From positions 192,001-256,000 of the IMG/VR virus record IMGVR_UViG_3300031555_004294: a stretch of 64,000 bases of DNA. One strand, written 5' to 3'. The notes below the pieces were generated by a model, which saw nothing but the letters and a program-made list of their open reading frames with translations, ran no database searches and had not been told where the DNA came from. The position numbers and the translations under genes were made by a program. Source of the DNA: a virus (lineage: Duplodnaviria; Caudoviricetes). Shown here in pieces: positions 1 through 64,000 of this stretch (within the stretch, counting starts at the first letter, position 1; the number at the start of each line of letters is the position of its first letter).

Positions 1-3000
1 GTAATCATTAATTATAGTGTTTCCTTGGATTATGAATTCAAATTCTTCATCTTCCAAATAGCTTTCTATAGAGTTACATAATTCGAGGATATATTGGTTG
101 AAAATTAACTCTCTATCGTTACTATTCTCATTAGCAGATGTTACACATTTGTTAATATAGTTAGCTAGATTTTCATCAGTTTCTTGTAGGTAGCTATAGA
201 AAGTTTTATTATTTCCAAATATCTCATTTCTGTAATTACTAGTGCACAAACAATAATACAATGCTTGGTAATGTCTGAAAACTCTATAATCATTAGTTTT
301 CATAATTTTTTCTTCCAAATCTTTTCTAAAGTCATTGTTAGTTTTAAAGATATCTACAAAGGTATGCTGACTCATATTTCTATCTAAGTTTATAGTTTTT
401 AGATATGTGTCTTTTCTCCTTTGTAAAGTCTCATTTGTTAATGCAATAACTTCATCAGGTTTTTCAGAAATTCCAGTTCTGTGATTTTGAACGCTTCTTT
501 GAATATAGAAATCATAACTAGGATTTGTGTCAAAATTAGTTAAAAATTCTTCTATAGCTTCTTTTGACAATATTTTTTTCTTGTTCCACAATCTATAATA
601 TTCGACTTCGCTAAAAAATATTGACGATGTGAAATTATAGGTATCAATTAGTTCTTCATACCGTTTAATATTGTTTTCTACATTATTAGCATCAAATTCG
701 TCATTTAAAAATTTATAGGTGATGTACTTAAAATATACATCTGAGAATACAAGATTCCTGTCTAATAAAAATTCTCTAAAATTAGATTCTGTACTATTAC
801 CATCAAAGAATTCATCACATTTAAGAACGATTACTTGTTCTTCAATGCAATAGCTTTCTTTATACTCTTTTTCTTCACGATCATTTCTCACTGATGTTAA
901 GTATACTGTTGTATAGTACAATGCTAGTACTTTTCTAAAATATAAATTTTCTGGTAGAGACGATTTAAATGCATCTAGCGTAATTTCACGATTTACAAAC
1001 TGTTTTGCTAATTCAGTATATTCTGTTTTTAGTTCAAAAGTCTTTATAAAATTATCAAATGACGTAAAAGATATACTACCACTGAAGAAGCTTTCAATAT
1101 GATTATGAACTGAATTTAAGTCAATGTACGACTTAAAATCATAAATTTCAGAAAGTCTACTATATGTGTCATGACTCATATGGTTATTTTTAAACTTTCT
1201 GTAATTGTCAATTAGATTTTCTATAGTAGATCGATTTGATAGATCCTCAAAAGCTTCTTTATTAGCTTCTTTGATTTCATTAAATTCGTCTTCTGTTATA
1301 TTTAGTCTAACATACTCCTGAATGTAGTGGTTTACTAGAACTAAGTCTTTATCAAGATTGTAGCGTTTCAAATACCCATAGAATTTATCTTCTTCTTGTG
1401 CTTGAACGGTACTAATAATATACTCTGTAACTGAAGAATAATTTCCACTTTCAATTAGCTTTGCTGCTATATCTTGTTTATGTTCTTGTAAGTAAGTTTC
1501 AAACGTATAAGTATCTTCAGTTATTGTATCATCTTCATTGGCAATATACTCATCGTAATAAGTGTTGTATATCTTCTCACGATCTACTTTTGAAAGATAG
1601 TTATAAAAATTGTAATTGTTGTCAATCTCTGGTACTATGAAATTATCGACATACTTTTTTAACGTATAGGTTTTTTCATTTAAACCATGTTTAGTTAAAT
1701 ATGAGTTGTAAACCTTTTTTAAATCATTTTGTTGACTAATTTCAAGACACTCAAATAAGTCAAATTTTTTAGAAAGAATATATTTACTTGTAAAATTGTA
1801 AACATCATCTAGCAAATCTTCATAATTAAAACCATAGACTCTAGCAATTGCAGATGGTGTCTTAACAATATTGTCAACATAATTGTATTTTTTCATGGTT
1901 AAACTGTACAATGCTAGTAACGCATTAAGCAAACTAACCTTATTAGGTGCGACAGTGTAATTGTAAAAATACAAGTTGTTAAGTCCAGATTTATTAGAAT
2001 TTCTATACTTGTCTTCAATATAGTACAGTAGACTTGAAAAATTTGAAAAATCAATACCAAATTTGGTGAGATTCATGAAACTATCTACCGAAATGTACTT
2101 AGAGTAGATAAAATTAAATGAGTCGTTTATAAGCTGCAAATACTCATTTGAATAGTTTCCGTTTTCATCCTTTTCACTAGAAACATACCAGTATTTGTCA
2201 TCCTTTATAAAGTCTTCGTAATCAAATTTAGTATGCTTTTCTGGATCTTTAATTGCCAATTCAATATTTGTTTCTTCAGCATCAACACCATAGAATGCAA
2301 GTTTAGCTTTGTCAACTAAAATATTACCAGTACTATCCTTCTCGTACTCCTTGCACATAAAGTATTTCATAACTCTAATGTTGTCAAAGCCAAAGATTTC
2401 TAGAACATTGATAATTGCTTTAGTTGTACCTTTATTTTTGATGAGGTAGTTTATATTCTTTAAAATACGTTTTTGGTACTTTAATGGAAAGTCAAAGAAA
2501 TAATCTAGACCATAAGATAAGAAAAGGTTTCTAATTGAATACTCATCAAAGAAATCTATGTCATCTATATTTTCCATATGCGAAGCTAAGAATCTTTGAA
2601 TTGCTAAGAAAATTATCATTAACTTGCACAAGTTATTATAATTTGGATTATCTAGTTTATATGCTTGATTATAACAAGTTTTGATAAAGTAATTTTGTGC
2701 AGAACTATAACATTCCTTAAATTTTTTTACTTCATATGCAGATAAAATACCTTCTTTGTAATGCAGAATTGAAAAATTCTGATACATACGTGCCGCTACA
2801 AAAAAAGGAAGATTTGTATTTTCCATAAAATCTTCTAAAGTATTTAGAATTGTTTCTTCATCTTTAATAAAAGTCTCGTAGATATTTTTGTAGTAGGGAT
2901 TCATTTCTCCCTTTCTCATGTATGCAGTATAAATTGAGAAACGTTTTTGTTCTAATAGTAGATTCTCTCGATTACCGCCATCAAGATTGTCTTTTCTTCT

Positions 3001-3246
3001 CAAATCTTGTATGGTACTACAAGAAGCATCTACAGAGCTAATGTCATTCACAGATATATTGTAATTTTCTACTCTATCTGATCTAAGCACAGCTCTAGTT
3101 AATTCATATGCTCTTGAAGAACTTTCCATAGTTTCAGTAAGTTCTGCTTTATCTTCATCCTTGATTATTAATTTCTCGCAAAAATCTATAATTCTACTAA
3201 ACTCTATCATTGAACGTTTATCAGTGAAATATGTTTTCATTTCCAT
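1..3246 (-). CDS. Large virion structural protein, probable baseplate wedge subunit (runs off the left edge, >1082 aa)
   Basis: Not in the ORF track because it lacks a stop in the window. ATG at 3246 (MEMKTYFTDKRSMIEF...), GGAGG RBS upstream, and the frame is open at both ends where I read it. Contains YGLDYFFDFPLKYQKRILKNINYLIKNKGTTKAIINVLEIFGF, a KGT motif typical of baseplate wedge/tail-I-like proteins. Late-promoter motif at 3293-3304. Confidence 0.6.
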   Translation of the reverse strand, partial: MEMKTYFTDKRSMIEFSRIIDFCEKLIIKDEDKAELTETMESSSRAYELTRAVLRSDRVENYNISVNDISSVDASCSTIQDLRRKDNLDGGNRENLLLEQKRFSIYTAYMRKGEMNPYYKNIYETFIKDEETILNTLEDFMENTNLPFFVAARMYQNFSILHYKEGILSAYEVKKFKECYSSAQNYFIKTCYNQAYKLDNPNYNNLCKLMIIFLAIQRFLASHMENIDDIDFFDEYSIRNLFLSYGLDYFFDFPLKYQKRILKNINYLIKNKGTTKAIINVLEIFGFDNIRVMKYFMCKEYEKDSTGNILVDKAKLAFYGVDAEETNIELAIKDPEKHTKFDYEDFIKDDKYWYVSSEKDENGNYSNEYLQLINDSFNFIYSKYISVDSFMNLTKFGIDFSNFSSLLYYIEDKYRNSNKSGLNNLYFYNYTVAPNKVSLLNALLALYSLTMKKYNYVDNIVKTPSAIARVYGFNYEDLLDDVYNFTSKYILSKKFDLFECLEISQQNDLKKVYNSYLTKHGLNEKTYTLKKYVDNFIVPEIDNNYNFYNYLSKVDREKIYNTYYDEYIANEDDTITEDTYTFETYLQEHKQDIAAKLIESGNYSSVTEYIISTVQAQEEDKFYGYLKRYNLDKDLVLVNHYIQEYVRLNITEDEFNEIKEANKEAFEDLSNRSTIENLIDNYRKFKNNHMSHDTYSRLSEIYDFKSYIDLNSVHNHIESFFSGSISFTSFDNFIKTFELKTEYTELAKQFVNREITLDAFKSSLPENLYFRKVLALYYTTVYLTSVRNDREEKEYKESYCIEEQVIVLKCDEFFDGNSTESNFREFLLDRNLVFSDVYFKYITYKFLNDEFDANNVENNIKRYEELIDTYNFTSSIFFSEVEYYRLWNKKKILSKEAIEEFLTNFDTNPSYDFYIQRSVQNHRTGISEKPDEVIALTNETLQRRKDTYLKTINLDRNMSQHTFVDIFKTNNDFRKDLEEKIMKTNDYRVFRHYQALYYCLCTSNYRNEIFGNNKTFYSYLQETDENLANYINKCVTSANENSNDRELIFNQYILELCNSIESYLEDEEFEFIIQGNTIINDY

Positions 3247-3292
3247 ATGGTACAAATCTACCTCCTTCCCTTATTTTTATATTTTTTTCGAT

Positions 3293-3304
3293 TATTGTAT
3301 TGTT
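3293..3304 (-). promoter_or_regulatory. AACA-N6-TA late-type promoter (representative minus-strand copy)
   Basis: Same motif on the minus strand at 10145, 17359, 24780, 32705, 55774, 56243, 61477, 62929 and 63649, each just upstream of a gene. Confidence 0.7.
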
Positions 3305-3400
3305 GAGAGAATGAAAATTTAAAGAACTAAGAATTAATCTCATGGAACATAGAAAAAAAGAAGTTAAGCTTATTTACTTAACCTCTTTTTCGAACTTCAT

Positions 3401-3757
3401 TTATTTCGTTAACTCTAAAAGTTGTTTTTCCAAAGCATTAAACTGGATCATTTTGTTTAGTAAATTGAAGTTGTCGATCTCATACTTCTCAAGTATCTCG
3501 TAGTTGTAATAATCGTCTATGTTTAGTAAATCATCATAGTATTGAACGATGTTTTCATCTTCAGTTAGATTAAGTAAAGAAACTCTATCCTTTAATGTAA
3601 GATCATCGTTATACGCATTTAAAAAGATAATGCATTTTCTGAAGCATATAATCTCTGCATCATTAAATCTTATTACTACTCCAACCTCATAATTCTTAGT
3701 TAATACTGCTGTAAATGGTTGTAAAACATGTTTACTTAAATTCTCCTTTTTATTCAT
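3401..3757 (-). CDS. Hypothetical protein
   Basis: 118 aa ORF with AGGAG RBS and an upstream TATATAT motif. Confidence 0.6.
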   Translation of the reverse strand: MNKKENLSKHVLQPFTAVLTKNYEVGVVIRFNDAEIICFRKCIIFLNAYNDDLTLKDRVSLLNLTEDENIVQYYDDLLNIDDYYNYEILEKYEIDNFNLLNKMIQFNALEKQLLELTK

Positions 3758-3881
3758 TATTTCTCTCCTTTAGTAAAAGACTAGTTAATGGTTACAGCTT
3801 AAAGATATATAGCCATAAACGTTTAAAATACGTTTTCAACAACTATATAAAATAACAATAGAAAGGATGGTGTATGTATAA

Positions 3882-4571
3882 ATGATACTAGAAAATGATA
3901 AGATCATAGATATTTCATCCACAACAGATGAAAATGGAAATGTTTCAATACAATCACCTAAATCTTATTATAAGTTACCTTACTATGTAACTGCTTTTTA
4001 TGAAGATAGCGAATACACAAAGTTTATAAAAAATGTTGAAAAAGATATAAGACGTTCTGATGAATATTCAGCGTATTTATGGAGTCTGAGAAATTTAGGA
4101 ATGGAAAATTGTGCGTTTCTAGGAAATGTTAATGATGAAAACGCAACCATTGAATTTCACCACTATCCATTTACTTTATATGACATCGTAAGTACGGTAA
4201 TTGAAAAACGTCTGTACAATAAAGAGTACACTAGTACATTCTTAGTAGCTAGTGAAGTATTAAAACTACATTTTGATAATAAGATTGGCTTGATACCTCT
4301 ATCTAAAACTGTACATGAATTAGTTCATGCTGGAGAAGTTTTCATTAATCTAAATCAAGTCTTTGGCAATTATCAACAATTTGTAAACGAGTATGAAATG
4401 TTTATACCATTAGAAGCTAAAAATAACTACAACAAAGTGGTGGAAGCTAGTAAAAATGATGTTGCATATAGTAGCAATGACATTTTAAAATACAATGGGA
4501 ATAACAAATCAATAGTGGTTGAAGCTGATTTTGCTCCTTCAATTGCAAAAGAAGAAGAGGATACTGATTAA
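3882..4571 (+). CDS. HNH-like His-rich protein, paralogue of 9397..10104
   Basis: C-x-FL-x-N...EFHHYPF...PLSKTVHELVH motif, shared nearly verbatim with 9397..10104. Confidence 0.6.
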   Translation: MILENDKIIDISSTTDENGNVSIQSPKSYYKLPYYVTAFYEDSEYTKFIKNVEKDIRRSDEYSAYLWSLRNLGMENCAFLGNVNDENATIEFHHYPFTLYDIVSTVIEKRLYNKEYTSTFLVASEVLKLHFDNKIGLIPLSKTVHELVHAGEVFINLNQVFGNYQQFVNEYEMFIPLEAKNNYNKVVEASKNDVAYSSNDILKYNGNNKSIVVEADFAPSIAKEEEDTD

Positions 4572-4593
4572 TTTCAGTATCCTCATTTCATGT

Positions 4594-4875
4594 TTAGTAT
4601 CTTACAAATTCTGAATAAAGTTCATCATATCTATAGGTTTCTTTATCAATTTGTCCTGCGTTTATAGCTATCTCTAAGGCTTCAACTCTATCAACAAATC
4701 TTTCTGTATTAGTTAAGAAACCTTGTTGCTCATTTTTAAGATCTCTCATTGAACGATATATATCTGCACAAGAAAACCAGTTAATGCAATATGCATGATT
4801 CGGTCCCCAAACAATATCAAATTCTTCTTGACCCTTAAGTCGATATTTGATTGCAGCTGCTTTAATTCTTTCCAT
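4594..4875 (-). CDS. Conserved phage hypothetical protein
   Basis: QGFLTNTERFVDRxEAxxIAxxAGQI...LYSE pattern, common in phage small proteins. Confidence 0.6.
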   Translation of the reverse strand: MERIKAAAIKYRLKGQEEFDIVWGPNHAYCINWFSCADIYRSMRDLKNEQQGFLTNTERFVDRVEALEIAINAGQIDKETYRYDELYSEFVRY

Positions 4876-4896
4876 TTATAAATACCTTCTCTTCAT

Positions 4897-5193
4897 TTAA
4901 ATTGCAAATTTAGAAATCAAAGAGTAAATATCTCTATCGCATTCTACATAAACAGTATTCCAGTCTACTTCATGAGCATTATATTTTCGTTTTCTTTGTA
5001 AATTTGCTTTCATAACCAATGAACAGAGCAAAGACTTTGCACTTAGCATCCATTCACTATCATTTTCATCTTTTCCACGAACAATGACTTCATAAGGAAT
5101 TTTAGTGCAAATACTAACAAATTCCTCAATATCACTATCAGAATTCAGTGCAATATAAGTTCTGTATAGATGCTTTTCATTTGTGTTTTCCAT
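4897..5193 (-). CDS. HPr-like protein
   Basis: FVxxCxKIPYEVIV...SAKSLL resembles the HPr Ser46 motif (AKSI/L); no His15 motif visible. Confidence 0.55.
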   Translation of the reverse strand: MENTNEKHLYRTYIALNSDSDIEEFVSICTKIPYEVIVRGKDENDSEWMLSAKSLLCSLVMKANLQRKRKYNAHEVDWNTVYVECDRDIYSLISKFAI

Positions 5194-5236
5194 ATGTATT
5201 ATCCTCCTTTCTTTTATCCTCCAATATTTTTGTTAA

Positions 5237-5425
5237 TTATTTTTTTACAATCTTTTCATTAGCAACATCTATTGCATTGTCAATAGCATAGTACAAATTT
5301 GTAAGATAAGCTATTTCAGTTTTATCTCTACCTTCTTGTCTCAGAAGTATACAAACTTCTGAAAGAGAATTTTTAAGGTTTTCCTTAATATCTTGTAGAA
5401 GAGCGTTATTTTCTGTCAATTTCAT
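5237..5425 (-). CDS. Hypothetical protein
   Basis: 62 aa ORF with RBS, within a minus-strand run. Confidence 0.5.
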   Translation of the reverse strand: MKLTENNALLQDIKENLKNSLSEVCILLRQEGRDKTEIAYLTNLYYAIDNAIDVANEKIVKK

Positions 5426-5497
5426 AAAACAAAATCCCTTTCTAAAAAAAAATGTCTATAGGCTCCATTGAAGGAACCTATAGACAATAAAATTTTA

Positions 5498-5929
5498 TTA
5501 CTTACTCATCTTAGCTGCAAGTTCAGCTTGTTCAGCTTCATACTTAGCCTTTTCACGTTTTGCATTTTCAGTAATAGCCATGAGAATCAGTTCATTGACG
5601 AGTGCAAAGTCATCACAACCCTGATAGTCATTTTCAGTAGTAAAATTCTTCTGACTATATTCTGTTACGTTAGGTTCAATCACAAAGAAACGTCCAGCTA
5701 CATTAGAATACGCAGGAACAATCTTAAAGAATCTGATTTTGGGAATATTTCTCTGTAATTGTGCCGCATAAATGATTGCTTCATCTTGACTTGGGAAGAT
5801 TAAATTTCTGCCATTTTCATCTACCAAATCAGTTACAGCTTTAGACAGATAATCATTTAACTCTTCATCAGTCATGTTAGTAATGCTTTTTGCATCTAAT
5901 TCGTTAAAGTTCATAATTTTGTCCTCCAT
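5498..5929 (-). CDS. Hypothetical protein
   Basis: 143 aa ORF coupled to the upstream ORF (shared base 5929), followed by a terminator-like hairpin. Confidence 0.65.
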   Translation of the reverse strand: MEDKIMNFNELDAKSITNMTDEELNDYLSKAVTDLVDENGRNLIFPSQDEAIIYAAQLQRNIPKIRFFKIVPAYSNVAGRFFVIEPNVTEYSQKNFTTENDYQGCDDFALVNELILMAITENAKREKAKYEAEQAELAAKMSK

Positions 5930-6123
5930 TATTTATAGTGTTTACAAGCACTCTTAGCTCTATCTTTGTATTTACTACAAAAACCATAATCATTATCTTC
6001 GCATTCATTGTTTCTACATTTGTTGAATTGGTTGCGTTTTATTCGCTTACCACCTTTTGAACGAACATTCAAATCATCATAGTTGTCATTAAACTTTGTC
6101 TTTCGTTTAAAATCGTCCTTCAT
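5929..6123 (-). CDS. Small basic hypothetical protein
   Basis: 64 aa ORF with RBS; stop overlaps the next start. Confidence 0.5.
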   Translation of the reverse strand: MKDDFKRKTKFNDNYDDLNVRSKGGKRIKRNQFNKCRNNECEDNDYGFCSKYKDRAKSACKHYK

Positions 6124-6145
6124 TTTGTGAAAAAACCTTTCCTTC

Positions 6146-6913
6146 TTAAATTAAAATTGAGATCAAAGGTACTATGAAGTTTATATAATTATAGGAAATG
6201 TCAATATTTTGTAAAAGCTCATCATTAGCATCGTCCAAATACAGAACATATTTTGTATATCGATCACTTAGTCTGTAACTGTTATTTGGATTAATTTCTC
6301 TATAAAACTCTATAGGTAATTTTCTCTCCAAATAATCTAGACGTAATTTTTGCAAATTCTTAAATATCAATTCCTTATTGTTAGCTTTTTCATTGAGTTT
6401 TATAATTGAGCAAATATGAGCTAACAATGGATGATCATTATCTACAGCTCCTTTGATGTCAAAATTGTTATTCCATACAGAATAGTAAAACTCAATTTTG
6501 TTCAGATAGCAATATGAACTATAACGATTTTTCATAGAAAATTCTATGTTATTACCTACTTTAAGATTTTTACATTGTTTTTTGATTACAAATATAGCAT
6601 CTTTTTTGATGGACAAAATATCAGCATTTTCCAACTCATTTTGATTACAAAATTCAACTCTTGCTTCTTTAAATGCATTCATCAGGTTTCTAGTAAAAAT
6701 ACTATTGTCGATTTGCAATTTTCCTATTTCTATAGTTCTTTCTTGTTTGGTAAAATTCTCTTCTAGATACTTAATTTTACTAGGCTTGAGTAATTCATAC
6801 TCTTTGATGAGATTGAAACCAGCTTCTTTCATATCATATTCTCGAATTACAGATTTTAGGAGACCTATATCGTGATTGATATAAAGATGCTGATTGGCTA
6901 AAGTTGCTGACAT
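6146..6913 (-). CDS. Divergent DNA polymerase palm-like protein
   Basis: EYDMKEAG and ILSIKKDAIFV resemble polymerase motif A and motif C acidic residues; only 255 aa. Confidence 0.45.
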   Translation of the reverse strand: MSATLANQHLYINHDIGLLKSVIREYDMKEAGFNLIKEYELLKPSKIKYLEENFTKQERTIEIGKLQIDNSIFTRNLMNAFKEARVEFCNQNELENADILSIKKDAIFVIKKQCKNLKVGNNIEFSMKNRYSSYCYLNKIEFYYSVWNNNFDIKGAVDNDHPLLAHICSIIKLNEKANNKELIFKNLQKLRLDYLERKLPIEFYREINPNNSYRLSDRYTKYVLYLDDANDELLQNIDISYNYINFIVPLISILI

Positions 6914-6930
6914 AAAAATCGCTCTTTCCT

Positions 6931-7587
6931 CTAAATTTCTATAATATCTTCAACTTCTGCAAATCTACCATAGTCTTCATATTTGTAGATTGCTGAATAT
7001 ACGCATTGATCCTTATATTTGTTGTATACATTAATTAGTTCGTTTCTTTCTTTTTCTAAAAATTTAGAGTCTCTATTTTTACGTCTACCATCTTCTGAAA
7101 TATTTTCATTATCGATATCAAATAACAGTATCATTGGAATTACAGATAGTTTTTCTTCATTTATGAAATCAAATAGATCATTTATAGCATCATAACTAGC
7201 AATGACTGTATTAATTTTATTGTCTGCAAATAAAGGTAATGTTCCATACTGATTTTCATTAAACGATTTTAATCTTGCAATTAAAGAATCTTGCATGTAA
7301 TCATAAACGTCTTTGTTCACAAAGTAATATCCATTGTCATTGTCATTACGTTTTTCTCTAGTAGTAATTTGAGGTAGTTTATTAAAATAAATTGGGTGTG
7401 TCGCAATTAATTTCTCTTCAAATGTTGTTTTACCACTACCAGAGCAACCAGCAATAATTAATAACAGATTTGGGTTTTCATCAAACTTACAATGACAAAT
7501 TCTCTTTCTAAGATCATCATAATACGTTGTTTTATTGAAAAGACCAGATGATAGAAGTTGTTTAATATACAATCGTTGTTTTATCAT
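6931..7587 (-). CDS. Guanylate kinase-like NMP kinase
   Basis: P-loop GCSGSGKTT, TTREKR, GYYFV, YG motifs. Confidence 0.75.
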   Translation of the reverse strand: MIKQRLYIKQLLSSGLFNKTTYYDDLRKRICHCKFDENPNLLLIIAGCSGSGKTTFEEKLIATHPIYFNKLPQITTREKRNDNDNGYYFVNKDVYDYMQDSLIARLKSFNENQYGTLPLFADNKINTVIASYDAINDLFDFINEEKLSVIPMILLFDIDNENISEDGRRKNRDSKFLEKERNELINVYNKYKDQCVYSAIYKYEDYGRFAEVEDIIEI

Positions 7588-7591
7588 ATCT

Positions 7592-8434
7592 TTACCTTCT
7601 CTTTCTTTTTTGTTCTTTGTAATCGCTTAGATTCATTTCTTGTAGTTTTTCTTTAATCGCATTCTTACATAGTTTATCACAAATGTTATTCATTAATGTT
7701 GCTTTGCTACTATCAGTTTTAATAGGAGTGTGTCCCTTCACCCAACTTATATAAACATCCAAACAGTTTAGATAAAAATACAATTCATTAAGTAATTCTC
7801 GCATTATTTCAGAATAGTATGTTGAAACTTCTTCAGCCTTACATTTTTTGATAACAGATTTGATTACTTTTGGACGAATAATATAACTTTGTAGATTTTG
7901 GCTGTCACTACTAATTATGATTTTAGAATTTTTTAAATGTATTCTATTTTCAGTCTTATACAAATGTCTAAAAGCAACTAATACTGCTAATAATTCCGTA
8001 ATATTGTTATCTAAAAATTGCTCATAAACATTAGTAGTTCTAAAAATTTCCGTACCATCTTTGTAAACGATAACAGATAATGCAGATAATTTTATAGAGT
8101 CTTTGTCGTTACCATAATTATATACACCACCATCACAATAAATAGTATAGATTGTACCAGAAAATTCTTTATCTGAGTCTTTAACTAATTTGAAGACTTG
8201 TGAATTTTGGATTTTTATTTTGTTTGCTTGTGTTAATAGACAATGATATTTTAAATAACCTTTTTCAATTTCCTTATGTTTAATAATGAATCCATAATTT
8301 TCAAATCGAACATTATTGGTTACTTTTTCTATCTTCTTTATAACATCGCATTCATAGTAATTGGTAGCAATAAAAATCATCCTCCTTCTATAATCATTTT
8401 CTAATGGGCAGACCATTTTCTTGTAAAATTTCAT
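7592..8434 (-). CDS. Ribonuclease HI-like protein (paralogue 2)
   Basis: YCDGG, NNITELLAV, SSDSQ, WVKGH, NNICDKL supply the RNase H D-E-D-D residues. Confidence 0.75.
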   Translation of the reverse strand: MKFYKKMVCPLENDYRRRMIFIATNYYECDVIKKIEKVTNNVRFENYGFIIKHKEIEKGYLKYHCLLTQANKIKIQNSQVFKLVKDSDKEFSGTIYTIYCDGGVYNYGNDKDSIKLSALSVIVYKDGTEIFRTTNVYEQFLDNNITELLAVLVAFRHLYKTENRIHLKNSKIIISSDSQNLQSYIIRPKVIKSVIKKCKAEEVSTYYSEIMRELLNELYFYLNCLDVYISWVKGHTPIKTDSSKATLMNNICDKLCKNAIKEKLQEMNLSDYKEQKRKRR

Positions 8435-9128
8435 TTATAGATTCATTGCACAATCTATCACATTTTACATTCATTTCGTTCCATATAGTGTCTCTATCGT
8501 CTTCATGTCCTCTAACCCAACAAGTTAAAATTTCAAACTCAGGATTATGTAAGTATCTGTTAAATGATTCTAACAATTCCTTATTTGCAACTGGTTTTCC
8601 TTCATTATTTCTCCAGTTTCTTTTAATATAACCAGTAAGCCATTCATTGATGGACTTTATAAAATATTGTGAGTCAGATACTAATATTACAAATTTCTTA
8701 GTATCATTGTAATTCTCATTTAAAAAATCTAATCCATCTAATCCAGCTCTTAACTCACAATAATTATTGGTAACGTCTTTTTCTGCTTTACTATTACAAA
8801 AAATTTCCTTACCATTTTTGGTTACAATAGTAGCCATACTACCAAAAACTGGTTTATTTGGATCTTTACCGCCATTGTTAAAAGAACCACCATCTGAAAA
8901 AATCATATAAACATCATCTTTAAATGTAATATCGTCACCTGAAATTATTCTTAAATTTTCTGGTAATTTATCGACCAAATCAATATTATCTTTGTAGAAA
9001 AAGCAATCCTTATAAGTAGTCTTTCTAGTTTGTTTACTATAAGTTTTTGATTTAAATGGGATATTGTGCTCTTCTAACCAGATATTTCGATAATCTGAAT
9101 TTTCCAATGTAAGTTTAAAAAATTTCAT
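8394..9128 (-). CDS. rnhA: Ribonuclease HI
   Basis: FSDGG, TNNYCELRA, SDSQY, W...NW...GKPVANKEL, WVRGH, NVKCDRL. Confidence 0.85.
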   Translation of the reverse strand: MKFFKLTLENSDYRNIWLEEHNIPFKSKTYSKQTRKTTYKDCFFYKDNIDLVDKLPENLRIISGDDITFKDDVYMIFSDGGSFNNGGKDPNKPVFGSMATIVTKNGKEIFCNSKAEKDVTNNYCELRAGLDGLDFLNENYNDTKKFVILVSDSQYFIKSINEWLTGYIKRNWRNNEGKPVANKELLESFNRYLHNPEFEILTCWVRGHEDDRDTIWNEMNVKCDRLCNESINEILQENGLPIRK

Positions 9129-9396
9129 AATTTTTCCTCCTCTATTATAGTTCTTTTATAATATATCTTTATATTTTCTTTTAAAAAAATAAAATTTCAA
9201 TTCCCTTAACTCCTATTTTAAGAGTTAAGGGAATTTATATAAAATAAAAATGAATATAAAAATTACAACAGGAGAAAATAGAAACAAAACAGATTAAACC
9301 ACAAAAAGAAGATGCAAACCATGATTAATAATTTTTTTTTTGGAGGTAAGGAAATTAATTCAATTCTATCTTATATTCATTTTTATGAACAAAAAG

Positions 9397-10104
9397 TTAT
9401 GCAAGTTTTAATTCGTCATTCTCAGAAACTATTGTCTGAGCTTCTAATTGATTCTCCATAACTATTTGCTGGAATTTTTTCTTTAATATATAATTGTTTG
9501 ATTGTAAAGCATCTTTACTTGACAAATTATTCAAAGTATCTAAAGCATCAAATAAGTCTTGAGAGATGTAGTCATTGTAATCTTCAATAAATTTTTTGAC
9601 ATTTCCATATACGAGCTTTAAATTAATGAAAACCTCACCATTATGTGCAAGTTCATGTACAGTCTTAGTTAATGGAACTAAACCAATCATATTTTCATAG
9701 TGTATTCTCATAACCTCATTTGCCACATCAAATGTATTAGTGGAATGACTATAAAAATCTGTTTGTTTTTTCAATACAGTATCTACAATTTCATATAAGT
9801 TGAAAGGGTAATGATGAAATTCTATAGAAACGCCTTTAATATCTTTGCCATCTATATTAGATAAAAACTTACAAGAAGTTAAATCTTGTTCTTCTTTCAA
9901 ATACTTGATATATGCACGATATTCAATAGAACTACGGACTATTGTCTCTATGGATTTTATATATTTTTTGAGTTTCTTTTCATCATCATACTCATAAAAC
10001 CTATAATTGAAAGGCTTAGGTTCACCAACATCTATTTTTACAATTTCTATGTCATTTTTATTTAGAGTTTCTTTAGTTGTTGCTAAGTTATTTGGCAATT
10101 TCAT
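9397..10104 (-). CDS. HNH-like His-rich protein, paralogue of 3882..4571
   Basis: CKFLSN...IEFHHYPF...PLTKTVHELAHNGEVFINL. Confidence 0.6.
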   Translation of the reverse strand: MKLPNNLATTKETLNKNDIEIVKIDVGEPKPFNYRFYEYDDEKKLKKYIKSIETIVRSSIEYRAYIKYLKEEQDLTSCKFLSNIDGKDIKGVSIEFHHYPFNLYEIVDTVLKKQTDFYSHSTNTFDVANEVMRIHYENMIGLVPLTKTVHELAHNGEVFINLKLVYGNVKKFIEDYNDYISQDLFDALDTLNNLSSKDALQSNNYILKKKFQQIVMENQLEAQTIVSENDELKLA

Positions 10105-10164
10105 TTATTCTCACCAACTTTCTTTTTTATATAAAAAATTCTTTTATATATTTGTTGGCTATTT

Positions 10165-10674
10165 TTACTCTATATCTTTTTTCTTGAACATAAACTCGCC
10201 ATCTTTAACTGCGGATCTCACAAATTTTCTCATCTTTTCATTGTTTAATTGAGTGATAGTACTAGTAACTTGATTTAATACTAATTCAGCAATATATTCT
10301 TTTAAGGATTCAAGAGTAAAATATTTCATAAGTAGCTGTATATATTCGTCTGAAAGAGAATTTATAACAGACATAACAATTTCTTTAACAGCCTCTTCTT
10401 GCTCTGTACCTTTTAAAAGTTTAGTTTCACTAAGTTCTGTTGAAGGTGAAAGAATCAAATCAGTGTAAACTTTACATTTAAAACCAGCGATGTAAGAAAG
10501 GAATTTAATATCTTCCTCGAATCTATATGTTGATTGAAGTTTTAAATTCTGTAATTGAGTAGATAAACTAATCATATATGTTTTAGACTTTTTTAATTTA
10601 AATGCGAGAATAAAAATTGTTGTTAAAAAAGCTATAAAAATTACAACTAAGAATACGATATTTCTTATATCCAT
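10165..10674 (-). CDS. Hypothetical protein with an N-terminal transmembrane helix
   Basis: Hydrophobic IVFLVVIFIAFLTTIFILAF followed by lysines. Confidence 0.65.
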   Translation of the reverse strand: MDIRNIVFLVVIFIAFLTTIFILAFKLKKSKTYMISLSTQLQNLKLQSTYRFEEDIKFLSYIAGFKCKVYTDLILSPSTELSETKLLKGTEQEEAVKEIVMSVINSLSDEYIQLLMKYFTLESLKEYIAELVLNQVTSTITQLNNEKMRKFVRSAVKDGEFMFKKKDIE

Positions 10675-10779
10675 TTTTTATTTCCTTTCTAGAATTGTTT
10701 AATAAATTTTTAAAATTTCTATTTTTTAATAAAAAATTTAAATTTATATTATCTTTGAGTACCTTAAAAATCTTATAAA

Positions 10780-11427
10780 GTGAAGGAGAAAAACTGTATG
10801 GGTTATTGGTCGATTCATCCTATGTGTGGAGATAAACCAGAAGAATGTAAAAGTAGTGTAACATATATCGCAATGAGTTATCTTATCGGTGAAATACAAA
10901 CTACTATGATTCTTGAAGAATGTTCAATTCCAGAAACATTACTTAACTGGATTAAAGAATGCAAAACAACTAACTATGACGAAATACTTGAAAATTATTG
11001 GGAGATAGAAATCACTGAGAAAAGACCTTTCCCATATGCTGATTTGTATAATTACTACAAGTATGATATCATCAGTAATTTCCTAGATGAAGAAGATGCA
11101 TTTGTAGTTCCTTTTATGTTCATTGAAAACAACATAAAAGTTAAACCAGAATACGTTCAGTACTTAATTGATATGCTAGGTAATGGTGATGCATCCTATA
11201 GAGGATATGAAGAATGGACTGGAGAGAGAAACCATCCAATGTATTATGTGAACATAGTTGAAAAATACTCTGATTCCTTCTTTAATGAAGAAAATCATGA
11301 TCTTGAGGATGAAGTATTTATTGAAGCACATAAAACTGAACTTATGGAAATTGAGCCTAAAAATTTATTTGAAACTATGTTTGATACTTTAGAAGGTAAT
11401 AACTCTAGTTTAGTTAACACACGTTGA
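10780..11427 (+). CDS. Hypothetical acidic protein (likely start ATG at 10798)
   Basis: ORF with AAGGAG RBS before the internal ATG; strong terminator follows. Confidence 0.65.
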   Translation: MKEKNCMGYWSIHPMCGDKPEECKSSVTYIAMSYLIGEIQTTMILEECSIPETLLNWIKECKTTNYDEILENYWEIEITEKRPFPYADLYNYYKYDIISNFLDEEDAFVVPFMFIENNIKVKPEYVQYLIDMLGNGDASYRGYEEWTGERNHPMYYVNIVEKYSDSFFNEENHDLEDEVFIEAHKTELMEIEPKNLFETMFDTLEGNNSSLVNTR

Positions 11428-11433
11428 TAATTG

Positions 11434-11475
11434 AAAGAGATATAGGATTTTAATTTCCTATATCTCTTTTTTTTT
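11434..11475 (+). terminator. Intrinsic terminator
   Basis: AAAGAGATATAGGA / TCCTATATCTCTTT stem followed by a T run. Confidence 0.8.
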
Positions 11476-11569
11476 GCTATGAAAGTGATTTTTATTCCTA
11501 TACAAACTTGGTCTTTCCAAACAAAAAATTATAAGAACAAAAGTATAAGTCTACGTTATATAAAATAAA

Positions 11570-14500
11570 ATGGGAGGATGTGATATAATGGGTTTAAGAA
11601 TGGAACAATTTAACATAGAAGATCTGCTTAAATATTTTGTAGGTCGTAATGAATTTAGACGTAAAGATCTAGTAAATGCATTAAAAGGCTTAACTGATGA
11701 AGAACGTTCTACAATGAATATTACGAACTATTCAGAGTTTTATAGTTATTACAAATTTTTATATAGACTTCTGAAGGAAGATTTACTCACTGGTGTAGTT
11801 TCTACACCTACAAATAGTAAAGAACTAATAGCTCGGTCTTTTTATGAAGAAGAATTTTTAAGACGTTATCCTTTTGAATATATCTTGACTAAAAGACTAA
11901 ATGCGGATATTACTAGAGAACACAAATTTGTTTATAATGAGTCTGAATCTGCATGGAATTATATTTTAGCTGACGGTAATGAGATTTTTGCAAATTTAGA
12001 AGACTTTGGTATTGATACTCCAGATAATACGGACGATATAATTATTGGTTTTACACCATATAATGAAGTTACCAAAGAAAATGCTAAAGTCGTTTTATCT
12101 AATAACAGTTTAGTTGTAGATGTAGAAAAATTTGATAAAAAGGTAAGAACTTTATCAGAATGTTATTTCGACAATACTACTGATAATGATGAGTTATTTG
12201 AGAAAATCCTTGAAAGTAATCCAGTAATTGATGGTGATGATCCTAGAGTAAACTACTATGAGATTCCTATCATGATCGATGACAAGTACGAAATAGCTCC
12301 AAATGCAGATAATAAGCATAAGTTAGATGATCTCTTTACTTTAGATGAAACCATCTATTATGCAGATGATGTATATGGCAACAAGGAATTTACTAAGAAA
12401 GCAATAATTCTTGCTGAGCTAAGAAAAATTTTAAAAGCTCGTTCCATTAGCTTTACTAAGGAACAGATTGTAACTCTTGATGAATATGGTGATTTGGTTG
12501 ATTTAAATGTTGAAGGAGCTTTAGCTTTAGTTGTTGGTAGTAATCCTTTAACTAATGAAGATTTACCTGAAAATGACAATGTTACATTTAGAACAGTCCA
12601 AAATGAGATTAACAATCTAAAGGCTTATGTAAATGAGTATGTCGTCAATGAGAACATTACTTATGACAGTAAAGTTTATGATGAGAAATATTTCATCAAA
12701 AGAGGAGTAGCTAATTATGCAGGTTATGGTAACTGTACAGTAATTCCCCATAATACTAATCTTCGTCCAATTACTACTATTGTAAATTTAATTAATCCTG
12801 AGAATGAAAAAGATGTTGGTGATATTTATATTCGTTCTGATAGAAAAAATATCTATGTTTACAATAGTGGTAGTAATCAGTCAGAATTTGAATTTACAAC
12901 TATCTTTGACAATGGAGATTTCATAGAATTTCCTATAGATAAGTCTTTTGATGATTTCGTCAAAATGATTATCAATAGCATTGACAAAATAAAGGTCCAA
13001 TCAACTAATATATCTCTTGACAATAATGGCAAGTTAATGGTTAATTTGGTGGATGACAATAATAATCCACTCTTTAGTGAATCTGAATTTTTAATCATAG
13101 CTGATGAAGATGGAGATGAAGAGTATTATAGAATTGGAGATAATGATCTATTTACATTTGATGAAGAAAATAATACTTTAGTTGCAATTTCAGATGAAAT
13201 CGAATATCGAGTTGGTAATAATGTCTATGTCACATCTATAAATATGGAAGAATCTCCTATGATGTGGTTATTTAACAATTTGATGACTGATCCTAGTTAT
13301 TATGTTGTCAATGTTTCTAATTTTGATGAAATTACTATTCATCCTGATGAAGAAGATTTTGAAAAATATAAAAATAACGACAATTCTGTAAGTGAAGATA
13401 CTATTGAAAATCTAAAAACAATGGATAATGTTCAATTCGTTGATCTATCCAATTACAATGTTGGTAAAGAAGATGTTTTCTTTATTAATAGTTTAGCATA
13501 TTCAATAGCTGACGAAGACTATTTTGTTTCAATTAGATACACTGATGAAGATGTTAAACATATTTTAGCGATAATTGGCTTAGATATTGACGAAAACGAT
13601 AGTATTCAGATAAGCCGTTATCTCAATGAAATTAATCCATTCTCTAATGTAAACTCTTATGACTTTGATAAGTACGTTTACCTTAGAAATAATTCTTCTT
13701 TTGGTCGTCAAAGATTCAAACAGGATGTTATTCTTCTTGAAGGAGGTCATGAATTAGACCCTGCAAAGAGAGCTGTCCTAAAACCATCTACTAAATTGTA
13801 TACTTACAACTCTCTATCCAATAAGCTAGAATATTACATGACTTATGGTGAATATGGTGCACTAAGAGTTCAAAGATATGATGCTAACGACACTGTAAGA
13901 ATTCAAAAACAGACTGGTGTTACAGTTATTTCTCATAAACTAGGTAAAGTTCCTAATTTTGTAAGCATAAATCCAGTTGCAGAAAGTAATGTTTATGAAA
14001 ATGCAAAAGTTGGAAATATTACTTGGACGGTTGATGAAGAAAATCTGTATGTTTACAATAGCGGAGAATCTACTTGTGAATTTGATTGGTGTGTAGTCTA
14101 TGATAACAACTGTAAAACAGAAGAACTAAGTTATACTACTAAAAATATTATTGATAAGGATAGTCTGTTGTTATATAATTTACATCATGAAGTAAATGTC
14201 AATGAATTATACTACGATGGTGTAGATTATATTAAGTACAATGAGAAGACTAGTGAATTTTCTGTCTTTAATACAAATATCGACAATCATATCGGTACTG
14301 TTAAACTTTCGTATATTACTAGTAAACAAAATGTTAAAAATCCTAGATTCTTAAAGTATGTAAGTGACTTCGATAATCCTGATCAGGATGGTTATTTTGA
14401 CAGAGATGTCAACTCTCAACCAACTGGTGCAAAGGTACTTAACTATTCTGGTGAATTTAGATCGACTAAAGCAACGTTCTATGGAAGTACTATTGCACAA

Positions 14501-14875
14501 GCACTACCTATTGAAACTTTAGATGATGGTATTTTTAAAAATGGTAGTATTGTTAGTTACGTTGATGGTGTTTGTAAACTCTCAACCAATAATACACTAA
14601 ATACTGTAATTGGTGTTGTTGTTCCTAAAGAAAATTGTGCTGTAACTATTGATTTTTATAGTAAAAATGCTTTAAGAATTCCAGTTGCTTTTGCTGGAGT
14701 ACAGAAAGCTAGAATTATTGGTAACATCAATGTTGGTGATACTTTATATTTGGATTCTGTAACTGAAGGTATTTTATCTGCAAAAAATAATAGCGATAGA
14801 CCAATTGCTAGAGCATTACAAGCTCATAATGGCGAATTTGAAGAAGGTATTATTGATGTGATTCTTTCAATTTAA
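11570..14875 (+). CDS. Large tail fibre/appendage-like virion protein (likely start 11588)
   Basis: Two copies of a H-x-L/T-x-x-x-P...YVYNSG...EF module; C-terminal VIGVV...PVAFAG...VGDTL...IARAL domain typical of fibre C-termini; tandem late-promoter motifs upstream. Confidence 0.6.
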   Translation: MGGCDIMGLRMEQFNIEDLLKYFVGRNEFRRKDLVNALKGLTDEERSTMNITNYSEFYSYYKFLYRLLKEDLLTGVVSTPTNSKELIARSFYEEEFLRRYPFEYILTKRLNADITREHKFVYNESESAWNYILADGNEIFANLEDFGIDTPDNTDDIIIGFTPYNEVTKENAKVVLSNNSLVVDVEKFDKKVRTLSECYFDNTTDNDELFEKILESNPVIDGDDPRVNYYEIPIMIDDKYEIAPNADNKHKLDDLFTLDETIYYADDVYGNKEFTKKAIILAELRKILKARSISFTKEQIVTLDEYGDLVDLNVEGALALVVGSNPLTNEDLPENDNVTFRTVQNEINNLKAYVNEYVVNENITYDSKVYDEKYFIKRGVANYAGYGNCTVIPHNTNLRPITTIVNLINPENEKDVGDIYIRSDRKNIYVYNSGSNQSEFEFTTIFDNGDFIEFPIDKSFDDFVKMIINSIDKIKVQSTNISLDNNGKLMVNLVDDNNNPLFSESEFLIIADEDGDEEYYRIGDNDLFTFDEENNTLVAISDEIEYRVGNNVYVTSINMEESPMMWLFNNLMTDPSYYVVNVSNFDEITIHPDEEDFEKYKNNDNSVSEDTIENLKTMDNVQFVDLSNYNVGKEDVFFINSLAYSIADEDYFVSIRYTDEDVKHILAIIGLDIDENDSIQISRYLNEINPFSNVNSYDFDKYVYLRNNSSFGRQRFKQDVILLEGGHELDPAKRAVLKPSTKLYTYNSLSNKLEYYMTYGEYGALRVQRYDANDTVRIQKQTGVTVISHKLGKVPNFVSINPVAESNVYENAKVGNITWTVDEENLYVYNSGESTCEFDWCVVYDNNCKTEELSYTTKNIIDKDSLLLYNLHHEVNVNELYYDGVDYIKYNEKTSEFSVFNTNIDNHIGTVKLSYITSKQNVKNPRFLKYVSDFDNPDQDGYFDRDVNSQPTGAKVLNYSGEFRSTKATFYGSTIAQALPIETLDDGIFKNGSIVSYVDGVCKLSTNNTLNTVIGVVVPKENCAVTIDFYSKNALRIPVAFAGVQKARIIGNINVGDTLYLDSVTEGILSAKNNSDRPIARALQAHNGEFEEGIIDVILSI

Positions 14876-14877
14876 AA

Positions 14878-14918
14878 ATAAAATCCGTATAAGACTTTAT
14901 GTCTTATACGGATTTTTT
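14878..14918. terminator. Bidirectional terminator between convergent genes
   Basis: AAAATCCGTATAAGAC / GTCTTATACGGATTTT inverted repeat. Confidence 0.8.
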
Positions 14919-14919
14919 A

Positions 14920-16305
14920 TTATGCATTGTATGCATTTACTAAGTGTTGTTCTAACTGAGTTAAATCAAGATAAGGATTGTAAGATTTATTACTCATCAG
15001 TAATGCTCTTTCATTACCTGTTTTCTTTTCATCCCATCCATAGTACCAACGGTTTGTATCATAATTAACTGCAAGATTGGTAAGATTAGTCTTGTCAGAA
15101 ATTGCAATTACATTATCGTAACCACCTACTTCAAAACCAAAGAAAGAAACCCAAGTCTTATCATTGGTAGTAGTGCCATATACAGCGTTGCAGAAATCAT
15201 CAAAACTACTAATACTTGAATCACCTGCTATGAAAGTTCTAGCCATGGATGCATATGCGATCCAGTTCTTAGCACTTAAAACTAAAACCTTAGAATTTTC
15301 ATTAGCAGAAATCTCTATTCTAGTTCTACCAGTATCGTCATACTCAAATTTTCCAATAAGATTTTGATTGAGTAGAACAGACATGTTAGAATAGTTATAA
15401 GTATTTGTAAGTTCAGTTGATTGATAGGAAGTTCTACCAATACTAACGCCTACAGAATTCTTTAAAGAAATGTCATAAAGATCACGATATTTAGACTTAT
15501 GAGCAGGATCGATAGAAGTGTAACGAACTACAATCTTATCAGAATTATCCTCATTGATTTCATAATAGTCACCACTGTCAAATTCCTGTTTAGTAACATT
15601 TTCGTCTAGAGTATAAATACCATTAACTAAGGTGTAATACCTTCCAATAGGATTATAAGACTCTGCAGCTTTAAATTCAGACGCAATATTAAATGCATCA
15701 TCTGAATGTAGCCATTGGATGGTTTTATTCTCGTTACTAAACTTAAAGCAGTCATTGTCATAATGAACACCATTTATATAGACAGATACGGAACTTCTGC
15801 TTACTGGACGACAAGAAATTTCAAAGGTTTCACCAGTATATAATGAATCTTCATATGTGTACTTTTCTGCAACTTCAACTAAATTACCACCTATATTGTT
15901 CTTTAGTCTTTCTATTTCAGCTTCAGCTTCAGCTAATCTTGTTTCATTGTTATCAGTAGAATCCCAAATTTCTATTAATGCAGCAAAGAAATTCTTAACA
16001 TTACCCTCAATTCTACTTATCAGTCTGCTATAACTAGCTTGGTCACTTGAACCATCTAATCTATCACCTATGACATCGTGGAATTCAGTTAAAAAAGTCT
16101 GATTAGCCAATTTAACTGATGCAATTTCAGAAAAAATCTGATTAACTGCACCAATTACAGTTTTGTCATTAGTTTCTAATCCGCCACCAGCGTCAGTATC
16201 AGGCAGATATTCATTTCCAGCTAAAGAACTACCAATTATCTTAGCTTGTAACGCTTTTAAATCTTCTGTGGTTAACCCACTTAAAACGCTATTAATGTCA
16301 GCCAT
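14920..16305 (-). CDS. Virion/tail fibre-associated protein
   Basis: LETNDKTVIGAVNQI motif common in fibre proteins, a coiled coil, and a beta domain (VSVYINGV) shared with 17426..19021. Confidence 0.6.
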   Translation of the reverse strand: MADINSVLSGLTTEDLKALQAKIIGSSLAGNEYLPDTDAGGGLETNDKTVIGAVNQIFSEIASVKLANQTFLTEFHDVIGDRLDGSSDQASYSRLISRIEGNVKNFFAALIEIWDSTDNNETRLAEAEAEIERLKNNIGGNLVEVAEKYTYEDSLYTGETFEISCRPVSRSSVSVYINGVHYDNDCFKFSNENKTIQWLHSDDAFNIASEFKAAESYNPIGRYYTLVNGIYTLDENVTKQEFDSGDYYEINEDNSDKIVVRYTSIDPAHKSKYRDLYDISLKNSVGVSIGRTSYQSTELTNTYNYSNMSVLLNQNLIGKFEYDDTGRTRIEISANENSKVLVLSAKNWIAYASMARTFIAGDSSISSFDDFCNAVYGTTTNDKTWVSFFGFEVGGYDNVIAISDKTNLTNLAVNYDTNRWYYGWDEKKTGNERALLMSNKSYNPYLDLTQLEQHLVNAYNA

Positions 16306-16334
16306 AATTTATCATTCCTCCCATTGTATTTTTA

Positions 16335-17309
16335 TTAAAGATACTTTACTAACTTGAATACATATCTGGTTAGTGCTGTTTTTTCAAATCTAAAGTATCT
16401 ACCACCAGCACTGTACACAACATTACCACAAACAGGCTTTTCTCCAGACTCAGTATAATAAAGCTGGTTACCGTTCTCATCTTCACCAATTCTCAATTTC
16501 TTAGGTACATAAGTCATATCAAATTTGTTGCCTTCAAGTACATCAATTAATGCATTCTCATAGTTAGTCACATCAAAATAGTATAGCTGAGACTTATCAT
16601 TTTCAAAATTAGCCTCGTCATTCCAGAATATATAAACATCATCATCGTTTTTAGTATAATATCTGGTATTACTATTAAAAGTAGCGTCTCCACTAACTTT
16701 GACATAACCTTTTTCTAAAGGTAGATAAAATTGTGAAGGTTCGTCATAAATCCATAGTTCTACGTCGCTATCGTAGTTTCCATTTTTATAATCTTTTCCA
16801 GCCCACTCTGCAAAAGATAATGACTTAGCATTAGATGTAAGTGACTTATTCTTAACGTCATCGATATACGCCATATTGTATCCATACATTGTAAAATACA
16901 GAGACCAGCTAACAGTCTGCATATTGTTATCTTTGTCAGGCATTGACTCTTGGTTGCCAGACAGAAGTTTATAGATTTTTTCCTTTAAGTCATCATCAAG
17001 ATCTTGTAAAGACACTTTTCCTTTTTTAACATAAGTATCTTCAGAATAAACATTATGTTCATCAATACGGGACGAAAGAGACGAATATAATTCTTCAAAT
17101 CCGTTTAAGTCATCTTGAATTATACCTTGTAAAGCTTTATATTTCTGAATAAGATCGTTAATTTTCTTTTCAAGAGAAATCTTAATCTTATAACGTACTT
17201 CGTTATCTAATTTATCAAAATTTTTTAGTAATTCTTCAATTTTTTCTCCATCTCTTATCTGAGATAAATCTATTAAAGAACCTAGATTATTGTAATCTTT
17301 TTGTTTCAT
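16335..17309 (-). CDS. Probable virion protein
   Basis: 324 aa ORF in the structural cluster, with GGAGG RBS and late-promoter motif. Confidence 0.55.
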   Translation of the reverse strand: MKQKDYNNLGSLIDLSQIRDGEKIEELLKNFDKLDNEVRYKIKISLEKKINDLIQKYKALQGIIQDDLNGFEELYSSLSSRIDEHNVYSEDTYVKKGKVSLQDLDDDLKEKIYKLLSGNQESMPDKDNNMQTVSWSLYFTMYGYNMAYIDDVKNKSLTSNAKSLSFAEWAGKDYKNGNYDSDVELWIYDEPSQFYLPLEKGYVKVSGDATFNSNTRYYTKNDDDVYIFWNDEANFENDKSQLYYFDVTNYENALIDVLEGNKFDMTYVPKKLRIGEDENGNQLYYTESGEKPVCGNVVYSAGGRYFRFEKTALTRYVFKLVKYL

Positions 17310-17425
17310 AATTCTTTATTTCTTAACCTCCCTCAACAAAAATTTTGGTATTAAAAAATAGAATGTTGTTAGAATGATAGCCAGTAAGGAATCTATCGTA
17401 CTAACAACATTCATTCATAAAGTTC

Positions 17426-19021
17426 TTAATTATTTGTTAACGTAAGATTAAAATTCTCATTCTCAGAATATAAAACGTCATAAACGGCAGTTATATCAAA
17501 ATCGTCTTTAATGTCAAATCCATTATCCATGTCTAGGTAATCCCATACAATTATATGCTTACCGTCTAGGAAGTGATAATAGAAATACGTATCAGATTTA
17601 TACATAACACCATTTATAAAGAGTTTAACGGTACCTTCAACAGGTTTATATTTCAGCTCGAAATAAGGATGTTCATCTCCTTCAAAGAAACCAGTTTTAA
17701 ATTCAGAAATAGTATCATTGAAGTTAGAATAAACTAACTTTGTACGTTTTTGTAACTTGTTAAGTTCTTTCTTAGCTTTGTTAGCTTCAGCTTTATACTT
17801 GTTAATGAGTTTATTAGCCATACTAGTTAGTTCATCATGAGGTAAAGTATAAACATTACCATCAATATCTCCAGTATAGAAGTTGATACAATAGATAAGT
17901 GAACCCTCGCAAATAGTTTTAAACAGATTATGATTCATTCCATAAACTTCATGTGGCATCATAAATCTCAAAGACTTATTGTCTGGATTTATTAAGTAAG
18001 TTTCATTGATACCATTATAGGTAATAATACCATCAGAAACAGAAGATGGGAAGTAAACACTAGCACTCTCTTTGTCGATTTGGAACAAACCAACCATTTT
18101 TTGCTGTTTTAGTTGTCCTTGATTCTCATCTTTATTGACAAATCTTACAACTTTGATGTTAGAGACATCAAACTTTGCAACATTTTCACTGTCAATACTA
18201 GTGATTTTTACCAGTTTATCATTGAGATTGTTAACCTCGTAAAAATACATAACAGAATTGTAGAACAATAAGCAACCACCATCAATAGCTTCAGGGAATT
18301 CAATCCAGTCACCATTTCTACGCTTAGCGAAAAATTCTTTTTCCTTAACAACATTTGCCCAAGAGTAAGGAATTACACTGTAATATTCTCTATTCTCTTT
18401 GGGATCAAATACTCTATAACTACCATCTTCATTTTCAAAATAACTTCCAAATGCATCAGACATCTTAGGGAAATCTACTCCATCTTCCTCATAATAAGTA
18501 ATGGAGATCTTGTCATCATTCAAATGGTAAGGATAGTATAAACCATTGAAAATTATAATCGAGTTAGAGACATCAGCTTTAAAGTTAACATACAAACGAT
18601 TTTTACGTTTTCCGTCAATTATATCATAACTGAGAACTAGATCAAAATTTCTAGGTTTAAGTAAAGTTTTTGGTTTTAAAGCTGATGGGCTATCTAAACC
18701 ATCTCTAGGACCAATAATATACTTGAAACCATATGCATCAGTATACTCACATTCTGGTAGGAAACTAAGTTCACTAGATGTTAACTTCTTAGCATTCATA
18801 ACTTTTGCAGTTCCATCTAAGTTAACACCAGTTAATATAGCTTTACGATAATCTATCCAACTACTTCTTGAAGAATTGCTTTTATAATAGATTTCTTTAA
18901 CACCTACTAAATGTCTGTTAATGATACTGTAATTCTCATTAAAATATGTTAGTTGATAAGCTTTGCAATAGGAATCTGTTTTAAAAAGGATAGTCTGACC
19001 ATCCATACACTCTTTATACAT
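17426..19021 (-). CDS. Probable virion structural protein
   Basis: 531 aa beta-rich protein; C-terminal VKLFINGV domain similar to that in 14920..16305. Confidence 0.55.
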   Translation of the reverse strand: MYKECMDGQTILFKTDSYCKAYQLTYFNENYSIINRHLVGVKEIYYKSNSSRSSWIDYRKAILTGVNLDGTAKVMNAKKLTSSELSFLPECEYTDAYGFKYIIGPRDGLDSPSALKPKTLLKPRNFDLVLSYDIIDGKRKNRLYVNFKADVSNSIIIFNGLYYPYHLNDDKISITYYEEDGVDFPKMSDAFGSYFENEDGSYRVFDPKENREYYSVIPYSWANVVKEKEFFAKRRNGDWIEFPEAIDGGCLLFYNSVMYFYEVNNLNDKLVKITSIDSENVAKFDVSNIKVVRFVNKDENQGQLKQQKMVGLFQIDKESASVYFPSSVSDGIITYNGINETYLINPDNKSLRFMMPHEVYGMNHNLFKTICEGSLIYCINFYTGDIDGNVYTLPHDELTSMANKLINKYKAEANKAKKELNKLQKRTKLVYSNFNDTISEFKTGFFEGDEHPYFELKYKPVEGTVKLFINGVMYKSDTYFYYHFLDGKHIIVWDYLDMDNGFDIKDDFDITAVYDVLYSENENFNLTLTNN

Positions 19022-19036
19022 CTTAGATCAGCCTCC

Positions 19037-19339
19037 TTATTTACTTAAAATTTTTACGTTTTCTATAGTTTTTACTACATTACTTTTCTTGCCACCGTAC
19101 AATTTTAAAGTTACAACCATGCCACCTCTATAAAATCCATAAATGTAGTCAGAATATCTTCCTAACTTACCATCTTTATAGATTTCTGCTAAAATTGAAG
19201 GGCCATTGAAGGCATCTTCAACAGCCCATTTAGTATAGCCCATACTTGCTTGTTTAGTTGTAAGCTTTGCTAAAGAAAGTTTAGTTCCTATGGCAGCATT
19301 TTCAATGTAAATGTCAAACTTTTCATCAATGTTTCCCAT
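19037..19339 (-). CDS. Hypothetical protein
   Basis: 100 aa ORF with RBS, within the structural operon. Confidence 0.6.
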   Translation of the reverse strand: MGNIDEKFDIYIENAAIGTKLSLAKLTTKQASMGYTKWAVEDAFNGPSILAEIYKDGKLGRYSDYIYGFYRGGMVVTLKLYGGKKSNVVKTIENVKILSK

Positions 19340-19361
19340 AATTAAACCATCCTTTCTTTAA

Positions 19362-22300
19362 TTATTCTTGTGCAATAAGTTTAATGGAGTCATCATTTAC
19401 GCTATCAACAATTGCAACATTGAAAGTATCATGTTTTGCAATATTGATGTCGATATAGAAGATTCTAGAATCATCTGCAATGTAGCAGTAACGGTTAATA
19501 CCACTTCTCAAAATATCTAAGATAGTTTCAAACTGTGAGCCACTGATAGAGGAATTTCTTAATTGAATCATAATATCAAATCCCTTATCAGAAATGTCAG
19601 TTACATAACTGGTATTAGGCCTAAGTTCAAGTACTTTGACAATATTGACATCTTCTGGAATTTCTGGTTCAATAACTAACCATTTTTCATCTTCATAAGT
19701 AGAACTGTCTACAGTAACATTCGCTATAGTTAACTTTTCCCAATTAAATGCTTCGATTTCCCACTTATCATACTGAGACTTTGGAACTTCAAGTTCAATG
19801 ATCTTCTTGATCTCAGGGATTTCAAAATATAGATCAAGATTTGTCTTACCAGCTTCAACAGCGTTTGTGATGTAATTATTAATCTTCATAACGTTACCAG
19901 ATTTAGTCTTGAAATTTGTAAAGTAAATGAAGATCTCATTAGTACTGTTTCTGGTTGTATTGTTGTTTACATTGATCATATTAACATCATACTCTACGAT
20001 CACATTATTGTTACCATCAATTAGTCTACTTCCAGTGAAGTCAATGTTGTCGTATTCTTCATTAAGAGATACCTTATCAATCTTAATCTCGTAACCATTT
20101 GCAATATCACCTATAAAAGTACCAGTTGCAGAAATTTGTGTACTAACTATATCTTTGACTACGAAGAGTAACTGGTCGGTTAATTCTTGCTTTTCCCTAT
20201 CAAAGAATTCCAGAATTACCATATCACTCAGACCTAAAGATGCAATTGTTAATACACCCTCATTATCATTCAGAATACCCTGACCAATTGTAAGATAAGT
20301 ATTATCTTCTAGGTTCTTGATAGTAAAGTAGTAGTGGGCATCATTATTGTATCTGGAAACAAAGTTGCTATCTACTTTAGCAGTAAAGTTATCATAGTAG
20401 ACGAGTTGATAATTGTTTCGAATTGGGTTATTTAGCAGCTTTACATTCACATCAGTATACTCACTGTCAGAAATAGTTCTGATGACAGCATTATCTGTTT
20501 CAATAACAATATCTTTAGTGTATAGAGAAATTCTGAATTTATAAGTAGTATCAAGTTTCAAATCTTGAATGGAATCACCATCAATTAACTTATCTTTACC
20601 AGATCCATCTTTTACTAAAGTGTCAAGTATTACATCATCATCAGTCATGTCGTACATGAAAATCTTAGCTGTAGAATTGTCTACCTTCTGAATGAGTCCA
20701 TTGCTAAATGTAGCATAAATTTCAAATGACGTATCAATGATGTAATTACTATCAACTTGCTTAATAACACTGTTGGGAACTACATCCAACTTCTTAATCA
20801 TCTTACTTTCAGGACTATCAATAACTACTAACTTTCTATCGTCTTTTTCTCTACAAGCAGCATATATGATATACGTACCAATTTCATCTACATACCCATC
20901 TGGATACATAGCACCATGTTCAGACATTAAAGTAACTTCAAGTCCGTCATTAGCTGCAGTAAGCACTTTTTGACTACCATTTTCATAACTACCGATAACA
21001 CGCACATTTTCTAAAATGTTATCATCAGTTGTCAAATAGCCATTGTTAGTCAAAATCTTAATATTTTCCAACTTTAATTCAACAACTGTAATACTAACAG
21101 GTTCAGGAATAGTAACCTTAATTTCTTCTTTTACGCCATTCTTTTCTTCGGTACCAATTACAAGTTCAGCAACAATTGTCTGATCGCCAGGTACTTCAGC
21201 TGTAAAGCCACCTTCAAACTTGTTACCATGATTGTCAAAGAAACTAAATGTGCAATGATCAGTTACATCAACAATGATTTCTTTATTTTCGTCATCATTG
21301 TAATAACCTAAAACTTTCATCTTATGTCCAGACTCACTAAATAGATCAGACAGTTTAGAATATTGTCTTACATTCTTTTGGTTGTCAATACTAAGTTCGA
21401 TTTTATTGATTTTAGCATAGAAAATTTCTGGAACATTAGTATTATCTATCTCATTGTATCCTACATCAGATACAAGCTCCATCCAGCTATTAACGACTGT
21501 AGCATTGTAATCTATGGCGTGTAGCTGACTGTAAACATTTTGAGCTACTTCATTTGAAGCTAACATATCGATGACAGTCTTAGCATAGTCCGTCCAGTTA
21601 ATCTCAGAGTAAAGCTCAATATTATCAAAAGTACTATGTTGTTTGTCAATCTTAAAATAACGGTTGATAATAGAACGCTTTTCAGATAAAGGTACTCTAC
21701 GTCTTCCTACATATGCTTCAATGTAGTTTTCACAAATTGGAATATTCTTATCACAGAGATCAATTATACCAGCTGAATATTTACTATCATCTTCAGTAAA
21801 TGTTACAAACTCTAAGATATCTTTAAATGCAGCATATTCTTCAACGTATCTAACATAAACAGCTCTCTTAAGAGAAACTAAACCTCTAACAGCAATCTGC
21901 TTATTAGCAATGAGTTCTTTAACCTTTTCATCAAACTCAATAAATTCAACATATTCGAATCTTCCTTCAACTAGTTCAGGAATAAATTTAACATACTGAT
22001 CGTTTTCAAAGGTTTCGATTTCATCTTCTTCTACAAAGAATGAATCCTCGTAAGGTAAGTAATTTTCACCATTGAAAGTTACAACCTTGTAAGGTTCAAA
22101 ATCAAAGGTATCTTCGTAATAGTAGTAACTTTCACCATTGATAGTCACGGGTTTGTATAACTCTAACTTTTCAACAAGTGCGTCAGTTTTCTTTAGCATC
22201 TTAACAATTTTGAAGTTACCTCTGTACTTTTTGTACTCATTCTTATAAGGAACTGCCATAAAGCCGTCCATAGAGAAGAAAACATCGATATCGGGAACAA

Positions 22301-23771
22301 TACTCTCAGTAGCAGCAAGTTCTACAAATTTATCATCAAAACGTACATAATTTGTGTCAATGTGCTGTAAAGAAACCTTATCATAGAAGTTATAAGATGT
22401 GTCAATGCATTTATTTCTGTAAGTAACTACAGAGTTAGGAGCTAAAACTCCATTGAAACGGATATACTGATTACCTTTTTCATTGTTAACGAAGAAGTAG
22501 TCAACATCGTTGATTGCTCTAAAGCCATTGATATATACTTCTACATCGTTACTAGATTTTACAGGTAGAGGTAAGTAACAATCATTAACCTTTACAGATT
22601 TATCAACCAATGGACAAGTCATAGATGCATCTGCAAAACCATATTCAAAATACTCGTCAAGAGTAAACTGAGTTTCATTAATAAATTCACACTCAATATG
22701 CTTTGTTCTGTTAATGATAAGATAAACATCCCCTTCTTTAATATCTACATCATCAGACAAATCTAAAATGAAAGATTTCTTCTGAATGTCAAAAGGAATT
22801 CTCCCCCAGTTATCATCAGTTGATTCTTCAGTTGTAGAAAGAGCAAATAAAATGTCACCAATCTTACATGTATATTTACCATAAGTACCATTGGACTTTA
22901 CTTCATATGCATCATTTCTCTGTACATTTGTTGGAAGCTTAACAATATCAGCAACGATACTAGATTTACCAATGGTTCCTTTAACATTGTTTACGTATGC
23001 AATATACTCATTCAAATGTGCACTATTACTAATCTGAAAGTACTTACTTTCAGACTCTAGTACAGACTTCTTAAAAATCATTAAGTTGTCTAAGCTAGTA
23101 ACATCGTTATCTTCAGTATCAATAACATCTCCATAACGTCCTACCAGTTCCTTATCAATGAAATAAGTTTTCTTATTAATATCAGATACCGTAAATGTAG
23201 TATAGAAAGAATTAAACTTAGGTTCTTTACGAATAACCACACTGACAGTATAAACTTTTCCATTCTTTAATTTCTGATCATCAAAAAGATCAGCATCAAT
23301 TAAGAAACGTCTTGCACCAGTTTTGAAATTATAATGTTTCGTACTAGGTAGTTCTAAGAAATTCTTTTTTCTTAGCTTTTTACCATCAATAAACACGTCA
23401 GAATAGAAATCATACTGGTCGGAAACTAGAGAACTGTCAATACAAGTAATGAGGACTTTGTCTCCATTACCAAAGTTTAAGTAAACAGAATCATTGTTAA
23501 AGGTATTTCTATACATTAACTTCTGTTTTGTTTCTCTATCAACATACACGTCTGTCTGGTACGCAATATTAGAAGTTGCCTTTAGATAACGTCTAGCATA
23601 GTCTGGATCTTCCTTAATGATTTCATTAAAAGTATCTCTAAGTTCTGGTCTATAACCATATGAACGAATTTGTTTATTTTTTTCGGTGTCTATCTTAGAA
23701 ATACTAGCTTTTCTATTTTTGATCATGTCTCTAATGATAGAGTCAAAATTAGACATTGTATTTTCCACCAT
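19362..23771 (-). CDS. Very large virion structural protein with Ig-like (Big-type) repeats
   Basis: 1469 aa; VxGxYxxG / IYATFSNG motifs typical of bacterial Ig-like domains, and a VYINGFR beta module. Confidence 0.6.
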   Translation of the reverse strand: MVENTMSNFDSIIRDMIKNRKASISKIDTEKNKQIRSYGYRPELRDTFNEIIKEDPDYARRYLKATSNIAYQTDVYVDRETKQKLMYRNTFNNDSVYLNFGNGDKVLITCIDSSLVSDQYDFYSDVFIDGKKLRKKNFLELPSTKHYNFKTGARRFLIDADLFDDQKLKNGKVYTVSVVIRKEPKFNSFYTTFTVSDINKKTYFIDKELVGRYGDVIDTEDNDVTSLDNLMIFKKSVLESESKYFQISNSAHLNEYIAYVNNVKGTIGKSSIVADIVKLPTNVQRNDAYEVKSNGTYGKYTCKIGDILFALSTTEESTDDNWGRIPFDIQKKSFILDLSDDVDIKEGDVYLIINRTKHIECEFINETQFTLDEYFEYGFADASMTCPLVDKSVKVNDCYLPLPVKSSNDVEVYINGFRAINDVDYFFVNNEKGNQYIRFNGVLAPNSVVTYRNKCIDTSYNFYDKVSLQHIDTNYVRFDDKFVELAATESIVPDIDVFFSMDGFMAVPYKNEYKKYRGNFKIVKMLKKTDALVEKLELYKPVTINGESYYYYEDTFDFEPYKVVTFNGENYLPYEDSFFVEEDEIETFENDQYVKFIPELVEGRFEYVEFIEFDEKVKELIANKQIAVRGLVSLKRAVYVRYVEEYAAFKDILEFVTFTEDDSKYSAGIIDLCDKNIPICENYIEAYVGRRRVPLSEKRSIINRYFKIDKQHSTFDNIELYSEINWTDYAKTVIDMLASNEVAQNVYSQLHAIDYNATVVNSWMELVSDVGYNEIDNTNVPEIFYAKINKIELSIDNQKNVRQYSKLSDLFSESGHKMKVLGYYNDDENKEIIVDVTDHCTFSFFDNHGNKFEGGFTAEVPGDQTIVAELVIGTEEKNGVKEEIKVTIPEPVSITVVELKLENIKILTNNGYLTTDDNILENVRVIGSYENGSQKVLTAANDGLEVTLMSEHGAMYPDGYVDEIGTYIIYAACREKDDRKLVVIDSPESKMIKKLDVVPNSVIKQVDSNYIIDTSFEIYATFSNGLIQKVDNSTAKIFMYDMTDDDVILDTLVKDGSGKDKLIDGDSIQDLKLDTTYKFRISLYTKDIVIETDNAVIRTISDSEYTDVNVKLLNNPIRNNYQLVYYDNFTAKVDSNFVSRYNNDAHYYFTIKNLEDNTYLTIGQGILNDNEGVLTIASLGLSDMVILEFFDREKQELTDQLLFVVKDIVSTQISATGTFIGDIANGYEIKIDKVSLNEEYDNIDFTGSRLIDGNNNVIVEYDVNMINVNNNTTRNSTNEIFIYFTNFKTKSGNVMKINNYITNAVEAGKTNLDLYFEIPEIKKIIELEVPKSQYDKWEIEAFNWEKLTIANVTVDSSTYEDEKWLVIEPEIPEDVNIVKVLELRPNTSYVTDISDKGFDIMIQLRNSSISGSQFETILDILRSGINRYCYIADDSRIFYIDINIAKHDTFNVAIVDSVNDDSIKLIAQE

Positions 23772-23786
23772 CCTTTACTTATATTT

Positions 23787-24740
23787 TTAACGACTTAATA
23801 CACGAGTGATTTCAGTATATAAATCAAGAGCATCTTTGTTAATAACACTGTCAACTAATTGGTCTTTATATCCACGGATATTAAAAATGGAAGAAGTAAT
23901 AATTACTTCTAATAATCTTTGATAATTTTCCATAGCAAATAGAGAATTTTCACCATAAAGGTTCATAAACTCCATAGTAAAGACACGTAAATCTAATTTC
24001 TTTAAGATATCAAAGTAATCAGAGAGTGCTTTAAAGAATTTTTCTAAAGATTCATAATTTTCTTTTGAAAAATCCAAATCAGTACTTAACATAACTTTTT
24101 TAGGAGTATTACCAGAAGTACAAGAATATGCTACGTCATTAGTAGATTCATTTTCAGGAAGTTCTAATACATACATCAAGAAAAATTTAGCAAGTAAGTA
24201 ACTAATTTTATCAGCCTTTTCTGGCATAAGATTAACTGCAAAAAGCTTATCTAAAACTTTTCTCATTAATTTTACATAGCACTGAGTTGACAGTCTTTTA
24301 ATTTTAGAATTGTAGAGAAACTTATTTTCAGATTTTTGTAGTTCTCTAGAAATATATGCACATTCTAAATAACCATATAACTTTTTGTTATCAATCTTTA
24401 TATCACCTTGTTTGCCCTTAATTCCACCGATAGTCTCTAGATTTAAAATAGCACTAATTTCATTAGGTAATACTAGATTTTTAACTAGGAAAATTGGAAC
24501 TAATGTTGTTAGTTTAGCATAGTCAGAAAAAAGTGTAGTTATTTCTTTTTTCTCATAAGATGCTAAAACCTGTGGCTTTAAAGTAAAAGAAAATCTACGC
24601 TTAATGATATCAATCTCGTTCTTAAAATAATCGGCATCAACAATATCATTTTTCCAATCTATCTTTTTAATATTTTCTCGAAAATTTCTTCCAACTTTTT
24701 CATCTTTTCGAAAAAGATAAGTATCGCTTAAACTTCTCAA
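23787..24740 (-). CDS. Hypothetical protein, probably virion-associated (TTG start)
   Basis: 317 aa ORF heading the structural operon; AGAGGTG RBS and late-promoter motif at 24780-24791. Confidence 0.6.
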   Translation of the reverse strand: MRSLSDTYLFRKDEKVGRNFRENIKKIDWKNDIVDADYFKNEIDIIKRRFSFTLKPQVLASYEKKEITTLFSDYAKLTTLVPIFLVKNLVLPNEISAILNLETIGGIKGKQGDIKIDNKKLYGYLECAYISRELQKSENKFLYNSKIKRLSTQCYVKLMRKVLDKLFAVNLMPEKADKISYLLAKFFLMYVLELPENESTNDVAYSCTSGNTPKKVMLSTDLDFSKENYESLEKFFKALSDYFDILKKLDLRVFTMEFMNLYGENSLFAMENYQRLLEVIITSSIFNIRGYKDQLVDSVINKDALDLYTEITRVLSR

Positions 24741-24878
24741 TTATGAACACCTCTTTCTTTAGTTTTTTCATCATAGATTTATTAGTTTGTTTGAAATCCG
24801 TGAATATTGTTAGTTTAAAAATGGTTATAACTATATATCATAAAAGTATCAAAAATACTTGAAAGGGAGACTAGAACT

Positions 24879-25088
24879 ATGGCTAACTTTGTTGAAATCG
24901 ATGCGGAACTTATTAACTTAGACCAAGTAACCCATATTAAAACATCTTTAGAGAATGGAGATTATTGTTTAAATTTCTATCATGGAGATGATGTAATTTT
25001 GTCATTAAATTTTCATTGGCATGTGTCAGAATGTAATGATGAATATAGAAAATGGAAAGAAAAATTAATAAAAAATGAGGATAATTAA
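24879..25088 (+). CDS. Small hypothetical protein
   Basis: GGGAG RBS; INLDQVTHI motif typical of small phage beta proteins. Confidence 0.6.
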   Translation: MANFVEIDAELINLDQVTHIKTSLENGDYCLNFYHGDDVILSLNFHWHVSECNDEYRKWKEKLIKNEDN

Positions 25089-25090
25089 AG

Positions 25091-25408
25091 ATGACTAATT
25101 GGGAAGATGTTGAAACTGAAGTAGAAAATCTTACTGACACAGACTATAGAAAACTGCAAAATAAAAAATGCCATTTTTGCTATAGTTTAAGAAACGAAAC
25201 TATTAAAAGTGCAAAAGTAGAAAAATACGATAAGCATGAAGAAATTAGAGATCCATTTTTTGGAAGAGATAGAATTGGTGAGAGATTTGTAAAAAGACAA
25301 CCAATGATTATCTTCAGAACAAATAGAATGACTATTAGAAAACAACTTCCAGTAAATTTTAAATTCTGTCCTGTTTGTGGTAGACTATTAATGGAGGATA
25401 AAAAATGA
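25091..25408 (+). CDS. Small Zn-ribbon protein
   Basis: CHFC...FCPVCGR. Confidence 0.65.
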   Translation: MTNWEDVETEVENLTDTDYRKLQNKKCHFCYSLRNETIKSAKVEKYDKHEEIRDPFFGRDRIGERFVKRQPMIIFRTNRMTIRKQLPVNFKFCPVCGRLLMEDKK

Positions 25409-26490
25409 AAGATACAGTAAAAATAGCAAACATAGCTGATATACATTGGGGATCTATCAATCCTAAAAAACTTTACAATGACTTGAAAACTGAATTCATA
25501 GACAAAATTAAAGATGAAGATTTAGATATGATTATGATACTCGGTGACTATTTTGATCATAAGATACCTCTTACAGATCAATCAAGTATCCTTGGTATAA
25601 AGTTTCTGAGCCAGTTATGCAGTTTTGCTAAAAAGCGAAACATTGAGATTAGAATACTTAGAGGAACTAAAACTCATGATTTCAACCAACTAGATAATTT
25701 TAAGTCATTAGAATCAACATATGAGAACTTCAGAATCATTAATACTGTTTCTGAAGAATTATTTAACGGATTGAAATTTTTGTATGTTCCAGAAGAGTAT
25801 ATGAATGATCAAGACGAATACTATCGAGAGTTCAAGGATAAAGAATGGGATTGTATTTATGGACATGGTACATGGGATGTATATGCTTTCCAGAACCAAA
25901 TTTCTGAATCTGAAAGACCCATCAAGGGTTCACCTGTTTTCATGTATAATGAATGGGCAGACAATGTTCATTACGATATCATATTCGGTCACATTCATGT
26001 GAGAAATACTCATAAAAGACTTCATTACCCTGGTTCTTTTGAAAGATGGTGTCATGGTGAAGAGACTCCTAAAGGATTTATCATTCAGGAGATTAATAAG
26101 GATGGATCCAATATTAGATTCATAAAGAATACTAAAGCTACTGAGTATACTACGGTTAATCTCTCTGAGTTAGTTAACGCTGGGGAAGATTTAAAAGACA
26201 CTATTTCTAAGATAGAACAGCTGAAGAAAGACAATAGTAACTTTAGAGTTAAAGTTGGTAGTAATATGTCTATGGATGATTTAGGTATTCTTAAAGAAAC
26301 TTTCTCTAATGAAAATTCTATTAGAATTGAACTTCAATCAGTTAAAGAACAACTTCAGGAAAAAGCATTAGAAGAACATGATTTCTTAGGAAATGATGTT
26401 TCTGAAAATATTCAAGCTTTTATTAAAGAAAAATTTGGCAAAGATATTTCTATTGAAGAAATAGACGAAATCTCCAAAGAAGACGATTAA
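25405..26490 (+). CDS. SbcD/Mre11-like metallophosphoesterase nuclease
   Basis: IADIH, GDYFD, GTKTHD, GHIH, YPGSF motifs. Confidence 0.85.
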   Translation: MKDTVKIANIADIHWGSINPKKLYNDLKTEFIDKIKDEDLDMIMILGDYFDHKIPLTDQSSILGIKFLSQLCSFAKKRNIEIRILRGTKTHDFNQLDNFKSLESTYENFRIINTVSEELFNGLKFLYVPEEYMNDQDEYYREFKDKEWDCIYGHGTWDVYAFQNQISESERPIKGSPVFMYNEWADNVHYDIIFGHIHVRNTHKRLHYPGSFERWCHGEETPKGFIIQEINKDGSNIRFIKNTKATEYTTVNLSELVNAGEDLKDTISKIEQLKKDNSNFRVKVGSNMSMDDLGILKETFSNENSIRIELQSVKEQLQEKALEEHDFLGNDVSENIQAFIKEKFGKDISIEEIDEISKEDD

Positions 26491-26750
26491 AAAATTAAAT
26501 GACCCTAAGTACCATAGAGTACTTAGGGTCATTTATAAGGATTTAAGGAGGTAAAAAATGAAAAAGAAAAGACACATAGAGAAGGAAAAATTCGAACTCT
26601 ATAATTTTTTGTTTAAAAATTTTACAGAGATTTCGACAAAATAATTTTACTGTGGAAACAGTCAAATTTATATATAACGTTTTCTTAAAGTTTTAAAGTA
26701 AAAGTTGCTATAAAATAAAATATTACTAGTGAATTCAAAATTTAAGGTAG

Positions 26751-27356
26751 GTGACGATAATACAGATGGACTACTTATATAACGTCAAAAAGATTGACGA
26801 AATAGAGATAGGAGACATTATTTTTATCGAGGTAGATGAAAATAATCGTCCTATTTTTGAATTTGTCGTCTTAGAAAATAAACCAGATAGTAAAATAAAG
26901 AATACATTTTGTCTAGAAGAAAAAGAAATAGTAGATTTAAACTTAACTGACCATGAATATGTATATTTTCTTGGAAATATGTGTCAGAAATTATCTAAAA
27001 AAGAACTTATGAAAGGAGTTCAAAAAAGATATGTATGGTTAGGTATCGAGTATGACTTAATCAAGGTACTTGTAAATCTTTTAGATGGAACTGTAGAAAA
27101 GTACAATTATGAAACAGAAGAATGGGAATTTTTAAGTGATGAAGTTGAAGACAATGGTTATTTAATGACTTTAACTTTTGATGTCATTAGATTTCGTATC
27201 AACCTTACTAATCTAAAAGTTCAAATTATGAATGGACGTACATTGAGATTTAGAAATTATAACAACTATCTTTTAGGTCTTGAAGGACAATATGTTTTCA
27301 ATGCTGAGAATGAGTTGGAGCTTTCTAACGATGATGATACTGAAGGAGGTAAGTAA
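26751..27356 (+). CDS. Hypothetical protein
   Basis: 201 aa ORF coupled to the helicase start (TAATG). Confidence 0.6.
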   Translation: MTIIQMDYLYNVKKIDEIEIGDIIFIEVDENNRPIFEFVVLENKPDSKIKNTFCLEEKEIVDLNLTDHEYVYFLGNMCQKLSKKELMKGVQKRYVWLGIEYDLIKVLVNLLDGTVEKYNYETEEWEFLSDEVEDNGYLMTLTFDVIRFRINLTNLKVQIMNGRTLRFRNYNNYLLGLEGQYVFNAENELELSNDDDTEGGK

Positions 27357-29047
27357 TGGCAAAATCTAGTGAAAAGATAACAATCCAAATACCTCTTTCT
27401 ATTAGACAGTTGGATTTAATGATTGGTACAGTAATGACATTTAACGATACTGTCAATAAGCAACTCATTAGAAAAATTAACGAGCTGATAAAGAATGTTG
27501 ATAAGAATGACTATGCTGATGATATTGAATTGGCATCAAGATTATGGATGCTGAAAGGTTTAATCAAGTATAGACTTAAGAGTGGTTTAAAGACTTCTGA
27601 TGAGTTACTTGATGCTATTAGAGTTGGTGGAAAATATGAAGATGAAATTGAAACTATAGTCGAATGTATTGGTGACATTTGGTATGACGATGAAAATGGT
27701 TTATGTAGAGAAGACATTCTCTATACAGACCAGTTAGTATCAGACATCTTACAGTATAGTTTCATTTTCAACTATCAAGACATAATTGATGATTTGAGTG
27801 TTAAACTTAGATCTGGAGATTATGGCGACAGTTTACATGATTTTTGTGATTCATATAGAACTACTATAACTGACTTGTATAGTTCTTTTAAGAAATCTGA
27901 AAGTATTTCTAAAGAAAGTGAAAATGATTTCAATAGTAATGACTTTACATTAGAAGGAACTATTAGACGTTCTATAAGGCAGTTAAATGCTCCTTCAAGT
28001 AAACTTAAAACTTCTATACGAATGAAGAATGAAATGTTGAATGGAGGTTTTGAGTCAGGACGCTTCTATCTCATACTTGGTTTGCAAGGCGGTGGTAAGA
28101 GTGTAGAACTAATACAATTGGCTCTAGATTTCAAGCATTACAACAAAGACATTACTTTTGAAGATGGTAGAAAACCAGTAATTCTTTTTATAACTCAGGA
28201 GAACTCCATTAGAGAAACTATGGAAAGATTCTGGAGTTTTTATATGGGAAATGACGATGACTTTAAATCTCACGATCCAGAAGAAGCAATACAGATTCTT
28301 AATGAAAAAGGTTTCAATAAAGGGCCAGAACTTTTAGTTAAATATCGTAGTTCTAAGTCAATTTCTACAACTGACGTTTCTGCCATGATTGATGAAATTG
28401 AAGAAGATGGTGAAAGAAAAGTAATCGCAGTTATCCATGACTACTTAAAGAGAATTCGTAGTTCTCAATATAGTAAGAATCTTAATCTCTATGAAGAAAT
28501 GGGTTACATTTCTGATGAATTTTGTAATATAGCAAAAGAACATGATATAGTTGTAGTAAGTGCAATGCAATTTAATCGAAATGCTTTACAAAAGATAGAA
28601 GAAGCAATAAAGCAACACAAGGAAGATCCATTAAAACAGCTTGGTACTTCTGATATCGGTGAATCTGTCAAGATACTTGATAACAGTGACGTCATCTATT
28701 CTATCCATAGAAAGCCAAATGCTCTTAATGGACAATCAGTGATTAGTTACAAGTTGATGAAATATAGAGGTAAGCGTAGTGTTGATGCTCCTGACTATTT
28801 TAGTCATCCATTTGCAGAAAATAACACTATGAAACTTGAACCTGATTTAAATTTGGCTAAGTCTCTTTCTATTAAGGAATTAGGTAATGGAACAGAAAAT
28901 TACGATCCTGTTGAACATCGTAAACAAATGGCAGAAAAGAAAACTGGTAAAATATCTGGTGGTAGAAAAGTCACTGTTGATAGAGAAAAAAGAGCAAATC
29001 TACTAAGAGATGATTCCGATGAGGAAGAAGAGTCTGAAGAAGAATAA
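27356..29047 (+). CDS. Replicative SF4 (DnaB/gp41-like) helicase
   Basis: Walker A GLQGGGKS, ITQENS, Walker B IHDYL, SAMQFNR, KYR. Confidence 0.85.
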   Translation: MAKSSEKITIQIPLSIRQLDLMIGTVMTFNDTVNKQLIRKINELIKNVDKNDYADDIELASRLWMLKGLIKYRLKSGLKTSDELLDAIRVGGKYEDEIETIVECIGDIWYDDENGLCREDILYTDQLVSDILQYSFIFNYQDIIDDLSVKLRSGDYGDSLHDFCDSYRTTITDLYSSFKKSESISKESENDFNSNDFTLEGTIRRSIRQLNAPSSKLKTSIRMKNEMLNGGFESGRFYLILGLQGGGKSVELIQLALDFKHYNKDITFEDGRKPVILFITQENSIRETMERFWSFYMGNDDDFKSHDPEEAIQILNEKGFNKGPELLVKYRSSKSISTTDVSAMIDEIEEDGERKVIAVIHDYLKRIRSSQYSKNLNLYEEMGYISDEFCNIAKEHDIVVVSAMQFNRNALQKIEEAIKQHKEDPLKQLGTSDIGESVKILDNSDVIYSIHRKPNALNGQSVISYKLMKYRGKRSVDAPDYFSHPFAENNTMKLEPDLNLAKSLSIKELGNGTENYDPVEHRKQMAEKKTGKISGGRKVTVDREKRANLLRDDSDEEEESEEE

Positions 29048-29113
29048 AAATTTTATGGAGTAATACCAACTTTTAATGGTATTACTCCATATTAAAGAAA
29101 GAGGAAAATACTT

Positions 29114-29605
29114 ATGAAAAATGTAACTAAAGAACTTCTAAGTGCTCTTAAAACTGAAGAGATTGAAGAGGTTATTTCATATTTGAATATAAAGCTACAT
29201 GATGCAAAAGTTGGCAATTATAAGATAACCAAAGAACAATTTTTAAAGCATTTTGAACTAACAGAAGAACAGTTTGAAAAAATTAATGACATTTTTCTTG
29301 ATATTAGTTGCTGTTTAAACCTTGGTGATTTTTATATAACCATTGATATACCTGAAGAAAACTATACTGAACCGTATCTAGAAAAATGCTATTCTGAAGA
29401 TGCAAATAAATACGGTGGTTTAAACTATTTAGAGAGTTATTCTGACAATTTACAGGAACAATTTTTTGAAACTTTTGAAGCTAGATGTGTTTATTGGGGC
29501 AGAGTTAATACTGAAGAAATTACAACTTTCTTATTTGATAGTAAATTTTTAGAAGAAATATCTGATAGACTTCAAATTACAATTGAACCTAATTATGACA
29601 CCTAA
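29114..29605 (+). CDS. Hypothetical protein
   Basis: 163 aa ORF with GAGG RBS. Confidence 0.6.
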   Translation: MKNVTKELLSALKTEEIEEVISYLNIKLHDAKVGNYKITKEQFLKHFELTEEQFEKINDIFLDISCCLNLGDFYITIDIPEENYTEPYLEKCYSEDANKYGGLNYLESYSDNLQEQFFETFEARCVYWGRVNTEEITTFLFDSKFLEEISDRLQITIEPNYDT

Positions 29606-29621
29606 AAAGGAGATCTCTAAA

Positions 29622-29933
29622 ATGAAAATAAGAATCTACCAAATAGATCCAGAAAAAGATAAAAATCAAGTTCTTTTTCTTGGTCTTAAAACATTGTCTT
29701 TGAAAAATTATCAAGTAGACAGGAAAATTTATGATGTAGTTTTTGAGAATGAAGTCAACGCTAATGACTTAGAAGATGTATATACAATTTTTAACATCAA
29801 TCATCCAGAAGGTTATATTGGAAGATCTTTATCTAAATCTGATGTTGTTGAAGTCATTGAAGGAAATGAAGAAACTCTTATTGGCTTTTACTTCTGCGAT
29901 AGAATCGGGTTTAAAAAGATAGACTTCAACTAA
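29622..29933 (+). CDS. YodL-like domain protein
   Basis: IYQI...Y..V...LEDVYTIFNINHPEGYIGRSLSKSDVV...YFCDRIGF; start moved to the ATG after AGGAG. Confidence 0.8.
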   Translation: MKIRIYQIDPEKDKNQVLFLGLKTLSLKNYQVDRKIYDVVFENEVNANDLEDVYTIFNINHPEGYIGRSLSKSDVVEVIEGNEETLIGFYFCDRIGFKKIDFN

Positions 29934-29991
29934 CACTTACAAAAGATACTCTGGAATTTTATTCAGAGTATCTTTTTTTTTGTAATTTCCA

Positions 29992-30003
29992 AACATAAAA
30001 TTA
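29992..30003 (+). promoter_or_regulatory. AACA-N6-TA late-type promoter (representative plus-strand copy, before the endolysin)
   Basis: Same motif on the plus strand at 3838, 11520, 11536, 37284, 44738 and 48534. Confidence 0.7.
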
Positions 30004-30052
30004 TCCCACTTTGTTAACTATAGTTTTCTTAAATGAGAAAGGATGATTTTTA

Positions 30053-30928
30053 GTGTCAACAATAGTAAACAGACTTATAGCTACTGCAAAAGATGAAATA
30101 GGGTATCTTGAGAAAGAAACTAACGAACAACTTGATGATAAAACGGCTAATGCTGGGGATAAAAATTTTACAAAATATGCAAGAGATTTGGATAAAATTT
30201 CTAATTTTTACAATGGACGTAAAAATGGTCATCCATGGTGTGATGCATTTGTAGATTGGTGCTTTGTAAAGACATTTGGTATTGAAAATGCTAGATACTT
30301 ACTTTGCCAACCAGAAAAATCATTAGGAGCTGGATGTAAGTATTCACTAATGTACTACAAAGAAAATGGTCAGTTTTATTACTCTTCTCCTAAAATTGGA
30401 GACCAAATTTTCTTTGAAAGTGAACTTGGAGAAGTTATTCATACTGGTTTGGTGTATAAAGTAACTTCTGCATATGTATACACTATTGAAGGTAATACAT
30501 CTTCTTTACCAGGTGTTGTAGCAAATGGTGGAATGGTTAGAGACAAAAAATATCCATTAGGAGCTAGTTATATTGCAGGTTATGGCAGACCAAACTATGC
30601 ACACATAAAATCTTCTTATCAACCAACCGTATTAGAATGGCAAGAAGCAGCTATTAAAGATAGTTTCAAATTTCCTAAATATGGTGCGGATGGTAAATGG
30701 GGAGATGAATGTAAAGAAGTAGCATGTAAAGCTATTGTTAAAAAACGAAAATTGAGATACAAATATAAAAACCTTACAAAACTAGTTCAACGAGTAATTA
30801 ATGTAACTGATGATGGAAAATGTGGTAAGGAGACTAAGAAAGCTATAATTGCATATCAGATAGCAAACAATCTTACTTCAGATGGCAAAGTTGGTCTTGA
30901 AACTTGGGAACATATGTTAAATGTATAA
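30053..30928 (+). CDS. Endolysin: CHAP amidase plus peptidoglycan-binding domains
   Basis: PWCDAFV (Cys), HTGLV (His), TIEGNT; C-terminal DGKWG/DGKCG/DGKVG repeats. Confidence 0.85.
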   Translation: MSTIVNRLIATAKDEIGYLEKETNEQLDDKTANAGDKNFTKYARDLDKISNFYNGRKNGHPWCDAFVDWCFVKTFGIENARYLLCQPEKSLGAGCKYSLMYYKENGQFYYSSPKIGDQIFFESELGEVIHTGLVYKVTSAYVYTIEGNTSSLPGVVANGGMVRDKKYPLGASYIAGYGRPNYAHIKSSYQPTVLEWQEAAIKDSFKFPKYGADGKWGDECKEVACKAIVKKRKLRYKYKNLTKLVQRVINVTDDGKCGKETKKAIIAYQIANNLTSDGKVGLETWEHMLNV

Positions 30929-31032
30929 AATGCAAAGGATATATCTAGTTTTCTAGATATATCCTCTTTAAATTTTAATTTTTTCTTTGTTTATATATTC
31001 TTATCCTGTACAAAATAAAAGGAGGTTTAAAA

Positions 31033-31305
31033 ATGTACGTAGAAAATCTAATCAACAGAAAACTTATGCATGTAAGAACTAAGAAGCTTTACAAGATTCG
31101 TCATCTACCTAAAAAATATGGGGATGATGCTATTAATGCAGGTCATTATTACATACCAATATTGAACTTAAAAAATAATGACCAAAATGTACTTCATCTT
31201 AACAAAAGAACTTACAAACAGTATATCATCTTAGATGAACTAACTAATTGTAAGGATGAAGAAGCAACTAAAATGTTACATGATTTAACTTGTACGCTCA
31301 ACTAA
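31033..31305 (+). CDS. Hypothetical protein
   Basis: GGAGG RBS, TATATAT motif upstream, terminator downstream. Confidence 0.6.
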   Translation: MYVENLINRKLMHVRTKKLYKIRHLPKKYGDDAINAGHYYIPILNLKNNDQNVLHLNKRTYKQYIILDELTNCKDEEATKMLHDLTCTLN

Positions 31306-31351
31306 AATTTAGAAAGAGAAATCTACCAATAGGTAGATTTCTCTTTTTTTT

Positions 31352-31831
31352 TTAAATCAATCTCGTGTCTTTAACTCTAACTGGTGTTAAAGTATGTTTT
31401 TCAATAAATTCAGGTTTTGCTTTATTAAATCTAAGATCTTTGTTAGCAGAACTCAAAATACGATTGATATGTCCTATTTTATTTGGGTCAAAAATATTTA
31501 TAACAGGTAGATTAAATTCAGCTGCAGATGGAATTGGGTTGAACATAAGTACCAGATACCATAAATCAATACTACCGTAAATTAGTTTTGCAACCAATTC
31601 AGGATGATAGTATAAACTTTCTGGACATTTTGCTTTTATTACAAACTGTGAGAGATACCCTTTATACCTTTCCAATGCAGTATAATCGTAAGTATAAAAT
31701 TCGTTATTAAAATTTACTTTATGACTGATATTTGTAAGAGTTAGTGCATTATTTTCACTTTTTTCTATTTGTGTTTTTAAATTAGAAATACCTGCAGTAC
31801 TATCAAATCTAGATAAATCTATAGTTTCCAT
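31352..31831 (-). CDS. Baseplate wedge protein (T4 gp53/LysM-like)
   Basis: YHPELVAKLIYGSIDLWYLVLMFN motif. Confidence 0.7.
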   Translation of the reverse strand: METIDLSRFDSTAGISNLKTQIEKSENNALTLTNISHKVNFNNEFYTYDYTALERYKGYLSQFVIKAKCPESLYYHPELVAKLIYGSIDLWYLVLMFNPIPSAAEFNLPVINIFDPNKIGHINRILSSANKDLRFNKAKPEFIEKHTLTPVRVKDTRLI

Positions 31832-31850
31832 AAATTATATTCACCTTCCT

Positions 31851-32654
31851 TTACTTAGAAGTATTCGTATCTTCAGTTTTAGCAGAAATATTGTAACGCC
31901 TAGCTAGAAGCTTACCATTGATATAACTTGTACCATCAGTTCTAACTCTATCTCTAAATGTAACAAAACTATCAACGTCTAATCTATCATGTATATGAAC
32001 TGAACCACCTATTTCTAAATCACCATTTTCTATAGTGACATTACCTTTAAGTTTTATTCCAGCATCAGATAGTTCTATAGCATTACCATTTGGTGCAGAT
32101 AATTTTAATACATGATCATTAGTGTCTGCTTCAATTCTCATTCCATCCCAATAAAATCTAATTACATCTACATTTGGCCTAGTTTCTATACCTTCAAAAT
32201 TTTTTTCTTTATAACAGTTAGCACTGTCTATTATGTCATCTTTAAAAGTAGGTGAAAATGGAAAGTAATAACATTTTTGCAAATCACTATTAAGAAACAT
32301 GATTAATACTTGACTTCCAATTCTAGGTACTCTTAAGCTTCCTGCATTATAAAATTTTTTATTGTTCTTCCAGTTAGGTATGTTATCTTCATAGAAAGTT
32401 AGTGGTCTTGCCCATATATAGTTACTTTCTTCAACTTCTAGTTGTTTGTCTTTAAAGTCATCAGCATTTATAACCAATTCTGTATCTACATCAACATCTG
32501 TTGTTTGTTCATAAGGTTTTTCATTGTACTCATATTGATACATTAGTTGTGGTATAAATACTGCAATTTTTCCTTCTAATTCTGGATCAATATTATTTCT
32601 TACTTCTGCAATCATGAATCCAGACAAAGACATTTTTGCAATATCTTCTATCAT
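31851..32654 (-). CDS. Baseplate hub/spike (gp5/VgrG OB-fold)
   Basis: DPELEGKIAVFIP, WARP, VPRIGSQVLIMF motifs and a beta-repeat C-terminus. Confidence 0.75.
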   Translation of the reverse strand: MIEDIAKMSLSGFMIAEVRNNIDPELEGKIAVFIPQLMYQYEYNEKPYEQTTDVDVDTELVINADDFKDKQLEVEESNYIWARPLTFYEDNIPNWKNNKKFYNAGSLRVPRIGSQVLIMFLNSDLQKCYYFPFSPTFKDDIIDSANCYKEKNFEGIETRPNVDVIRFYWDGMRIEADTNDHVLKLSAPNGNAIELSDAGIKLKGNVTIENGDLEIGGSVHIHDRLDVDSFVTFRDRVRTDGTSYINGKLLARRYNISAKTEDTNTSK

Positions 32655-32790
32655 ATTTTCTTTCCTTTCCTTATCTCTAAAAAATCGTTTCTGAACATTC
32701 GTATTATTAGGTTGTTAAAAAGTAATTTTTGTTATAAACATATATTCTAAAGTTGTATATATTTACAATGAAAGGAAAAGTGGAAATTTT

Positions 32791-33342
32791 ATGAAAAAAC
32801 TGACTATAGAAAACCTAAAGAAGATTGGTAGTAGATATTCGAAAATGTCGTTACTAATCAGAAATATAAATCCAAGTGGATATAACAATGGAATAACACA
32901 AGGTGAACAACATGCACTTTTAATTCAAAGCATCATAACATTTTCGTCAGAGAAACAATTAAAATATTTCCTACAGAATGAGTTACTAAAACTAACTAAA
33001 GATAACTTAAAAGAAACTTTTGCTTGGAAACAACCAGATATTAAAAATTCTTTGATACCATCATTAACACTACTCTTTTATGATGTAAATATCGATTTGA
33101 GTGATTTAGAAATTCAGTTTTTGATTCTCTATATCTATAGACTCTATCAGATATCGAATCGTACATTAGCAGAATCTAGTTTCTACGATTTTATAAAGAA
33201 TCTTCCAAATTACACATACAGCACTAAGGAAATTTTGCAATTAGATAGAATTAAAAACGCACTAGAATCTATAGATTATCTTGACTATATCGATCAGCAC
33301 GAACTCAAGAAAGCTTTAATGGAAGTTCAATTAGGGATTTAA
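32791..33342 (+). CDS. Hypothetical protein
   Basis: 183 aa ORF with RBS. Confidence 0.6.
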   Translation: MKKLTIENLKKIGSRYSKMSLLIRNINPSGYNNGITQGEQHALLIQSIITFSSEKQLKYFLQNELLKLTKDNLKETFAWKQPDIKNSLIPSLTLLFYDVNIDLSDLEIQFLILYIYRLYQISNRTLAESSFYDFIKNLPNYTYSTKEILQLDRIKNALESIDYLDYIDQHELKKALMEVQLGI

Positions 33343-33360
33343 ATAAAGGAGGAAATTTTT

Positions 33361-33843
33361 ATGGAGAACAAAAAAATTTTAACGGACTATGTAATTGAGA
33401 AAATCGAAGATGTTTTATCATTGGATCATGACAGTGGTAAATATACCATGCAACAACAGATTTTTGAAAAAGAAAAGAATGTAATCTGTAACTTGTTTTT
33501 ACCATTTTCTATTGATGACAAGATTATTGTAGACTATACTGAAGAAGGTAGTCAGATATTAAAAAGAGATAACTATCGTCACTACATTCGTTTCAATCCA
33601 ATTAAGTATAAGTCACATCTAAGCTTACTAGAAGAAGCTTTAGTAGAATTTGGTAAATGTACTGGTGTTGATTTAGATACGTGTGTCAATAAAGATGATG
33701 ATGGTTATTACGGTGTCGTATTAATGTCTCATGACGATGGCAGCAGAGAAATGTTTATGGAAACTAAAAAGTCTTATCAAAAAGAAAATGAAGCTTTGTT
33801 AAAAGTAATTCTACTAGCTCTAACTGACTATGAGGAGGAGTAA
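33361..33843 (+). CDS. Hypothetical protein
   Basis: 160 aa ORF with AGGAGG RBS. Confidence 0.65.
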   Translation: MENKKILTDYVIEKIEDVLSLDHDSGKYTMQQQIFEKEKNVICNLFLPFSIDDKIIVDYTEEGSQILKRDNYRHYIRFNPIKYKSHLSLLEEALVEFGKCTGVDLDTCVNKDDDGYYGVVLMSHDDGSREMFMETKKSYQKENEALLKVILLALTDYEEE

Positions 33844-33848
33844 GGACA

Positions 33849-34424
33849 ATGAAAAAGATTCCAACCTTGTTTAAGAGAACTTTTGAAGGTCATAAGGTAG
33901 TGGACATTTCAAATGAAGTAACTGAAGGAATGGAATGGGTTCTTAATGGTGAAGGCTTAGCAACAATTAAAATTGACGGTAGTTGCTGTGCTATAATTGA
34001 TGGAGTTTTTTATAAACGCTATGACGCTAAACATGGTAAAAAACCTCCTGAAGGAGCTATTCCTTGTTGTGAACCAGATGAGATAACAGGACATCATCCT
34101 CATTGGTTGAAGATTGATGAAAATAATCCTGCTGACAGATGGTTTATCGAAGCCAGAAATAATTCAGAAGAAAGACTTTATGATGGCACTTATGAAGCCA
34201 TTGGTTTACATTTCCAGAGCAATCCATATAAACTAAACAGAGACATTCTTGTAAAACATGGTGAGTATGTTGTAGAAATTGATCGTTCTTTTGAAGGAAT
34301 CAAACAATTCTTAAGTGTTAACAACATTGAAGGACTTGTTTTCTGGTTGGAAGGTGAACCTAGATGTAAAATTAAACGTAAAGATTTTGGTTTTAAATGG
34401 CCTGATAATAAAGAAAATGGGTGA
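33849..34424 (+). CDS. Minimal RNA ligase-like nucleotidyltransferase (DUF5565-like)
   Basis: Motif I KIDG, YEAIG, motif IV EGLV, motif V KIK. Confidence 0.7.
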   Translation: MKKIPTLFKRTFEGHKVVDISNEVTEGMEWVLNGEGLATIKIDGSCCAIIDGVFYKRYDAKHGKKPPEGAIPCCEPDEITGHHPHWLKIDENNPADRWFIEARNNSEERLYDGTYEAIGLHFQSNPYKLNRDILVKHGEYVVEIDRSFEGIKQFLSVNNIEGLVFWLEGEPRCKIKRKDFGFKWPDNKENG

Positions 34425-34429
34425 TATGA

Positions 34430-34750
34430 GTGTGTGACAACTGTACAAAGAGAAGTATATGTAGTAAGATCCATCGTGATACTATAAGTAATGCTCATAA
34501 AGATGACAAGATGTTTTTTATACACTGCAAAAATTGCGGTGAGTATTTTTATATCTGTAGGCATGATTATACGGAAGTTCAAATAACTGATAAACTTGAA
34601 TCTAGTTTTCTCTTTACAGAAGTAACTTATAAAGTTGGTTTATCTAATAGACGACTAAGAACTGTAGAAAATGTCCATGCAATCCCAGATAAAAAAGTAG
34701 CTTTTGAAAACATGATTCTTAATACAAATCATATTCTTGTAGAAATTTAA
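34430..34750 (+). CDS. Cys-rich hypothetical protein
   Basis: CDNC...C, CKNC. Confidence 0.55.
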   Translation: MCDNCTKRSICSKIHRDTISNAHKDDKMFFIHCKNCGEYFYICRHDYTEVQITDKLESSFLFTEVTYKVGLSNRRLRTVENVHAIPDKKVAFENMILNTNHILVEI

Positions 34751-34762
34751 GAGTAAAATTTT

Positions 34763-34990
34763 ATGGAAAGAGAACCTAAAAGTTTGTACTTAAAATTTAG
34801 TAAAAAAGAAGGGAAGTTTAAATTAATGGCTAACGAAAAAATTTTTGAAATTTTCATTCAAGATCTTAAAGAAGATGTTCAAGAAAAGTTAATTGAGTTC
34901 CTTGGTGGAGATAATGGAAATTATGATGTATTTCCAATTGTAACTCTTACTGAGTGTAATGAAGATGATGACGAAGATGATAGATGCTAA
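34763..34990 (+). CDS. Small acidic hypothetical protein
   Basis: Short ORF within the operon; start uncertain. Confidence 0.5.
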   Translation: MEREPKSLYLKFSKKEGKFKLMANEKIFEIFIQDLKEDVQEKLIEFLGGDNGNYDVFPIVTLTECNEDDDEDDRC

Positions 34991-35276
34991 ACATAAGGTA
35001 ACTTTTGAATGTTCTAACTGTAAAAGATTGCTTGATTGTAGCAAAGCAAGAATTTTTAAAACATTTGTTCATTGTGAGAATTGTGATACTTATTATAATT
35101 TACAATTTCTAGGTTTTAAAGACTTAGAAGATCTTTTTAATGCGGCATTTTATCTTTGGGAAGTTTCAAAGCAAGAAGTATTTGAAAAACTTTTAGAAAA
35201 TAATGACAATGTAGATGATAGTTTCGATTACATTTTGATAGAAAGTGGAAGAAAGGAGGAAACAGAAAATGGGTGA
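34959..35276 (+). CDS. Zn-finger hypothetical protein
   Basis: CSNC...CENC. Confidence 0.55.
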   Translation: MKMMTKMIDAKHKVTFECSNCKRLLDCSKARIFKTFVHCENCDTYYNLQFLGFKDLEDLFNAAFYLWEVSKQEVFEKLLENNDNVDDSFDYILIESGRKEETENG

Positions 35277-36615
35277 AATTACTATGGATATGCTGACTCA
35301 AGATCAGCAAAAAGCTATAAAGAAAATGACTATGTGGTACAGCCTAATTGACAACCAACAATACTATCGATTAGTTGGATTTGCTGGTTGTGGTAAAACT
35401 TTTATAGTCAACTTCTTTATAAAAGAAATTGGATTAGATCCTGTTTCGCAAGTTGCGTTTTGTGCTTTTACTGGATCGGCTGCTATGAACTTAGTAAAGA
35501 AGGGTAATAAAAATGCCACTACAATTCACCAGTTAATTTATGATACAGTTGTAGAAGATGTACCAGTATACAAAAAGAAAAAGAATAAAGAAACTGGTAA
35601 GATGGAAGATGATTTCTCACAAATACTAAGATACGAGAAGAAATTCTATACCACTAAGAAAATAACTTTAAACCCTCTTTTGAAGTTAATTGTCATAGAT
35701 GAGTTTTCTATGGCTAGCGACGATATTTTGAAAGACATACTTAGTTTTGGAGTTAAAGTTTTGATGATTGGCGATGGAGGTCAATTGGAACCAGTTCACA
35801 AGACTAATACTTTCATCAATGAGTATGACTCAGAACTAAGAGAGATAGTAAGACAAAAGGGAAACAGTCCTATTATCGATCTTTCATTTAAAGCTAGAAG
35901 TAAATCAGCTATTCCTTATGGTACTTATGGAGAAGATGTTGAAGTACTACCAGATTATTGTCTTGATGATGAAGATGAAGCTATTGAACTTTATACTTGG
36001 GCTGACCAGATTCTATGTGGAACTAATAGAACTAGGAAAAACATAAACAACATTGTTAGAAAACATAAAGGTTTTACTAATAAACTTCCACAACAAGGAG
36101 ATAAGGTTGTTTGTACTCAGAATAACTGGCAGCTATTAGCATGGAGTCCAAAACTAGGAACTTACATCAACTTAGTCAATGGCACAATGGGTTATGTTTC
36201 TAAAATTAAAGCAATCAGTGAAATCAGTAAAGAATTCATAATGGACTTTGTGACTGACTTTGATCCTGATTGTGTCTTTGAAGATATCAAGGTTAGCTTT
36301 ACCAACTTTGTTGATGATGTAGCTCCTCCCTTAAACAAAGGAAAACATGGTAGAGAAGTCACAAACATATTTGACTTTGGATATGCTATGACAGTTCATA
36401 AGGCTCAAGGAAATGGTTATCCTAAAGTTTTAGTAATAGCTGAACGTATGAGCTTTAGACCATTTGATATAGAAACTGAAAGACGTTGGTTATATACTGC
36501 AATTACAAGAGCAGAAAAACAGCTAATAATGTTAGTTGATGGTCGCTATTATAGGAATCCTAACTATGAACGTGATAGAGAATTTTGGGAGTCATATAAC
36601 GAAGTTTACGGCTAA
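35269..36615 (+). CDS. SF1B helicase (Dda/RecD2-like)
   Basis: GFAGCGKT, TIHQLIY, IDEFSM, GDGGQL, IVRQ, YAMTVHKAQG, LYTAITRA; start moved to the ATG after AGGAGG. Confidence 0.9.
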   Translation: MGEITMDMLTQDQQKAIKKMTMWYSLIDNQQYYRLVGFAGCGKTFIVNFFIKEIGLDPVSQVAFCAFTGSAAMNLVKKGNKNATTIHQLIYDTVVEDVPVYKKKKNKETGKMEDDFSQILRYEKKFYTTKKITLNPLLKLIVIDEFSMASDDILKDILSFGVKVLMIGDGGQLEPVHKTNTFINEYDSELREIVRQKGNSPIIDLSFKARSKSAIPYGTYGEDVEVLPDYCLDDEDEAIELYTWADQILCGTNRTRKNINNIVRKHKGFTNKLPQQGDKVVCTQNNWQLLAWSPKLGTYINLVNGTMGYVSKIKAISEISKEFIMDFVTDFDPDCVFEDIKVSFTNFVDDVAPPLNKGKHGREVTNIFDFGYAMTVHKAQGNGYPKVLVIAERMSFRPFDIETERRWLYTAITRAEKQLIMLVDGRYYRNPNYERDREFWESYNEVYG

Positions 36616-36673
36616 AGTCATTCGAGTTTATAAACATATATCCTTACAATAGTTTTCTTAGAGGAGGAATAAA

Positions 36674-36964
36674 ATGGCAAAGCAAAATAATAAACAAGCA
36701 TTAGTAAAGAAAAATGAACAACAATTATCTAGAGTAGACGTTGATGAACTTGACGTTAGTTACACAAAGCGTAATGAGGCAACTATCAATGTTGCTGGTG
36801 TTAAGATAAATGTTGATTTAGCTGAGTTTAGTGCAGTTATCAGAGACGTTTTAGAGAGAAGAGCAGCAAGAAAAGCTTTAAAAGAACAACAGAAGAAAAA
36901 AGAATTAAAAGAGACAGTAACATACATTTTAAGTGAGACTGAAGAAAGTGAAGATAACAATTAA
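36674..36964 (+). CDS. Hypothetical protein
   Basis: GAGGAGG RBS. Confidence 0.6.
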   Translation: MAKQNNKQALVKKNEQQLSRVDVDELDVSYTKRNEATINVAGVKINVDLAEFSAVIRDVLERRAARKALKEQQKKKELKETVTYILSETEESEDNN

Positions 36965-37209
36965 TGAATGACATAAATAATGGTCGTTTTGAAGGAGAAG
37001 TAATTTTTGATGATCCTGAAGTAGTAAATGGTGAAGAACTTATAAATCCTCAAGCTGAAGAAATAGATTTTGATAATTTGCCTTACCACTTACAACTCAA
37101 GTATAAAGAAAAGAAAAAATCTCCTACAAAACCTAAAAATTTGACGAAGAAACAAAGGCAAACTCGTACAAAATTAGTAAAGCAGAGCCGTAGAAGAAAT
37201 CGTCACTAA
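36964..37209 (+). CDS. Hypothetical protein with acidic N-terminus and very basic C-terminus
   Basis: Coupled ORF followed by a terminator. Confidence 0.55.
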   Translation: MNDINNGRFEGEVIFDDPEVVNGEELINPQAEEIDFDNLPYHLQLKYKEKKKSPTKPKNLTKKQRQTRTKLVKQSRRRNRH

Positions 37210-37363
37210 AATTTTAATAGGGGAAGAATGGTAAAAATTACCATTCTTCCTTTATTTTTTTAGAAAACTTACAGTGTGGTAATAACAAAAAATTACACAG
37301 AAAGTCGAGTTATTAAGACTAGACTTAGCATTTACTTATAAACATGAAAGGAGTAATATTTTT

Positions 37364-39553
37364 ATGAACGTTATTAAAAGAAATGGTCAAGAAGTAGTTT
37401 TTGACTCCTCTAAAATTAAGAAAGCTATAGAAAGAGCTAATAAATCAGTAGTTGGTGAAGATTGTATTGATGAAACTAGAATTCAGGCTATCGTAAATCT
37501 CATCATAGAAAAATGTGAAGCATTAAATAGAGCTGTTAATGTAGAAGAAATTCAAGATATGGTAGAATACTATCTAATGCACTTTAATAAATTCAACTTA
37601 GCTAAGAACTACATAACATATCGTTATGAACATGCTCAAATGAGACAACAGAATACTACTGATAAGAAAATCCTTTCTTTATTGAATCATGAGAATGAAG
37701 AAATTAAGCAAGAAAATAGTAACAAGAACCCAACTATAAACTCTGTTATGAGAGACTATATGGCTGGTGAAGTTTCTAAGGATATTACAAGACGCTATTA
37801 TCTTCCTGAAGACATTGTAAATGCACATGATGAAGGAATTATCCATTTCCATGATGCAGACTATTTTGTACAACGTATGTATAACTGCTGCTTATGTAAT
37901 TTAGAAGATATGTTACAGAATGGTACAGTTATTAGTGGCACTATGATTGAGAAACCTCATAGTTTCCATACAGCTTGTAATATTGCAACTCAAATTATAG
38001 CTCAGGTTTGTTCTAATCAATACGGTGGACAAACGATAACTCTATCACATTTAGCTCCATTCGTTGATATTAGCAGACAATCTCTTATTAATGAAGTCAG
38101 AGAAGAAGTTGGTAGTTTTGTATGCGATGAAGTTGTTAGAGATATCGCTGAAAAGAGACTTCGTAAAGAAATTAGACGTGGAGTTCAGACGATTCAGTAT
38201 CAAGTTATTACGTTAAACACAACTAACGGTCAAGCTCCATTCCTCACTATTAACATGTACTTGAATGAAGTAGGTAACAATCAACAGCTTAAAGATGACT
38301 TAGCAATGATCATTGAGGAAATGCTCAAACAGAGAATTCAAGGTGTTAAAAACGCTGATGGTATTTGGATTACACCTGCTTTCCCAAAATTGGTATATGT
38401 ACTTGAGGAAGATAATGTATATCCTAAGAGCAAGTATTGGTATTTAACAGAATTAGCAGCTAAATGTACTGCTAAGAGAATGGTACCTGACTATGTATCT
38501 GAAAAGATCATGTTAATGCTAAAGAAAGATACAAACGGTGAAGGGCATTGTTATCCTCCAATGGGCTGTAGAAGTTTCTTAACTCCTGACTTAACAGATG
38601 GCAAAGCTAAATTCTATGGAAGATTTAATCAGGGAGTTTGCACAATATCTTTGCCTGATGTTGCACTTTCATCAAATGGTGATTATGATAAATTCTGGTC
38701 TATCTTTGAAGAAAGACTTGAACTTTGTCACAGAGCATTAATGATTCGTCATGAACATCTTTTAGGAACTAAGAGTGATGTAGCTCCTATCTTATGGCAA
38801 CATGGTGCTATTGCAAGACTTAAGCAAGGTGAAACTATTGACCATCTTCTTTACAATGGTTACTCTACAATTTCACTTGGTTATGCTGGTTTATATGAAT
38901 GTGTAAAGTATATGACTGGTGAATCACATACTGATCCTTACGGTAAAGAATTTGCTTTAACAGTAATGCAGAAATTAAATAATAAGTGTGCTGAATGGAA
39001 GAAGACACACAACATTGCATTCAGTGTTTATGGTACTCCAATTGAATCGACGACATATAGATTTGCAAGTTGCCTTAAGAGACGTTTTGGTATCATTGAA
39101 GATATCACAGACCACAACTATATTACCAATTCTTACCATGTAAATGTAAGAGAAGAAATTGATGCATTTACTAAGTTATCTCTGGAATCTGAATTCCAAC
39201 AGTTATCTCCTGGCGGTGCTATTTCTTATGTAGAAGTACCTAATATGCAGAACAATATTCCTGCAGTACTTGATATCATTAAGTATATCTACGATACTAT
39301 CATGTATGCTGAACTTAATACTAAGAGTGACTATTGTTCAGAATGTGGTTTTGATGGTGAAATAGTAATTGAAGAAAATGAACATGGTAAATTGATTTGG
39401 AAGTGTCCTAAGTGTGGTAATACAGATCAAACAAAGATGAGTGTTGCTCGCCGCACGTGTGGTTATATAGGATCCAGTTACTGGAATCAAGGTAGAACTG
39501 AAGAGATCAAGGATAGAGTCCTTCATGTGTCTACTTCTTGTTGTGAAAGGTAA
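37364..39553 (+). CDS. nrdD: Anaerobic (class III) ribonucleoside-triphosphate reductase
   Basis: ATP cone (VIKRNG), NCCL, MGCRSFL, GRFNQG, CSEC/CPKC, glycyl radical motif RTCGY. Confidence 0.95.
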   Translation: MNVIKRNGQEVVFDSSKIKKAIERANKSVVGEDCIDETRIQAIVNLIIEKCEALNRAVNVEEIQDMVEYYLMHFNKFNLAKNYITYRYEHAQMRQQNTTDKKILSLLNHENEEIKQENSNKNPTINSVMRDYMAGEVSKDITRRYYLPEDIVNAHDEGIIHFHDADYFVQRMYNCCLCNLEDMLQNGTVISGTMIEKPHSFHTACNIATQIIAQVCSNQYGGQTITLSHLAPFVDISRQSLINEVREEVGSFVCDEVVRDIAEKRLRKEIRRGVQTIQYQVITLNTTNGQAPFLTINMYLNEVGNNQQLKDDLAMIIEEMLKQRIQGVKNADGIWITPAFPKLVYVLEEDNVYPKSKYWYLTELAAKCTAKRMVPDYVSEKIMLMLKKDTNGEGHCYPPMGCRSFLTPDLTDGKAKFYGRFNQGVCTISLPDVALSSNGDYDKFWSIFEERLELCHRALMIRHEHLLGTKSDVAPILWQHGAIARLKQGETIDHLLYNGYSTISLGYAGLYECVKYMTGESHTDPYGKEFALTVMQKLNNKCAEWKKTHNIAFSVYGTPIESTTYRFASCLKRRFGIIEDITDHNYITNSYHVNVREEIDAFTKLSLESEFQQLSPGGAISYVEVPNMQNNIPAVLDIIKYIYDTIMYAELNTKSDYCSECGFDGEIVIEENEHGKLIWKCPKCGNTDQTKMSVARRTCGYIGSSYWNQGRTEEIKDRVLHVSTSCCER

Positions 39554-39558
39554 TTTAG

Positions 39559-40080
39559 ATGAACTATTGTGAAATAAAAAATGCAGATATGGCAAATGGT
39601 TTAGGTATGAGAGTTAGTCTATTTGTTTCTGGTTGTACACATCATTGTAAAGGTTGTTTCAATCAAGAAGCATGGGATTTTAACTATGGTAAACCATTTA
39701 CTGAAGAAACTATAAAGTATATTCTAGAGTTAATAGACAAACCTTACATCCATGGTCTAACAATACTTGGTGGAGAACCAATGCATCCATCAAATCAAAT
39801 TGATGTACTAAAACTAATTGTAGAATTTAGAAACAAATTTGAATTTGAAAAAGATATTTGGGTTTATACAGGTTATACGTTTGAAGAATTAATGACTAGA
39901 GTTGACAATGGTGATAATACTGCTGATAACATTGTAGCACAAATTGATGTCTTAGTTGATGGTAGATTTGAGCTAGAAAAGAAAGATATTTCACTTCAAT
40001 ACCGTGGAAGTTCCAACCAACGTATAATTGATATGGTAGAAACCTGTAATCAAGGTAAAATTGTCTTATTAAAACTATAA
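39559..40080 (+). CDS. nrdG: Class III RNR activating radical SAM enzyme
   Basis: GCTHHCKGCFN, LGGEP, RGSSNQR. Confidence 0.95.
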   Translation: MNYCEIKNADMANGLGMRVSLFVSGCTHHCKGCFNQEAWDFNYGKPFTEETIKYILELIDKPYIHGLTILGGEPMHPSNQIDVLKLIVEFRNKFEFEKDIWVYTGYTFEELMTRVDNGDNTADNIVAQIDVLVDGRFELEKKDISLQYRGSSNQRIIDMVETCNQGKIVLLKL

Positions 40081-40199
40081 AAACAAACAAGTAGTATGAT
40101 TTTATGTCATACTACTTGTTTTTATTTATTTAAAGGAACTTTTTGTCAAAAAATAATTATAAAACACAAATCTATAAATTTTTAAAGGAGATACGATAA

Positions 40200-40673
40200 A
40201 TGTCATTGTTTAAATGGTTAAAAGACCTATTTTGTAGTTTTACTGAAGATGATGAACCTTCTGAAGATGATGTAGAAGAAGTAGTTGACGGTATAGTTGA
40301 ATCTGTTGATAACGAAGTTCATGAATGTGAGAATGACTGTCACTGTGGCTGCCACTGTAGTTGTGGGGACAATTGTCAGTGTGAGAATGATGAAACAAAT
40401 GAAGTAGTAGCAATAGCAGTAGATCCTATTATAAAGAATTTCTTTGACAATCTTGATTGGGATAATCTTCATGTAAACGACTTTGAAGAAATGTTAAAGT
40501 TCGATCTTAGAGAATATGGCGAACTAGTAGATTGGTATAAGATTTCTAAGTTTAAGGGTCTTCCTCCAGAGTTCTGTATCAATTACAGAGACATGATTGA
40601 TTGGAACCTTTATAACAAGAGCTACTTGAAGAAGTACGTTAAAGAACTCCTTAAGGAAGAAGGAAGAATTTAA
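40200..40673 (+). CDS. Hypothetical protein with a Cys/His cluster and tryptophan repeats
   Basis: CENDCHCGCHCSCGDNCQC, then LDW/VDW/IDW repeats. Confidence 0.6.
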   Translation: MSLFKWLKDLFCSFTEDDEPSEDDVEEVVDGIVESVDNEVHECENDCHCGCHCSCGDNCQCENDETNEVVAIAVDPIIKNFFDNLDWDNLHVNDFEEMLKFDLREYGELVDWYKISKFKGLPPEFCINYRDMIDWNLYNKSYLKKYVKELLKEEGRI

Positions 40674-40784
40674 GGATTACATAGATGTAGGTATAACTTT
40701 AATGGGTTATACCTACATTTAATTTCAGTTACAACTATATATCATTACCTTGTACAAATTATAACTAAAAGGAGAAACCAATTT

Positions 40785-40979
40785 ATGAGTAACATCAATC
40801 CTAAAGGTATTTTAGACGCTATGGTAAAACCAGCTAAAGTAGACAGATCATTTGAAGAGTCTAAGAAACTTAATTCTAAACCAGCACGAAAGCTTACACC
40901 TTATGAAAGAACTAAAGCTCAGGTTTATGCAACTGGTAACAAGTGGGCAATTGAGAATTTCCATGCAACTCACGATTAA
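40785..40979 (+). CDS. Small conserved hypothetical protein
   Basis: AGGAG RBS; YERTxAxVYATGNKWAIENFxATH. Confidence 0.65.
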   Translation: MSNINPKGILDAMVKPAKVDRSFEESKKLNSKPARKLTPYERTKAQVYATGNKWAIENFHATHD

Positions 40980-41064
40980 ACTGTAAAAATTGCTTACAAA
41001 AATTTTATAGTGTATGTTTCATAATCATACCAGAGAAAAATAATATAAAAAGGAGGATCAGATT

Positions 41065-42162
41065 ATGACTGATCAAGAAAGACTTGCGATCTTTGAACAT
41101 TTTTTCGCAGAAGAAGCTAATCACAAATTTTGGAACTATGCAAATGAGTTCAATCAACTTTCTATTGAGTTTGTAGAGATTTTCAAAGAAAACCTTCCTA
41201 CAAAATATTGGAAGACACAGGCTAGAAAATTAATTAGACGCGACTTAGATGAGAAATTTGCTCATCACTTTGCAACAGATATCCATTGGGAGACTGCATC
41301 TAAGGAAATGACTAAGCTTAGAGAAGTGGATGAAAACCTAATTAGAGAATACGCTAGTTATTGGGATTGGACTCAGATTTCTAAAGCTAGACTTTCTGAG
41401 CAATTGATTGAAGACTACAACTTATCTGTAGATTGGGTTGAAGTATCTATGCATTCAAAGTTGTCTGAAGAGTTTATTTCCAGACATGAACATGAAGTAA
41501 ATTGGGATAAGATTAGCGAATGGCAAAGACATTTGTCAGAAGCCTTTATTCGTAAGTATGAGGATAAGGTTAACTGGAAACAGATTTCTCAGAATCAGAA
41601 ACTTTCTGAAGGGTTCATGAGTGAGTTTAAAGACAGAATTGATTGGTTCTATGTTTCTAAGTCTCAAAAGTTGTCTGAAAGATTTATGAATGAGTTTAAA
41701 AATGAACTTGATTGGGGTAGATTGTCTCGTTATCAGGTAATGAGTGAGAGATTTATCCGTCAACATCAGGATAGAGTTAAGTGGAACAGTATTTTTATGT
41801 ATCAGCATGTAAGTGCTAAGTTTAAGGAAGAATTTTCTGAGTTTTACCAGCCTTATGAAGATAAGCTTAAGAAGAAGGGCAAAGGTGTACGTGCTCAAAC
41901 CAGAAAGATGGCTGCTAAAGCAATTGTTGAAGATGAATGGCGTAAAGAAAGAGGATTTGAGACTCAAGCTGAAAACTTTAAATACAGTAAGAGACCTTCT
42001 GGCAAACCTATTCTTCGTAATGAACAACAACTTAGAGAAGAAAGATCCATTGTTAATAGAAGTTCTGCACGTACTGAAGTAAAACCTGGTGATAGATACA
42101 CTCCTGTTACTAGACCAACTTTTGCTAGAGAACTTAAAGAAACTGACAAGAAGAAGTTCTAA
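41065..42162 (+). CDS. Tryptophan-repeat family protein
   Basis: About 8 repeats of ~23 aa, (V/I)(D/N)WxxISxxQKLSExFIxxF. Confidence 0.8.
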   Translation: MTDQERLAIFEHFFAEEANHKFWNYANEFNQLSIEFVEIFKENLPTKYWKTQARKLIRRDLDEKFAHHFATDIHWETASKEMTKLREVDENLIREYASYWDWTQISKARLSEQLIEDYNLSVDWVEVSMHSKLSEEFISRHEHEVNWDKISEWQRHLSEAFIRKYEDKVNWKQISQNQKLSEGFMSEFKDRIDWFYVSKSQKLSERFMNEFKNELDWGRLSRYQVMSERFIRQHQDRVKWNSIFMYQHVSAKFKEEFSEFYQPYEDKLKKKGKGVRAQTRKMAAKAIVEDEWRKERGFETQAENFKYSKRPSGKPILRNEQQLREERSIVNRSSARTEVKPGDRYTPVTRPTFARELKETDKKKF

Positions 42163-42243
42163 AAATAAAATTTCAAATCGGATGTACCTTTCCTAAATGA
42201 GAGGTACATCCGATTTATCTAAACTATGCAATAACAATATAAA

Positions 42244-42810
42244 ATGAGGAGAAAAATAAAAATGGGCAATGATACAGTTTTTGTAAGAGACAGAGAAATC
42301 GTATATTCTGGTATACTTGATGCTGAAAATGTAGGTAAGGTAATCTTATCTATCCGTTCAATGGTAAATGAAGATAATGAGAAAGAAGCTAATCTTAAGA
42401 ATTTTAAGAGAGAACCAATTCATCTTCATATTTCTTCAACTGGTGGATCAGTTTATCATACACTCGGACTTTATGATTTGATAGAAACTTCTAGAACTCC
42501 TATCATTACATATGGTCATGGTTGTATTATGAGTGCCGCAGTTATACTGTTTTTAGCAGGTTATAAACGTGTTTGTGGAAAACATGCTACATTTATGATG
42601 CATGAAGCTTCACAAGGCATGAATGACTATGCGTCAATCATTCATAAGAAATCTGAAGAAATAAGCCGTTTAGAAAATCTTATGAGAGATATAGTTGTCA
42701 ACAGAACTAAAGTATCTGGCAAACAGTATGATAAATGGAACAATGAAAGAGAAGTTTATCTTAGTGCTGAAGACGCCTTAAAGTTTGGTATTGTACATGA
42801 AATTCTTTAA
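42244..42810 (+). CDS. ClpP-like serine protease
   Basis: ISSTGGSV, CIMSAA (Ser), FMMHE (His), YLSAEDALKFGIV. Confidence 0.85.
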   Translation: MRRKIKMGNDTVFVRDREIVYSGILDAENVGKVILSIRSMVNEDNEKEANLKNFKREPIHLHISSTGGSVYHTLGLYDLIETSRTPIITYGHGCIMSAAVILFLAGYKRVCGKHATFMMHEASQGMNDYASIIHKKSEEISRLENLMRDIVVNRTKVSGKQYDKWNNEREVYLSAEDALKFGIVHEIL

Positions 42811-42827
42811 CAAGAGGAGAACTTTCT

Positions 42828-43724
42828 ATGAAACAACAAGATTACATTCAGTACATTGAGATAGATAAAAATAAAACTACAAAACTAGTAACTATCTCAT
42901 TTGCTGAACTTCAAAAATATAGAAATTGCATAGACTGGAGCTATATTTGTAGCAACATAACAAAGGAAACTTGCACACAAGAATTTTATACTAAGTTCTT
43001 CGATAAACTATTTTGGAATAATACTCATTTTCTTAATTTTGTAGAGGATGAAGATGATTTAACAAAATTTTCTGATAAAATTAGTGCAAGTACTCTTTTT
43101 AAAACTAAACCTAATTTGAGTGAGGATTTTTGCAAAAAGTATATTTCCAGATATAGAGACGATGTGGAATCTTGGGGTTACAGAAATGTATCTGTAGAAA
43201 TGCTTAAATGGAACAAAAATTTGACAACTGACTTCATGGAAGAAATTTTCCAAGATATGTGTAGTATGGATGATGAATACAATCATCGTAAACCTTATAT
43301 TGCTGAAGCAATTGTAGATGGAAAACAACCAATTACAACATCACAGTATGTCAAGTATATTGAAGGTGAACTTGACGGAGCATTTTCTAAATTTAAGAAA
43401 TTTGCAGTTTTAGTAAATCCTAGAAATAACTTTTCTGAAAAGTTTATAAGAGAACACAAACGAGATTTCAACCAAGTTAGTTTCCTTGGTACAGATCAAG
43501 TAAAGGAACTTTTAGCATTTACAGAGAATCCAATATCTGAAAATGCGTTAAGAATTTTTAAGGCAAAGATCGACTATGTTCATCTGCTTAACAAACTAAC
43601 CAGACCTGAGCTTCTTGATAGTATGGTTAAAGTTTGTAAGAAAGAACTTTTTGATGTTATGATTAAAAAATCAGGTGATCTAAAAAATCAAAATAACTTA
43701 GACTATCTGAAACGCATAATGTAA
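42828..43724 (+). CDS. Degenerate tryptophan-repeat protein
   Basis: IDWSYI, LSEDF, FSEKFIREHK. Confidence 0.55.
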   Translation: MKQQDYIQYIEIDKNKTTKLVTISFAELQKYRNCIDWSYICSNITKETCTQEFYTKFFDKLFWNNTHFLNFVEDEDDLTKFSDKISASTLFKTKPNLSEDFCKKYISRYRDDVESWGYRNVSVEMLKWNKNLTTDFMEEIFQDMCSMDDEYNHRKPYIAEAIVDGKQPITTSQYVKYIEGELDGAFSKFKKFAVLVNPRNNFSEKFIREHKRDFNQVSFLGTDQVKELLAFTENPISENALRIFKAKIDYVHLLNKLTRPELLDSMVKVCKKELFDVMIKKSGDLKNQNNLDYLKRIM

Positions 43725-43817
43725 TCTGTATTTTAAAGAAGTTGAAGTATATATTTTAACTGTGAATTAGAACTTAAAACATTCTACTAATCTTTATTTA
43801 CACAAAGGAGAAATAAC

Positions 43818-44294
43818 ATGAAGTCCTATCTCGAAACAAAGAAGATCATTGAGAAAATTGAATCATTGGTAAAAAAGTATGACATTGACAATGAAGATTT
43901 TAAACAAGACTTGTTCTTAATGTTATGGACTGAAAAAGATAACATTGAGTCTGAGTCTTCTTTAAATGATTTTCTTTCCAAGCGTATCTTTGCAGAAATT
44001 GAGAAAGAAGAAACCAATGACATTGAAATTGTGTCACTTGATAAGGAAATTCTAGATAATTCGCAAAGAAGAATTAATAACCGCATTGGGTTGAAATATG
44101 ACATACACAGTGTTCTTATAGATTCTTTAACTCCAGACGAAAGATGTATCATAGAGGAAGTTTTTGGTATAAAACAACATTCTGCAGCTGAACTTGATCA
44201 CTTACTATCCACATATCATGTTACAGAACTTTTAAACAGAGCAATGGAGAAATTAAGAAATCCTAAATACGTGTTCTTAAAGGAATACATGTAA
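43818..44294 (+). CDS. Truncated sigma-70 region 4-like protein
   Basis: IVSLD...LTPDERCIIEEVFGI...RAMEKLRNP resembles sigma regions 3.2-4. Confidence 0.55.
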   Translation: MKSYLETKKIIEKIESLVKKYDIDNEDFKQDLFLMLWTEKDNIESESSLNDFLSKRIFAEIEKEETNDIEIVSLDKEILDNSQRRINNRIGLKYDIHSVLIDSLTPDERCIIEEVFGIKQHSAAELDHLLSTYHVTELLNRAMEKLRNPKYVFLKEYM

Positions 44295-44301
44295 GTATAA
44301 T

Positions 44302-44712
44302 ATGGAAAATGGCAATAATAAATTCTTTCAAGAAGCAAAAGATGTAGCAAAACTCTCAACTTTCTATAAATGTCATACTGGATGTGTTATTGTATATAAG
44401 AATCGCATAATCTCATCTGGTTGTAATTCTACTAAAACACATCCTTTACAAAGAAAGTACAACAAAGAACGATTTGATGATGACAATACACCGCATTATA
44501 TGCATGCAGAGGTACAAGCTCTAACCAATCTGATAAATGACGATTCTATAAAATGGAAGAAAGTTCATATATACAACTATCGGATATCTAAAAATAAATA
44601 TGCAATTTCAAGACCATGTGCTTCTTGCATGGCATTGATTAAACATCTTGGAATCCATCATTTGCATTACACAACAAATGATGGATTTACATATGAGTTT
44701 TTAGACTATTAA
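44302..44712 (+). CDS. Zn-dependent cytidine/dCMP deaminase-family protein
   Basis: HAE...RPCASC. Confidence 0.8.
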   Translation: MENGNNKFFQEAKDVAKLSTFYKCHTGCVIVYKNRIISSGCNSTKTHPLQRKYNKERFDDDNTPHYMHAEVQALTNLINDDSIKWKKVHIYNYRISKNKYAISRPCASCMALIKHLGIHHLHYTTNDGFTYEFLDY

Positions 44713-44777
44713 AAATAGAAATATAAATTCCTCCTTCAACAAAATATTATAATCTTCGTTGTAAGGGGGTATTATAA

Positions 44778-45035
44778 ATGTGTTACGATAGTATAAATGA
44801 CAGAATTCATGCTGAAGCAGAATACATTGTCGTACATAAAGCAACTGTTAGAGAAGCAGCTAGGGTATTTGGATTAAGTAAATCAACTATTTTTGTAGAT
44901 GTAACCGACAGGTTATATTGGTTGGACTATGATTTATATAATCAGGTTAAGTTAGCACTCCAGTATAATAAAAACATGCGTGCTATAAGAGGTGGTTTAG
45001 CTACCAAATATAAGTATGCTAGTATGAAGAAATAA
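44778..45035 (+). CDS. spoIIID: Sporulation transcription factor SpoIIID homologue
   Basis: YIV...ATVRxAAxVFGLSKSTI..DVTDRL...L...V...L.YNK..R.IRGG.ATK.KY matches the SpoIIID family along its length. Confidence 0.9.
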   Translation: MCYDSINDRIHAEAEYIVVHKATVREAARVFGLSKSTIFVDVTDRLYWLDYDLYNQVKLALQYNKNMRAIRGGLATKYKYASMKK

Positions 45036-45145
45036 AATTAAAATAGGAATTCTTGTTATGGGAATTCCTATTTTTTTTTTTTGTTAAATTTACTTTCAAA
45101 TATATATAATGATTGTGTAAAATAATAAAAAGGAAATAACCATTT

Positions 45146-45469
45146 ATGTTACTTTTTAAAAAATTGAAAGAAAGAAAGTTTAGACAGAAACAGATAGAAT
45201 TTGAGTTTAGATTAAATTCTTTGGAAAGTTTAAAACGTAGTATAGAGCATGCTAGAGAAATAGGTGTTACGGATTTTTATATAGAATTAACAAGGCCTAG
45301 TAATGTTAATGCAATTTGGACTGCTAGGACTGTATATTACCATGCTGGAGTTAAAAATATAAAGGAAAAAGAAATTGAAAAATGTATTAAAAAATGGTTA
45401 AAAGAAGAAAAATATAAAAAAATAAAAACTTTTAAAGATCCATACGTAATATACATACGTCTTAAGTAA
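45146..45469 (+). CDS. Hypothetical protein, paralogue of 45747..46133
   Basis: Shared N-terminus (KxRxKQxxF...LxxLxxxxEH) and a WLK motif. Confidence 0.6.
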   Translation: MLLFKKLKERKFRQKQIEFEFRLNSLESLKRSIEHAREIGVTDFYIELTRPSNVNAIWTARTVYYHAGVKNIKEKEIEKCIKKWLKEEKYKKIKTFKDPYVIYIRLK

Positions 45470-45489
45470 TAAAGGAGATAAAAATTTTT

Positions 45490-45750
45490 ATGAGTTTATA
45501 TGACGATTATCGTGCAGACATCCAATTTAGTAGAGATTTCCCATTTGGTATGCCGTCAGATACTTGGACCACTAAAGATGGTATAAAAATTAAATTAGCT
45601 GACATGACAGAGAAACATATAAAAAACTGTATGAAACTAGTTGGTGAAGATGATGATTGGTATTGGAAGTTTGAAGAAGAATTAAAAAGAAGAGGTAAAC
45701 ACTCTAGAAAGATTGTAATAAAACGAAAGGGCTATTCTGATATAAAATGA
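45490..45750 (+). CDS. Conserved phage hypothetical protein
   Basis: WTTKDGxxIxLxDMTxxHIxNC motif. Confidence 0.65.
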   Translation: MSLYDDYRADIQFSRDFPFGMPSDTWTTKDGIKIKLADMTEKHIKNCMKLVGEDDDWYWKFEEELKRRGKHSRKIVIKRKGYSDIK

Positions 45751-46133
45751 TTAAGAGATTGATTCAAAAGAAAAAAGAAAAAGAACTTAGAAGGAAACAA
45801 GTTAAATTTGATCTTGAATTACTTTGTTTAGATGATTTACGTAAAGCATTAGAACATAGTATGAGTAGAACAGATATTACTCTTCACCACTATAATATTG
45901 GAATTGGAGTTAGAGGAGGTATATATCACGACATTACATTGTACGATTATACTATTTACCATCAGAATATAACTGATTCAACATATGTAATAGAACGATG
46001 GTTAAAACAAAATGGTTATGTTTATCGTTCTATAAGATATTTTCACTATAATGTCATAGAAGTAGACTTAATTAAAACTAGAAAAAATATTATAAAAACA
46101 GAAAGAAAGGGATTGAAGAATGGCAGAAACTAA
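45747..46133 (+). CDS. Hypothetical protein, paralogue of 45146..45469
   Basis: Shared N-terminus and WLK motif with 45146..45469. Confidence 0.6.
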   Translation: MIKRLIQKKKEKELRRKQVKFDLELLCLDDLRKALEHSMSRTDITLHHYNIGIGVRGGIYHDITLYDYTIYHQNITDSTYVIERWLKQNGYVYRSIRYFHYNVIEVDLIKTRKNIIKTERKGLKNGRN

Positions 46134-48471
46134 GAAAAATCTAACTTATAACGAGGATAGTATTAAAGTACAGCAATATCCTGATAACGTAAGATCCAAT
46201 CCAACTGTCTACATTAGTAGCTTAGGTAAAGAAGGAAATTCACACCTTTTAAGAGAGGTAATTGATAACTCTATCGACGAATTCTTGAATGGATTTGGAG
46301 AAACAATTACAATTGAAGTTTCTAATAAAAATGGAGTCTTCAGAGTAATAGATGAGGGACGTGGTGTTCCTGCAAAGTCTATAGAAAAGGCATTTACTAC
46401 GCTTCATGCTTCAGGAAAATTTGATAAGAACAGTTATAGTACATCAGGTGGTCAGCATGGTCTTGGCAGTACTTGCGTTAACGCACTTAGTAAATATTTC
46501 CTTGTTATTACACATGAGAATGGTCATGAATACTCTCAGAGATTTGAGTATGGTAAGAAAGTTACTGAATTGAAAGATCTAGGTAAATCTACTAAGAAGG
46601 GTACTATAGTAGAATTTGCCCCTGATGAGTCAGTAATGGAAGTAAACCAGATTGATTTAGAGTCCATTAAAGAAGAATGTAAGATGAAGTCCTTTATCAA
46701 CAGTGGACTTACATTAATTATCAAAGATCTTGATGAAAAGAAACAGTCAAAGTATTATCATAAGGATGGTTTAAAGGAATTTGTAGAGCTTAATGCACCA
46801 AAGGCTCTGTTCGTTCCTATTACATTTGCTACTAGTTCTACTGTAAGCAAAGCTAATAAGGAACTGAATGTAGAAATTGAATGTTCTTTCACATACAATA
46901 ACTCCACAGATCCTATCAATATTAAATCCTTCTGTAACTCTATCTATACCAGTGATGGTGGTACTCATGAAACTGGATTTAAGATGGCTTTGACAAATTT
47001 AGTTAAGAAATACATTACAGATAACAATCTACTTTCTAAGAAAGATGAAAAGTTAGAAATTACTGGTGATGCAGTACAGGAAGGTGTAGTTGCAGTTGTA
47101 TCAATTAAACATCCTCATCCTATGTACGATCAACAATCTAAAAAGAAACTTAATTCTACTGAGGTTTCTGGTGCAGTAATGAAGGCTGTTAATACTGAAT
47201 TTGGTAAGTGGATTGAAACTCATACTAAAGAGATGAAAACAATCTGCAATAAAGTCATTGAGTCTGCTAAAGCAAATTCTGCTGCTAAGAGAGCTAAAGA
47301 GCTGGCAAATAAGAAATCTGAAAGTGGAATTACTGCAGTGTCTGACTTATCAAAGTTAGCAAACTGTATTTCTAAAAAGCCTGAAGAATGTGAACTCTTT
47401 GTAGTAGAGGGAAATTCTGCAAGTTCATCTGCTAAGAATGGTAGAGACAAGAACATTCAAGCTGTGTATGCATTAAGAGGTAAAATTCTTAATACTAATA
47501 ACTTAGCTGAAGGTAAAATCTTTGAAAATAAAGAACTTTCAGATTTAATCTACATTTTGACTGGTAAGAAAACTGCAATTGGTAAGAACTTCAATATCGA
47601 AGATATGAAGTATCATAAACTTGTAGTATTAACTGACGCGGACGACGATGGATTACACATAGCAAGTCTTATCTTAGGATTTGTATATAGACACGCAAAG
47701 CCTATTTTGGATGCAGGTTATATGTATATTGCAATGCCTCCCCTTTACTCCATTGTAGAAAGAAATAAGAAGAGATATTTCCTCAATCAAGAAGAGTATG
47801 ATGCTTACATTGATGAGAAGATTTTTGAAACTTATACTTTCACAGAGGATGGAGTTGTTTATGGTAAGGGTAAAGTAAGAACTAGATTAAAGCAGTTTGA
47901 AAACTACAAGAAACAGGTTACTAAACTTGCAATTGACAATGCTATGAATGTTAATTTAATTGATGATGTTTGTCGTTTCTTAAGAAAAAATGAAAAAGCT
48001 GACAGTAAAGCAATTATGACATTCATTAAGTCTATTGGAGATTTTGAAATCTTCAAGAATGAGGAAGGTAATACTGAACTTAATGGACTTTACAATGATA
48101 CATTTGTAAATGCAGTTGTTAAAGATTTGGTTAAAGTTGCTAAGAAAGCTAAGGAACTTCTAAACGAATTTCCTAAGTCATTTAAAATTGGTGATGATGA
48201 AATTAGTATCATGAACTATGAAGCTATGTATCAGCAGGTTACACCTAAATCTAGAAGTCGCTTTAAGGGACTTGGCGAAATGGATGCTAGTGAACTTTGG
48301 GAAACTACCCTTGATCCTTCAGTAAGAAACATCATGCAAGTAGTTCTTTCTGATGATGAAAAGACTGATGATGTTATGGATACCTTATTAAATTCCAATA
48401 GCAAATATGCAGATAAGCGTAAGGTATTTTTAATGAAGAATCAACAAAAGATCAAAGAACTAGAGATTTAA
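46120..48471 (+). CDS. gyrB: Type IIA topoisomerase B subunit (gyrase B)
   Basis: EVIDNSIDE, DEGRGVP, LHASGKF, VEGNSA, LRGKILN, TDADDDG, RFKGLGEM. Confidence 0.93.
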   Translation: MAETKKNLTYNEDSIKVQQYPDNVRSNPTVYISSLGKEGNSHLLREVIDNSIDEFLNGFGETITIEVSNKNGVFRVIDEGRGVPAKSIEKAFTTLHASGKFDKNSYSTSGGQHGLGSTCVNALSKYFLVITHENGHEYSQRFEYGKKVTELKDLGKSTKKGTIVEFAPDESVMEVNQIDLESIKEECKMKSFINSGLTLIIKDLDEKKQSKYYHKDGLKEFVELNAPKALFVPITFATSSTVSKANKELNVEIECSFTYNNSTDPINIKSFCNSIYTSDGGTHETGFKMALTNLVKKYITDNNLLSKKDEKLEITGDAVQEGVVAVVSIKHPHPMYDQQSKKKLNSTEVSGAVMKAVNTEFGKWIETHTKEMKTICNKVIESAKANSAAKRAKELANKKSESGITAVSDLSKLANCISKKPEECELFVVEGNSASSSAKNGRDKNIQAVYALRGKILNTNNLAEGKIFENKELSDLIYILTGKKTAIGKNFNIEDMKYHKLVVLTDADDDGLHIASLILGFVYRHAKPILDAGYMYIAMPPLYSIVERNKKRYFLNQEEYDAYIDEKIFETYTFTEDGVVYGKGKVRTRLKQFENYKKQVTKLAIDNAMNVNLIDDVCRFLRKNEKADSKAIMTFIKSIGDFEIFKNEEGNTELNGLYNDTFVNAVVKDLVKVAKKAKELLNEFPKSFKIGDDEISIMNYEAMYQQVTPKSRSRFKGLGEMDASELWETTLDPSVRNIMQVVLSDDEKTDDVMDTLLNSNSKYADKRKVFLMKNQQKIKELEI

Positions 48472-48574
48472 AACTACAAGAGAGAATGTATTAATTTACA
48501 TTCTCTCTTTTTTTCTTGTTAAATCATAAAACCAACATTTTTATATAAGAATTTTACAAAAGGAGAACTATACT

Positions 48575-48925
48575 ATGGCACAGGTTACAATTGATGCTAC
48601 TAATAACAATAAAACGACAAATGTTAGAAAAAATGTAAATCCAAAGTATGATCAAACGATCACTGCACTTAAAAAGTGGACTATCGAGAATTTTTATTTT
48701 AACAACAATACAGTTCACTATTTACACCCTGAAACACAATATACTACACAGTTAAGCACATCAATTAAATGCAATGAAGTGGTATATAAAAAGTCTGAAT
48801 TTGATACTGCGTTATCTCATCTGATGTATATTTGTATCGTAGTTGGTAAGACTATGGAAGAAACAGAAAGAATTGCAGCTATCGAAGAATTATGTCAGTC
48901 AGTAAATGACGAATCTGAACTATGA
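48575..48925 (+). CDS. Hypothetical protein
   Basis: AGGAG RBS and late-promoter motif. Confidence 0.6.
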   Translation: MAQVTIDATNNNKTTNVRKNVNPKYDQTITALKKWTIENFYFNNNTVHYLHPETQYTTQLSTSIKCNEVVYKKSEFDTALSHLMYICIVVGKTMEETERIAAIEELCQSVNDESEL

Positions 48926-49034
48926 ATCCCATCCCTAAGATGGAATAGAACGAGAAAACGTAAGAAATTTTAAATTTTCATTAACTTCTAATCTCCTTTT
49001 TATCTATATATTATGTCTTGGTAACTAAAAATAT

Positions 49035-49505
49035 TTGATTCATCAGGAGGTTTCTAAAAATAATATGTACAGTTTTGGAAAAGAAGTAAGGGATTTAAAA
49101 GAAGCAGAAAAAATTGCTATTGAAATGATTGAGAAAGGAAAGTTTAATAACTTTCTAAAAAAGGCAAAAATAAATAAAGTATTCTTAATTGACAACATTA
49201 CGGTAGCTGAATGTTTTACATTAGGAATTGACTACGATATTTTTCTAGAAGATTGTTTTGATAGTAAAACACAACAGACAGTTATTGATGAAATTAAAAA
49301 ACGAGAAAGCTATGCAGATAATTCACTAATTGTAGGAAATAGCTCAATGTATTTAGAAGATTCAGATGATTTGTTATTTGGATTCTTTTTATGTAGTGAC
49401 GCTTTTTCTAAAACTAATAGTGATAAAATACTTCTTTTAGCTATAGGATTTGCTTTAGGTGAAGATATTGCTGAAGCAATCAAACAATTTGTAATCGTAA
49501 AGTAA
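49035..49505 (+). CDS. Hypothetical protein (start probably the ATG after AGGAGG)
   Basis: ORF with RBS and a TATATAT motif upstream. Confidence 0.6.
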   Translation: MIHQEVSKNNMYSFGKEVRDLKEAEKIAIEMIEKGKFNNFLKKAKINKVFLIDNITVAECFTLGIDYDIFLEDCFDSKTQQTVIDEIKKRESYADNSLIVGNSSMYLEDSDDLLFGFFLCSDAFSKTNSDKILLLAIGFALGEDIAEAIKQFVIVK

Positions 49506-49577
49506 AATTTTAAAAGAGAATGTTTTATTGAGAAACATTCTCTTTTATCTATTGCTAGATAAGGAGGAAAGTATGTT

Positions 49578-49868
49578 ATGAACAATGGAAAGTATTTCAT
49601 AATCGAGATTGAAGAGATCTTACAAAAACTAGTTGTAGTTAAAGTTCCACCAAATAGTGATGAACATGAAGCTATAAGAAGAGCTAAAGAAAACTATAAA
49701 CATGGATTTTTTAAGTTAGGTTTAGATGACTTAAAAGAAGTCAACTATAATGTTTTTGAGTATAACCATCCTGATGAAGTACAAGAATTAATAGAAAAAG
49801 CAATGTTAGAAGAAGAAAATGAAGATGAATTTAAAGAGTACTTAGAAATTTGTAATTCTGATTTTTAG
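49578..49868 (+). CDS. DpnD/PcfM-like protein
   Basis: IEIEEILQKLVVV...EAI..AKENY....F.L...D pattern. Confidence 0.6.
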   Translation: MNNGKYFIIEIEEILQKLVVVKVPPNSDEHEAIRRAKENYKHGFFKLGLDDLKEVNYNVFEYNHPDEVQELIEKAMLEEENEDEFKEYLEICNSDF

Positions 49869-49879
49869 GAGTACAAAAA

Positions 49880-50173
49880 ATGAAAGAACTAAAATTTGTT
49901 GTAAAACTTAATGATAAAACTTATAACTCTTGGGCGTTTGTAGATAAAGAAATCAAAGAAGTAACTGGTAAATATAGCTTTTTTGGTGAACAAGAATGTT
50001 TTGAAAGTATAGAAGAAGCAAGTCTTTTTATTAAAGACGTGTTATATACTCCTAGAATTAATAGATGGAGACCAGAAGTTGATGAAACTTGGTTTGAAAT
50101 TGTACCAGTTTATTTTTCAAAAGATTTTAAGAGATATGTAACAAAAGAAATATTAGAAGAGGAGAATAAATAA
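49880..50173 (+). CDS. Hypothetical protein
   Basis: ORF coupled to the gyrA start. Confidence 0.6.
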   Translation: MKELKFVVKLNDKTYNSWAFVDKEIKEVTGKYSFFGEQECFESIEEASLFIKDVLYTPRINRWRPEVDETWFEIVPVYFSKDFKRYVTKEILEEENK

Positions 50174-52677
50174 TGGCAGAAAATATAATCAAGAAAGATA
50201 TAATTGACATACAAGAAGATAATATGTTACAGTACATGTTATCACTGATGTATGACAGAGCTATTCCAGATATTAGAGATGGATTAAAACCCGTTCAAAA
50301 ATATGCCATCTGGGAATGTTATACTAGTGGATACCTTCCAAATAAACCTCATGTAAAATGTGCTAAGATTGTAGGTTCTATTATTGGTTCTTGGAGTCCT
50401 CATGGTGATACAAGTGCTTATGATGCGTTGTGTCGATTAGCTCAAGATCATTCCATGTCAATTCCACCAATTGACTTTCATGGTCAGTGTGGATCTATTG
50501 ATGGATCAGGTGCAGCAGCATATCGTTATACCGAAGCAAGACTTAGTAAATATGGTCTTGATTTAATGCAAGAAATTGATAAAGATGCAGTTGACTTTGA
50601 AAAGAACTTTGATGTGTCTAAAGATCAACCTACTGTTCTACCAGTTGTCATTCCAAATATCCTTGTCAATAGTTCAATGGGTATTGCTGGCGGATATGCT
50701 AGTAGTATTCCTCCACACAATATTAAAGATATCTGTAATGTAGTCATTGAATTAATTGACAATCCAAATATGTCAGTTAAAGAAATTGCACATAAACTAA
50801 CACCAGACTTTCCTACAGGTGGTATACTTTGTTCTAAGAAGGATATTGAGAAAGCATACATTACTGGACAAGGTTCAGTTAAACTTCGTGGTAGAGCAAA
50901 TATAGTGAGAAATAAGAATGGAACATCAGAAATTGTAATTACTGAAATTCCATATATGACTACTATTGGTCCTCGTATGTCAGGTACATCAACCAATACA
51001 GATGGTGGCTTAATCAATTCTATAGTCGCTAAGATTAAAGATGGAACTATTGAGGGTATAAAGGACATTCATGACGTTTCTGATAAGAATGGTCTTTGTA
51101 TTAAAGTTTTCATCAAAAAAGACTATGATCCTGATATTATTCTTAATCAGCTGTATAAATTCACTCAGTTAGAGTCTACCTATAAAATTATTCTTGTTTG
51201 TAAAAATGGAAATGACTTCAATGTTTACAATATTAAGAAAATTTTAACTGAATGGTTAGAATTTAGAGCAACTACAATCAGACGTATTATAGCTCATGAC
51301 ATTAAAAAGGCTAAATATAGAGAACATATCTTAGAAGGTTTATTAAAGGCTCTCAAAGATATCGATACTGTTATCAGTATTATCAGGAAAGCTAAAGGCA
51401 GAACTGAAGCTAAAGAAAAGTTAGTTGAAAAATATGGTTTTACTGATCTCCAAGTAGAAGCAATACTTGATATGAAACTGTCTCAACTTAATTCTCTTGA
51501 TGGTAAAAAACTTGAAGATGAAAGAGTAAGCAAACAGAATGAAATTATAACTCTAAAAACTAATCTGAAAGAAGAAAACATCTATAACAGAATTAAGGAA
51601 GAACAAAAAGAGTTTGCTAAGAAATATGGTAAAGATAGAAAAACTACTGTAGAAGAAATTGATACTGAAATTACAACTGAGGATATTATTGCTGATGAAG
51701 ATACACTTATTGTGGTAACTCAAGATAACTATATCAAGAGAGTTTCTAATGAGTTCAAAACTCAGAAACGTGGTACTCAAGGTATTTCTATTGGATCTAA
51801 CAGTATAACTGAAATGTTTGCAGCTTCTACTAAAGACCATTTACTTTGTTTTACTAATACTGGTCGTGTATATGATCTCAAAGCTTATGATATCAAAGAA
51901 TCTAAAGATTTGAAAGCTAAGGGATTGAGAGTTGAAAGTTACTTGAATTTGAAAGAGAATGAAACTGTAACTAATATTCTTTGCATTAGTAATACACAGA
52001 TGAATGATAATGAGTCATTTTTAGTATTTGCTACCAGAAACGGAATGATTAAGAAGACTAAACTAGAAGATTTTAACAACATTCGTTCTAATGGAATTAT
52101 TGCGTTGATGTTAAAAGCTAATGATGAGCTAGTTTGTGTTAAGTATATTGACACTAGTAAAGATATGCAAGACATCTTGATATCTACTAAAAATGCTCAA
52201 ACTGCCAGATATGATCATGAAGAAATCAAAGAGTTAGGTAGAAACACTTATGGTGTAATTGGACTTTGTTTAGAAAATGATGATAAGATTACAGACATGA
52301 CAGTCATAGAAAGTGATGATCAGCTTATCTTCTTTGCTACTAAGCAAGGTTTAGGTAAAACTATTCTAGTTACAGATAATGTTGAAAAAACAGATCCTAA
52401 TTCTAAAGAGAAAACAATCATTAATGATGGCTTTCCAAGATTAAAGCGTTCATCTAACATCAAGGGCAGATTGTGTATGAAACTTAAAAAAGATGATGAA
52501 CTTGTATCTATGGTAGCTGTCAATTCTGAAGAAGATGATTTAATGGTAGTAACAAATACTAAACTTTTAGTAGTTGAATCAGGTGAATTCAGAAAACCTC
52601 TAAAAAGACCAACTTATGGTAAGAAACTAGTAAATCTAACAAATGATGACTTTGTAAGGAAGGTTATTACAAGATAA
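50173..52677 (+). CDS. gyrA: DNA gyrase subunit A
   Basis: RAIPDIRDGLKPVQ, PHGD, AAYRYTEARL (catalytic Tyr), GyrA-box-like QKRGTQG, C-terminal pinwheel repeats. Confidence 0.93.
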   Translation: MAENIIKKDIIDIQEDNMLQYMLSLMYDRAIPDIRDGLKPVQKYAIWECYTSGYLPNKPHVKCAKIVGSIIGSWSPHGDTSAYDALCRLAQDHSMSIPPIDFHGQCGSIDGSGAAAYRYTEARLSKYGLDLMQEIDKDAVDFEKNFDVSKDQPTVLPVVIPNILVNSSMGIAGGYASSIPPHNIKDICNVVIELIDNPNMSVKEIAHKLTPDFPTGGILCSKKDIEKAYITGQGSVKLRGRANIVRNKNGTSEIVITEIPYMTTIGPRMSGTSTNTDGGLINSIVAKIKDGTIEGIKDIHDVSDKNGLCIKVFIKKDYDPDIILNQLYKFTQLESTYKIILVCKNGNDFNVYNIKKILTEWLEFRATTIRRIIAHDIKKAKYREHILEGLLKALKDIDTVISIIRKAKGRTEAKEKLVEKYGFTDLQVEAILDMKLSQLNSLDGKKLEDERVSKQNEIITLKTNLKEENIYNRIKEEQKEFAKKYGKDRKTTVEEIDTEITTEDIIADEDTLIVVTQDNYIKRVSNEFKTQKRGTQGISIGSNSITEMFAASTKDHLLCFTNTGRVYDLKAYDIKESKDLKAKGLRVESYLNLKENETVTNILCISNTQMNDNESFLVFATRNGMIKKTKLEDFNNIRSNGIIALMLKANDELVCVKYIDTSKDMQDILISTKNAQTARYDHEEIKELGRNTYGVIGLCLENDDKITDMTVIESDDQLIFFATKQGLGKTILVTDNVEKTDPNSKEKTIINDGFPRLKRSSNIKGRLCMKLKKDDELVSMVAVNSEEDDLMVVTNTKLLVVESGEFRKPLKRPTYGKKLVNLTNDDFVRKVITR

Positions 52678-52779
52678 TTACAATACTCATCTAACTAAAA
52701 CAAATGATAAAAATGGTTATTTCAAGAATCTAAAATCTTGAAATAACCATTTTAAATTTAATTGGAAGGAATATCCAAA

Positions 52780-53193
52780 ATGGAAAAGAAAGTTTTTGAT
52801 TTAAAGGTAGAAGTCAATTTAAAAGTTACAGAAGACGATATTGAAGATATCATGGTAACAGCTTTAGAAGGTGGAATTTCTTATTGGGCGTGTCTTGATA
52901 ATACAAGAGAAGAATGGAAAAATTATGAAAATGATGATGACACACCAACTAGTATTATTGCAACTAAAATACTTCTTGATGGGAAGTCACTTTATTTCAG
53001 TGATGTTGAGGATCCTGATGAAATTTGGGAATTAACGTTAGACAAATTAATGATAAGTATTGGAACAATTATTTTACATGATGAACATGAGTTGAGTTGT
53101 TCAAATAATACTTTAAATTTAGATTGTTTAGATGCATGTCTAGCAGATTCAATCATACAATACGCACTTTTCAATGAGATAATTTTTGGTTAA
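52780..53193 (+). CDS. Conserved phage hypothetical protein
   Basis: ALEGGISYWA...DAxxADxIIQYALFxEIIFG; start moved to ATG 52780. Confidence 0.7.
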   Translation: MEKKVFDLKVEVNLKVTEDDIEDIMVTALEGGISYWACLDNTREEWKNYENDDDTPTSIIATKILLDGKSLYFSDVEDPDEIWELTLDKLMISIGTIILHDEHELSCSNNTLNLDCLDACLADSIIQYALFNEIIFG

Positions 53194-53224
53194 AACTTTT
53201 ATAATTCTTCTGGAGGAATTAAAA

Positions 53225-53398
53225 ATGAGATGTCCTAAATGTAATGGTGAAGTATTACTTACTGCAACTGCAACTGATAGTACAGGTGAAGACATTATTC
53301 TTCAGTATCATTGCGATTCTTGTAAGACAGAGTTAATAGAAAAAGATATTTTAGATTTGGATGGAACAAATTATGACTTAGATGGAATTTTAAGTTGA
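53225..53398 (+). CDS. Small Zn-ribbon protein
   Basis: GGAGG RBS; MRCPKC...YHCDSC. Confidence 0.65.
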   Translation: MRCPKCNGEVLLTATATDSTGEDIILQYHCDSCKTELIEKDILDLDGTNYDLDGILS

Positions 53399-53405
53399 TG
53401 GAAAT

Positions 53406-53815
53406 AATTAATCAGAGAAGTTGATGGTATCAGAGTAAAATAATGAATCATGAAATATAAAATAGTATCAAAATTGTATAATGAATCAATAATCTAGACA
53501 GTATCAATAATAGAAATGAATCATTCGAACAAATAGTATCACGTTGGTGTAATGAATCAAATGAACTTATAGTATCAACATACAGAAATGAATCAGAACA
53601 AGAAATAGTATCAGGAATACACAATGAATCAATGATATTAATGTAGTATCAACCCATCTAAATGAATCATTGTTGTCTACAGTATCATATATAAAAAATG
53701 AATCAACATGGTCAAATGGTATCACTTTCAATTAATGAATCAAATAAAGAAATAGTATCAAATACTTATAATGAATCACGATCACCAATACAATAGTGTC
53801 AGAGCGTTTCAATGA
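53406..53815 (+). ncRNA. Dual-repeat ~36-nt array 1 (TIGR-like guide-RNA array), ~11 units
   Basis: AATGAATCA at 53442, 53480, 53515, 53551, 53587, 53623, 53661, 53697, 53734, 53770 (variant at 53406) alternates with (AY)RGTATCA cores at 53426, 53464, 53500, 53535, 53571, 53607, 53645, 53681, 53718, 53754 (variant at 53795). Intervening spacers are unique and mostly 9 nt. The repeat structure is certain; the ncRNA/TIGR call is inference. Confidence 0.75.
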
Positions 53816-53858
53816 AAAAAAAGAATATACCCACCAAAGGATATATTCTTTTTTTTTT
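53815..53858. terminator. Intrinsic (probably bidirectional) terminator closing array 1
   Basis: A run, AAGAATATA-CC / GG-TATATTCTT stem, T run. Confidence 0.75.
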
Positions 53859-53894
53859 GTAAAAACTTCTAGTTACCAAGTTTCATCTTAAAAT

Positions 53895-55736
53895 CTATCG
53901 TTCATATTTGTAATCATAATTTCCACAATCCCAAATTCGACAATACTTAGTTTTGTCCATTATCTGGAACTCAGTTAAGTTATCATCGTAAATCTCTGGA
54001 AATAATTTCTTTAGTTTATGCTTCTGAAAATTAAACCTAGTTTCTCTAGTAACAAAGTCTGTATAAGAATAACCAGGTTTACTAATATCATCTAGAACAA
54101 ATCCAGTTGATTCATATAATCCACCTTTAGACCATCTTCTATCAGCATATGTTATAATACTCTTCCATTCATAATTCTCTTTAAAGTATCCAAATAACTT
54201 ATCAAATGCTCCATAGACTTGAAATTCTATATCAGTAGCAAATCTAGAAAGTTCATAGTCATACTTTCCCTTTTTTGTAAATCTAGGTTTACAAAATGTC
54301 ATAACTGCAACTAATCTATTTTCTTCATCGTTTATAGGATACCATAATCCAAGCTTTACATTAGCTTTATCTTCACCTTGAATGTGATTTTCATTTAGGA
54401 ATTGATTCTTATCTGAAGCATTAAGCTCAGCTATAAAGCATTTAGATGCTCTAATTTTAGGTAGTTCTTTAGAACAGCCTAAAATGTGTTTTAACTTAGA
54501 CTTGACTATATCTTGCTTAAAGTTCCATTCATCTTCAAAAACATGTATTAATTGTATACCTTTCTGTTTACAAGCAATGGTTTTGTTTAAGTGATAGTTT
54601 TTATCTGATAACATTTTCTCACTATGCCAATACAAACCATCAAATTCGATTGCTATATTTTTCTCTGGTAGGTAAATATCTAACTCTTTTCCATTTAAAA
54701 TTGTACGATCATTTTCTATAATCGTTCCAGTGTAAAATGATTTGATAAATTCGATGATTTCTTTTTCATCGTCACTGTAACCCTTTATCTTAGAACATTT
54801 AGGACAACGATGCATTCTTGATGTAAAATGATGAGGAAGTACTGGATAATCATGTCCACAGGTATTATGCATCATCTTAATAGAGACGCTTGCATTTACA
54901 TATTTTCCAAGAACAGTATATTCATCACCTACTAGATCATAGACTTGCTTTTCAAATTGTTCTTGGGTGAATGTTCTCTCTACTAGTCTACAATCCTTAC
55001 AACGAACTCCTTGTTTAAATGAATGGGGAGTAATGTAATCAAGATCCTTTCCACATGTATTATGTCTCATTGCTATTAGAGTGTCTGTATTAACATACTC
55101 GCCTAGCACAGTGTACTCGTCACCTACTAGAGCATAGACATCTTTCTTAAATCTTTCAGTTGTATAAGCTCCACATATCTTACATCTAACTCCACCAGTT
55201 ATAAATGCATGAGGAGTTGTAGGAAAAGTTTCTCCACAAACAGAATGTAACATTTCAACTGGTTCGTTATATTTAGTAAACGGAGTTACTGGTAGGTACT
55301 CTCCACCAACCAAGTCATACACTTTTTGCTTAAACTTTTCATCCTTCTCCTTTGCTAAACATGTCTTACAACGTTGCTGTCCTTTTTTAAATCTAGCTGG
55401 TATGATTGGATAAATTTCTCCGCACTTATGTTTTATATCGAGTTCTGTATTGTTATTTACATAGGTTCCTAAAACTGTATAGTCAGTTCCAACTAATTTG
55501 TACACTTCTTTCTTAAATGTTTCTGTAGTTCCTTTAAGGTTACCAAAACATACTGGACATCTTGTATTATCTTTAAAATGTGCTGGTGTAATATACCACT
55601 CATCATAACCACAAACGTTATGTTTCATTCGTATCTTTGTCTTATCATTTGCATATTCACCTAGAACAGTATATTCATCACCAACTAAACTTTCTACTAA
55701 AGCCTTGTACTCTTCAGTATTAGATCTTGGCCACAT
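53895..55736 (-). CDS. Hef-like/DUF559-type homing endonuclease with about five N-terminal Zn-ribbon repeats
   Basis: Repeated F..xVYxLVGDEYTVLGxYVN...H..CG...P..F..G.RCxxC; ELDIYLPEKNIAIEFDGLYWH nuclease motif; C-terminal YELSRFA/ITYADRRW/IWDCG domain. Confidence 0.8.
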   Translation of the reverse strand: MWPRSNTEEYKALVESLVGDEYTVLGEYANDKTKIRMKHNVCGYDEWYITPAHFKDNTRCPVCFGNLKGTTETFKKEVYKLVGTDYTVLGTYVNNNTELDIKHKCGEIYPIIPARFKKGQQRCKTCLAKEKDEKFKQKVYDLVGGEYLPVTPFTKYNEPVEMLHSVCGETFPTTPHAFITGGVRCKICGAYTTERFKKDVYALVGDEYTVLGEYVNTDTLIAMRHNTCGKDLDYITPHSFKQGVRCKDCRLVERTFTQEQFEKQVYDLVGDEYTVLGKYVNASVSIKMMHNTCGHDYPVLPHHFTSRMHRCPKCSKIKGYSDDEKEIIEFIKSFYTGTIIENDRTILNGKELDIYLPEKNIAIEFDGLYWHSEKMLSDKNYHLNKTIACKQKGIQLIHVFEDEWNFKQDIVKSKLKHILGCSKELPKIRASKCFIAELNASDKNQFLNENHIQGEDKANVKLGLWYPINDEENRLVAVMTFCKPRFTKKGKYDYELSRFATDIEFQVYGAFDKLFGYFKENYEWKSIITYADRRWSKGGLYESTGFVLDDISKPGYSYTDFVTRETRFNFQKHKLKKLFPEIYDDNLTEFQIMDKTKYCRIWDCGNYDYKYER

Positions 55737-55850
55737 AAGTTTTCCTCCTTTATCTCGGTTCGAACAAATACTTTATTGTATTGTTTCGAAAAATTTAAAG
55801 GAAAAAGTAAAAGGGATTACCCAAATAGGTAATCCCTTTATAAAGTTGAC

Positions 55851-56141
55851 TTAAGCGTTAAGGTCCTTCTTAAGCTGTGCGCCAGAAGTGAAGGAAGGCT
55901 GCTTACGTGCAGGAATGAGAATCTTTTCAGAAGGATTCTTAGGATTATGACCTTCTCTTGCTTCTACAGTTCTAGCCTTAAAAGTACCGAAGCCAGTAAT
56001 CTGAACGATACCGTCAGTACGGAGACCAGAAGTGATTAGGTCGAGAAGAGTATTAACAACTTCTGCAGCTTCATTCTGAGTCAGCTTTACGCCCTCCATG
56101 GGGGTCTTAGAAAGTGCCTTAATTAGATCAGTCTTAGTCAT
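55851..56141 (-). CDS. hup: HU family DNA-binding protein
   Basis: MTKTDLI...VQITGFGTF...AREGHNP...IPARKQPSFTSGAQLK. Confidence 0.92.
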   Translation of the reverse strand: MTKTDLIKALSKTPMEGVKLTQNEAAEVVNTLLDLITSGLRTDGIVQITGFGTFKARTVEAREGHNPKNPSEKILIPARKQPSFTSGAQLKKDLNA

Positions 56142-56445
56142 GATTTTTTACCATCCTTTATTAATTTTTTAAATTTTTAGCATTTACTTATAAAAATGAG
56201 TTTTTCTATGTATTACAACCAAAAACTAATTTCTATATGCATTATAAATATGTTTCTAGATTTTGTTTCTTTTTTATATAAAAAATCCCATTTTAAAGTT
56301 TTAGACAAGTGTACTACAAATATAGTTTCTACAACAATTAGTAATATTTTCTCTAAAACTTTCACATTATCCTACAAAAGTATCTTCTAATCAATTATTC
56401 GTTTTTCATATTTTTTATGGTAAAAATATAGAAGTAAAAATTAAA

Positions 56446-56465
56446 TATATATTTTAATCTTGTAA
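56446..56465 (+). promoter_or_regulatory. TATATAT...TGTA early-type promoter (representative copy, before the RNAP gene)
   Basis: TATATAT also at 24832, 30992, 40736, 43748, 45101, 49005 (+) and 3805-3811 (-), each upstream of a non-structural gene. Confidence 0.55.
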
Positions 56466-56489
56466 AATATAGTAAAGGAGAAAATTGCT

Positions 56490-57959
56490 ATGTATAATTT
56501 ATTACAAGCTTATTCAGATGAAAACCCAGAGAAATTTAACGAAGAACTGATCTATCTAAAGGAACATGATGAAGTATTAACACACATCAACTCTATCTTT
56601 AAGGCTCTTGAAGTTATTAATGGAGTTGAATTTTTAGGAAGTACTATTAATAAAGATGAATCTAGTTTTCCAGATTATATTAAGAACGAGAAGCACCAAG
56701 TCAATATTGAAGAGTCTAGACATATGTTAATTACATTTAAGTTTAGGATTTTTGATAACAAAACAGGTGAAGAGGAAATTATTGAAAAGAGCTTGTTCTT
56801 TCCTAAATTGATAGACAAGACTTATTTTATTTTGAATGGAAATAAGTTTTTCCCAATTTACCAAATTATCGATAGCGCAACATACAATAACAATAGTAGT
56901 TTAACTTTAAAGACACTATTGATGGGTGTTACAATTCGTACTAAAGATATCGAATTTTATGATATGGACGACAATAAATATGAAGGAGTCATTAAAGTAA
57001 TCGATCTGTTTAAAAATAAACTCAATTACTTGATGTATTTCTTTGTAGATAGAGGTTATAACGATACTTTAGAATATTTCCTAGGTAGCGAAAATGTAAA
57101 GAAAATCCATTTAGTATTAGAAAACAGTAAAGAACATAAAAAGATTAACAATAACAACTACGTACAGTTTAAGTTAAAGGAAGAAACCATACTAGCTGTT
57201 GAAAAAGAATTATTTGATAGGTACTTTAAGTTCTTTACAAATGTAATTGATATTCTTAGTGATACTGAAATGTTTCAAATTCTTGATAAAAACTATTGGA
57301 AGTTAGAAATGGGTAAGCTATTCAGTAGAAATAAGAATAATTACGAAAGCAAAGCAGATGATATTTTAATTTCATTTAAGAGAATTCTAGATAATTCTAC
57401 ACAAAGTACTTTAAGATTAAAGGAAGAAAATAAGAGTGATATTTTTGCCATCATTAGATGGATGGTAAGAAATTATGACACTCTAATCTATCAGGATAAT
57501 ATGTCATTGGATTATAAGAGAATTCGTATTAATGAGTATCTTTGCTATGACTTGCTTATTAAGATGAGTAATTCAACATATAGATTGCTTAATAAGTCTG
57601 AAATTACTTTAAAGGATAGACAGACTTTATTTAGTACTTTAACTCCTATGTATATTTTAAAGAAGATTGGTAGTAACGAACTGTTAAGATATTTTGGTGG
57701 CGTAAATGCGATTGAACTATTTAATCCTAGTCTTAAGTTCTCACAACGTGGATTCCAAGGTCTAGGTGAAGGTAGTCGTGATGTTAATAAGTCTTACAGA
57801 GGACTGCACTATTCATATCCTGGAAGGATAGGTCTGACTAGTAGTTCAGCTGGTGACCCAGGTATGTCAGGAACGTTCACTCCTTTCTCAAAAATTTATG
57901 TTGATAATGGTTTTTATTTCTCTGACACGATGTTAGACGAAAACGAACAAGACTTCTGA
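56490..57959 (+). CDS. Split multisubunit RNA polymerase, beta subunit N-terminal part
   Basis: FPKL...YFILNG (cf. beta 'G.FIING'), LDYKRIR (cf. LGNRRIR), RGLHYSYPGRI...SAGDPGMSG (cf. RDVHxSHYGRxCPxxTPEGxNxGL); ends before the catalytic double-psi barrel. Confidence 0.8.
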   Translation: MYNLLQAYSDENPEKFNEELIYLKEHDEVLTHINSIFKALEVINGVEFLGSTINKDESSFPDYIKNEKHQVNIEESRHMLITFKFRIFDNKTGEEEIIEKSLFFPKLIDKTYFILNGNKFFPIYQIIDSATYNNNSSLTLKTLLMGVTIRTKDIEFYDMDDNKYEGVIKVIDLFKNKLNYLMYFFVDRGYNDTLEYFLGSENVKKIHLVLENSKEHKKINNNNYVQFKLKEETILAVEKELFDRYFKFFTNVIDILSDTEMFQILDKNYWKLEMGKLFSRNKNNYESKADDILISFKRILDNSTQSTLRLKEENKSDIFAIIRWMVRNYDTLIYQDNMSLDYKRIRINEYLCYDLLIKMSNSTYRLLNKSEITLKDRQTLFSTLTPMYILKKIGSNELLRYFGGVNAIELFNPSLKFSQRGFQGLGEGSRDVNKSYRGLHYSYPGRIGLTSSSAGDPGMSGTFTPFSKIYVDNGFYFSDTMLDENEQDF

Positions 57960-58070
57960 GAAATTTTATAACAATTTTATAAGTAGTGAAGGTCATAAAG
58001 AGAAAGTTTTATTCACTTTTTCTTTATGACTTTTCTACAAAAATTTTAATAAAATGATTGGAGACTTATA

Positions 58071-58781
58071 ATGAGTAACCTAATGAACAAAATTAGAACA
58101 TCAAAAATAATTTTCAACATTCTTTTTATTTTATCTGAAGCGTATGCTGTTGTTACAAATTTACTTCCTTCAAAAGAAGAAAGAATTAAAAAGAACTATG
58201 AAGCTGTAAAGAAATTCACTAAAGAAGATGGTAAGGAATACATCAATGGACAAGGTTTAGGAGAAGTAGCAACTTTACCATTTGGAAAGAAAACATTTAG
58301 TTATTGCGGATGTGGTGCAATTGCAACTTACAATTCCTTAGTAACTTTAGGCTGTAAAGATTGTTTGGCTGATACTGCTAAATATTATGAGACCAGTGGA
58401 CTTATTTTAGACGGTGCCTTTGGTATCCATCCAAATGCTGTTAGAAATTATTTTGAAGATGTTCAATGTGATGTAAACGTACATATACTCTACAATTCTG
58501 ATGTAGATAACAATTATGAAAAGTTTGATGAAATTTTTAAAGATGCAAAATCTGCAATCCTTTTATCTTGGAATTCTGTAAATCTAAAGCATGATAATGG
58601 TAATTTTGCAGGAATGCATTATGTATCTATATCACATTCATTAGACAAAGATGGTAATCCAAGAATTGATGTTTATAATGCATACAGTAAAGTAAACCAT
58701 CTTGTACATTACAACTCAATCGAATCGTACATTAAAACACAGAAAATACTCCCAGTAGTTTTATTTACACTCAACAAGTAA
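58071..58781 (+). CDS. C39-like cysteine peptidase-family protein with a hydrophobic N-terminus
   Basis: GQG...GCGAIATYN (Cys), MHYV (His), VYN. Confidence 0.55.
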   Translation: MSNLMNKIRTSKIIFNILFILSEAYAVVTNLLPSKEERIKKNYEAVKKFTKEDGKEYINGQGLGEVATLPFGKKTFSYCGCGAIATYNSLVTLGCKDCLADTAKYYETSGLILDGAFGIHPNAVRNYFEDVQCDVNVHILYNSDVDNNYEKFDEIFKDAKSAILLSWNSVNLKHDNGNFAGMHYVSISHSLDKDGNPRIDVYNAYSKVNHLVHYNSIESYIKTQKILPVVLFTLNK

Positions 58782-58868
58782 TAATATTTAATCCGTACTA
58801 TATCTATATATTTTAGATATAGTACGGATTAAATTTATGCTTAAAAATGAAAGGAAATAATACAAGAT

Positions 58869-59390
58869 ATGTATGAACGAGAGAATTATATATCATGGGA
58901 TGAATATTTTATGGGAGTAGCTTTATTAGCTGCTAAGAGAAGTAAAGATCCTAGAAGACAAGTTGGAGCTTGTATTGTAAAAGACAATAAAATTTTAGCA
59001 ACTGGATACAATGGTTTTCCTAGAGGATGCTCTGATGATGCTTATTGTTGGGCTAAAGATGTTGACAAAGAAGTAAATGAAAGAGAAAAAAGATTTAATA
59101 ATAGACTCTCACGTAATAAGTTCTGGTATGTTATTCATGCAGAACTAAATGCAATTCTTAATTGTAATAGAACTGACTTAGATAATAGCATCATTTATGT
59201 TGATCTATTTCCTTGTAATGAATGTGCAAAAACAATCATTCAAGCTGGAATAAAAGAAGTTGTTTATATGAGTGATGAGGATATACACAAAGAGTCATAT
59301 AAAGTGTCTAAACTAATGTTAGATGATGCAAATGTCAAAATAAGAAAGATTGAAAGAACTGAATTTTTGATAAAACTAATGGAGGTTTAA
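58869..59390 (+). CDS. dCMP deaminase
   Basis: WDEYFM, RSKDP, VGACIV, GYNGFPRG, HAELNAI, FPCNEC. Confidence 0.92.
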   Translation: MYERENYISWDEYFMGVALLAAKRSKDPRRQVGACIVKDNKILATGYNGFPRGCSDDAYCWAKDVDKEVNEREKRFNNRLSRNKFWYVIHAELNAILNCNRTDLDNSIIYVDLFPCNECAKTIIQAGIKEVVYMSDEDIHKESYKVSKLMLDDANVKIRKIERTEFLIKLMEV

Positions 59391-59392
59391 GT

Positions 59393-64000: not shown

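Follow-up and report, generated by a model that had tools for sequence, protein, structure and literature searches.

The presence of short, alternating repeats at 53406..53816 (+ strand) of the 64,000-nt window analyzed here raised the question of whether this locus encodes guide RNAs, and, if so, which protein would use them and why the locus stands where it does. The window belongs to a complete 299,070-bp IMG/VR virus record with 31% G+C, from a phage that occurs in animal faeces metagenomes. An earlier note on this DNA had proposed, from the geometry of the repeats, that the locus is a TIGR-like guide array, and this proposal gained support from the anatomy of the array, from the single Tas protein found in the genome, and from the combination of conserved repeats with different spacers. 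The explanation that we favor, and that we consider quite probable as a whole, is that this locus (array 1) is a TIGR array used in trans by TasA and stranded by a rearrangement.

Array 1 comprises 11 units, each consisting of an edge repeat (AATGAATCA), spacer A, a loop repeat (AYAGTATCA) and spacer B. The edge repeats start at positions 53406, 53442, 53480, 53515, 53551, 53587, 53623, 53661, 53697, 53734, and 53770, with edge-to-edge periods of 36, 38, 35, 36, 36, 36, 38, 36, 37, and 36 nt; we reproduced all of the periods listed in the earlier note, and every spacer quoted there was found in the 11 units that we parsed. The first of the 11 edge repeats is degenerate (AATTAATCA) and the other ten are exact; a final edge repeat, AATGAA, is truncated at its 3′ end and is followed by an A-run and then by a hairpin with a T-run. 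The loop repeat reads A[T/C/G][A/G]GTATCA and lies 18–23 nt past each edge copy. The description of array 1 as 36-nt units with 9-nt spacers held for part of the array: a 36-nt period, the unit length said to be needed by dual-repeat systems, was found in only 6 of the 11 units. Spacer A is 9 nt long in 7 units but measures 10, 11, 11, and 14 nt in the other four, and spacer B is 9 nt long in 10 units and 8 nt in one.

We observed that 31 of the 37 exact copies of AATGAATCA in the 299-kb genome fall inside three arrays, which make up ~0.5% of the genome, and that a motif-agnostic chain scan (ATCA every 16–21 nt) returned these three arrays alone, while none was returned from 20 shuffled genomes. 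The repeat pattern of array 1 is far beyond chance. No Rfam family was detected within the window.

The three arrays hold 39 units (11 + 14 + 14) spread over 17.6 kb on both strands. Array 2 (60186..60696, + strand) begins 24 nt past the stop codon of a 134-aa ORF, and its 14 units carry the repeats of array 1 in a more degenerate form, along with different spacers. Array 3 (genome 262490-262997, − strand; about 6490-7000 of L001) lies outside the window and consists of 14 units with the same repeats and a degenerate start. Over the three arrays, 26 of 39 units are exactly 36 nt long, and 76 of 78 spacers are at least 9 nt long, mostly exactly 9. Exactly one unit is duplicated in the genome: unit 9 of array 1 (window 53697-53742) corresponds to unit 7 of array 3 (genome 262740-262786, − strand) in both spacers, with neighboring units that are unrelated. 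The two copies differ by one extra A in spacer A and by two bases of the loop repeat. Because arrays 1 and 3 are oppositely oriented, the 17 kb between them could be inverted by way of this shared stretch of ~56 nt. Among the DNA contigs of four faeces metagenomes, one contig (run X1) was identical to the window over array 1, and no resolved spacer variation was found in this array; an apparent 1-nt insertion at 53713 in metagenome contigs probably comes from the array 3 copy of the shared unit.

The only tas gene in the whole genome (NF052498 search) sits 7 kb past the end of the window (genome 263064-264113, − strand; L001:7064-8113), directly upstream of array 3 and on the same strand; array 1 lies 17 kb and array 2 lies 10 kb away from it. 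The tas product, which is 349 aa long from its second Met (P0002), scored 151.7 bits against the NCBIfam model NF052498, “TIGR-Tas system RNA-guided endonuclease” (cut-off 100), matched phrog_4285 at 1e-36, and matched the solved structures of TasR (9mty) and TasH by sequence at 3.8e-12 and 3.6e-7, respectively. The Pfam Nop family (PF01798) gave no match over the whole genome, P0002 included, because Tas proteins lie too far from what that model describes; the protein was picked up by NCBIfam and PHROG. Three ORFs within the window were considered as effectors and rejected: a 236-aa ORF that belongs to no family, a 489-aa ORF that is a phiKZ-type non-virion RNA polymerase (RNAP) beta subunit, and a 613-aa ORF that is an HNH/homing-type endonuclease. 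Among GenBank phages, we found no DNA match and only one weak Tas-like protein match, in a Microcystis phage.

The AlphaFold2 model of P0002, built with 39 homologues (pLDDT 84.8), was all-helical, with disorder at residues 1–33, two long coiled-coil helices that start near residue 56, and a helical Nop domain. Foldseek placed TasH and TasR chains first among the matches to this model (E = 4e-8 to 1e-4), followed by the IS621/ISCro4 recombinases. We detected no HNH or RuvC domain in the model, and no nuclease family in Pfam or NCBIfam. Since P0002 matches Tas proteins and lacks a nuclease domain, it is a TasA, the nuclease-free form of Tas. A homodimer of P0002 was predicted to form via the coiled coil (residues 47–125), with an ipSAE of 0.48 compared with 0.01 for the best control, contact agreement of at least 45% and a partner pLDDT of at least 74; of proteins with solved structures, 20 of 30 known as pairs and 1 of 23 known as single chains attain the ipSAE mark applied. 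This result may reflect memory of, or likeness to, the solved Tas dimers.

Dual-repeat Tas proteins have been reported to cut the precursor RNA with a Y/H dyad, which in SpTasH corresponds to Y289 and H296. The equivalent of H296 is kept in P0002, where two further His flank it (HLGHVH), and is conserved in 36 of the 39 homologues. The equivalent of Y289 is a Phe in P0002 (residue 321, genome about 263150, − strand), and the 39 homologues divide into 19 with F and 20 with Y at this position, all of those with F falling in the nearer clade. Because the Tyr of the dyad is Phe here, self-processing of guides is not assured for P0002.

When IMG/VR was scanned for the repeat pattern, 13 other contigs proved to carry the same repeats; most are phage genomes of 100–320 kb, and several have arrays at two or three separate loci. 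The earlier note had proposed looking for spacer turnover against conserved repeats in related phages, and this is what we observed: from the 13 contigs we parsed 176 units, which hold 143 distinct spacer pairs. Not one of these pairs (0/143) occurs in this phage, and even the nearest shows 6 differences over 18 positions, which is what chance would give. Arrays beside Tas proteins 72–76% identical to P0002 have no spacers in common with this phage. In four other samples with an identical Tas, the region from tas through array 3 to the ATPase gene is identical over 631 nt, an identity by which these samples are taken to carry the same strain. Across 215 units, G at position 4 and (T)CA at positions 7–9 are near-invariant in both repeats, at frequencies inflated by the picking of related units for their likeness to the consensus. 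The combination of kept repeats and complete spacer turnover would fit guide arrays, and not coding sequence or protein-binding iterons.

The latter comparison bears on an alternative that the earlier note had itself raised, namely that the repeats are bound as double-stranded DNA by a replication or segregation protein, in the manner of iterons or a partition centromere, and do not belong to RNA guides. Regularly spaced short repeats do resemble iteron or parS clusters, and ParB-like genes are linked to some TasA loci. Nothing in our analysis pointed to such a role, however, and we give it next to no credence: a bona fide Tas is encoded beside an identical array, no ParB or Rep gene was found among the neighbors, and the arrays are strand-specific, with array 3 and the tas-adjacent arrays of related phages lying on the tas strand. 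The truncated end repeats are polar, and arrays 1 and 2 end in terminators. Judged by its sequence, array 1 is a genuine dual-repeat TIGR array of a TIGR-TasA system.

We then considered how array 1 could be expressed. A 70-aa ORF with weak zinc-ribbon matches in Pfam and NCBIfam (53186..53398, + strand), which is not a TIGR component, ends just upstream of the array. The earlier statement that array 1 follows a stop codon and ends at a terminator was borne out on both counts. No hairpin was found between this stop codon and the array, and because array 1 starts only 7 nt past it, the array is probably co-transcribed with the zinc-ribbon ORF. The intrinsic terminator of array 1 (53819..53858, + strand) consists of an 11–13-bp hairpin and a T-run, with a predicted fold of −10.9 kcal/mol (z = −4.46) that was equaled in stability by 0 of 200 shuffles; since an A-run precedes the hairpin, it can also serve the convergent HNH gene. 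The terminator of array 2 (60703..60752, + strand) is a 19-bp stem with a T-run and folds at −22.3 kcal/mol (z = −8.9). For array 3, which abuts the AAA-ATPase gene directly, no terminator was found. The tas stop codon is separated from the first repeat of array 3 by a hairpin with a 14-bp stem and a U-run (region fold −26.4 kcal/mol, z = −4.9), and this strong hairpin and U-run mean that the tas-adjacent array may not be co-transcribed with tas. Our sigma-70 promoter scan stayed at or below the shuffle level, with no promoter that could be named for array 1, in a phage that encodes its own phiKZ-type RNAP.

This polymerase is represented in the window by a 489-aa protein (56490-57959, + strand) that matches the phiKZ non-virion RNAP beta subunit (PDB 7s00_c, 7e-99), and the phage is one of the jumbo phages with their own multisubunit RNA polymerase. 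The 236-aa ORF (58071-58833) has no family in Pfam, PHROGs, NCBIfam, or the PDB and no match in the compared parts of the closest relative, and is possibly an inserted cassette; a perfect palindrome with a 20-bp stem (58787-58833) stands just after it. The dCMP deaminase gene (58794-59347) displayed a ~15-fold higher summed contig depth in the four faecal metagenomes, with many chimeric joints. This excess is due to reads from the conserved deaminase genes of other organisms and is not a property of the phage.

To account for the distance between array 1 and tas, we compared the gene order with that of four relatives: the closest one, G001 (IMGVR_UViG_3300029305_004950, 320 kb, Tas 63% identical), L043, L044, and L045 (Tas 53% identical). 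Their order is DUF4314, tas, array, HNH (in some), HU, and non-virion RNAP-beta. For L044, this was checked up to the gene that follows the array and is cut by the contig end, and in L045 tas and HU have no array between them. In G001 and L045, which are long enough, the order goes on with dCMP deaminase, small genes, and a second array, at the syntenic position of array 2. In the phage studied here, the zinc-ribbon gene leads into array 1, HNH, HU, and RNAP-beta, and the ATPase gene borders a block of array 3, tas, and DUF4314 that runs in the opposite orientation; in G001, the zinc-ribbon homologue is directly followed by the AAA-ATPase gene, with no array in between. We also found that the last units of array 1, the AATGAA with its A-run, the terminator, and the HNH 3′ flank can be aligned to the place where the tas-proximal array of G001 ends. 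The HNH gene itself (613 aa, 53895..55736, − strand; phrog_559, E = 9e-187) is convergent on array 1 and 73% identical to the gene beside the tas-proximal array of G001, and it is a flank marker of the old tas-array junction rather than a TIGR component. G001 has the gene, as L044 probably does (its 551-aa gene at this place runs into the contig end); in L043 and L045 the gene is missing and HU comes directly next. The HNH gene looks like a mobile insertion.

On the simplest reading, the gene order of the relatives would be ancestral, and it is from this comparison that we infer the order of events. Given this order, the kept 3′ end and flank of array 1, and the location of tas next to array 3 instead, a rearrangement probably split array 1 off as the distal portion of an array that formerly adjoined tas. 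Overall, at least two events separate this genome from that of G001.

Some further features of G001 differ from this phage in their layout. Its tas-proximal array (L014 8840-8905; G001 about 198000-198070) is split in two by ~70 nt of non-array sequence, which contains a Shine-Dalgarno-like AAAGGAGG. The gene for a GyrA-like topoisomerase, which is continuous here (window 50173-52677), is matched in G001 (L025/L026, 146310-150119) by two pieces 1.3 kb apart within one 1279-aa frame; these correspond to residues 1–120 and 118–833, a layout suggestive of an intein. In the AAA-ATPase gene of G001, too, there is an interruption of about 1.2 kb.

An array that was cut off from its tas gene could also be a non-functional relic of the old tas-adjacent array, unexpressed or unloaded, that simply has not decayed. 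Such an origin would agree with the loss from array 1 of its tas neighbor and of any earlier upstream context, with the 5 of 11 units that are off the 36-nt length, and with the lack of an array 1 promoter in the sigma-70 scan. We nevertheless regard a relic as unlikely, since the edge repeats of array 1 are the best kept of the three arrays (10/11 exact, compared with 8/14 in array 2), the array still has its terminator, and it lies directly 3′ of a same-strand ORF with no terminator between them. Moreover, relatives have arrays far from tas as well: in a 247-kb contig, arrays are located at ~58, 86, and 208 kb, and only the last of these adjoins tas, the others being ~120–150 kb away. Published TIGR arrays sit beside tas, and we infer that array 1 is used from 17 kb away, in trans.

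We searched for DNA that the guides could recognize, using as the target model spacer A joined to the reverse complement of spacer B; this model is derived from reported 3′ overhangs and is not stated outright in the papers, and our tests also took in the reverse order, gaps of 0–2, and control geometries. The 39 spacer pairs gave no perfect site in the phage's own 299-kb genome, in both orders and with gaps of 0–2. Sites with one mismatch came only from one low-complexity, AT-rich unit, and sites with two mismatches numbered 13 and 8 compared with 7, 7, and 7 for the controls. Single spacer 9-mers were neither enriched nor depleted in the same genome (496 vs. 489 ± 50 in shuffles), and the G+C content of the spacers (32%) is close to that of the phage (31%). 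The guides of this phage found nothing above controls in the whole 320-kb genome of G001 or in all loci fetched, and neither did the guides of the related phages in this genome. Exact 18-mers from three guides gave 3, 6, and 2 matches in IMG/VR, several of them redundant and several in GC-rich contexts, and the exact 18-mer of one guide gave 57 matches over unrelated phyla in 185,579 species genomes; both results are at chance level, and the literature warns of such chance-level matches for guides this short. The 18-mer check suggested in the earlier note thus returned nothing better than chance from the phage's own genome, its closest relative, or, for the four 18-mers scanned, the databases.

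These searches bear on the idea that the guides regulate the phage's own genome, programming TasA to repress phage genes in the course of infection. TasA and nuclease-dead TasR do repress transcription when aimed at a gene (bioRxiv 10.64898/2026.09.09.750476), and control of the viral lifecycle is among the possible roles that authors have named in the literature. The lack of a perfect site for any spacer pair, two-mismatch counts near those of the controls, and single 9-mers at shuffle level all argue against this idea, to which we assign only a very small chance. Because no targets were found in the phage itself, they are presumably host or rival-element DNA, and the absence of self-targets, together with that of targets in the closest relative, narrows the likely targets to the host or to unrelated mobile DNA.

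Taken together, we propose that array 1, used in trans by TasA, would work as follows. The array would be transcribed on the + strand, probably by read-through from the zinc-ribbon gene, with transcription stopping at the array's own terminator, and its precursor would be bound by dimers of the single TasA encoded 17 kb away. Each RNA would steer a TasA dimer to an 18-bp DNA site, where the two spacers would pair with opposite strands, spacer B with the 9 nt that adjoin the part bound by spacer A. The nuclease-free complex would then bind and block, e.g., repress transcription, as has been shown for another TasA. As for its origin, a breakpoint inside a formerly tas-adjacent array would have left the distal part, with the terminator and flank, as array 1. 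A broader version of this proposal, which we put forward tentatively and with more doubt than belief, is that arrays act in trans at 10 to >100 kb from tasA and are sites of breakage and exchange, such that the breakpoint split one guide set into two expressed arrays that share one unit. If this is true, guides would be multiplied, dispersed, and reshuffled by recombination inside an array or from one array to another, with no need for a dedicated adaptation machinery.

TIGR-Tas systems were first described in 2025 (Faure et al., 2025, PMC12045711), and the type of system found here is already published (2025–2026). Dual-repeat arrays have been described as two alternating repeats of 8–12 nt with spacers of ~9 nt, a degenerate first edge repeat, and a last one that is truncated at its 3′ end and followed by a terminator; they are processed to 36-nt tigRNAs, from mid-edge to mid-edge, and targeting is by tandem spacers, spacer A on one DNA strand and spacer B on the other (PMC12045711). 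All sequence-level features of the published dual-repeat definition were found in these arrays. Neither the repeat nor the IMG sample numbers of the related contigs appear in the supplementary files of the Science paper. Each of the two repeats of a TasR array starts with UG (box D) and ends with CCA (box C) (PMC12045711). In dual-repeat systems, box D-like motifs at the 5′ end and box C-like motifs at the 3′ end are common to edge and loop repeats and covary between them. The comparison of repeats with the published consensus that the earlier note had suggested revealed the same box D/box C plan but with UG/AG...UCA in place of UG...CCA.

FpTIGR of Flavonifractor plautii, a TIGR-TasA system (PMC12045711), resembles the arrays described here in its alternating repeats, ~9-nt spacers, and 36-nt unit, and systems of this type also share the truncated last edge repeat with a terminator, the carriage by phages, and a nuclease-free Nop-domain Tas with a coiled-coil dimerization region. 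TasA is an RNA-guided repressor (bioRxiv 10.64898/2026.09.09.750476). Unlike in FpTIGR-type systems, the repeats here end in UCA instead of CCA, the loop box D starts with AG instead of UG, and the carrier is a jumbo phage (299 kb) whose non-virion RNA polymerase is phiKZ-like. The three arrays are also dispersed over both strands, with arrays 1 and 2 outside the 10-kb flanks of tas that were examined for the published array catalogue, and because two arrays here lie beyond such flanks, tas-centered catalogues probably undercount guides.

Among solved structures, the best structural match was SpTIGR-TasH of Salicola phage CGphi29 (Foldseek E = 4e-8; PDB 9w03, 9w04, 21kl; PMC13421893), which likewise has a dual-repeat array, is phage-borne, and has the C-terminal loop His (H296) that is kept in P0002; in contrast to SpTasH, P0002 has no HNH domain, has Phe at the Y289 equivalent, and is only ~16% identical in sequence. 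By sequence, the solved structure that matched best was TaTasR, from a Thermoproteota archaeon (PDB 9mty); P0002 has the same Nop fold and GIGP helix-hairpin region but lacks the RuvC domain of TaTasR and would not be expected to cleave DNA.

The IS110 bridge-RNA recombinases (IS621, ISCro4), which formed the second tier of Foldseek matches, have an RNA-binding Nop-like domain as P0002 does, whereas P0002 has no DEDD or serine recombinase domain and its guides come in arrays and not as a single bridge RNA. We rejected an IS110 bridge-RNA transposon as the identity of this locus, with P0002 scoring 17.4 bits against the IS110 model NF033542 (cut-off 140) and giving only a weak match to PF02371 (15 bits, under its cut-off). 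CRISPR arrays are similar in being repeat-spacer guide arrays in which spacers turn over while repeats stay, but the arrays here have 9-nt repeats of two kinds and two spacers per guide, with no cas or adaptation genes. CRISPR-Cas, which combines a single repeat of 25–36 nt with similarly sized spacers and cas genes, was likewise rejected, given the two kinds of 9-nt repeat and the lack of any cas family among the neighbors.

Set against these known systems, the present case contributes 39 guides and one TasA from a complete phage genome of 299 kb. Its points of interest are the three dispersed arrays of a jumbo phage, the rearrangement through an array, the Tyr-to-Phe change in the processing dyad, and the lack of self-targets, and an array that was cut by a rearrangement and has intact repeats in both halves offers a small but concrete clue to how arrays spread.
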